Shown here: piece by piece, positions 1 through 64,000 of the stretch
Layout: every line of letters begins with the position of its first letter
How positions within the stretch are numbered: the stretch's first letter is position 1
From: Antechinus flavipes
Lineage: Eukaryota
Assembly: GCF_016432865.1 (NCBI RefSeq)
Contig: NC_067404.1
Span: 83,328,001-83,392,000, forward strand
Length of the DNA: 64,000 nt
Direction of reading: 5' to 3'
Made by a program: the position numbers and the translations under genes
Notes under the pieces: generated by a model
Seen by the model: the letters and a program-made list of their open reading frames with translations, nothing else
Databases searched by the model: none
What the model was told of the DNA's origin: nothing

Positions 1-1084
1 ATTCCTGATTTCCTGCTGCATCAAGTCTAAATTCCTCTAAGCATTTTGGAAAGTTCTCTATAACTCGATACCAGATTATGTCACTTCTTATTACTCTCTA
101 CATGTTCCCATTGCTCCAGTGGGGTCAGTTTCTACCCGATTCTTTGAGAATGCTCTATTAATTCCCCTCTCACTATCTTGGCTCGTGGTTTTCTCATTAT
201 CTAGCTAAATTCGTTTCTATTATGTGCCTGTCAGTGTTCACTTCCATCATTAATCCCTTTTCAACTATTTTAACTTAGACTAATATTCTTTTCTGAACTC
301 CCATATCTTGTATCTGAGATGAGGTAATTGGTCTAATTTTTAAAACAAATATACTAGAACTTTTCTCTCAAACTCAGTAGTTCCATCTTTAGAAAAAATA
401 AAAACTTGTTTGTTTACAATATCTTCAAAGCAACTAACATTCAAGAAAAAAATTATCCAATGTGGGCATTCAAAAAATTACTGCTTCTTGAATATTACAG
501 CAAGCACACTGTCAGAAAAAAGGAGAAGCTTTTCAGATCCTACCTTCTGAGTCACCCATGGGATTTCATGCAATTTTGCCTGCTCCTACAAAAGTATAGA
601 ACTTATTTCCTACTAAGGTCTAGTGGGCTACTTGAGGTAGAGGGAAACTAATCCAAGGTCTCTATGTGTTTTGAGTTTTTTGGGGGAGAAAAAATTAAAC
701 AAAGGTCATTCTAAATGCTTGTTTAGAAGAGGTCATATACCATTTTATTCAATTAAGTATAGGTAATAAAAAGATATTCTGATTCTGTCCTACGACCAGT
801 CATTACAAGTGTGTTGAATTGAAGTTAAAGAGGATAACTAGGAGAGATAGGAAAGCAGCATAGCAAATACACAACTCCTTGTGAGGCTGCAGCCAAAGAG
901 AGCTAACATTTTGCATCTACCATTAAGAACACCGGTAACAAAATAGAAAACGATGTTCTACCCTTGTATGAGAGTACTATATTCAGAATTCTATTATGTA
1001 GAACAAGTAAAACTATAACCAGTAAGTGGCCACCATGGTGACCATGGCCACAATGGATACAGGAATGCCTCGCTTGCCCGCTGG

Positions 1085-1645
1085 TGGGTCTGTTTGCCGC
1101 AAGTCACTCCTCACTCCAATTCATCTTCTAGTCAGCCACTAAAGTGATTTTTCAATAAGCTCAGGAGGCTCCTATCACCTCCAGAATCAAATATAAAATC
1201 CTCTGGCATTCAAAGCCCTTTATAACCTAGCCTTCCTCCTACATTTTGTCTTTTTTATACCTTACTCACTGACACACACTCTTGACAGTTCCTGCTGTTC
1301 CAGGGAACAATACACTTTGCTTCTTGAGTCTCAACATTTCCCCACGCCTGAAATGCTCCTCCTGCTCATCTCTATCAATTGGCTTCCCTGGCTTCCTTTA
1401 AATCCCAAGTAAAATCCTCCCCTCCTTTGACAGGAAGCCTTTATTACCCCCTCATAATTCTAGGGCCTTCCTTCTTTTAATCCTTTCCGATTTGTCTTGT
1501 ACACAGCTTGTTTGTGCATCTTTGTTTGCTCGTTGTCTTCTCCATGAGATGGTGGGCTCCTTGAGGACAGGGGCTGTCTTTTGCCTTTTTGGTAGACTCA
1601 GAACATTGCACAATGGCTGGCATACAGCAGATGCTTAGTGAATGT
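1085..1645 (+). mobile_element. Ancient L2 3' fragment
   Basis: L2-type 3' end (CTCCTTGAGGACAGGGCTGTCTTTTGCC...GCTTAGTGAATGTTTCTTGACTGAC). Confidence 0.55.
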
Positions 1646-2207
1646 TTCTTGACTGACAGGAAAATCTGGAGATCCAAGGTCCCTAGTATCCAGTTCCAGG
1701 ATGCCATAGTTGACTGTGAAGATATAGTACTCTAAAACTCAAAGATCTGGAGAGACTGGGGGTGGCGTGAAACCTTAGCAGAAGGTGTCAGTAATAGTGA
1801 TTACCCTCTCCTCCTCCAAAGAGGGCCACTCAAACTTTTTTTTTAATATACAGAAGATAAGCATTTGAAAAACTTGGACAAGTTTTGAAAGATGTATGTA
1901 TTTACATATATTTTTTAAACGTATTAATGAAATGTAGACAGTTTCACATACCATCTTCTCTTTGTGTTCTGTTTTATATGTGGAAATTAGTGTTTTAAGT
2001 TCAAAATTTAAAATTTTAAAAATAGTTTCCCAAATGAGTCCTTTCCCAAGCCCCTGCTGTTAGCAAGTATCTTCAAGCAGTCTTGGTCTCCCTTCTTTGT
2101 CAATCATTAAGTATCTCCTATCAACTTACTCCCGATTTCCTAAAACTGCTACCTCTTAGGTTTAACGTGGGTATAAATGAAATTGATTTAAGGATCTATG
2201 GCTTTCA

Positions 2208-13478
<11,271 letters not shown>

Positions 13479-13719
13479 CACGGTTTCAAACTCTGAATCC
13501 TGCCAGGAGGAAAGGTGAGAACTGCTTAGTGGGATACCTGATTCAAGGACCTCTCCATCTCTTTAGCCTCCTCACAAAAGCCCCAATATCCTGTTTTCTT
13601 ACCTCAGTTTCCACCCAACTGCCACAATGTCCTCAACCTCTCCAACCTCCAGATCTCTCTGGCTTTCTTATAACCATTTCAATCTCCTCAGACTACTCGC
13701 CCCCCACTCTCCTCACACC

Positions 13720-16700
13720 CCAAACCTCTTCACCTTCCAAAAATCTTTTCACCGCTCCCCCCTCCATCTTCTCAAAGTCTCTTGGCCTCCATCCCACCCA
13801 ATCTCTTTACCTTCCAGAATACCAACATGCCCTCAGCCTCCCGCCTCTGGCCTCTGCCTCCCCCCCCAATTTCCTCACCTTCAGGAACATTAACATACCC
13901 TCAGCCTCCAATCCCGCAAGCTTCTCAGTGCCCCTCGGCCTTCGCCCAGCCCAATCTCCTTAGTTACCAATACCAACATCCCCTCCGCCTCCATCCCGCC
14001 AAGCTCCGCCCCTCAGTCTTTGCCCATCCAATCTCTTAACCTTCCATAACACCAACATCCCCTCAGCTCCCCCAAGCTCCACCCCTCAAGGCTCTGCTCC
14101 CCACCCCTCACACTTCCTAGGCTTCTGCCCCACCCCAATCTACTAAGAGTTAACAATACTAACATCCCCTCGGCCTCCACTCCCCACTTTCCTCAACTTC
14201 GGGAATACTAACATAACCATGGCCACCATCCAGCCAAGCTCCTCAGCGCCCCTCCGCCTCCACCTGCTCAATCTCTTCACCTTCCAGAATACAAATACCC
14301 TGGCTTCTGCCCCACTCAATATCCTCAACCTTACCAATACCGACAACCACGCGGTCTTCGCCCCTCCAATTTCCTCAACTTTGGGAATACTGATATTCCC
14401 TCGGCCTCCATACCACCCAATCTCTTCACCTTCCGAAATACCAACATCTCTTCAGCCTTCCCCACCCCCCCATCTCCCCACAGTCCCTTGGCTTCCGCCC
14501 AACCCAATCTCCTCAGTGTTACCAATACCAATAACCACGCGGTCTTTGCCCCCCAATTTCCTCAATTTCGGGAATACTAATATTCCCTCGGCCTCCACCA
14601 AAACCAATCTCTTCACCTTTGGGAATATTAATATCTGTGCCTCCATTTCAATAAGCTCCTCAGCGCCCCCCTTGGCCTCCACCAAAACCAATCTCATCAC
14701 ATTTCCCTTCGGGAATAGCAACATCCCTTCAGTCCTCGTCCCCCCCCCCCCCCCTCGCCCGCCATCTCCTCACAGTCCCTTGGCTTCCGCCCCGCGCAAT
14801 CTCCTCAGTGTTACCAATACCAACAACCACGCGGTCTTCGCCCCTCCAATTTCCTCAACTTCGGGAATACTAATATTCCCTCGGCCTCCATACCACCCAA
14901 TCTCTTCACCTTCCGAAATACCAACATCTCTTCAGCCTTCCCCCCCCCCCCATCTCCTCACAGTCCCTTGGCTTCCGCCCCGCGCAATCTCCTCAGTGTT
15001 ACCAATACCAACAACCAGGCGGTCTTCGCCCCTCCAATTTCCTCAACTTCGGGAATACTAATATTCCCTCGGCCTCCATACCACCCAATCTCTTCACCTT
15101 CCGAAATACCAACATCTCTTCAGCCTTCCCCACCCCCCCCCCCCATCTCCTCACAGTCCCTTGGCTTCCGCCCCGCGCAATCTCCTCAGTGTTACCAATA
15201 CCAACAACCACGCGGTCTTCGCCCCTCCAATTTCCTCAACTTCGGGAATACTAATATTCCCTCGGCCTCCACCAAAACCAATCTCTTCACCTTTGGGAAT
15301 ATTAACATCTGTGCCTCCATTTCAATAAGCTCCTCAGCGCCCCCCTTGGCCTCCACCAAAACCAATCTCATCACATTTCCCTTCTGGAATAGCAACATCC
15401 CTTCAGTCCTCGTCCCCCTCGCCCGCCATCTCCTCACAGTCCCTTGGCTTCCGCCCGCGCAATCTCCTCAGTGTTACCAATACCAACAACCACGCGGTCT
15501 TCGCCCCTCCAATTTCCTCAACTTCGGGATACTAATATTCCCTCGGCCTCCATACCACCCAATCTCTTCACCTTCCGAAATACCAACATCTCTTCAGCCT
15601 TCCCCCCCCCCCCCCCATCTCCTCACAGTCCCTTGGCTTCCGCCCCGCGCAATCTCCTCAGTGTTACCAATACCAACAACCAGGCGGTCTTCGCCCCTCC
15701 AATTTCCTCAACTTCGGGAATACTAATATTCCCTCGGCCTCCATACCACCCAATCTCTTCACCTTCCGAAATACCAACATCTCTTCAGCCTTCCCCACCC
15801 CCCCCCCCCATCTCCTCACAGTCCCTTGGCTTCCGCCCCGCGCAATCTCCTCAGTGTTACCAATACCAACAACCACGCGGTCTTCGCCCCTCCAATTTCC
15901 TCAACTTCGGGAATACTAATATTCCCTCGGCCTCCACCAAAACCAATCTCTTCACCTTTGGGAATATTAACATCTGTGCCTCCATTTCAATAAGCTCCTC
16001 AGCGCCCCCCTTGGCCTCCACCAAAACCAATCTCATCACATTTCCCTTCTGGAATAGCAACATCCCTTCAGTCCTCGTCCCCCTCGCCCGCCATCTCCTC
16101 ACAGTCCCTTGGCTTCCGCCCGCGCAATCTCCTCAGTGTTACCAATACCAACAACCACGCGGTCTTCGCCCCTCCAATTTCCTCAACTTCGGGAATACTA
16201 ATATTCCCTCGGCCTCCACCAAAACCAATCTCTTCACCTTTGGGAATATTAATATCTGTGCCTCCATTTCAATAAGCTCCTCAGCGCCCCCCTTGGCCTC
16301 CACCAAAACCAATCTCATCACATTTCCCTTCGGGAATAGCAACATCCCTTCAGTCCTCGTTCCCCCCCCCCCCTCGCCCGCCATCTCCTCACAGTCCCTT
16401 GGCTTCCGCCCCGCGCAATCTCCTCAGTGTTACCAATACCAACAACCACGCGGTCTTCGCCCCTCCAATTTCCTCAACGTCGGGAATACTAATATTCCCT
16501 CGGCCTCCACCAAAACCAATCTCTTCACCTTTGGGAATATTAACATCTGTGCCTCCATTTCAATAAGCTCCTCAGCGCCCCCCTTGGCCTCCACCAAAAC
16601 CAATCTCATCACATTTCCCTTCGGGAATAGCAACATCCCTTCAGTCCTCGCCCCCCCCCCCCCCCCCCCCGCCCGCCATCTCCTCACAGTCCCTTGGCTT

Positions 16701-19700
16701 CCTTCCGCCCCGCGCAATCTCCTCAGTGTTACCAATACCAACAACCACGCGGTCTTCGCCCCTCCAATTTCCTCAACTTCGGGAATACTGATATTCCCTC
16801 AGTCTCCATACCACCCAATCTCTTCACCTTCCGAAATACCAACATTCCCTCAGCCTCCGCCTCCTTCCAATTTCCTCACCTTCGGGAATACTAACTTCTT
16901 CTTGGCCTCCATTTCAACAAGCTCTTCAGCGCCCCCTTGGCCTCTACCCAAACCAATCTTATCATGTTCCCCTTCCGGAATAGCAACATCCCTTCAGCAC
17001 CCCTCCCCCCCATCTCCTTACTGTCCCTCGGCTTCCACCCCACCCAATCTCCTCTGTGTTACCAATGCCAACAACCATGCGGTCTTTGCCCTCCCAATTT
17101 CCTCAACTTCAGAAATATTAATATTCCCTCGGCTCTCCATACCACCCAATCTCTTCACCTTCCGAAATACCAACATCTCTTCAGCCCCCCCCCCCATCTT
17201 CTCACAGTCCCTCGGCTTCCGCCCAACTCAATCTCCTCAGTGTTACCAATACCAACAACCACACGGTCCTCGCCCCCCAATTTCTTCAACTTTATTCCCT
17301 TGGCCTCCATACCACCCAATCTCTTCACCTTCCGAAATACCAACATCCCCTCGGCCTCCGCCCCCTTCCAATTTCCTCACCTTCGGGAATACTAACTTCT
17401 TCTTGGCCTCCATTTCAACAAGCTCTTCAGCGCCCCCTTGGCCTCTACCCAAACCAATCTTATCATGTTCCCCTTCCGGAATAGCAACATCCCTTCAGCA
17501 CCCCTCCCCCCCATCTCCTTACTGTCCCTCGCTTCCACCACCCCACCCAATCTCCTCTGTGTTACCAATGCCAACAACCATGCGGTCTTTGCCCTCCCAA
17601 TTTCCTCAACTTCAGAAATATTAATATTCCCTCGGCCTCCATACCACCCAATCTCTTCACCTTCCGAAATACCAACATCTCTTCAGCCCCCCCCCCCATC
17701 TTCTCACAGTCCCTCGGCTTCCGCCCAACTCAATCTCCTCAGTGTTACCAATACCAACAACCACACGGTCCTCGCCCCCCAATTTCTTCAACTTTATTCC
17801 CTTGGCCTCCATACCACCCAATCTCTTCACCTTCCGAAATACCAACATCCCCTCGGCCTCCGCCCCCTTCCAATTTCCTCACCTTCGGGAATACTAACTT
17901 CTTCTTGGCCTCCATTTCAACAAGCTCCTCAGCGCCCCCTTGGCCTCCAAGCAAACCAATCTCTTCACGTTCCCCTTCCGGAATAGCAACATCCCTTCAG
18001 CACCCCTCCCCCCCCAATCTCCTTACTGTCCCTCGGCTTCCACCCCACCCAATCTTCTCAATGTTACCAATGCCAACAACGATGCGGTCTTTGCCCCCCA
18101 ATTTCCTCAACTTCAGGAATACTAATAGTCCCTCAGCCTCCATACCACCCAATCTCTTCACCTTCCGAAATACCAACATCTCTTCAGCCGCCCCCCCCCC
18201 CCAATCTTCTCACAGTCCCTCGGCTTCCGCCCAACCCAATTTCCTCAGTATTACCAATACCAACACCACACGGTCCTCGCCCCCCAATTTCCTCAACTTT
18301 ATTCCCTCAGCCTCCATACCACCCAATCTCTTCACCTTCCGAAATACCAACATTTTTTCAGCCGCGCCCCCCCCCCCATTTTCTCACAGTCCCTCCGCTT
18401 CCGCCCAACCCAATCTCCTCAGTGTTACCAATACCAACAACCACACGGTCCTCGCCCCCCAATTTTCTCAACTTTATTCCCTTGGCCTCCATACCACCTA
18501 ATCTCTTCACCTTCCGACATACCAACATCCCCTCGGCCTCCGCCCCCTTCCAATTTCCTCACCTTCGGGAATACTAACTTCTTCTTGGCCTCCATTTCAA
18601 CAAGCTCCTCAGCGCCCCCTTGGCCTCCACCCAAACCAATCTTATCATGTTCCCCTTCCGGAATAGCAACATCCCTTCAGCACCCCCTTCGCCCAATCTC
18701 CTTACTGTCCCTCGGCTTCCGCCCCGCCCAATCTCCTCAGTGTTACCAATACCAACAACCACACGGTCCTCACCCCCCAATTTTCTCAACTTTATTCCCT
18801 CGGTCTCCATACCACCCAATCTCTTCACCTTCCGAAATACCAACATCCCTTCAGCACCCCCCTCCCCATTTCCCACACAGTCCCTCGGCTTCCACCCCAC
18901 CCAATCTCCTCAGTGTTACCAATACCAACAACCACACGGTCCTCGCCCCCCAATTTCCTCAACTTTATTCCCTTGGCCTCCATACCACCCAATCTCTTCA
19001 CCTTCCGAAATACCAACATCCCCTCGGCCTCCATCTCCTTCCAATTTCCTCACCTTCGGGAATACTAACTTCTTCTTGGCCTCCATTTCAACAAGCTCCT
19101 CAGCACCACCTTGATCTCCACACAAACCAATCTCTTCACATTCCCCTTCCGGAATAGCAACATCCCCTCAGCCCCCGCCCCCCATCTCTTCATAGTCCCT
19201 TGGCTCCGCCCACTTTGCTGGATACCAACATCCCCTCAGCCTCCTGCTTCCGCCTCCCACCCCACTTTCCTCACCTTTGGAAATATAAACATCCCCTCAG
19301 CCTCCATCCTGCCGATCTCCTCAGTGTACCTTTCGGCCTCCAACCCACCCAATCCCTTCACGTTCCCCTTCCAGAATACCAACATCCCCTAGGCCCTCAC
19401 CCCTCATCTCCTCAGTCCCTCGGCCTCTGCCCCCCCCCCCCAATTTCCTCATCTCTGGGAATGCTAATATCTCCTAGGCGCCTCTCATCCTCTGACCCAC
19501 CCAGTCTCTTTATGTTCCCCTTCGGGAATACCAACATCCCCTTGCCCCCCCCCCCCCAATCTCATGGTCCCTGGCTTCCGCCCTCCTAATCTCCTCAGTT
19601 ACCAATACCAACATCCTTTTGGCGTCCATCCCACCCAATCTCCTCACCATCAATAATATCACATCCCCTCCGCCTTGTGACCCCTACCGCCCACTTTCCT

Positions 19701-20790
19701 CATCTTCGGGAATATTAACATCCGTTCTGCCTCCGGCTGCCTCCTCCCCCTCTCTTCAGCATCTCTTGCATCCTACCCATCCAATCTCTTCACCTTCCAG
19801 AATACCAACATCCCCTCGGCTTTCCCCACTCACCCAATTTCCTCAGTGTTACCAATACCAACAAGTCCTTGGCCTCCATCCATCCAATTTCCTCACAGTC
19901 CTTCACCCCTCCCTCCAATTTCCTCATCTTCGGGAATACGAACATCCCCTTAGCCTCCATCCCACTCAACTGCCCCACCTGTTAGCAATACCAACATGCC
20001 CCTGTCCTCCACTCTCCCATCTCTTCAGCTTCCACAGCACCAACATCCCTTTGGCTTCTGTCTCCCCACTTTCCTCATCTTGGAGAAAACTAACATCCCC
20101 TCAGTTTCCGCCCAACTCAATCTCCTCAGTGTTACCAATACCAACATGCCCTCGGCCTCGATTCCACCCAGTCTCTTCACATTCAGGAATATTAATATCC
20201 CTTCAGCCTCCATCCCACTCAATCTCCTCACCTGTCAGCAATACCAAGATCCCCTATCCCCTCAGCCTCCGCCCTCCTACTCTGTTTCCACAGCACCAAC
20301 ATCCTCAGCCCTAGCCCCCATCTCCTCAGCCTCCAAAATATCAATATCCCCTTGACCCCCACCCTCCCCGATCTCCTCAGCCTCCACAGCACCAACACCC
20401 CCTCGGCCTCCAACCTCCAATTTCCCCATTTTCTATCCCCAATCTCCTCAGCCTCCACTACATTAACATCCCTCGGCCTCCGGCCCCCCCAATCACCTCA
20501 GCTTTCTCAGGCCCTTCACAACGTCAGCATATTGTCAACTGCCTCCCCTCCCCCCAATCTCTGCAGAGTTCTGACTTCCAAAGTTTCTGACTTCTTGACT
20601 CCAGCTCAGCCTATTCACCTCCCAAATCTACTCCTGTCCCTCCCCCACTGCTCCCTCCTCCCCCCTTCGGACTCTTGACGTCAATATCTCTGCAGTCTCC
20701 TCACCTTCACAATCTCCTCAGACTCTTCAACCCCCAACTCCACAGCCTCCTCCAGAGAGCCGCAATTTCCAGAGCCTCCTCCCCCCAAAG
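13720..20790. repeat. Complex ~7 kb C-rich tandem array (~35-55 bp monomers organised in 190/285/500/665-bp higher-order units) in KIF4A intron 1
   Basis: Recurrent motif CCAATYTCYTCA...AATAYYAAYATYCCYTCRGCYTCC. The landmark GTGTTACCAAT occurs at 14516, 14808, 14996, 15189, 15471, 15661, 15854, 16136, 16427 and 16726. Identical ORF-track peptides recur at offsets of 665 and ~502 bp. Confidence 0.95.
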
Positions 20791-20799
20791 CCTCAAGCA

Positions 20800-21500
20800 C
20801 CCCTCGGCGGGCGCAGGGCCTCGTTTTGACTAGGTCCTCCCGCGCCGCGCCGCGCCCCTCCCCTCGGCGCCGCTAGGTCTCCGTGACCCCCTGCCGCACA
20901 ACCCACTTTCCACACCCCCCCCGCTGCCAGCGGCTCACCCGCAGGCCTCTGGACTCCCGGCTGCAGAGATCCCTCCCGATGCCTCCTGGAACCCGCACAC
21001 CCCGCCGTACCTTTTAACCGCCAAGTTTCAAATCAGCCTGGGAGACACCGGCCAATCAGCGAGCGGAAGAAAGGAGGCGGGGCCTCCGGGACAGAGGCGA
21101 GTCCCGGGGCGCAGGCGCAAAGCGACCCGGCTCTCGCCCCGCCCCCTCTGCATCCCGCCCCGCCCAGGGAGACACCGCGGCTGGGCTGGGCTCTCCCGAG
21201 CTCCCCGCCTGCTGGGGTCCTCTTTGCTTCCGCTTCCGGCTCTCAGTCTCCGGCACGGGCGCCCGAAAGTCCAAGCTGGCGGTGGCGCCGGAGCCCCAGT
21301 CCAGGTGAGGCGCTGCCCCGCGGGGAGCTGTCCCGGGGACAGGGGCACGAGGGCGCGGCCAACTGTCAATGGGCTGGGGGCCGCCTCGGGAACGCAAAGC
21401 CTATTGCCCGAGAAGGTTGGCTCGCCCTGGCCAAGGGCTTCTGCCCTGCCTCCTCCGAGCTGCTCTGCGCCTGCGCCTGCGCGTCCTTGCCCCCTAAATG
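20800..21500. promoter_or_regulatory. CpG-island bidirectional promoter of KIF4A and PDZD11
   Basis: CpG-dense. Contains CHR TTTGAA (minus, 21027-21032), TTGGCGG (minus, 21018-21024), CCAAT (21052-21056), several GC boxes (21076-21165) and tandem ETS/GABP CTTCCG-CTTCCGG (21227-21239). PDZD11 exon 1 donor CAG|GTGAGG is at 21304/21305. Confidence 0.85.
20939..21040 (-). other. KIF4A: Probable non-coding exon 1 of KIF4A (TSS approximate)
   Basis: Minus-strand donors GG|GTGAGC (exon end 20939) and AAAAG|GTACGG (exon end 21011) lie just downstream of CCAAT/CHR elements. The acceptor of the ATG-containing exon is at 13500-13501. Confidence 0.55.
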
Positions 21501-22044
21501 CTGAGGAGGAGGCTTGGCGAACCTGGAAAAACTGGGTTCATGCGCTGTCTCTCACACCTAGTTTGGGATCCTGGGCAAGTTACGTTTTCTCTTAGTGCTC
21601 ACTGGCTCGTCTTAATGACCTGAAGGAAAGGGAATCATCTTTTAGTTAGCTCCTAGTAGGTGCAAAGCTCTTTACAAATATTTGATACAGCAACCCTCTG
21701 AAGTAGGTGCAATTATGATTCCCATTTTACAGATGAGGAAATTGAGGCAGATGGCGGTACAAGGTCCATCAGCTAATAATTTTCTGAGGCTGACTTTGAA
21801 TTCAGGTGTTCTTGATTTCCTGCCCAACCACTCTATCCATTTTGCCATCGAGGTGCATGCAAATATTAACTCATTTTTGTCCAGCCGGCATTAGATGGAT
21901 GAGGATAATGTGTGGAAATTGATCGGGGAGGGAGGGTTTGGCTCAGATCACCTTGGCAACATTCTGATGAATGTTCTGATTGAACTACAGAATTTTAGAG
22001 CAAGAGTTGAAAGGGCCTGCAATTTATTTATCCATTCATTCATT

Positions 22045-22191
22045 TCTTTCTTTATTTGCTGAGATCATTGGGGTTAAGTGACTTGCCCAGGGTCACACAG
22101 CTAGGCAGTGTTAAGTGTGTGAGAACAGATTGGAACTCCGGTCCTCTTGGCTTTGGGGCTGATGCTCTATCCACTGCGCCACCTAGCTGCC
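22045..22191 (-). mobile_element. Short CORE-SINE (WSINE1-like)
   Basis: Reverse complement of GGCAGCTAGGTGGCGCAGTGGATAGAGC...CACTTAACAC...GGGCAAGTCACTTAACCCCAA followed by an A-rich tail. Confidence 0.75.
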
Positions 22192-22381
22192 GGAAAGGTT
22201 ATCCTTATTTTCCAGAGGAAACATCAAAGACCCAGAGAGATGTAGTGATTTTCTCCAAAATGGAATTAGAACTCTGGTCCAGAACTAGCACTCACTCTCT
22301 CAGTCAATTGTGTGCTGGTTTGACTCAGCCCTCTCAGCTGAATGCCAGTTTATGTTTGTTCTCCTCAGCCCCTCCCCAGAA

Positions 22382-24366
22382 ATGGAAGGCCAGATTCCTT
22401 ATGATGATTACCCGGTGGTCTTCTTGCCACCCTATGAGAATCCCCCAGCCTGGATTCCTCCTCATGAGGTGTGTTGTTATCCCCTTCTTCTTGTGTGGGG
22501 CCAGTGGGGAAATGGGGAGGCTGTCGTGACTCGGGTTTGATGCCTGGACTCAGTGACTGATTGTAGGGGAAGGCTTAGAATGAAACAATTCTGCCTCACT
22601 GTCCTGCCTAGGAACCTTCTCTAAAGGCCTTTTGACATTCAGCTCTGTCCCTGGTACCTTTGAAGTGGAATTGCAAGTCTCAGTGTGTCCCTCCCTTGGG
22701 GAGACCCTTCTAAACAATTATTTGTTGTTAAGTCATTTCAGTTGTGTCCCACTCTTCATGACCCCGTTTGGGATTTTCTTGGCAAAGATACTGAAGTGGT
22801 TTGCCATTTCCTTCTCCGGCTCATTTTACAGATGAGGAAACTGAGGCAAACAGGGTGAAGCGACTTGCCCAAGGTCATACGGTTAGTGTTTGAGGCTGGA
22901 TTTGAACTAGGAAGCCCAGTGCTCTATCACCTAGCTACCCTAACAACTCCAATTTACTGTACTCTAATTCCTGCCCAACCTGTCCCTTCTAGGGCATTCT
23001 AAACACGTAGAGCCCAATGGTTTTCATTTCATCAGGAGGAGAAGACTCAGCTGGGTGATATTGGTGGGCCTCCTTGTGCCAAGTCCATGACTACTCTTTC
23101 TTGTCCTGGCTCCAGAATGAGCTGAAAGTAAAACAGAGGGAGGACCTCTGGAAAGGGAATGTGATTCCTGGGGGTGGGCTATGTATTGCAGAGGGTCTAC
23201 CACCCAGACTACAACAATGAATTGACCCAGTTTCTGCCTCGGACCATCATGCTGAAGAAGCCCCCAGGAGCCCAGGTAAGCCTGCGGAGCGTCCTTTTCT
23301 TATACCAGGTTGAGTTGACCTTGCCGAGGGCATTTGCTTAGAGCTTAGCCTAGGGTTGAAGTAGAATAGTAATCCGAGGCAGACCCCGTTTCCCCCCACA
23401 ATCCTGGGAGTGCTGAAATGCCACCACCGATTTTCATTTCTCTCTTTAGAAGAGCCAAGTCAGCTTTAGTGTTATCCTTTGTGGGACTAGATGCTCTTGT
23501 CCATGTGCCTTCTCTGCTGAATCTCCTTCACCGTGTCCTTCTCTTACAGTTGGGATTTAACATCCGTGGGGGAAAGGCCTCCCAGCTGGGTATCTTCATC
23601 TCCAAGGTGGGTCAGTGAACAAGGGAACATCCTGCATTATATTTGACTGGCTCGTCTACAAGTAGAGCCCTAGTTGGCCTGGTGTTAGGAGATGGATGCT
23701 CTAGAGTTCACAAAGCGATTCTTTATTCTTGGCAGACCCTTATCTTAGTTCCACCCCCCTGACTGCCAGATCAGCTGCCCCCTGTCTGGTTCATACAGGC
23801 TTCCCTACAAAGCCGTTTTCCTACAACCCTTCCATGTGTCCTTCATATTCCTGACAGGTGATTCCTGACTCAGATGCCCATCGGGCAGGACTACAGGAAG
23901 GAGACCAGGTTCTAGCTGTAAATGAAGTGGATTTCCAAGATATTGAGCACAGCAAGGTGAAAGAGTCCCCAGCCCTGTGGATGGGTCAGATTGGGCAACC
24001 CAGGAAAGTGTGACACGCAGCCAGTGTTGGGGGTCTTGGGGCCTGTATTGGGGGTGCCAGGGGTCTGTGTTTCTGCTTTTTCCTAGCTCCTTCTGCCTTT
24101 CAGGCTGTGGAGATCCTGAAGACAGCCCGAGAGATCAGCATGCGTGTCCGCTTCTTCCCCTACAGTATGTTTCTGAGTGAAGGGCCCTGATAGTCACAGT
24201 TCTATTTGTAATTGCCAAGGGCCCTGGGTTGTAAGATACTTTAGCAGCAGAAACTGGGAGCAGAGAGGGAGGCAGGCTTTCTGCCACGAGAGAGCTGTAC
24301 CCTTTCTTCTGTGGATTTTTCTCATCCCCAGATTATCATCGCCAGAAGGAGAGGACTGTACACTAG
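22382..24366 (+). CDS. PDZD11: PDZ domain-containing protein 11 (140 aa)
   Basis: Exons 22382-22468, 23192-23275, 23550-23606, 23858-23956, 24104-24164, 24332-24366 total 423 nt. Translation MEGQIPYDDYPVVFLPPYENPPAWIPPHERVYHPDYNNELTQF...LGFNIRGGKASQLGIFISKV...NYHRQKERTVH*. All junctions GT-AG. Confidence 0.97.
22721..22940 (-). mobile_element. MAR1-like CORE-SINE in PDZD11 intron
   Basis: Same diagnostic tail (TTCTTGGCAAAGATACTGAAGTGGTTTGCCATTTCCTTCTCC) and core. Confidence 0.75.
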
Positions 24367-24619
24367 GAGCTGCACCCTTCCCCTGCATGTAGAATCTCCC
24401 TGGAATACCGGACTTAGAAAGCACCCAGGAAATCTTGCGCTGAACCAGACCTCAGCCTGCACTGCCCTGAACTACACTGCACTTTCTCTCATTTTCTGGG
24501 TGGACGTCAGGCCTAGTAAAGGCAAGGGAACCTTTCTAGGGAGAATCCCCTTCCTCTCTGCCAGCATTGATCTGTGACAGGGAGCCCAATGAAAACCTCA
24601 TTCCCCCTCTCCCCTGATA

Positions 24620-24625
24620 AATAAA
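24620..24625 (+). terminator. PDZD11 polyadenylation signal AATAAA
   Basis: AATAAA ~250 nt after the stop codon, followed by GT/T-rich sequence. Confidence 0.7.
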
Positions 24626-26053
24626 AGGAAAATCTGGATTACTGTTGATGTGGCTTTATCATTTGGATTGGGCAAGCGCCACATTCAAGTCAGGGAGAGG
24701 GCGGGCTGTGAAAATCTTTGTAACAGGCAATGAGGTGGCAAGTAGCGCCCACTTCCGCCACGGGCACTGTGCTTAAGGGCTTCTCTTGTGGTTAGCATAA
24801 GCCTCGGCTCTGGTTTCCCCAAATCAGGGCAGCCTCGTCTGCCATCTCTCCCACCCCGAGGCCTGCTTCCCTTGTTTTCGGCACTCATAGCTGAAGCCAG
24901 CTATACAAAAACCTGGTTTGCCACCCATCTGGGGCATGAACCTGTACAAAAGGGAGAGTGTGGAAGGGAAAGGATAACAGGGTACCCCTAAGTTTGGGAT
25001 CTGAGACCAAAGCAGAGCTGAGAAGAGCAGGTGCTAATCCCATGCCCGAACTAACAATTCCGGGGCAAATAAACAAACCAGTGTTGCTAAAGGCCTTCTG
25101 GTCGACCTGTTGTCTGGCCAGGAGGTAAATGGGATGGTATGGGGGGGTCATTCTAGAGCTCTAAAGCCAAAGAAAACCATTGTGGTGGCCATGTGTGATG
25201 GAAACTTCGCCTGAATGAGGGTGACCCCATCCTCTTAGCTCCCAGCCTTCCCCAGGCCTATTCTGCCTCACTTCTGTTTCCTTCCCTTTGCTTCCCCAAG
25301 AGCTGAAATTAAGCTGCTTAACGCCTACCCTCTTTCTGGGTCTGCCATCCTCTTTCTCCCCTCCACCTCCACCTCCACCTCTGAAGTGTGAACCGTATTT
25401 GTTCCTGCAATGGAGTGGCTTCCCAAGCCCCTACTCTTTTGGACAGTGGGAGGGGTCTGGCTAGGCGGGGTGCAGGCAGTCAGAGGCCTTGGCCGATCGG
25501 GTCAGGCCGGGGGGGATATGAGACGACTGGCGTTCAAGGCCGAGAGGCCGGATGAGCATGGGGGCAGAGCGGGATCCCTGCCCTGTTGCAGCCCAGACTG
25601 TCACCGTCAGGCTTTTAGGGTTAGGCAATCTCGGTTCGCAAATTGCGGTTGGGCCAGAGAAGAGACTTGTGGGATGTGGGCTCGAGCCCCACGGCGGGAG
25701 CCGATTGGCTGAGCCTCGACGGCTCGCTTCTATTGGTCACACGGAGAGGTCCATTTCCGCGGCTCTCTCGTGATTGGCCGCTCTAAAAGTCACGGGATTG
25801 CCGGGAGGGGCGGGTTTGTTTACTTCGGGACCTCCGGACTTTGCTCGCTCCGCGCCCCTTCTACTGCCCCCCCGCCCCCTCAGGGACACCTGTGAGGTTC
25901 CCACCCAACCGACCGTAGGTAGGGGGGCTGGCGAGGGGCCCCTCCGAGCTTCCTCGGCCGTCGGGCCCAGGGGGCGAGGCTTTCAGAAAGGAGGGGATGG
26001 GCGGCCCGGAGGGGAACAGGGACACGCGGGGGGCCGGGGGCGATGCTAAGCCA

Positions 26054-26059
26054 TTTATT
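26054..26059 (-). terminator. RAB41 polyadenylation signal AATAAA
   Basis: TTTATT on the plus strand ~375 nt past the TAA at 26433-26435. Confidence 0.65.
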
Positions 26060-26432
26060 AAAGAAGCGAATGGAACAGAGAAGACGCGGGCGAGCCGGGC
26101 AGCTTGAGGCTGAGGGCTGATCGAGACCTTCCCACCCCGATGAGGAGGGAAGGCTGGAGGCCATCAGGACCGCGCTGGGAAAGGCTCGGCCTCCAGAAAA
26201 TCCAGTGTCACACCCCGGCCTCCTCTGGGGTCGAGCTGTCTGTCTCCGTGGGTTCCGGCTGAGCCGGACTGCGGGGGCAGCACCCGGGAAAGAGAGGCGA
26301 GGGACAGACTGAGATGATGGAAGGAACCTCGGAGGGGGCAGCAAAACTAGGAGCGCGAGGTTCAAATCCACTAAGTAGAGCCCGCCCACTGTGAGGTGGG
26401 GATAACGGGCTCCCCCGAGTGGGGCTGGCTTC

Positions 26433-30222
<3,790 letters not shown>

Positions 30223-31254
30223 CTTGAGCCCCGGCAGTCTCTGCTGGTCGGGTGGCAACTTAGAGGGACCGGGGTTAGGGATGGAATGAAGGCTAGGGAG
30301 CCCGGCGGGTGGCCTTGGCCACGCCCCCTGCGGACGCCCGGCACGTGCCAGCCTTTGCCTGGGGGGAGGAGTGTGCCGGTCAAACTGTCCCGCCCCCGGG
30401 GAAGAGTAGAGGGCTGGAGGCTGGTGCTTGGGGGCCCGCCAGCCCCCCGCTCCCCGCTCTGGCCCCCAGTCACTCGTGGAGGTGGTCGGCCGCTGCCGGC
30501 CGCCAGGTGCATCGTTCAGGGCTCCCCCGAGCCTTCCCGGATCCCGGACTCACTTTCTCCCTTTGCCCCCGAGGGATCGGGCTCCCGGCTCTCCCAGCCC
30601 CTGAATTCAATGGGACGCTCGCTGTAAAGCCGGCCAGGGTCCTGGGGACCTCTTGCGGGGCCCCTCCAAGGGAAAGCGAGGCAAGGGCTCTAATTTAGGG
30701 GAGGGGACGAGAAGCTAAGACTTGAGACTCCCGGTGCCTGCCAACCGTCCCGGCGCGGTCCCGCGGGCTTCTGCCTCCTCCCTCCCCTCCCCATCTACTC
30801 TCACTCTCCTCCTGCTTGCACCAGACTGTCTCTAAGGCTCTGGTGCCGGTGCCACCCAGCCTCCCAGCCTCCCAGAGTCCCTCTCCCCAGCACTGGCTAG
30901 GGTGGAGGAAATCGGACTGCTTCTGCTTCCTCGGACCCCTTGACCAACATGGACCAGCAGACCAACCCTCTGCAACCCCTAGAGGGGGACACCGGAGGTT
31001 CAAGCTGGGGAGGCGCGGAGGGGCAGGAAGGGTTCGAGGCAGGTTGGAGCCTCCGGTTCCAAGGCCCTGAACATTTGTCCCCCAGAATCTCAGGGAGAAG
31101 GGCCTCCGAAGCAGCAAAGCCCACTAGTATGTGACCGAAATCCCTTTTCCAGTCACCATTCAGTCTCTCCCTGACTTTCTCCAACAAAGGGGAACCCGCT
31201 CTTTCCCGAGGCTCCCCATTCCACCGTGGGGTGACACTCCTTATCAGGAAGCCC

Positions 31255-31316
31255 ATCGGGACCTCGTTCCCCCCCTCGGGACCTCGTTCCCCCTATCGGG
31301 ACCTCGTTCCCCCCAT
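31255..31316. repeat. 20-bp minisatellite, 3 copies (CGGGACCTCGTTCCCC core)
   Basis: Direct reading: ATCGGGACCTCGTTCCCCCC repeated with 20-bp period. Confidence 0.85.
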
Positions 31317-32070
31317 CTGCTCTTTGCTGGGCCCTCTAGGATTGCCCTAGGAAGGGCTTCGGCTGGCTTCCCCGAGCTGGCTTCCGTTGGATGGACCACA
31401 GGTCAGAGCCCCCCGGCGGGAGTCGGGCTGCTGCGGAGGGCAAGGCAGCTAGGGGGCCACGGCCTCGCTCCCCCAGTTCTGACCCCAAGCTCCACTCGAA
31501 TTTTCAGGAATACTCGATTCCCTAATGAAAATCCCCCGCCCCTTACTTCACACTTAATGACCATTAAGGACCAGGAGCCAGGCCACCCATTTCCCCAAAC
31601 CCCACTTCCCAGATATGACAATGGGAGAACTCAGATCGCCGCCGAGATCATAGACCCCAAAGAGGGCCCGAAGCTTCGGAGCTGCGTGACGTTCCGGTCC
31701 AATCCCTTCATCTGGGGAGTCTGAGGCCCTCGGCCCACATCACACAAGACCCGCGTTTGGGCCTCAGACTCATAAAGAAGGTCCTGGATATTCTGTTCAG
31801 TACAAGTCCTTTGATCATCTGAAGAGAAGACTCGGGGCTCCCGGCCAAGTACAGGCAGTGTCCCATTATAGTCTGGCTTATTGGGCCCCAGTCCAGCGCG
31901 GTCCCTTATCCACCCATTCCTCGCAAACCCACCTGATGACGCCATCGCGTCTGTTGTCCCTCACTCCCCCAGCCATTCAGAGAAGAAGCCCGAAGTGCAG
32001 CCCTCAGGGACACGTGGGCACCCCCTGCCCCTCCCGGAACAAGAAACACACTGTCTGCAAGTCAGTCTAC

Positions 32071-32076
32071 TTTATT
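32071..32076 (-). terminator. ARR3 polyadenylation signal AATAAA
   Basis: TTTATT on the plus strand ~65 nt after the ARR3 stop (32139-32141). Confidence 0.75.
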
Positions 32077-32138
32077 TGGGGCCACGTTCAATTCGTCTCA
32101 CGGGGAGACATCGCAGGGCCCAGGCTCCATGGGCTTCC

Positions 32139-33594
32139 TTAGTTGTCCTCAGGGTTGGGGGCCTCCTCCTCAGGCTCATCTCCCCCCTGGCCCTTTGGCC
32201 ATCTCTGAGCAAACTCCTCGATGATGATGTCCTCACTTCTGGAGCAGCAGCCAAAGGAGGAGGGGGAGGGAAGACTCGAATAGACACCGAAACCTTTCCT
32301 TCTTCGTGGCCCTCCCTCTCATCTCCCAGCCTGGACCCTCCCTTCCCCTGCCCTGCTCCCTTTTCCCTCTCCTTCTCGTTCCCCTCTCTCCCTCTCCTTC
32401 CCTTCCTCCTTTTCCCCTCTCCTCCTTCCCTTCCCCGCTTTCTCTCTCCCTCCCCCTTCCCTTTTTCCCTTCACTTGCCCTACAACTGTCTGGACAGTCT
32501 ATTCATTGCCCTCTCCTCTGAGAGACACCCGTCCTCCTCTCCCCGAGTATCCCCCCCCCCAGGTCCTTTCCTCCTCAGAGGCAGAGAGAAGCAAGCGAAA
32601 GGCACTCTGGGGGAGGGGCCCTACCATCCCACATTGTCACATCGGAAGCAATCTCCTCCATAAAACTTGTCATTCCAAGAGAGAAGGGAGCGGGTTGGGT
32701 CAGCTAATTTCCCCATTTCTAAAGGTCAACCCCCTCTCCCCTCCCCCTCCCCGGTACCTGGTGACATCTGCAGCCCAGGGGAGAGCACACGATTGAAATT
32801 ATAGGGTCTCAGAGCTAGAACTGAGAGGTGCTTCACACAACAGGTGGACCAGCCCCCTCATTTGACAGAGGCGCTAACTGAGCAGGGTTAGGGAGGTGTG
32901 ATCCCCTGGGGAAGGCGACTGGGACTTGCCCAAGCTCACACGAGTAGTCGTTTCCCTCTGGAGCTAGGGATTTCTTGAGAGGTCATTTTCATTCAAGCCC
33001 CTCATTTGATAGAGTAGGGAACCGAGGCCCAGAGAAGACAAGGCCACTCCAGGAGTAAGTAACTGAGCCAGGATTCAAAGCCAGGGCCTCTGGCTACCGG
33101 ATTTCGGGCGACCAAGTCTCGGGGAGACATGCTTGCTCAGCGGCATCCGACCCTTCCGACGTACGACTCAGAGCTTCTCCAACCTCCCTCTGTCCCCCTT
33201 CCACCCCAGCCCACCCCCGAGCTGGTCCATCAGGGCAGCCAAGCGGGACCCCGGTGCCACTCACCGTAAGATGGCTTGGGATGCATCAGGCTCAAGGGCA
33301 GCACCACACTCATGTCACTGCCAAGATGCCCCCAGAGTCGTCATTGACCTCCCCAAGCCAGAGCCCTCAGCCGATCTCCCCACTTGCTCCTCTGAGCCTT
33401 AAATCCCCGTGCAGCCCTTCCTCCCTCTCACCTGGATGTCAGATCTCCTAGGATGCTGGGGACAGAAAGAAACCCAGGGTTAGCAGCTGGGCAAAGAAAA
33501 GGGGGACCTAATTTCCTTGGAAGTGAGCGGGTTTAGAATAATTCTCCCATGAGATCTTCCCACTGGGGAATGGCAGTGGGGGGGGAGTATTTGG

Positions 33595-33648
<54 letters not shown>

Positions 33649-36600
33649 TGTATGTGAAGATGGAGAGCAGGCTTACCTTGGGAGGAAATGGGAAGAGACC
33701 CTGAATAAACAGGGCCAGCAAGGACAGTAATGTGAGAGCCCTGCTCTGGGCTTAACTGGGACTCACCCTCCGCGAGATACCACGATGTTGATCCTGACTT
33801 GGTAGGACACTAGGATCCCCAGAGCCTCTTTGTCCGTGCCAGGTTGAAGACTGAGAAGAAGGGATTTTGTTGTTTTTGAGGAGAGAGGGATTGTGGGAGA
33901 CACCAGATCCTGATGGGTTTTTCCCTTTAGAATGTCCCTTTCCATTCTGATTGGTATTGCTCTCTCTGGGGCTTTCTGGGGCTCCCAGAGCGGGAGACCT
34001 CGGTCCACTAGAGAAAGAAACTGACGTGGCGATGGTCACGCGATCAGGAAATGTGTCAGGGGCGGTAATGGGACCCGAGTCCTCTCGGACGTAAAGCCGG
34101 AGTGCTTTCCAGCACACTAGGAGGCCTCTCTCAACATATCCCTCCCGGGCCCAAGTTCAAGTTCCTCCAAGCCCTCCCCAGTCGGAGCCCATACACTGCT
34201 TAGAAAGGTAGAACAGGAGAAGACTTGAGGAAGCTATGGCTACTCCTTCATTTTACAGCAGCCTGGAGAGAACCAGGGAGCTGCTGAAGGAGAAAGAGCT
34301 AATAAGCAGCAGGGCTGGAGCAGGAACTGGAAAAGGGCCAATCCTGCAATGAACAATTCCTCAACTTGCCTGGGAGAACTCTAGCTAGCTAGATTATAAG
34401 CATCCCCAGGGCAGAGCTTCATTCAGTCATCCCCTTGACATCCACTAGCACAGGATAGAGCCCTTAGTAGGTACTGAAGAGATACTTGGCAACTGACAAG
34501 GAGAGCTATAGGATCTTAGGCAAGTCACTTTTCCTTTCTGGCTCTCCATTTCATTATGTGCAGAATGACAGGGGTGGACCAGATGTTCTCCGAGGTCTCT
34601 TCGCGTCTAAGACCTCAGATCCTCCTATCCATGATTCAATAGAATATTCACTTCAAATCAGCAAATCCTTCTTTCTTACCTACTATGTGCAAGGTCTTTT
34701 GCTGAGCCCTCAGATTCTCTGACTATTGACCGGGGGAAAGATGGACTGAGGAATGAGGGAAGAGAGAGGGGACCACGGACCTGGGGGATTGAAGTCGGAG
34801 GCCCAGGGCACCTTGGGGCAGCTTGGCTCGAACCCTTCCAGTGGCTGGAGCTATTTGTGTTGATGGTCACACTCTACTGTCACGTGGATTTTCATTTTCT
34901 TTCTTTCTTTTCACCCCCTTCTTTTTACCTTTCCTCTTCTACCCTTCCACTGGACTTTCTCCTCTTCCCTGACGCCCTCTAATGGCCTTAGGTCTGTCGG
35001 GTGCCCCTTCCCCCCCAGGGATCGCACTGGTTGCTAATGGCCAACAGGGCTAGGGAGTCCGTTGAGCCCTGGCCCGGCCCGTTTTGCTCTGAGGGCCTGC
35101 CTTCTGGGTGCATTGGGAGTCACTGTTGAGGAGAAAGGCCAGCGACCGGGAAGGAACAGGGCTATCCTCACATGGTACTCGAGGCCAGATTGGTGTCTTC
35201 ATGCTTAAGTTTGCCATCCAAGGCCAGGCCCTGTTTCTGACGGTTGGCGGCCAGGGTGGGGGTCGCCGTGAAGCTCTTGGAAAAGGTAGAGTTAGCAGCC
35301 ACAGTCTCGCTGTTGGAGGAGGCAAACAAGGACCCTGGATGAGAGGACCGACTGAGCAGAGTCTAGTTCTAGTCACTGGGATGGGTTGGAAAAGGCCCTA
35401 GACATTCACTGGACTCTGGGCAAGTCGTTTCCCCTTTCTGTGCCTCAGTTTCCTTTTCTGTGAAATGATCCTCCCCCGGAAAAACGTTTCTGTCAAATGT
35501 GAAAGGCTGTCTACGTGATTTCTAGCAACGCTATACAACTTTAAAGTTTTTCTAACGTCCCCGAGGGAGGCAAGAGGTGTGTTAGTAGGCCCACTTGGTT
35601 GTCGGTCAGTCATTTGCAGTTTTGTCTGACTCTGTGACCCCGTTTGGAGTTTTCTTGGCAAAGATACCGGTTTGCCATGTCCTTCTTCAGCTCATTGGCA
35701 GATGAGGTAACTGAAGCAAACAGGGTGAAGTGACTCGCCCCAGGGTCCCACAGCTAGAAGAACTTCTAGTTTCCAAGGCCAGATTCGATCTCAGGAAGAC
35801 GAGTCTTCCTGATTCCAGGCCCAGAGCTCTAGGCAATGTAACACCTAGCAGCCCAGATCCACTTTCTAGATGAGGAAACTGAGGCAGGGACATGGACTTG
35901 CCCAAGGCCACACTGTTAGCAAACCTAGATCTTTCCTGACTACAAGTTCAGCCCTCTTCCCTTACAATGAATGTCCTTCTACCCCCAGCACAAATGGAAG
36001 ATTCTGCTAGAATCGTGAATGATTCCAGAAGACTCCTGGGTAATCTTGACAGGTGTCAGGTCTGAGTTGAGTGGTGGGACCAGTGAGCCCAAGGAGACAG
36101 GGGAGAGACCCCTGTGCTTCTGCCTCTTCCTCTCCTCCCCCCTTCAGAAGGACAGGACATCGGTAGAAATGAGGGGTTTGAATCAGATCTTATACCTCCA
36201 TGTCCAGAGATCGCCTTCCACTTTACTGGGACTCCCCTTCACTTGCTTGCCCTCGAGATCCAGTTTTTCTCAGGCCCTAACAGCTCGTCTTTCCTGCCCC
36301 TTTCAGCTCTATCCCCCTTTCGCTTCCAGTCCTTTGCCCCCTCATCCTATGGGTGTTTTTTCAACCCCCTTCCCCTCCGGCCCTCTGCCTACCCTTCCCC
36401 TTCCCTTTCCCCCTCCTCCCACCTCAGTCTCCCATCCTCAGAAAAGGTTCTCACCCAAACTCTTCAGAGAACACGGTTTTGGTGTACTTGTCCCCAGAGT
36501 ACAGGACAACATCCACGATCTGGTCAACTGCACGTCACAGTCAGAGCCGGGGATAGAACATATCTGTGAAGCGATGCTCCCGCCCCCAGGACCCGGCCCC

Positions 36601-39600
36601 CTGCCCAAGGACACCCGCGAACAGGACTTGTGGGCAGAGCTCACCCGACACCTTGATTTTCTTGATGAGCTTGCTGGTGCCATTGTTGATGTCGACATGG
36701 ATGGAGATCGGTTCCCCGTGGTAGTGAACCTGCAGTGGGGCGGGGGCACGGTCCATCACCAGGAAGGTGGAGTTGCCTTCCTTCTGGCAACGAGCCTCAC
36801 CCCAAATCCCACATCCCTGCTCCCGGCGCCTTTTGGGGGAAGGCAGAGAAGAAGGCCACAGACCTCCTTGTCCATCCAAGCTTCTAGCTTCAGAGGGTGG
36901 TCAGACAGAAGGAAGTGCCGAGTGGTCTCAGCCCGGGGCATGGGGCCCAGGTCCAGGGGGGCAAACTGCACCTTCCGAATGATTAGACGCACGGAGTTCC
37001 TGGGGGAGAGCAATTTCTAGCAGTGAGAGATTTTCCCCTACCCCCTAGCGACCTCTTCTTTTTCCTTCTCCAGGAACAAGGATACTCTGACACTTTTATT
37101 CTCTGCAAACATACCCCCAGTCTAAATCTCCAGAAGGAAGGACAGTTCACAGAGAAGGACTGGGTCTGTGGTGGCAGGGGAGGTCAACGGCCAGAGTAGC
37201 TACACTTATTTCCTGGCTGTGTACTGGGGAAGGGGAGGAAAACGAGCAGGTGAACTGTCCTTTGCTACCTGTGCAGTCTTGGACAAACGCCTTCTCTCTC
37301 TGGGCCTGAGTTTAAAAGGCAGGGGATTGACCTAGAAGACCCTTTGAGATCAAGACTTTTTGACCTCAAAAGGTCCTACCAGCTCCCAAGTCTAGCTCTA
37401 GGGTCCTCTGAGCCAGTACCTCTTGGAGATTTTCTCCTCTACATTCTCAGCATAGAAACTCTTCACTTCATAGTCCACTCCACAGGCCTGCAGGGGGTGA
37501 GAAAGGAAAGGAAACCTTCTGTCCCCGGTGTGAAGCTCTCCCCTCCTTTCATGAGCCACAGGTTCCCTTGGTTGATGCCCTCCGGTCCCCTGCAGGTCTT
37601 CTCCTACTGCTCATCCCACCGGGCCTATTCCCCGGGAAAGTAAGGTCTCACCTTATCCGCGTCCTCGGGTGCAGGCTGCAGGGTCACTGAACAGGGCAGA
37701 TTGGTGGGCAGCTGTCAGAGGGAGGGGGGTGTCAGAAGCAGACAGGGAGAACAGGGCCTTTCCGCTACTTTCCAGTGTGCTGTGTGTCCCCGCTTCCTCA
37801 GCCAGGCCGCCCTCCCTCTGCCAGCTTCTCTATTAGCTCTCAGTGCCCTCCTCGGGGGAGAGCCCGGTTCGGGCGCCCAGGGCTCCGGACTCACCTGGAA
37901 GGTGAAGGGATAGGCATTGTCACCGAGCTTGTGCAGCAGGCATTCTTGAAGGTTTGTGAGGGGCACTGGGGCTTGGGAGGGCTCTTTGGGGAACACTTGG
38001 AGGGCCTGCGTATGGAGGTCTTTCCGGAAGGTCAGACCGATCACATCCAGATCATCCCGGCCGTAACGGAAGGCACAAGTCAGCACCACAAACACTGTGG
38101 GAAAATGAGGAGGAGCTGCCATGGAGGGCTGGGCTGTGAGGTGGGCAGGAAGGGCAGCAAGCCCATCCTGAACAGGACCCTGGGGCCTGGCCCAGACTAA
38201 GCCTGTGCACAGGTAGGTGAGTAACTCAAAAACCCCAAGGAGGCCATCCAAAGGCGGCGAGGCATTTTAAATCAACGTTCAACTCATGGATTACTTTCCA
38301 AATCAAGTCCAGTTGGCTTTTAGAAGAGTTAATATAGAAACTAAAAAGCAAACACCCCCTCTCCCCGAAAACCTTGCAATCGCAATAATGGATTTAGAGG
38401 TAGAGTTCATTGTCTGTTCACTTATGGGACCGCTGCCACGTCCCCTAATATGTCTGAGTTTCAGTGAACTCTCTAGGTCTGGGCTGGCGGAGGGAGTTTC
38501 CAAACCCTCCAAATCCCAGGTCCTCGGTGTGCCAGAGCAATACAGAATGGGGGTTACAGTGATCTGGTTAGACCTCATCCTTCAACTAGTCTGGAAGCTC
38601 CTTGAAGCCAGGGACTCAGGGAGTTTGCTCTAGCTCCAGCACCTAGGACAGCGCCCGGCACTTTGGTCAGCATGGAATACATGCTTAGCAAATGACCCAA
38701 AGAGTCTAAGAATACAGATCATCTCGTCCTATCCTTTCATTTGAGATTAGAAAACTGAGGTCCAGAGAGGCCATGGGACTCGTAGAAGTGGAATAGAGAG
38801 GGAGAGGTGGAGCAGGGGGAGGGAGAGAGAGCCCAAGTGATGGAGAGGAATAAAGGAGACAAAGGGAGCCTCAGTAGACCGGGAGGGAGTGAAGAATTAG
38901 GCTGGAAGTAGGTAAACAGCAAGAGAAGAGAGGTGGTACAGTGGATAGAGAACAGGGTGTGGAGTTAGGATGTCCTGAATTCAAATCCAAATTGAGGGGT
39001 TTCCTACTGGGTGATCCTGGGCAAGTCACTTCACCTGTTTGCCTCAGTTTCCTCATCTGTAGAATAAGCTGGAGAAGGAAATGACAATCCACTCCAGTAT
39101 TTTGGCCAAGAAAACCCGTCACCGGGGTCATGGAAAGTTGGACACGACAAGGGTGGCCATTAGGTGGCACAGGAGGCCTGGCCAGAAGGTGTCACCTCCC
39201 TTGGGAATGCTTATTGTTTAGCAGCAAAACTTTCTTTTCTGGCTGGAAAACAACTTGTCCACTTTTTCTTCTTCAAACTTGAAAGTTTATTTTCCAAAGA
39301 AAAATTCATTCTGGAGGCCTCTTCTGAAGGCTTTGGGGTTTTTAATTTTGGAAACTTTAGCCTCTGAGCTGTTTGCTGCTCCAAGGCTGTCACTTAGCCT
39401 TAGCTCTCAGATAGGGAGGACGCATTGAGACCAATTTCCTTATTTTACAGAGGATGGAATTGAGGCAACCCAGAGAGGACTAGCAAGGGCAGAGAAGAGC
39501 TTCAGAAGCCCAGGCTCCTGCCTCCCCCCCCCCCAGGACACTCAGGCCTGTCTCTGGCCTCCCAGAAACACTTGGGCTACCTCTTCTTGCCATTGGGAAG

Positions 39601-40226
39601 AGCTTCATTTTAAATCAACTTTCAACTCATGGATTCCTTTCCAAATCAAGTCCGGTGGGCCTTTAGAAGAGTTAATATAGAAACTAAAAAGCAAATACCC
39701 CACCCCCCAACAGAAAACCTTCCCATTGCAGTTCTTAGTACTGAGCTCTCTGAGTGCTTGAGCACACACACTCATTTCTCAGCTCTTCAGTCTCTTCATC
39801 TGTGAAGTAAGGGTGCTGCACTAGGGGCGCTTTGAAGCATTTCTTGTCTCAATTCTTGGATTACATGGAGTGGCCCCCACCTCCAGCTCTTTCTGTTCTT
39901 AGTGCTGCTTGGAATGGGATAATGACATCCCAGAGACATTATTCTGAGTCTCAGCGATGGGATCAGAACATTCTCTCTTCCTACCTAATTACTTCAGGAC
40001 CTGGGGAAGGGCAGCATAGTTCCCCATCACAGACTTGAAAGATAGTCTGTGTGTCTGTCTCTGTCTCTCAGTCTCCGTCTGGCTCTGTCCCTCTTGTCCT
40101 CTCTGTCTCTGTCTCTTTCCTTCCCACTCCCCTGTCTCCCTCCTTTTCTCTTTGTATTTTTGTCTGTCTCTCTCCCTCCCCCCCCGTCCCTGTCTCTGTC
40201 TCTCTCCTTTTCTCTCTTTGTCTCTG

Positions 40227-40258
<32 letters not shown>

Positions 40259-40986
40259 CCATACTCACAAATTACCTTTTCGATCTTTCACGTTCTCAGG
40301 GTCAATCAGGACAACACCATCTGTGGAAGTGGATAAGAAGGCTTGGGGGAAAGTGCCCTTGGAAAGGACCCCCCTCCCCCCTCATTGGTTTCCTTCTTTT
40401 TTCATGTCTTTCCTTCAGGCTCCCTCCCCTCCACCCTATTGATGTCAAAATCTCTGGCCAATTGGATGTCACTGACCAATGGGTTCCACTGAATCTATAT
40501 GGTCCACAAAGTCCCGTTTTCCCAGGTAGACGGAAAGCTGTTAGAGGAAAAGCCTTCCTGTAATTCTCCAAGTCACCTCTGTGTTGATCCCCCTCCATAC
40601 CATGACCCTCTACCCAAATCTTCTGGAGATCCCTGTGATGTACATTGACCTCCATCCAAATGACCTTCAGCCTCTCACCTTCCCATTGGAGCAGGTCTTC
40701 TTAAACACCCTGAGGAGTAGGAGACAAAGAGTTGAGGGGGGGGGCACAAAGTTTTTGTGGAGGAAAAAGTTGCTGCTGGAATTAGGGGGAAATAAGTCAT
40801 GGGAATATACCTGGGAATGAGAAGGCAAGGCAAGGGCTGAGAGCAGGAAGGCTGGGAGTTAACCCTTTATACTCCCAGCAAGCATTGTTTTAGGGAGGAT
40901 TAGTGAAGTTTGGGGGGTATAGAGCATGAGGTGGTCATGGAATCACGGGGACTGTAAAGGATGTCTTACTTGGAGCTGGTGGCCAT
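32139..40986 (-). CDS. ARR3: Cone arrestin (arrestin-C / arrestin-4), 394 aa
   Basis: Coding exons (minus): 40986-40970, 40709-40679, 40537-40477, 40320-40276, 38094-37895, 37711-37652, 37487-37420, 36999-36864, 36729-36645, 36527-36455, 35309-35172, 33850-33767, 33455-33432, 33317-33265, 32767-32758 (10-nt microexon), 32238-32139; total 1185 nt. Translation [29 protein letters not shown]...RKVQFAP...[16 protein letters not shown]...EDIIIEEF. Confidence 0.95.
33599..33644. repeat. (TG)n microsatellite
   Basis: Perfect TG run of ~23 units in the ARR3 intron. Confidence 0.98.
35598..35850 (-). mobile_element. MAR1-like CORE-SINE in ARR3 intron
   Basis: TTTTCTTGGCAAAGATACC...AACTGAAGCAAACAGGGTGAAGTGACT. 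Confidence 0.7.
38927..39150 (+). mobile_element. MAR1-like CORE-SINE in ARR3 intron 5
   Basis: AGGTGGTACAGTGGATAGAG head, GGGCAAGTCACTT core, GGAGAAGGAAATGACAATCCACTCCAGTAT tail. Confidence 0.75.
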
Positions 40987-42910
40987 GGGCTCAGTTTAGG
41001 GGCACCTCTGAGGAGGGAGGCAAGAGGACACCCTGGAGTGGGAGGTGGAAGTCCTGATGTGGAGCTTGGTGTAAACTCGGGCAATTCCTTCTCTCTGGGC
41101 CTGTCTCCTGAGCTATAAAATGAAGGGGTTAGATGAGAGATCTCTGAGGTCCCTTCCAGCTCCAACACCTATGACCCTCGGAGAAAGGAGGGCTCAATAA
41201 GTTGGCTCCCTGACATCTCGATCCCCTCTACCAGCTCCTGACTCCCCACAGGACTCTGAGTGGTGTGGGTAAGGCAGACAGGCAACAGCAAAGCCGTTAC
41301 CTGGCACCCAAGAGATCTGTTTTCTTGCCTCCCCCTCCCTGACAGTCCTGGGCCCTTCTTCATCCCCCCCATTCTCCCTTACCTTTACATTATTATATGA
41401 TTTACATTACTCCCTATTTATATAGATATAGATATAAGTGTAGACACATATATACAAAGAATATTTATATACATACAAACACATATATCCAAAGAATATT
41501 TACATCCATGTACACATATGTATGTATTCAGGAAAAATATATGTACACTTTTTTTCTTATATTGGTGTGCAATATATTTTTGGAGAATGGCTGTATTAAT
41601 GAGCTGGAGTTCCCGAAGTTCCCGATTTTCAGCTCTCCGGTGATAGGAAAGTCCGGAGGACTTGGACTGAGTGGGCGTCCCCAGGTTTAGTCAGACCATA
41701 TATGGAAGAAAGCTAAAAGGGAGATCATGGCGTCTAAAAGGGAGAACATGATAGAGAGCTCATGTTCTCTAGGGGAGAACAGAAGTGAGGAGAATGAGTG
41801 GGGAGAATTGGATAGGACCAGAGAGAGCAAAAAGGGGAGAAGGGAAGAGGGAGTAGAGGAGAGAAGCAAGTAAAGGTTAGCACAGGTCTGCACCCCCGGA
41901 GCTTGAGGGCTGGTTTGCTAAATTCAAGAAGTCATCTGGAGAGCCGCCCTGTCCAGAGCTCTGTCCTCAGGGAGAGAGGCAGGGCTCTGACCCTGGTCAG
42001 GGGGAGAAGAAGACTCTTTTGGGCACCTGAGACAGAAGGACCCGGAACTAGAGCCAGCTCTGCGCTGCTGCCTGAGACCTCCGGCCCCAGGGCTTGGAGG
42101 AAGACCTGCCTCCCGGGCTGGATGGAGGCAGGCCTCAGTGCAGCTTCCTGCCACGGGCCCTCAGAGCTCCTCGGCAAGGCTACAAGCATCTTTTGGCTAC
42201 TGAGGAGGTGGAATGAGCAGCAAAGATCGGAGGCTCAGGGCCTTAGGCCGGGAAGGGACCTGAAGTTCTGATGATGTCGACCTGTTTGTTTCATAGATAA
42301 GGAAGCATGCAGAGGCCTACAAAGCAGAGGCAGTGGCTTGTCCAAAATCACCAAGAAGCAGGAAGAGACTGAGACTAGACTAGCACCCAGCTCTTCTTGA
42401 TGTGAAGCCCGTCGCTCATGCCCTTCTGCCATGTTCCCTCCCTAAGGGACTTCGGTTATTGGAGGCTGGGGGTCCCGGGTTCTTAAGTGGTAGTAAAAGA
42501 AGCGGGCCTGAAGGTTTTTCCCCCTCCCACCCTTTCAGTCCCCTCTCCTCATATCGCCATCCCAATGCGTGCCCTCTATCCCCAGCCCTATCATCTCACA
42601 CCTCCAAATCTCCCCAGCACCATGGGTGATGCTTGCTGGACCCTGGGGCTCTTCCTGCTGCCATTTTCCTGGGGGTGGAGGTGGGGATGTGGAGGGCTCT
42701 GTCGGCCTATGGCTAAGGGGCCTAGGGCCAGCCAACTCCCAGACTCTGCCACACAGGCTCACTTAGCTTGGGTATCAGCTGGCTCAACTGGAAGAGGGAC
42801 AATTTCCTCCCAGCACCCTCCCCCTTCCAAACGCCCTCGCTATGTAGGCTTGTCAGACACAAGTGGGCAGAGGGGATATGGGACAGAACTGGAAAGGCAG
42901 GAAATATTAC

Positions 42911-43110
42911 CTGGAGAGAAATATGAAAATCAGCCCAGCTCCTACTCTGCTTTCACTGCTCTTGGCCATGGTCCTTTTATAGCCCAGGCCCTTGGGAGGG
43001 GGCTTTGCCCGATTAGCTCTGGGGTGGGGGTGGGATGTATTGAAGTAGCACAGCCCCTAAGAGCTCAGGAAATAAGAGTTTGGAAAGCAGATTATAGACT
43101 AAGAGATTAG
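42911..43110 (-). promoter_or_regulatory. ARR3 photoreceptor promoter and probable non-coding exon 1
   Basis: Minus-strand TATAAAA (42975-42981), CRX/OTX-type TAATC cores (43011-43016, 43090-43095, 43105-43110), and a donor CAG|GTAATA at 42911 about 40 nt below the predicted TSS. Confidence 0.7.
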
Positions 43111-43257
43111 CTCCTAGTGGCAGGGAGTTGGCCAGGGAGATGGGGTTTTAGCGGCCCTCCTTCCCACGCCTCCCCAGTGCCCTATTTCAGGGTTCTCCAA
43201 GACTCCTTGGCAAGGCTCCTTCCCTTTTTTCTATCCACACATCTTAAGAAGATTCTG

Positions 43258-43997
43258 TACCCTTTGATCCAGTAGTGTTACTACTGGGCTTATACCCCAA
43301 AGAGATATTAAAGAAGGGAAAGGGACCTGGATGTGCCAAAATGTTTGTGGCAGCCCTGTTTGTGGTGGCTAGAAGCTGGAAAATGAATGGATGCCCATCC
43401 ATTGGAGAATGGTTGAGTAAATTGTGGTATATGAACGTTATGGAATATTATTGTTCTGTAACAAATGACCAGCAGGATGAATACAGAGAGGCTTGGGGAG
43501 ACTTACATGAACTGATGCTGAGTGAAATGAGCAGAACCAGGAGATCATTATACACTTCGACAAAGATATTGTATGAGGATGTATTCTGATGGAAGTGGAT
43601 TTCTTTGATAAAGAGAGCTTTAATTGATCAAAGATGGACAGAAGCAACTACACCCAAAGAAAGAACACTGGGAAATGAATATAAACTGCTTGCACTTTTG
43701 TTTTTCTTCCCGGGTTATTTTTACCTTCTGAATCCAATTCTCCCTGTGCAACAAGAGAATCGTTCGGTTCTGCAAACATAGATTGTATCTAGGATATACT
43801 GTGACCTATTTAACATGTATAGGACTGCTTGCCATCTGGGGGAGGGGGTGGAGGGAGGGAGGGAAAAGTCAGAACAGAAGTGAGTGCAAGGGATAATGCT
43901 GGAAAAAATTACCCTGGCAAGCATTCTATCAATAAAAAGTTATAATTATTTTAAAAAATAATAAAATAAAATAAAATTACATTAAATTTAAAAAAAA
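43258..43997 (+). mobile_element. 5'-truncated young L1 (ORF2 C-terminus + 3'UTR + A-tail) with 12-bp TSD
   Basis: ORF2 end (PFDPVVLLLGLYPKEI...GEWLSKLWYMNVMEYY), AATAAA and A-rich tail. TSD AAGAAGATTCTG at 43246-43257 and 43998-44009; the TT|AAGA target resembles the L1 endonuclease site. Confidence 0.9.
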
Positions 43998-44802
43998 AAG
44001 AAGATTCTGCCATGTCAGACTGGGTAGAAGAGGGAACGGGGCCCAATTTCTCTGATGCTGGGACCCAGGTGACATGTATAGTGGCAGGAGAGGGCAGACT
44101 GAGAGTCACACAGTTAGGAAGTGTTAAGTGTCTGAGATCAGATTTGAACTCAGGTCCTCCTGAATTCAGGGCTGGTGCTCTATCCACTGCACCACCTAGC
44201 TGCCCCTAGTTTCTCTTATCTAAAACCCACTTAGTAATTCCAACAACATCTGCCTCCCAGGGTGTTATAAAGACCAAGTGAGGTGGATGGATGGACGGAC
44301 AGATGGATGGACAGATGGATGGGCAGATATGTACATGCATGCATACATATTGATTGCTTTGGAAACTTTCAGTCAGCAGACCGATCGATTGATTGAAGCC
44401 CTAAAGTGCAAAGAGACGAGGGCCCGAGACAAAATCTTAGGGGACGAGACAGAATCTTAGGGGACGCTCATGCTTAGGGGGGCAGAAGATGGATCCACCA
44501 AAGGAAATTGAGTTCTGAGACAAATTGGAGAAGGAAGCCCAAGAGAGAGAGCAGTGTCGCCGAGGCTAGAGGAGGTCAAAAAGTATGTGGGCTGAGGAAG
44601 GAACATCTGATGGCAGGACCTTTGGTAACCTTGGAGACGGCCATTTTAAGAGAGTGGGAGAGCTGGCAGCCGAACTGCAAAGAATCAGGGAAGGAATAGG
44701 CAGTAAATGGAAGAGTCTGGCGTTTTTCTCTGGGCGTTTAGAAGTACAAGGCTGGTGAGATATGGGATCATAGTTTGAGGAATGGCAGAGGCAAGGGAAG
44801 GG

Positions 44803-44961
44803 TTTTGCTTTTGTTTTTGTGTTTTTACTGAGGTAATTGGGGGTAAGTGACTTGCCTAGGGTCACACAGCTGGGAAGTGTTACGTGTCTGAGGTCAAATT
44901 TGAACTCAGGTCCTCCTGACTTGAGGGCTGGTGCTCTATCCACTGTGCCACCTAGCTGCCC
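44803..44961 (-). mobile_element. WSINE1-like SINE (a second partial copy lies at ~44103-44206)
   Basis: Same head, core and A-rich tail as 22045-22191. Confidence 0.75.
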
Positions 44962-45647
44962 TAGGGAGGTTTTTTTTAAAGGATAGGATAGGATGTTTTC
45001 AAATATATCTATTTCTAAGGTATGTGTACATAGATGTTTGCATGTAAGTGTGTGTGAGTGTGTGTGGGAAAGACACAGAGAAAACACAGAGAGAGACACA
45101 CAGAGAGACAGAGAAGAAGGATGGAGCTGGAATAGGGGAGGAGAGCCTGGCCTTTTTCTCTCTGGAGCAGGTAGATTCTGGACTTTACAAGGCAGATCTA
45201 GGAGACCAGAGGACACCAGTTGGAGCACGGCCTTGGGGGTAGAAGGCCTCGGCACTGGCTCTTAGTTTGCAGCCTCCTTCTCCATCTGCCGGTCTCTGGG
45301 GCCCAGTTAAGCCTGTGTAAGTGACCCTAAGCAGCTCTAGTGCTTGGCCTGATAGAAACAGAGATTGAGGCTGGGGTTTATTCTTGGCCCTTTGACCTGC
45401 TTAGTTGCCCTCACCAGCCCTTCCCACCACAGAAGATGGATCTCTGATCTACCTCTGAGCTGACCTTAACCTGCTTTTCCCAATGGCTGGTGTAGGCCTG
45501 CAGGGCCAACCCAGCTGGGAGTAGGACATCTCTCTGTTCTTTTCATTTTGTAGAATTTCTTTTTGTGTTCCATTTTGAGTTCTGAGATGTCTCCCTCCCA
45601 TCCTTAGCCTGCGTGAAAGAAGGCTGACATTTGACACAATATTTATG

Positions 45648-45707
45648 CACACACAAACACACACACACACACACACACACACTCACTCACACACACTGAC
45701 ACACACA
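45648..45707. repeat. (CA)n microsatellite, interrupted
   Basis: CA run with a few interruptions. Confidence 0.9.
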
Positions 45708-46336
45708 GGTCCTCCATAGTTGATTTGAATGATCATATTACTCAGAATAGCTTAGCCGTCCACCACTATTCTTCGAACGATTTCAATCCCATGTACAACT
45801 TTCTCTTGGTTCTGTTCGCTTCACTCTGCATTATTATTTCATGCAAGTCTTGCCATGTTTTTCTCAACCAAGCTGCTCAGTAGTAGAGCTTTTGAACCCT
45901 ACCTCACCAGGGTCTTCTCTTCACCAGGTCCCAGATCCCCTGGTCTCCTCTCCTAGTACCGCCTTGACTAAACTAAAGGTGGCCAGGATGCATCTAGATG
46001 TCCCTGACTTCTTAAGTCTACACAAACCTGGTCCTGGAAACATCATGGGCTATTCAGAGACAATCAGAGACTCACATTCTCCCAGGACCCACAGGACAGT
46101 GGGATTGGATGCTAGATACATGTGGATTCAGGGAGGATGAGGCAGGGCTCTAGACAAATGCCAAGGAATCAAAATGAACTCAGTCCAAGGTCAGATCTTA
46201 GTGAAACTAGGGAATCTACCAATTTTTTTTGTACCCTTTCCTATCCTCTGCCTCACATTTCCCCCATAGATCCTCCAGGATCCACCCCCCCCCAACTTTG
46301 GATCATATGAACAGGTGCTAAGTGCATCATCTAAGC

Positions 46337-46526
46337 CAGGGGTCCTCAAACTTTTTAAATAGGGGGCCAGTTCACCGTCCCTCGGACTGTTGGAGGGCCG
46401 GACTACAGGAAAAACAAAACCTTTGTTTTGTGGGCCTTTAAATAAAGAAACTTTATAACCCTGGGTGAGGGGGATAAACGTCTCAGCTGCCACATCTGGC
46501 CCACGGCCGTAGTTTGAGGACCCCTC
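46337..46526. mobile_element. 190-bp non-autonomous hAT MITE, OC1/OposCharlie1-like
   Basis: TIRs CAGGGGTCCTCAAACT ... AGTTTGAGGACCCCTC (one terminal mismatch). Perfect 8-bp TSD ATCTAAGC at 46329-46336 and 46527-46534. Family assignment is from recalled terminal sequence. Confidence 0.85.
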
Positions 46527-46559
46527 ATCTAAGCCATTGGATGAAAACGTTAAATAGCA

Positions 46560-47260
46560 CAGAGTCAGAGACAGAGGAGCAAAGAGTGAATATATGAGAG
46601 AGATTATGAATGTGATTGGCAGTAGGACTTAGCAACTGATCCGGTGAGAAAAGGTGAGAGAGAATGAGGAATTGGGGATGATGTTTCACTTGTGAACCTG
46701 GGTGATTGGGAAGATGAAGGTACCTTTGAAAGTAGCAGGGAAATTTAGAAGATGGGGAAGTTTGGGGGTGGGAGGTAGGGAGTTTAGGTTTGGACATACT
46801 AAATTTGAGAAATCCATGGGAAATCCAGTTTGAGATATTCAAGAGGCAATTGGGGATGTGAGCTCAGCCAGGGGTTAAATAAGAATAAGAAGACAAGAGA
46901 CTGGAGAGAGGAGGATAGGGTAGAATTGACCTGATTCACCAAGGGATGGGAAATGGAGAAGAAAGTAGTCAGGGCAGGGGTGATAACCTGGAAAAGAATT
47001 GAGGAAACAGAGGGATTGGAGGTCATGATGAGTACAAAGAAGGGATTCAGGATCGGAAGGGAGAGGGAGATGTAGAATGACAGCAGACTCTGATAGGTAA
47101 GGGAATTTCAAGAGTTCGTTAACATAGAGGAACCCTTGGTGTTTATGGGCAAGATCATGGGTATGTCCATCTCTGTGTGTTGCTGAGATGGGATGGAGTG
47201 AATCGCTCAATCATGAGAAATTCTGAAGTTGAGGAACTGGGAGGTAAAGGTATGTGAGGG
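46560..47260 (-). mobile_element. Ancient L2 fragment
   Basis: Purine-rich antisense L2 signature (GAGTTTAGGTTTGGACATACTAAATTTGAG...AAGAGGCAATTGG). Confidence 0.5.
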
Positions 47261-47606
47261 ACTATCCATGTGTATGTTGAAGTCCCCTAGTGTGAGGACA
47301 AGAGTGGGGGACAAGAATACAAAACCAGCATAATTCCAAATTGATTTCTAGGATGGTGGGACTATTCACGATTTCAACAAAATACATCAGTGAGCTTGTC
47401 TTTCTGCAGTTACTACATTGGCTATTTCCATCTTTTGCCATTTTTGTTAACGTACTGGGTGTGAAATGAATCTTTAGAATTATTCTGATGTGCATTTCTC
47501 TTATTACTAGTGATTTGGAACATTCTTTCTTATGGCTGCTGAGTTCTTTTGAAAACTTTTTTTTATTATTATTATTATTTCTATTGGAAATGGCTTTGGG
47601 GCTTAT

Positions 47607-47820
47607 GTACTTGTTAGTTTCCTCTGTGTTTTGGAGAGTCTTGTTAGAGATATTGGCCACACTTTTTGTCATTGGAAGCTTCCCTTCTTAATCTAGCTGC
47701 TCTAACTTGGTTCATGCAAAATGTGGAAATGAATGGGATCAAAATGTCCTGTTGCCAATGAGGTGATTCAGACCATCTTGTGATGGAGAGAACCATCTAC
47801 ACCCAGAGAGGAGACCGTGG
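47607..47820 (+). repeat. 214-bp direct duplication, copy 1 (copy 2 at 50223-50436)
   Basis: Manual alignment shows 5 mismatches in 214 nt at an offset of 2616. Confidence 0.9.
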
Positions 47821-49717
47821 AAAAGGGAATCCCGTCCAAAATTACTAGGAAATATATGAACTATCTCTGAATCAATCTACTAAGACATACTCAGGATTTA
47901 TATGATTACAACTGCAAAGACTCTTTACAGAAATAAAGGAAGGCAAGCAATTGGATTGATGTTCGTGGCTTGTGGCCGGACCTTGCCAATATAATAAAAA
48001 ATGGCAATAGCATGCAAATGAATTGATAGGTTTTGTGGTATGCTAATCAAAGTTCCAAGGGGATTCTTTTTCAAGCTACATAAAATAATAACACAATTCA
48101 TTTGGAGGAACAAAAGGTGTAGAGTCAAGGAAAAGCATGAAAAAAAAAAAAAGAAACAAAGAGGACATGGCACTCCCAGATCTCAACTAGACCCAGACTA
48201 TTACAAAGTAGTAATCACTATGACAATTTAGTAGTGGTTTAAAAAGCAGAGAAGAAAATCTAAGTCTATTAGCATTTCCGTGATCTTTCAGATAAACAGG
48301 CCTGGCAGACAATGGAAATAAACTTAGTGGGGTCTAATGTGTTGATACCATGCTAGCATATTCTCTGTGGTCACTGCTTGCTTTTTAAAATGTTCACTAC
48401 TTAACTCTTTAATAGCACAAGTAATAATTTTACCAGCAATTGAAGTCAAGCTCACTGGCTTCCATTTTGTCAGCTTCAATAAATTCTGATTTTTGAAAAT
48501 CATTACATTAGCCTTTCTCCAGTTCTATAGCGTCTCCCCCGTTTCTCATAATATTTCAAAATTTGCTGTTGTCGCTCGGTAATCACACCTACGACTTTAT
48601 TCAGTTCCTCGGGCCTGGGGACTTGAGCTCATGGAAAACAATTTATTGCCCTCCTACTATTTCCCTACTTATCGGGGACATCAACTCTTCTTACTTAGTC
48701 CTTTCTGTTCTGTTCTTTCCACTCCAAAGATCTTTTCACTTGGCAGAGAAAAAAGAAGGAACGCAAGACTTAAAAGCTCTTTCTTATCTTTGTCATCAGC
48801 TATCTTGTCCCATCTTCTTCATTCCTGGCTCTAAATATTCTTTGATTTTCTTTTTCTCCACACGTTTTTATTGCCCTTAGCTCTCTGCTAACCTTTTCTT
48901 TTTACACAGTCATTTTCAGATACAAGAACCTACCCCCAAATAAGACTTCCATTCTAACAAAGGGAAAGAGGTCAGGAAAAGTGACTGTGTCTGACGATGG
49001 AGACAACATTCTGTATACAGAGCCTCATCTCTCTCCTTCAAGGTGGGGAGATGCTTCCTTATTCCTTTTCTGGGGCTCATATTGATTATTTTGATCACTC
49101 AGAGTTTGGCTTTGTTTTAATATTTTTTCCATTTATGTCGTAGTCATTTTGTAAGTTGTTTCTCCGGCTTGGCTCACCTAGCTCTTTATCAGTTTATGTA
49201 AGGATTCCTGTGCTTCTCTGAATTTATATTCATCTGTTTCTTAGAGCTCAGTAACATTTTTATTATATTCACATAGCACAACATGCTTGGTCTGTCCCTA
49301 GTCAATGGGCACTTACTTTGTTTTTAGCTCTTTGCTGCCATAAAAGTGTTACTATTAATATTTTTTTGTTTCTTCCTCAGGGGTACATGCCTAGCAGTAA
49401 GATCTCTACATCGAATAGTAGGCTGTATGGGGTGTTTGGAAGGACCAGAACCTCCAGGGTGAGGGCTTGCTGAACCCTCTTCAGGGCTGCTCATCCACCT
49501 TCGGTGTTCACCTGTTACCCAACTCTCACCTGTGGCTTCCAAGAAGCTATACCATGTGCGGTGGCAATACTCTGGTGAAACTATCTCTACAGACTGGCTA
49601 AACCAGGTTGAGGGTGACAGATAGACCTCAAACCCATTGGTGAGTTGGGGGGGAATATCTACCCCAAGTGTGTAAAGACTGCTGTCAGTAGAATGGGTGG
49701 ATGAAAACAATGATTTC

Positions 49718-50222
49718 TTTTTTTTTTTAATAACTTTTTATTGATAGAACGCATGCCAGGGTAATTTTTTTACAGCATTATCCCTTGCATTCACTTCTGT
49801 TCCGATTTTTCCCCTCCCTCCCTCCACCCCTTCCCCCAGATGGCAAGCAGTCCTTTACGTGTTGAATGGGTTACAGTATATACTAGATACAATATATGTG
49901 TGCAGAACCAAACAGTTTTCTTGTTGCACAGGGAGAATTGGATTCAGAAGGTAGAAATAACCCGGGAAGAAAAACAAAAATGCAAGCAGTTTATATTCAT
50001 TTCCCAGTGTTCTTTCTCTGGGTGTAGCTGTTTCTGTCCATCTTTGATCAATTAAGGCTCTCTTTATCGAAGAGATCCACTTCCATCAGAATACGTCCTC
50101 AAACAGTATCGTTGTTGAGGTATATAATGATCTCCTGGTTCTGCTCATTTCACTCAGCATCAGTTCATGTAAGTCTCGCCAGTCCTCTCTGTAATCATCC
50201 TGCTGGTCATTCCTTACAGAAC
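49718..50222 (-). mobile_element. 5'-truncated young L1 3' end (same family as 43258-43997)
   Basis: Poly-T at 49718-49728, then the reverse complement of the same 3'UTR (ATCAATAAAAAGTTAT; CCCTCCCTCCACCCC; GAAGTGGAT) and the ORF2 terminus. Confidence 0.85.
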
Positions 50223-50436
50223 GTACTTGTTAGTTTCCTCTGTGTTTTGGAGAGTCTTGTTAGAGATATTGGCCACACTTTTTCTCATTGGAAGCTTCCC
50301 TTCTTAATCTAGCTGCTCTGATTTGGTTCATGCAAAATGTGGAAATGAATGGGATCGAAATGTCCTGTTGCCAATGAGGTGATTCAGACCATCTTGTGAT
50401 GGAGAGAACCATCTACACCCAGAGAGGAGACTGTGG
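50223..50436 (+). repeat. 214-bp direct duplication, copy 2
   Basis: Matches 47607-47820 and starts immediately at the 5' junction of the minus-strand L1. Confidence 0.9.
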
Positions 50437-51779
50437 GAACTGAGGATGGACCACAACATAGCATTTTCATGCTTTTTGTTGTTGTTCACTTGCATTTTGT
50501 TTTCTTTCTCATTTTTTCCCTTTTTGATTTTATTTTTCTTGTGCAGGATGATAATTGTAGAAATATGTTTATACAGATCAGATTTAACATATATTTGAAC
50601 ATGTTTAACAATAACAAAAAAAGAATGATTGGAGTGAAAAAAAAAGAAATATTCTGTTGGCTCTGCTGTCACTTCTCTCCCTAGTCATAGTTGTGAAAAG
50701 GTCCTTGCTTTTCTGTCCTGGCACCGATCTTTTGTGCCAGTGCCTGGTTCTTGTGTCCATTGCCTGTTACTTGCTCTTGTTTCCATCCTCTGTAGATCTC
50801 TTTAAAAACTCTTTCTGTTATTGTTAGCTTGCATTTTTGTTTTTCTTCCCAGGTTATTTTTACCTTCTTTCTAAATCCGATTTTCTTGTACAACAAGATA
50901 AGTGTATAAATATGTATACATATATTGTATTTAACATATACTTAACATGTTTAACATGTATGGGAATACCTGCCATCCAGGGCAGGGGGTGCAGGGAAGG
51001 AGGGGAAAAGTCAGAACAGAAGGTTTTGCAAGGGTCAATGTTGAAAAATTACCCATGCGTATGTTCTATCAACAAAAAGCTATAATAATAATAAAATTGT
51101 ATTGCAATATTACTAAAAACAAAACAAAAACAAAAACAACCAACAACCACCAAAAAAATCCTCAGTGGGTTAATGAGTTCCCCATGTTTAAGATCATCCT
51201 CTTTGACCACTCCTTCATTTCCCATCATCCGAATGTTCCTCTTTGTCTTTGGAATCTAATTAGTACCGTCCTTCTGGGGCACTCCTCCAAACTTGGAAGT
51301 AGGTCGGGATCTCCAGAGGTCAGCCACTATCCTAGGGTTCTCCTGCGTGGTTCTCATTAACACTCAGATCACTCAATTGGCCTTGAGCAAAGTGTTTGCT
51401 CAGAAGGTAGAATAAGAACGGTGCTTACAAAAACATTTCCTCAGAACACTAGGGTGTATTCACCCACAAATACATACAGGACCCATGGGAAGAATATACT
51501 CAGAGTATGGAGGCAGCGAGGCCATCTGTAAAGAACATGGGTGGCAAAGGGGTGACACAGCTCCAGATAGTGGAACCTCAACCCTCTGATTGTAATTCTC
51601 AGCTCCTAAACCTGGAGTACTCCAGCACTAGATTCCACGCATAGACCTAAGGGGTGTGATTGTCTCCATCCCAAGATATTTCCTGTGTGTCATCATCCAT
51701 CTCCAGCCAATGGACAAAGCCCTATTATCCTCTCTTATTGCTAAGGGTTTATTCATACATTTACATGGAAATTCCCTCC

Positions 51780-52045
51780 AAATCTGTAGTTCCTTCATTT
51801 TTGAAAAGGACCAATGATATTACAGGGGACATCTTGACTTGTGAGTGAATTGGATTTAAGTGAGGCAGTCCTACAAAGCCATCAGCTTCGCTCTCTCTTC
51901 CGGAATCACTCAAGTCCAGGGGCAAGACAAGAGTCAGGATAACTGGCAATGGCTCGGGATGCAATGGATGACCTTGGCTTGTTCAGTGCCTGACCAAGCT
52001 CTAAGTTCTCCACAGTGCCTGCTTCGGCTGCCATTGGAATGATTG
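51780..52045 (+). mobile_element. RTE-related SINE fragment (WALLSI/RTESINE-like)
   Basis: GTGAATTGGATTTAAGTGAGGCAG...GCAAGACAAGAGTCAGGATAACTGGCAATGGC motif recalled from marsupial RTE-SINEs. Confidence 0.5.
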
Positions 52046-52931
52046 TTCTCATCCTGCCCCCCCCCCCTTATTCTGCTGACAGTAGTCTTCACATGTTTGG
52101 AGTAGACACCCCACTACTATCACCCATCACCAGTGGGTTTGGGGCTTTTCTGTCACTTTCAAACTAGTTTAGCCTGTCTGGAGAGATCGCTGGCCATTCC
52201 CCTGCCCATGGTACAGCTTCTCGGAGCCACGTGAGAGTTGGGGGACAGGGGACACTTCCCTTCCTGCCAACTTTCTCCAAGGGACACATCAATTCCTGCT
52301 AGAAAGGGAAGCAGGAGGTTCGATCACTCTGCTCTTCTCAGAGACAGGGGATATAGAGCCAGGACTCACTGTCTCCCTGTTCCTCAGTTCTCTCATCTGC
52401 AAAATATACCTACACGGTCTCCCTCACAGAATTGTTGTTAGGAATATGCTTTGTCAGTTCGAACACATGTCATCTGAGTCCCGAGCCTATGAACACGGGG
52501 CTCTCTCCTCATTGGTGGAGATCGATGTTCTGTGTCTGCATGAGGAGCATCGGTGGGGGTCCCTTCAGTCTCTTTGGGCCCCTTTAGTGGCTCTAGGCAC
52601 TTCTGGTTTCCATCTTGGAAAGAGAGGATGGACGTGGTCCACCTGACTTTCCATTACTGGAAAAAAAAAAGCCTCTGAGAAGAAGGTGACATGAAAGGAG
52701 TTGGCAGCCTCTATGATATCCCTACACCCAGCTTGCTACACTTGAGACTTCCGGGGAGTTTCCCTTTGGGTGAGATCTGAGACTCGCCTTTGATTGAAGT
52801 GGCTTACCTTGCTCCCATTGGGAGAACTCCTTTCCTTTACGTGTCTATTAGACTTTCTCTCACTCATACGATCTCTGATCTCTATTCATTGCTATTCAAA
52901 TCAGATATGTGGATTTCTCCACTACTTTCTT

Positions 52932-52991
52932 AACAAAGCGTATACATTGTAAACAAAGCGTATACATTGTAAACAAAGTGTATACATTGTA
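52932..52991. repeat. 20-bp minisatellite AACAAAGCGTATACATTGTA x3 (plus partial copy)
   Basis: Direct reading; one substitution in the third copy. Confidence 0.9.
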
Positions 52992-53412
52992 AACATTGTA
53001 AAACCTTATAAAATTTGGTGGGAAAGGGATGAGACCTTGCATATAGAGCTTGGGATCCGATTCTCTCATTAATGAATCGTGATCAAAAGTCAGCTTCAAA
53101 CTGAAAATAACATCTCCTAGACGGATGATATTCAAAGGAATGGACAGATCTAGTTGTAGCTCTCTACCCGCCTCCCCCCAGAAGAGCAGAGGGACCCAGC
53201 TTCCCGCCTCCCTTTCTAGCAGGAATTGTGTCCCTTGGAGAAAGTTGGCGGGAGGAACAGAAGTGGCAGGAGAGAGCGATCCCGCCTTCCTTCCAGCCAC
53301 ATAGGAAGGGCCTCATGACACATGAATTATTTTGGGAGCCTGGGGCAGCTAGGAAGGGAGTGGGGGCCGGGGACAAGAGAATGGGGGGAGAGGAGGCCAG
53401 TTCCAGAAGGCT

Positions 53413-53427
53413 CCACTAGATGGCGGC
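53413..53427 (+). promoter_or_regulatory. Strong CTCF core motif CCACTAGATGGCGGC
   Basis: Near-consensus match to CCASYAGRKGGCRS, located between the divergently oriented ARR3 and P2RY4 5' ends. Confidence 0.65.
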
Positions 53428-53519
53428 AGTAGCAGCCTCTAGAGAGTGGAGAGCAAACTGGCTCGGAGGAGCTGGGTCACGCCTGCAGCGTGACCTTTGT
53501 TCTAGCGGATGAATCCACG

Positions 53520-54050
53520 TGATTGTGTGTGCATTCACGCGTGTGTGTGTATGTGTGTAGGAATATGAGTGTGTGGGAGTGTGATGGTGTATTTTTTTTT
53601 GTGTGTGTGTGTGTTTTTTTGTGTGTGCGTGCATGTCAGTGTGTGTCTCAGTGTGCTCATGTGACTGTGACGTGTCTGTCGGTGAGTATGTCAGGCTGTG
53701 AGCGTATGTTTATGTATGAATGGGAGGGAGCGTGCAAGTATGTGTACGTGTGTAGGAATGCGTCTATGTATGGGAGTGACTGTGGGATTGTATGAATATA
53801 CACCATCCATGTATTAATGTGTGTGTCACCAGGGTACTGGATGGGTGTTTGTGAGCTACACGAGTGGATGACTGGATGTGTGCACATGGGAGTGGACGTG
53901 AGCACGGATATCTGTGTATCTGGATTGTGTGACGCATGCATGTTTGTGTGAACATACATCAGAGAGTCTGTATTTATATGTAGGAGCACATATGTTCACA
54001 CATGTCCCTTTGAGTGTGTGCTTGTGTGAATGTGTTGAGAGTGGAAGGCT
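53520..54050. repeat. Degenerate (TG)-rich low-complexity tract
   Basis: About 500 nt dominated by alternating TG/TA/CG dinucleotides. Confidence 0.85.
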
Positions 54051-55266
54051 GGGCAAGCCTCACCTCTGGGCCACGGAAGCCCAGGGTTAGGGCTAGCTCT
54101 GGAACCTGTCCGAGACACTGTCATCAGAGACTCAGCTGAGTCCTTCCTTCCCCTCTGTGAAACAGCAGGGCTTCCTCGGGCCAGATTTCCTGTCTTCTGA
54201 TGGAATTGTGCCCCCCCCCAAGTCCACAGGCCCACTGTGGGTCTCTCTGAGCTAGGAAGGCCCTGGCACCCCCTGAGCTCTAGGGCTGGCTCAGCTTCAA
54301 GGCTTCCCCTTCCTTCTACCTCCAGGAACCAGTTTACTGCTTGTCAAGAAAATATTCCAGTTTAAACTTGCCCTGACTTCCCATCCTTCCCCAGGCCCCC
54401 AAGCTTCCTTTTGGAGCCACAGTTTTCCAGGGAACTTAGGCTAGGGGGCACAGGACTGAACGAGACGGGATTCTCTTCCCGCTTCCCTATAGAAAGCCTC
54501 TGCAGGGGCCACGGGACAGATGACCCGTATTGTCTGGGTGACTCTGGGTGAATGACCTAGCTTCTCTGGTCCCCGAGGTTCCTCCTCTGCCCAAAGAGGT
54601 GGTACTAGCTGGTGTCTGAGGCACCTGGCAGTGAGGATCCTCGGATCTTGTGAGCCTATGAGCTTATGGGATGGGATGGCATGGCATGGGAGGAGGAGCG
54701 GCCCTCCCCCTTGGGCCCCGCCCTCCAGCTATGCCCTCAGGCACAGGGAGCAGGCAAGGCAGAGACACCTGAACTCAGCTCCAGGGGACCAGGTAGGAGC
54801 AGCGCCAAGGCCCGTGGCTAGCTACGGGTGAGCTTAGGGCTCCCTAGATAAGCCCCCCCCCCCACCCCGGGCCTTCTCTTTGACCTTGTGATCACAGATC
54901 GGCATAGGGGCTGGGAGGCAGACCGAGAGCTCCTCAAAAGCTCTACCCTGCTTGGACCTGGGAAGGCGAGCCAGCTGCTGAGACGGGAGTGCCGAGCTCC
55001 ACCTCCCTCTCCTCTCTTGGCCGAGAGTCAGGCATCCTGGGTTGAGATCTGGCCGTCCTTACCCACTTTGAAGGGCAGAGGCCACTGTGGGCCTCCGACT
55101 CTGACACGCCCTCCTCTACCTTTTCCAGAGAGCTGAGGTGATTTCCCCTGCCGCCTTATCTCCTTGTTCCCGGAGGTTTGGGAAATCAGCAGGGTATTCC
55201 TTGGTCCCGGGACTCCCTGTGCCTGCCAGGGGCCCTCCTTCAAGGTGGCCTCCCTTCCTCCGGGCC

Positions 55267-56313
55267 ATGGCCAGCAGCGACACCCCGGTGCTCGGCTCCC
55301 CCAGCCCGTCCCCAGGGCCCGGCTCTGGCAGCGGGGACATGGAAGTGGCCTGCTGGTTTGACGAAGAGTTCAAGTTCATCCTGCTCCCGGTCAGCTACGC
55401 CGTGGTCTTCGTGGTGGGCTTGAGCCTCAACATCCCCACTCTGTTCCTCTTTCTCTTCCGCCTCCACCCCTGGGACGCCACGGCCACGTACATGTTCCAC
55501 CTGGCGCTATCTGACACCCTCTACGTGCTGTCGCTGCCGACCCTCATCTACTACTACGCGGCCCGCAACGACTGGCCCTTCGGGACCGGCCTCTGCAAGT
55601 TTGTGCGTTTTCTCTTCTACTGGAACTTGTACAGCAGCGTCCTGTTCCTGACCTGTATCAGCGTGCACCGCTACCTGGGCATCTGCCACCCGCTGCGGGC
55701 CCTCCGCTGGGGCCGGCGCCACATCGCCAATCTCATCTGCCTGGCCGTCTGGCTGATCGTGGCCGCTTGCCTGGTGCCCAATCTCTTCTTCGTTACCACC
55801 AGCACTCGAGGGGACACTACCTTGTGTCACGACACCACGAAACCCGAGGACTTTGACCACTACGTCCATTTCAGTTCGGCCATCATGGCTCTGCTGTTCG
55901 GGCTCCCCTTTCTGGTCACCCTGGTGTGCTACGGCCTCATGGCGCGGCGTCTGTGGCGGCCCCTGCCCGGCGCGGCCCAGTCCTCCTCCCGCCTCCGCTC
56001 TTTGCGCACCATTGCCGTGGTGCTGACCGTCTTTGCCATCTGCTTTGTGCCCTTCCACATCACCCGCACCATCTACTACTTGGCACGGCTCCTGGAGGCG
56101 AATTGTTACACGCTGGGCATCGTCAATATCACCTACAAGGTGACCCGCCCGCTGGCCAGCGCCAACAGTTGCCTGGATCCCGTGCTCTACCTCCTCACGG
56201 GGGACAAATATCGGCGGCAGCTGAGGCAGCTCTGCTGCAAAAGGCCCAATCAGCCCCGTACGGTTTCCTCCCTGGTACTTGTGTCCCGGCCTGAGGAGAG
56301 CAGCTGCAGGTAG
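55267..56313 (+). CDS. P2RY4: P2Y purinoceptor 4 (pyrimidinergic GPCR), 348 aa, single coding exon
   Basis: ATG in GCCATGG context. MASSDTPVLG...CWFDEEFKFILLPVSY...HRY (DRY-equivalent)...CHDTT...NSCLDPVLY, seven hydrophobic helices. The ORF-track start at GTG 55138 is probably 5'UTR; an acceptor TTTTCCAG at 55121-55128 implies an upstream non-coding exon. Confidence 0.96.
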   Translation: MASSDTPVLGSPSPSPGPGSGSGDMEVACWFDEEFKFILLPVSYAVVFVVGLSLNIPTLFLFLFRLHPWDATATYMFHLALSDTLYVLSLPTLIYYYAARNDWPFGTGLCKFVRFLFYWNLYSSVLFLTCISVHRYLGICHPLRALRWGRRHIANLICLAVWLIVAACLVPNLFFVTTSTRGDTTLCHDTTKPEDFDHYVHFSSAIMALLFGLPFLVTLVCYGLMARRLWRPLPGAAQSSSRLRSLRTIAVVLTVFAICFVPFHITRTIYYLARLLEANCYTLGIVNITYKVTRPLASANSCLDPVLYLLTGDKYRRQLRQLCCKRPNQPRTVSSLVLVSRPEESSCR

Positions 56314-57278
56314 GGGCGCGACCCCATCGGGCCCGAAGGCACACCATCCCGAAGGCAGGGGGATTAGAATATTGGGGGGGGCAATGGTGTCTGATGAGAC
56401 TACCCTGACAGAGCTGGCCCAGGCCTCCCTTTGCCCCCTAAGAGGCTTGGGTTCCCAAGTGAGGACCCGGCCCTGGAAGTGGGAAGGAAAGGTCCCCGTC
56501 CCCGAGTTCTTTCCTATTCCATCTCCAGCTGGGGCTCTGCTGATGGGAACCGATTCTAGCCAAAGCCTCCTCATCACTTGGGAGCCAAAGCCGCTCAGTG
56601 CAGCCAGAGGGCTGGCAAGCTTTGCCTGGTATTTGCCACCTATATGCAGACCTCAGTTTCCTCATCTGTAGAAAGATGGGGCTGGAAGAGATGGTCCCTA
56701 AGCACTTTCTGTCTCCTCTGATCCAAAGAGCCCACTTCTGAGTACTATCCAGACCCTGTTGTCAGTACTGAGCTATTCCTTTCCATTTGGGGATGGACCC
56801 ATATGAACTTCCCAGGGTATCAGACCCAAGGTGCCAAGGACCTCTGGGGATTCTGGGCTGACCTGATTTATGTAATGCTGACAGACAGGAGGAGAAGGGG
56901 GGCGCCCGGGGATAAGGCCCCGAGAATGGGCGTAATCCCCAGCCCGTGTATTCCGGAGCATCCTCCGGCAGATGGAATACTTAAGGTCAGATTGTCAGCA
57001 GCTTAGAGGGAGCGCTGGGCCCCTGGAGGTGGGGTGGGGCCATGGGGGTCACCCAAACGGCCGGGCTAGGCTGACAACGGCCTTTGGAACCGAGCCTGCT
57101 ATTGAGTGGGCCTGCCTCCTTTATTGCTGTTTGCAGACAGCATATTTGCCCAACTTTCAGACTTAATTAAAGGCCACTTGGGTCGTAGATGGAGTGAGCC
57201 CAAGAATGGGGGAGCCACAGGGACCCTTCATGGACTTGTCCTTTTCTGGTTCATTTAGCTCTTGTCCTGGGTTGCAGT

Positions 57279-57281
<3 letters not shown>

Positions 57282-57326
<45 letters not shown>
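57282..57326. repeat. (GA)n microsatellite
   Basis: Perfect GA run of ~22 units. Confidence 0.98.
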
Positions 57327-57331
<5 letters not shown>

Positions 57332-60300
57332 CTTGTGACCTCCAGGCCTTGTAGGATGACAGCCTGGGCTTCCTTGGAGGAGGACAGCTGTTTGACTTCA
57401 GTGCTCTCCCAGCCCCTAGTGTCAGTGGGGTGAACTGGAAAAAGGGCAAGTTCTGGAATCATGAGCCTTGGGTTCGAGTCTTGGATCTGACACTTATCTG
57501 TGTGACCCTGGGAAGTCACTTCCTCTTTCCAAACCTCAGTTTCTTCCTCTGTAAAATGGCTATAGTAATCCTATTTACCAGGCAGGTACCTGACTGGCCC
57601 GGTTGTTATGGGAAGGTGTTTGATGACGTGTGAGAGCCTTTCCTCAGGCAGCCACAGTCCCCTTCTGGCTCCCTTCTTCCCTCCCAGATTTCTGATGTAG
57701 GCCCGGGAGCTCTCCTGCTGTCCCAACACCAGAGACCCTAAGAGCTAGAGCCTGGAGCTTGGTCTCAGCTCAGAAACTGAGATAAGCCTTCCTTGTTGTG
57801 AGTTTCCCTGACTGAGTCTCCCAACATTCAGACCCCTCGCTCCCGTCAGTCCATTTGTCTTTGCTTGGCTCCCCCGGATGTCTTCAGTGCTGCCCCTGCA
57901 CCCTGCACTTCTCCCCGTCCTTGACCTCCTGATCCTCAAACAGATCTAGATGACCTGGGCCAGATATATGACTGAGCGACTGGCGGAAGGAAGGAGGGAG
58001 TGAAACATTAATAACGTGCTTCTGACAAGCCGGGCTCTGTACTGAGCTTAGCGCTGAGACTGAGAGAAGAGCCAGATAGACTTGGAGTGTGAGGAGCTCC
58101 TGTTCCAATGGGGAGGGGGGCAGGACCCGGACAGACGGGGTGAGGGGTGGGAGTAGGAGGTCATTTTTCAAGGGCTCCACAGTCCTTTGAGCACGTCTTT
58201 TCCATTGCTAAAGGATACCTAACAGCCATCAGATGGTGCCGAGGCCTTGGGTGGTGAGAACTCTCTTTTTTGGCCCTTCCCTTGTGTTGGCCGGGGCTGG
58301 GGGTGGGCCACTTGCCAAGTTCTGGCTCTATAAGAGTCGCTTCCCTGGACTGTAGCTTGGAAGCAGTGCTGGTGATCCGGATGCTCTGGGTATGGTGCTG
58401 GTCTCAGAGTAATGAGCCAGGATATCTAGGCTTGTGGCCCCGGGCCCACTATCAATTAGCTGTGTTCTCAGGCAGTTACTTTATCTCTCTGGGCCTTATG
58501 TGTTCCATCTGTAAAATGGGAGGGGTTTGGTCTAAGTCCTATCGAAGGCTCCTGGGACCTCGCTTCTTCCAGCATTGGGGCGTCACTAGCTGCCTTCCCT
58601 CGGGAGCTCTGCTGGATCTCTTCTGCTTTCCTCAGGCCCGAGGCCCGCTTGCTCTCCTTGACCTTGCTTTCTCCTTACCTAAGAAGATCTGGGCCATCTG
58701 GCCTGGCTTCCCTCAGTCATCCTGCTCTTCACATCCTGGGAGCTCAGCGTCTGCACTCAGCCTTCCCTCCAAGTCTGGAGCGGGGAGCCGTTCGAAGACT
58801 CCATCTGTGTCTGGGCTCTGACCTGCCCCCTCCCCCCCGCCTATGTCCTCCAGACCCCCTATCTGCTCCCTTATTCATCCCTGCCCAATTTGGCATCTTA
58901 GGCCTTTCCTTCCCACAGGGCCAGACCTTTCTGCTTTAAAAAAAAAAAAAAAAAAAGAGCAACTTCCAAACGCCTTCCTGTCTCAACCAAGCTTCTTTGC
59001 TAAAGCCCTCCTTTCCTCCCATTGGCCGTGGCCCCACACATGCCATCTGGCCTTTGCCTCTCTTCTCCCTCCAAAGGCCCCTTAGTCTGCAGACCCTCTA
59101 GCCTTTGCCCCTGTCCCGTGCTCCGTGACATCCCTCCCCATGCACTCGACAGACTCCTTTCTCATCCTCTGGGTTCCAGTCAATCTGACACCGTTTCTCT
59201 TTGTCTTTCCTCCCAAACCAGCCCCTCTCCTGACCTGACACCCTCCTCCTTAGCCATGCTTAGCTTTCCTTTCTTCTTCTCGCTGCCCTTCTCAGCTACC
59301 TCATCTTGACTTGACCCCCATCCTTTCTGATTAAGCCCCCAATTCCTCCAGACTTGATTCTGTACTGCCGCTCACTTCTGACCCACGTCTCCTCCCCAGT
59401 CTGGAGCTTTACCGTTCCTTACTTGAACTCTGGCATTGACGGGGAACCAATGAGGTAGCACCGCAGTGCCCAGCACTGAGGAGACCAGAGCGTAAAATTG
59501 ACCTGATGCTACTCTGTAAACTACTTAACCACTGCCTGCCTCAGTTTCCTCAACTGTTGCTGCTGCTGCAGTTTTTTTCCTAACTGCTCTCTCTGTCTTC
59601 ACTCTTCCTCTCATAACAATGCTCTGAGCCACAAAGGGAAGATTCATTTTCCACATGTCTTTTGCTTCCATCATGCTCCCTGGTTAGAAACTCATAAATT
59701 ATAGGGTCAAACTAAACCAGTATCTCCAGTTTTTTTTTTTTCAACAGAAATCCTTAACTCCAGACAGACGAGTTTGGAGTCAGGAACCGCCTTTGTGTCC
59801 TTTCCTGCCTCCAGAGCTTTGCTATTTCTGCTTGTCCCACCTGGAATACATTCCGCACCTCAGCCCAACTGCAGTCCTTCTCCTGAACCACTTGTTGGCA
59901 ATGCCAGACCTCTGGTAGTGACCACATCCTCCCCTGTGCCATCCCATAAGTGACTGGAGTATTCTTGGCTATATTCACCGTGTGCTTTTGGGTCCTCCCC
60001 AGACTCTCAGCTCCCTCAGGAGTTGAGACCCAGCTCTTTGTATCTCCCCTAGCATGGAAAGAGCTACACAATGAATATTTATTTGTTGAAGGGATGAGAG
60101 GACGAGTCCAGTTGACGGGTTGTCTTTCCCAGCAGTGCTTGCGCTTTAAGATTGAAACCCAAAGGAGTGGGATGATTTGGAGACTATGGAGGAGGAAATA
60201 GATAATTTTTTTCAGGGGGTGCTTTTCAATTTTCATCAGGCATGGGGCCTAGTGTTTGAATTACAGTCTGAGAGAGCCTCAGCAGCCGCCAACCAAGCCA

Positions 60301-62329
60301 ACGCAACCTGAACCTGAATTTCCATTTCTTAAACATCTCTTTCAGATAATCGGCAGCCTTTCCCTGGAAATCTCAAGTGGGAGAGAGCAGCCCCCTCGTC
60401 TTGTGGACACAAACTCTTCTTGGCATATGGATACCCTGAGCGATCTGTGATTTCCCGGATGTGTATATTTCCTCTAATAGTGCAGATTTCAACCCATCCT
60501 GAGGAACTCTCGACATATCCTCCCATAGGTCCTCGATGGAGGCTCCATACAAAGAAGCAGGGTTAGGGTGGGCCCTCACTCCTCCCTCCCCCAGTCACAT
60601 TTCTGAGATATCCCATTCTGAGTTCTGGAACATTCAGGCTTTCATGGGAGCATCTATTCAGAGAGATCAGTTTATCTACTCCCTCTACTTATTTTCAGAT
60701 GAAGAAACTATGGCCTCCCGACTTGCCTGGAGTCACATGGCTAGGAAGTCATAGCACTGGGATTTGAGCATGGGGCCTCAGGACTCTACCTCCATTTGAC
60801 TTTCTACTGTATCACAGTGCTTTTCTCAGTTGTCCCAGACTTTACCCTATGTTTCTGAGCTCTCTACCTGCCTCCAACAGGCCTTCATTTTCTTACCTTT
60901 GCCCTATCAGCCTGCCCTGATCCCCAAGTGGTAAATAAACCTGGGTCCCCAGTTTCCAGAGCCAAGGCTCATTCCATGGTGTTCTGGGTTAGTCTATCTT
61001 TGCGCTCTCTCAGCACCCTGATTAATGGCTGGCAAATAGTAGGCATGGGATCCTGGATTTAGTTCACTGGTGAAGGGAAAGTGAGATGGTTTATTACCTG
61101 CTCTCCCTCTCCCCATCTTTTTTCTGTCTCCATCTTCCTCCCTCTCCTCTCTTTTCTCCTCCTTCCCCTCTCTCTATCTCTGATTTGGTCTCTCCCGCTG
61201 TGTCTCCCTTTCTCTGTCTCTCCATCCCTCTCTGTCTGCCTATCTGTCCCCTTCTCCCTCCACTTGAATAGCCCTGCTTCTCCACCCACAATGTCGGGGC
61301 GGCCTCTTCTCATCCTTGAGCCAGCAGCCGCCTCGGGTGGGAGCTTCTGGGGGGTTAGAGCAGCTCTCTAGCCCGAGGTTACCCTCTCCAGGGCTCAGAG
61401 GCCTCTTCTCCTGGCTCGTAGGCCCGTTGATAAGTCTTTTCCTGCCCCGGTAAGCATGATCTCTCAGATGCCCTTGTGCCTATCTGCCTATTGACTCCAC
61501 CAGCCATGTTGTGCCTCCTATTGGACCCAGGCCAGAGCTATTGCCTAAAGAGGTTGTACTTGTACCAACAACCAGCTAGGACCTGTCTGCTGGCCTTATT
61601 CTCCACTATTATCCAGCTACAGGCAAGGGTCTCCTAGCAGGGAGAGTCCCGGGCTTTCCTGTTTCAGGGTGTGGCTGAAACTTCCTAAGGTCTCATGTAG
61701 TAATGGGAAGGATTCAAATGAATGCCCCCCCTGGTTGGGGGATGGGGAGGGGAGGGAAAAGGGGGAACAAGACTGTACAGATAAAGGAGGGGGATTTGCT
61801 ATGGAGAAAACAAGTGGACAATATAGTTGGCCCCCAGTTCCTTGGTCAGGGTTACCTCTTCCCCTGTCACCCCTTAGCAGATACTGACCAGGAACTGCTC
61901 CTGTTCTGCCCTGAGAAGGGTCCTGGGATTCAGGGGAGAGGGCAAATTGGGATTTGGTAGCTACCAGATTGAGATTAGATTACCAGAATTGGAAATGGAT
62001 GGATTAGATGGCAAAGGGATTGTATCCAGAGAAGAATAGAGAATTGATAGTTTAGCTTTAGTAGAAGGAGACTTAACAGTGAAATTAGGGAAAGAGAGGA
62101 GGCTGAACCGTTCTTCACAGCAGAGAAGTGGGGAGCTCATTTACAATGCTAAAAGCAGTCACTGGGGTCCTTGGTTTTCCTTAACTGCCTTTCTTGATTA
62201 TAAGGGAAGGTTCATTTGGGGTGGGGTGGGGAGAGGTGAATATCTGGAAATGACTGTGATGGATAACCAAAAGGCATCAATAAAACGTAATGTTTTGTTT
62301 TGTTTTTTACAAATAGCTTTTGTATTTCA

Positions 62330-64000
62330 AAAATGAAAAGCAATAATTAGGAGCTATTTTTGCCCAACTGTATGACAATAAATCTGACAATCTAAGTAAG
62401 ATGGATGAGTATATACAAAAATATAAATTGCCCAGATTAACAGAAGAGGAAATAAAATACTTAACTTACCCCATTTAAAAAAAAGAAATTGAACAAGCCA
62501 TCAATGAACTCTCTAAGAAAAAAATCTCCAGGGCCAGATGGATTTACAAGTGAATTCTACCAGACATTTAAAGAACAATTATTTCCAATACTATATAAAC
62601 TATTTGGAAAAATAGATGGAGTCCTGCCAATTTCTTTGGTGCTGATACTTAAACCAGGAAGATCCAAAACAGAGAAAGAAAATTGTAGACCAATTTCACT
62701 AAAGAATATTGAGGCATAAAATTTAAATAAAAGATTAGCAAAGAGATTACAGCAATTTATCAGCAGAATAATACATTATGACCATGTATATTTATTGTAT
62801 ATCTAATTTATATTTTAATATATTTAACATCTTCTGGTCATCCTGCCATCTTGGGGAGGGGGTGGGGGGAAAGAGGGGAAAAATTGGAACAAAAGGTTTG
62901 GCAATTGTCAGTGCTGTAAAATTACCCATGCATATAATTTGTAAATAAAAAGCTATTAAAAAATACATTATGACCAAATGGGATTTATACCAGGCATGCG
63001 GGGTTGGTTCAATATCAGGAAAACTAGAAGCATAAATGACTATGTCAGTAATGAAACTAACAGAAATCATATGATAATCTCAAATGCAGAAAAAGCTTTT
63101 GACAAAACATAGCATTCCTATTGAAACGTGAGAGAGCATAAGAATAAATGTAGTTTTCCTTAAAATGATAAGTGGTTTCTATCTAAAACTATCCACAAGC
63201 ATTATGTATAATGGGGATAAGCCAGAAGCATTCCCAATAAGATCAGGAGTGAAACACGGCTCTCCATTATCACTGCTATTATTCAATATTGTACTAGAAA
63301 TGTTAGCTTTAGTAATGAAAAGAAAAAGAAATCAAAGGAATTAGAATGGACAATGAGGAAACAAAACTATCACTCTTTGTAGAGATGATGGTATACTTAG
63401 AGAATCCTAAAAAACTACCTGACACAATTAACAACTTTAGCAAAGTTTTAGGATATAAAGTAAGCCCACATAAACCATTGACATTTCTACATAATACCAG
63501 CAGTGAGAAAATTCCATTTAAAATAAATGTGAACATTAGAAATGTGAACATTTGCCAAGATAAACCCAGGAACTTTATGAACATAATTACAAAATATTTT
63601 TCACACAAATAAAGTCAGATCTAAATAATTGGGAAATTTTTTGTAATGATTCCCAAAGGCCACTGTCTCTAATGGATCTGTTTCCCAAAGAGGGAAAAGG
63701 ACCCACAGGTGCAAAAATGTTTGTAGCAATTCTTTTTGTAGTGAAAAGGAACAGGAAACTGGGTGGCTGCCAATCAGTTGGGGAATGGCTGAATAAGTTA
63801 TCATACATAAATATAATGGAATATTATTGTTCTATAAGAAATGATAAACAGGCTGATTTCAGAAAAGCTTGGAAGGACTTATGGGAACTGATGAAAAGTG
63901 AAGTGAGTAGATCCAAGAGAACATTGTACACAGTAACAAAAATATTATGTGATGATCAACTATGGTAGACTTGGTTCTTTTCAACAATGAGGTGATTCAA
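62330..64000 (+). mobile_element. Degraded L1 ORF2 (RT region onward) with a nested younger L1 3' tail
   Basis: Peptides [19 protein letters not shown] and [12 protein letters not shown], plus ORF2 C-terminal KMFVAILFVV...GEWLNKL; many frameshifts and deletions. Confidence 0.9.
62785..62961 (+). mobile_element. Short L1 3'-tail insertion with 15-bp TSD nested in the older L1
   Basis: TSD AATACATTATGACCA at 62770-62784 and 62962-62976; ends with AATAAAAAGCTATTAAAA. Confidence 0.8.

What the first reader, a model, noticed from the sequence alone, without database searches (positions are those of the whole stretch)
13720..20790. KIF4A intron 1 is almost entirely a 7-kb satellite-like array with layered, centromere-style architecture
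Seen: the interval between KIF4A's promoter and its ATG exon is filled by variants of one ~50-bp motif (CCAATYTCYTCA...AATAYYAAYATYCCYTCRGCYTCC). Monomers are diverged and irregular at both edges (13.7-14.4 kb, 19.2-20.8 kb) and organised into homogeneous higher-order units in the middle. I do not recognise it as any transposon or described satellite. Inference: an old minisatellite expanded in situ through successive unequal-exchange bursts inside a transcribed mitotic gene, directly beside its cell-cycle promoter. A CpG-containing intronic macrosatellite in an X-syntenic region invites comparison with X-linked structural repeats such as DXZ4; any such role is speculation.
Basis: partly seen in the sequence, partly recalled or inferred. 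Interest (0 to 1): 0.75.

Follow-up and report, generated by a model that had tools for sequence, protein, structure and literature searches.

The report
Repeat array filling KIF4A first intron
The first intron of the mitotic kinesin gene KIF4A in this marsupial is almost wholly a 7-kb array of 35-50-bp repeats that grew in place and is shared with related species. It is a large example of an ordinary minisatellite, not an X-chromosome structural element.

Summary
From about 13,560 to 20,800 the window is one head-to-tail array of about 143 monomers of roughly 35 and 50 bp. Two internal blocks of higher-order repeats have copies 88-95% alike. Both edges are only 76-80% alike.

KIF4A lies on the minus strand, with its ATG exon at 13,359-13,499. 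The array fills about 96-97% of the gap to the CpG-island promoter that KIF4A shares head-to-head with PDZD11. Exon 1 is inferred, because no RNA runs were on offer.

Contigs from independent runs show the array in the same species, and, collinear with the promoter, in two relatives about 1.5% and 4% diverged. A fourth species has a rearranged version. K-mer depth fits one locus and roughly the assembled copy number.

No monomer copy lies elsewhere in the window. The array has no CTCF consensus, no Rfam hit and no Pfam domain. The DXZ4 comparison fails: units are 35-50 bp, not 3 kb.

The one mechanistic lead is composition. The KIF4A sense strand is 44% G (GC skew +0.6), with 64 R-loop initiation motifs against 0 antisense. 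This resembles a switch region but is untested.

This scan has already logged 52 minisatellite notes in this genome, including a 5.6-kb higher-order array on other DNA. Verdict: a new member of a known kind, of low to moderate interest.

The parts
13359..13499 (-). KIF4A exon 2, holding the ATG at 13478. The acceptor AG is at 13501-13500 and the donor GT at 13358-13357.
   Evidence: Translation of 13359-13478 on the minus strand gives 40 residues. They match residues 1-40 of the mouse KIF4 motor domain, PDB 3zfc, at E 3e-17. Splice sites were read from the sequence.
13098..13259 (-). KIF4A exon 3 (kinesin motor domain). Further motor exons lie near 7.3 kb and 2.5 kb.
   Evidence: Pfam Kinesin PF00225 matches at E 7.7e-6, 2.2e-5 and 1.8e-12 for the three pieces.
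13500..20938 (-). KIF4A intron 1 (inferred). The 3' end is fixed by the exon 2 acceptor. The 5' end is at 20938, or at 21010 if the alternative donor is used.
   Evidence: Donor-like sites CGG|GTGAGC (exon end 20939) and AAG|GTACGG (exon end 21011) were read on the minus strand. No RNA runs were available.
13560..14100 (.). Left edge of the array, made of diverged, irregular monomers.
   Evidence: Best internal identity is 76-85% and 31-mer multiplicity is 1. Monomer types cannot be classified. CpG observed/expected is 0.36-0.56.
14100..16900 (.). Higher-order block A. It holds 4-monomer units of 188-193 bp (types B-C-A-F) and 6-monomer units of 282-284 bp (types B-C-A-H-E-M). These combine into 472- and 662-bp super-units.
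   Evidence: Self-matches run up to 1,492 bp at 92.6%, with offsets of 190, 284, 472 and 662 bp. TRF gives periods 188, 193 and 282 at 93-94% matches. CpG observed/expected is 0.88-0.96.
16665..19210 (.). Higher-order block B. It holds units of about 11 monomers, 490-520 bp long (types I-J-E-K-L-D-A-F-B-D-G). It shares monomer types with block A.
   Evidence: Self-matches of 1,195 bp at 94% (offset 520) and 570 bp at 89% (offset 493). Block A against block B is 80-85%.
19210..20800 (.). Right edge of the array. Monomers are diverged and fade into C-rich, non-repeated sequence after about 20,500.
   Evidence: Best internal identity is 77-80% and 31-mer multiplicity is 1. This stretch is covered collinearly with the promoter by contigs of organisms A (0 differences), B (about 1.5%) and E (about 4%).
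20800..21500 (.). CpG island that is probably the bidirectional KIF4A/PDZD11 promoter. On the minus strand the CCAAT box (ATTGG) is at 21056-21052 and the CHR element (TTTGAA) at 21032-21027.
   Evidence: GC is 0.62-0.71 and CpG observed/expected 0.66-0.77. The motifs were read. KIF4A is listed among CHR genes in PMC4176359.
21224..21304 (+). Probable PDZD11 non-coding exon 1, ending at the donor CAG|GT (GT at 21305-21306). The start of the exon is not mapped.
   Evidence: The donor was read. PDZD11 coding pieces on the + strand lie near 22.39, 23.19, 23.56 and 23.86 kb; they were named by eye against the human protein recalled from memory, not by a search.

Best explanation
This is a locus-specific intronic minisatellite. 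A 35-50-bp pyrimidine-rich unit (purine- and G-rich on the KIF4A sense strand) multiplied in place inside KIF4A intron 1. The likely mechanisms are replication slippage and repeated unequal exchange.

Groups of 4, 6 and about 11 monomers were later re-amplified as higher-order units in the middle of the array. The edges no longer take part in exchange and have drifted apart.

The array is transcribed as part of the KIF4A pre-mRNA and removed with the intron. It is tolerated because its sense strand has no acceptor-like sites, so it cannot create cryptic exons.

Because the sense strand is extremely G-skewed directly downstream of an active cell-cycle promoter, the array should be prone to co-transcriptional R-loops and G-quadruplexes. 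I take that as a by-product of composition and not as a selected function.

Shown: the anatomy, the strand, the gene context, the presence in related species and single-locus depth. Inferred: the position of exon 1, the mechanism of growth, neutrality and R-loop formation.
For: - Array anatomy and layering.
- Blocks A and B share monomer types (A, B, D, E, F) and are 80-85% alike, so they come from one ancestor.
- CpG observed/expected falls from 0.9 in the core to 0.4-0.55 at the edges. This fits older edges, or edges that are less protected from methylation.
- Gene context: KIF4 exon 2 on the minus strand, kinesin exons downstream of it, PDZD11 on the plus strand, and a CCAAT box plus CHR element in the CpG island (PMC4176359).
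- Not dispersed: nothing else in the 64-kb window resembles it beyond poly-C hits with E of 0.01 or worse.
- Independent runs: organism A contigs match with 0 differences. Their depth divided by the assembly's own 31-mer multiplicity is 7-12 in the core against 5-9 in the unique flank. So there is no large pool of copies elsewhere, and the copy number is about right.
- Age: organisms B (about 1.5% diverged) and E (about 4%) have single contigs running from the right edge of the array into the promoter, so the array predates those splits. Organism F has core-type monomers at 88-92% identity, in a different order, at up to about 12 times its unique depth. That is the pattern expected from array turnover.
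- Sense-strand composition: 44% G, 69% purine, 14 G4 motifs against 0, 64 R-loop initiation motifs against 0 antisense and 3 in 13 kb of gene body, and 0 acceptor-like sites against 1.6 per kb in the gene body.
- GC skew predisposes to R-loops on transcription (PMC3787257 abstract).
Against: - No RNA data were available, so neither the exon 1 to exon 2 splice across the array nor transcription through it was seen.
- No whole-genome or transposon-library search was possible. 'Single locus' rests on contig k-mer depth, which the tool itself warns is a poor copy-number measure.
- Short-read contigs cannot confirm the array's length.
- The high CpG observed/expected in the core (0.9) and only a 2.4-fold excess of CpG transitions among copies could mean the array is kept unmethylated. 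That would hint at more than a neutral passenger.
- Higher-order copies differ by 5-7%, so amplification is not recent, and the 'bursts' cannot be ordered in time with confidence.
Confidence: 0.8

Rival explanations
1. The array is a working element, not a passenger. On this view it is a switch-region-like, R-loop- and G4-forming extension of the KIF4A CpG-island promoter. It would stay unmethylated in dividing germ cells and would tune KIF4A or PDZD11 transcription, polymerase pausing or replication timing.
For: - Sense-strand GC skew of +0.6 over 7 kb, starting about 150 bp from the likely exon 1.
- 60 of 64 R-loop initiation motifs are followed by at least 40% G, and none lies on the other strand.
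- The core meets CpG-island criteria, with GC 0.53-0.55 and observed/expected 0.72-0.96 over about 4.5 kb.
- CpG transitions among copies are only about 2.4 times the non-CpG rate.
- The array has persisted in at least four species.
- GC skew is linked to R-loops and unmethylated CpG islands (PMC3787257).
Against: - No R-loop, methylation or expression data exist for this locus.
- G-rich strand bias is a general trait of minisatellites (from my own knowledge).
- Sequence and order are not conserved in organism F, so any constraint would be on composition only.
- About a quarter of the listed cross-species differences fall at CpGs, roughly 4 times their share of positions. This suggests at least some germline methylation.
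- This genome has many comparable minisatellites.
Confidence: 0.1
2. The monomer belongs to a dispersed transposon-derived or genome-wide satellite family, for example an overgrown SINE tail as seen elsewhere in this genome. This locus would be one copy among many.
For: Earlier notes of this scan describe SINE-tail and SINE-head minisatellite families in the same genome (unchecked). Organism F shows core-type contigs at up to about 12 times its unique depth.
Against: - No similar sequence lies in the other 56 kb of the window.
- In organism A, core contig depth divided by within-array multiplicity equals the unique depth within a factor of about 1.7.
- No SINE-like head or tail is recognisable at either edge by eye.
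Confidence: 0.05
3. The array's length or its higher-order structure is an assembly artefact, either over-expanded or collapsed.
For: Poly-C runs of 8-20 bases and near-identical units are error-prone in noisy long-read assemblies. No contig in any run spans the core.
Against: - Independent short-read contigs of the same species match core and edge pieces with 0-1 differences. Their depth scales with the assembly's own copy number.
- Copies differ by 5-7%, enough for long reads to place them.
- If the genome is Antechinus flavipes, as earlier notes say, the reference is a male assembled from about 100x PacBio reads. The X would then be a single haplotype (PMC9290055; the species identity is unchecked).
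Confidence: 0.03
4. The array is an X-linked structural macrosatellite of the DXZ4 or FIRRE kind, which organises the inactive X through CTCF.
For: The region is syntenic with human Xq13 by gene order KIF4A-PDZD11-RAB41 (the human order is from my own knowledge). The array contains CpGs.
Against: - Units are 35-50 bp and higher-order units at most about 660 bp, against 3-kb DXZ4 units (PMC3287207).
- A CTCF core consensus allowing 1 mismatch finds 0 sites in the array and 2 elsewhere in the window, which is the chance level.
- The whole array is 7 kb.
Confidence: 0.02

Closest known systems
G-rich minisatellites (VNTRs) with internal higher-order structure
   Same: Unit length of 35-50 bp, array length of 7 kb, and strict head-to-tail order. 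There is a strong purine/pyrimidine and G/C strand bias. The location is euchromatic and genic. Edges are diverged and the centre is homogenised. Organisation differs between related species.
   Different: It is larger than most. It fills almost a whole first intron next to a promoter. It has two distinct multi-monomer blocks of 4, 6 and about 11 monomers. Length polymorphism within the species was not tested.
The 5.6-kb higher-order minisatellite between RPL18 and SPHK2 found earlier by this scan in the same genome (note s1-196603)
   Same: It is in the same genome and of similar size. It also has nested higher-order repeats, lies beside housekeeping-type promoters, and is reported as shared with another dasyurid (unchecked note).
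   Different: It is a different locus, intergenic and not intronic, with a different seed of about 110 bp. No sequence relation could be tested, and the sequence look-up was blank.
Immunoglobulin class-switch regions
   Same: They work alike on paper. Both are kilobase-scale intronic tandem repeats directly downstream of a promoter and G-rich on the non-template strand. That is the arrangement known to give long co-transcriptional R-loops (from my own knowledge; GC skew and R-loops in PMC3787257). Here the sense strand is 44% G with 64 initiation motifs.
   Different: There is no relation in sequence, locus or biology. No AID hotspot logic was examined, and R-loop formation is untested. This is an analogy of composition only.
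DXZ4 macrosatellite
   Same: Both are tandem, contain CpGs and lie in X-syntenic regions.
   Different: DXZ4 has 3-kb units in 12-100 copies and binds CTCF on the inactive X (PMC3287207). This array has 35-50-bp units and no CTCF motif.
Centromeric satellite higher-order repeats
   Same: Both have monomers grouped into higher-order units that are more alike than neighbouring monomers, with diverged monomers at the array flanks.
   Different: This array is 7 kb, not megabases. It is a single euchromatic locus inside a gene, and its depth is not elevated genome-wide. Its higher-order copies are only 88-95% alike.

Membership tests
Minisatellite / VNTR | Tandem head-to-tail units of roughly 10-100 bp | tested here: met
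   About 143 monomers, with spacing modes at 49-52 and 34-37 bp. All self-matches are direct.
Minisatellite / VNTR | Array of about 0.5 to tens of kb at a single euchromatic locus | tested here: met
   The array is 7.2 kb inside KIF4A intron 1. No copy lies elsewhere in the window. K-mer depth fits one locus. No genome-wide search was possible.
Minisatellite / VNTR | GC-rich with strand asymmetry (one G-rich strand) | tested here: met
   GC is 0.53-0.55. On the + strand C is 44% and G 10%, and GC skew is about -0.6.
Minisatellite / VNTR | Copy number variable between individuals | not testable with these tools
   Only short-read contigs were available. One contig of organism B skips 277 bp, about one 282-bp unit, at unique depth. 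This hints at a between-species difference only.
Macrosatellite of the DXZ4 type | Kilobase-scale repeat unit (3 kb in DXZ4) | tested here: not met
   Monomers are 35-50 bp. The largest higher-order offset is 662 bp. The definition is from the PMC3287207 abstract.
Macrosatellite of the DXZ4 type | CTCF binding site in each unit | tested here: not met
   A CTCF core consensus allowing 1 mismatch finds 0 matches in 13.5-20.8 kb. This is a motif test only; binding was not assayed.
Centromeric or genome-wide satellite | Very high copy number, in long arrays or many loci | tested here: not met
   Organism A core contigs have depth 21-47 against 5-9 in unique sequence. That ratio equals the 2-5-fold multiplicity already present in this one array.
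Transposon-derived repeat (SINE-tail minisatellite, or internal VNTR of a composite element) | Array continuous with a recognisable transposon body, or monomers found inside dispersed copies | tested here: inconclusive
   No similarity to any other sequence in the window and no Rfam family. No transposon library was on hand, so an old, eroded seed element cannot be excluded.
R-loop-forming sequence (works like; not a family claim) | G-cluster initiation zone followed by an extension zone of at least 40% G on the non-template strand of a transcribed region | tested here: met
   A script of my own, patterned on my recollection of the published R-loop-forming-sequence rule, finds 64 initiation motifs on the sense strand. 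Of these, 60 are followed by at least 40% G, and 80% of 100-nt windows have at least 40% G. The antisense strand has none. Actual R-loop formation and transcription through the array were not tested.

The most novel reading that the evidence does not exclude
The array could be a selected, composition-constrained element and not junk. It would be a 7-kb, G-skewed, CpG-rich extension of the KIF4A/PDZD11 CpG island that forms long co-transcriptional R-loops or G4s in dividing germline and somatic cells, as switch regions do. That would keep it unmethylated and would modulate elongation, pausing or origin activity at an X-linked mitotic gene. Turnover of sequence with retention of the array across dasyurids would be the signature.
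Probability: 0.08. Interest if true: 0.55.

Novelty: new member of a known kind. Interest (0 to 1): 0.22.

Why it matters
As it stands, this is a clean, well-bounded example of how a minisatellite grows and layers itself inside a gene. Sister-species data could date the steps, and the case adds to a genome that this scan already shows to be rich in such arrays.

It would matter more if the extreme sense-strand G skew next to a strongly cell-cycle-regulated promoter turned out to form R-loops in vivo. The array would then be a natural, X-hemizygous model for how long R-loop-prone repeats are tolerated in an essential mitotic gene. It would also show whether such repeats shield CpGs from methylation.

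For annotation, the practical points are these:
- KIF4A is on the minus strand.
- Exon 1 is unmapped.
- The 726-codon open frame inside the array is an effect of base composition.

Tried and rejected
- **Coding potential.** The + strand has open frames up to 726 codons, but they have no Pfam family. Most repeat periods are not multiples of three, and the frames run antisense to KIF4A. I reject them as a consequence of G-poor composition.
- **U1/5' splice-site decoy array.** The sense strand has 40 sites matching at least 7 of 9 consensus positions, mostly AAGGTGAAG or AAGGTGAGG. Mononucleotide shuffles give 42 ± 6, so there is no enrichment beyond composition.
- **NF-Y sink.** CCAAT occurs 109 times against 15.6 expected, but none sits in the RRCCAATSR context. 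The true promoter box does not fit that context strictly either: it reads GGCCAATCAGCG, so the last position (A where S is required) fails. I did not pursue this.
- **CTCF.** No motif in the array.
- **Rfam.** No family in 12.5-22.5 kb.
- **RNA evidence.** No RNA run was offered, so exon 1 and the intron status of the array could not be confirmed.
- **Findings index.** Look-ups by words (five words together) and by sequence were blank.
- **Orthologous introns in other species through protein look-ups.** This needs a joined spliced protein. Exons were searched one at a time by reference, and PDZD11 exons were recognised by eye.
- The N run at 29,086-29,654 was left untouched.
Full report
**1. 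The observation**

Tandem Repeats Finder reports overlapping arrays between 14.7 and 20.4 kb. Periods are 51-52, 87-88, 173-193, 282 and 472-491 bp, and scores reach 1,894. Nothing comparable lies elsewhere in the window.

Composition changes sharply at 13.5 kb and again at 20.8 kb. GC stays at 0.52-0.55, while GC skew on the + strand sits at -0.55 to -0.69 for 7 kb. The stretch 13,560-20,800 is C 43.9%, G 9.8%, T 25.2% and A 21.1%.

An 11-base anchor taken from the monomer, with up to two mismatches, occurs 143 times in 13.4-21.0 kb and 30 times in the remaining 56 kb. Spacings cluster at 49-52 and 34-37 bp. So there are long (about 50 bp) and short (about 35 bp) monomers. The short ones lack the AATACCAACAT part.

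Every self-match is in direct orientation.

**2. Layering**

A self-BLAST gives long off-diagonal matches.
- 14,106-15,574 against 14,768-16,240: 92.6% over 1,492 columns, offset 662.
- 15,758-16,531 against 16,042-16,830: 94.1%, offset 284.
- 16,665-17,848 against 17,185-18,353: 94.0%, offset 520.
- 18,157-18,724 against 18,650-19,211: 88.9%, offset 493.
- Matches between the two regions are only 80-85%.

Per position, the best non-self identity is as follows:

| Region | Best non-self identity |
|---|---|
| 13.6-14.0 kb | 76-78% |
| 14.2-18.3 kb | 93-95% |
| 18.4-19.2 kb | 90-91% |
| 19.2-20.4 kb | 77-80% |
| beyond 20.4 kb | none |

Clustering the 143 monomers at 85% identity turns the middle of the array into regular strings. 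Block A reads (B-C-A-F)n and (B-C-A-H-E-M)n. Block B reads (I-J-E-K-L-D-A-F-B-D-G)n. The 13 monomers at the left edge and about 28 at the right edge fall in no recurrent type.

Blocks A and B share types A, B, D, E and F, so they descend from one set of monomers. CpG observed/expected follows the same layering: 0.88-0.96 in block A, 0.72-0.86 in block B and 0.36-0.56 at the edges. 'Layered' is a fair description.

**3. Gene context**

The minus strand of 13,359-13,478 translates to [40 protein letters not shown]. This matches residues 1-40 of the mouse KIF4 motor domain (PDB 3zfc) at E 3e-17. KIF7 is the next-best match at E 5e-6.

Further minus-strand pieces at about 13.1, 7.3 and 2.5 kb hit the Pfam kinesin motor at successive profile positions. 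KIF4A therefore runs right to left in this window.

Exon 2 is 13,499-13,359. It has a good pyrimidine tract and AG acceptor at 13,501-13,500 and a GTAAGG donor.

To the right of the array is a CpG island at 20.8-21.5 kb, with GC up to 0.71. On the minus strand it carries ATTGG (21,056-21,052) followed 19 nt later by a canonical CHR element, TTTGAA (21,032-21,027). That is the arrangement typical of G2/M genes, and KIF4A is in the CHR gene table of Müller et al. 2014 (PMC4176359).

On the plus strand, a CAG|GT donor at 21,304/21,305 is followed by pieces that I recognise as PDZD11 coding exons near 22.39, 23.19, 23.56 and 23.86 kb. The recognition is by eye against the human protein recalled from memory. 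The order KIF4A-PDZD11-RAB41 is that of human Xq13.1 (from my own knowledge).

KIF4A exon 1 could not be mapped, because no RNA run was available. Two donor-like sites exist, with exon ends at 20,939 or 21,011. The position of the CHR favours 20,939.

Intron 1 is thus 7,439 or 7,511 bp long. The array (13,560-20,800, 7,241 bp) makes up 96-97% of it.

**4. Is it real DNA, single-locus and old?**

Public runs were coded. I laid contigs of four runs on 15,400-21,399 at 88% or more likeness.

- **Organism A** matches with 0-1 differences over every listed piece, including a continuous 19,075-21,399. It is the window's species.
- **Organism B** has contigs collinear over 19,075-21,399 with about 1.5% differences, plus core pieces.
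- **Organism E** has a single 2,161-base contig running from 19,587 through the promoter, with 58 substitutions and 31 gap positions in 1,813 bases. It also has core pieces 3-7% different.
- **Organism F** covers part of the promoter (6 differences in 272 bases). In the array it has only core-type pieces at 88-92%, with many rearranged joints. These include short contigs at depth 35-127 against 10.9 for its unique contig. It has no right-edge sequence at this threshold.

So the array, in this position, predates the splits of A from B and from E. A more distant relative has its own reshuffled and homogenised version, which is what array turnover predicts.

For organism A, I divided contig depth by the mean 31-mer multiplicity of the same stretch within the window. 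This gives 9.0, 12.3, 8.8 and 7.0 for four core pieces, against 4.9-9.4 for four single-copy pieces. The family therefore has no large reservoir elsewhere in that genome, and the assembled copy number is right to within a factor of about 1.7.

The tool warns that contig depth is a poor copy-number measure, and no contig spans the core. This is support, not proof.

Earlier notes of this scan name the genome as Antechinus flavipes (unchecked by me). If that is right, the reference is a male assembled from about 100x PacBio reads, with chromosome 7 as the X (PMC9290055). That would make a gross mis-assembly or haplotype mix-up of a 7-kb array unlikely.

**5. What it is not**

- Nothing else in the window resembles it. 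The best hits are poly-C matches with E of 0.01 or worse.
- There is no Rfam family in 12.5-22.5 kb.
- The long plus-strand open frames, up to 726 codons, have no Pfam domain. They follow from the scarcity of G, and therefore of stop codons.
- A CTCF core consensus with one mismatch allowed finds no site in the array and two elsewhere, which is the chance level.
- DXZ4 is defined by 3-kb units bound by CTCF (PMC3287207). Both features fail here.
- A centromere-type or genome-wide satellite is contradicted by the depth data.
- I could not search a transposon library, so an eroded seed element at the origin of the array is not excluded. This same genome is reported to hold SINE-tail minisatellites.

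**6. How it most likely works**

The anatomy is what unequal exchange and slippage produce. The interior is repeatedly re-amplified in multi-monomer units, and the edges drop out of register and decay.

Substitution divergence between higher-order copies is about 5% (69 mismatches in 1,492 columns for the longest pair). That is of the same order as the divergence between organisms A and E. The main amplifications are therefore not recent, and the array is not being homogenised quickly.

In the KIF4A sense direction the array has these properties:
- It is 44% G and 69% purine.
- It has 281 runs of three or more G, 15 runs of eight or more, and 14 canonical G4 motifs against none on the other strand.
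- Under a rule of the R-loop-forming-sequence type, written from memory, it has 64 initiation motifs. Of these, 60 are followed by at least 40% G. The antisense strand has none, and 13 kb of KIF4A gene body has 3.

Positive GC skew downstream of a promoter predisposes to R-loops (PMC3787257). The closest functional analogy is an immunoglobulin switch region, but nothing here tests R-loop formation.

The same purine bias leaves no acceptor-like site on the sense strand, against 1.6 per kb in the gene body. That explains why so large an insert can sit in an essential gene without creating cryptic exons. Donor-like motifs are no commoner than composition predicts.

Among higher-order copies, transitions at CpG (17 of 310 cells, 5.5%) are only about 2.4 times those at other C/G (45 of 2,009, 2.2%). 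Ten of the 38 listed cross-species differences touch a CpG in one species or the other. This is compatible with partial protection from germline methylation. The numbers are small and I draw no conclusion.

**7. Verdict**

The 'expanded in place' reading is supported. The DXZ4 and centromere comparisons are not.

This is a large, well-structured, lineage-shared intronic minisatellite, a new member of a known kind. This scan has already recorded 52 minisatellite notes in the same genome, including a 5.6-kb higher-order array between RPL18 and SPHK2 on other DNA.

Its one unusual trait is the extreme sense-strand G skew over 7 kb directly behind a cell-cycle promoter. That trait makes a specific, testable prediction of R-loops and low methylation, to which I give about 8-10%.

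I built no joined spliced protein model of KIF4A or PDZD11, and searched exons singly by reference. I did not touch the N run at 29,086-29,654.

Noticed in passing
window 20800-21500: KIF4A (minus strand) and PDZD11 (plus strand) sit head-to-head on one CpG island. On the KIF4A strand an inverted CCAAT box (21056-21052) lies 19 nt upstream of a canonical CHR element, TTTGAA (21032-21027). GC boxes lie further upstream. This is the classic layout of a G2/M promoter, conserved in a marsupial.
   Followed up: partly
window 15444-17624 (+): A 726-codon open frame, and many of 90-280 codons, run through the array on the C-rich strand. They have no Pfam match and shift frame between repeat units. 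They are a trap for gene callers, not a gene.
   Followed up: yes
window 15400-19200, run X10 (organism F): A more distant species holds core-type monomers at 88-92% identity, in a different order, at up to about 12 times its unique depth. It lacks the right-edge sequence. It seems to have its own, possibly larger, homogenised array.
   Followed up: partly
window 16083-16361, run X3 (organism B): One contig at single-copy depth joins 16083 to 16361 and so skips 277 bp, about one 282-bp six-monomer unit. This possibly marks a unit-number difference between sister species.
   Followed up: no
window 17296-18969 (-): Six AATAAA or ATTAAA hexamers lie on the KIF4A sense strand inside block B units. 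Whether any causes premature polyadenylation is unknown.
   Followed up: no
   Followed up: no
window 13860-19557: Fifteen poly-C runs of 8-20 bases (G runs on the sense strand) recur at fixed places in the higher-order units. Contigs from unrelated loci attach to them as loose ends in the read lay-out. Their lengths are the least trustworthy letters of the array.
   Followed up: partly
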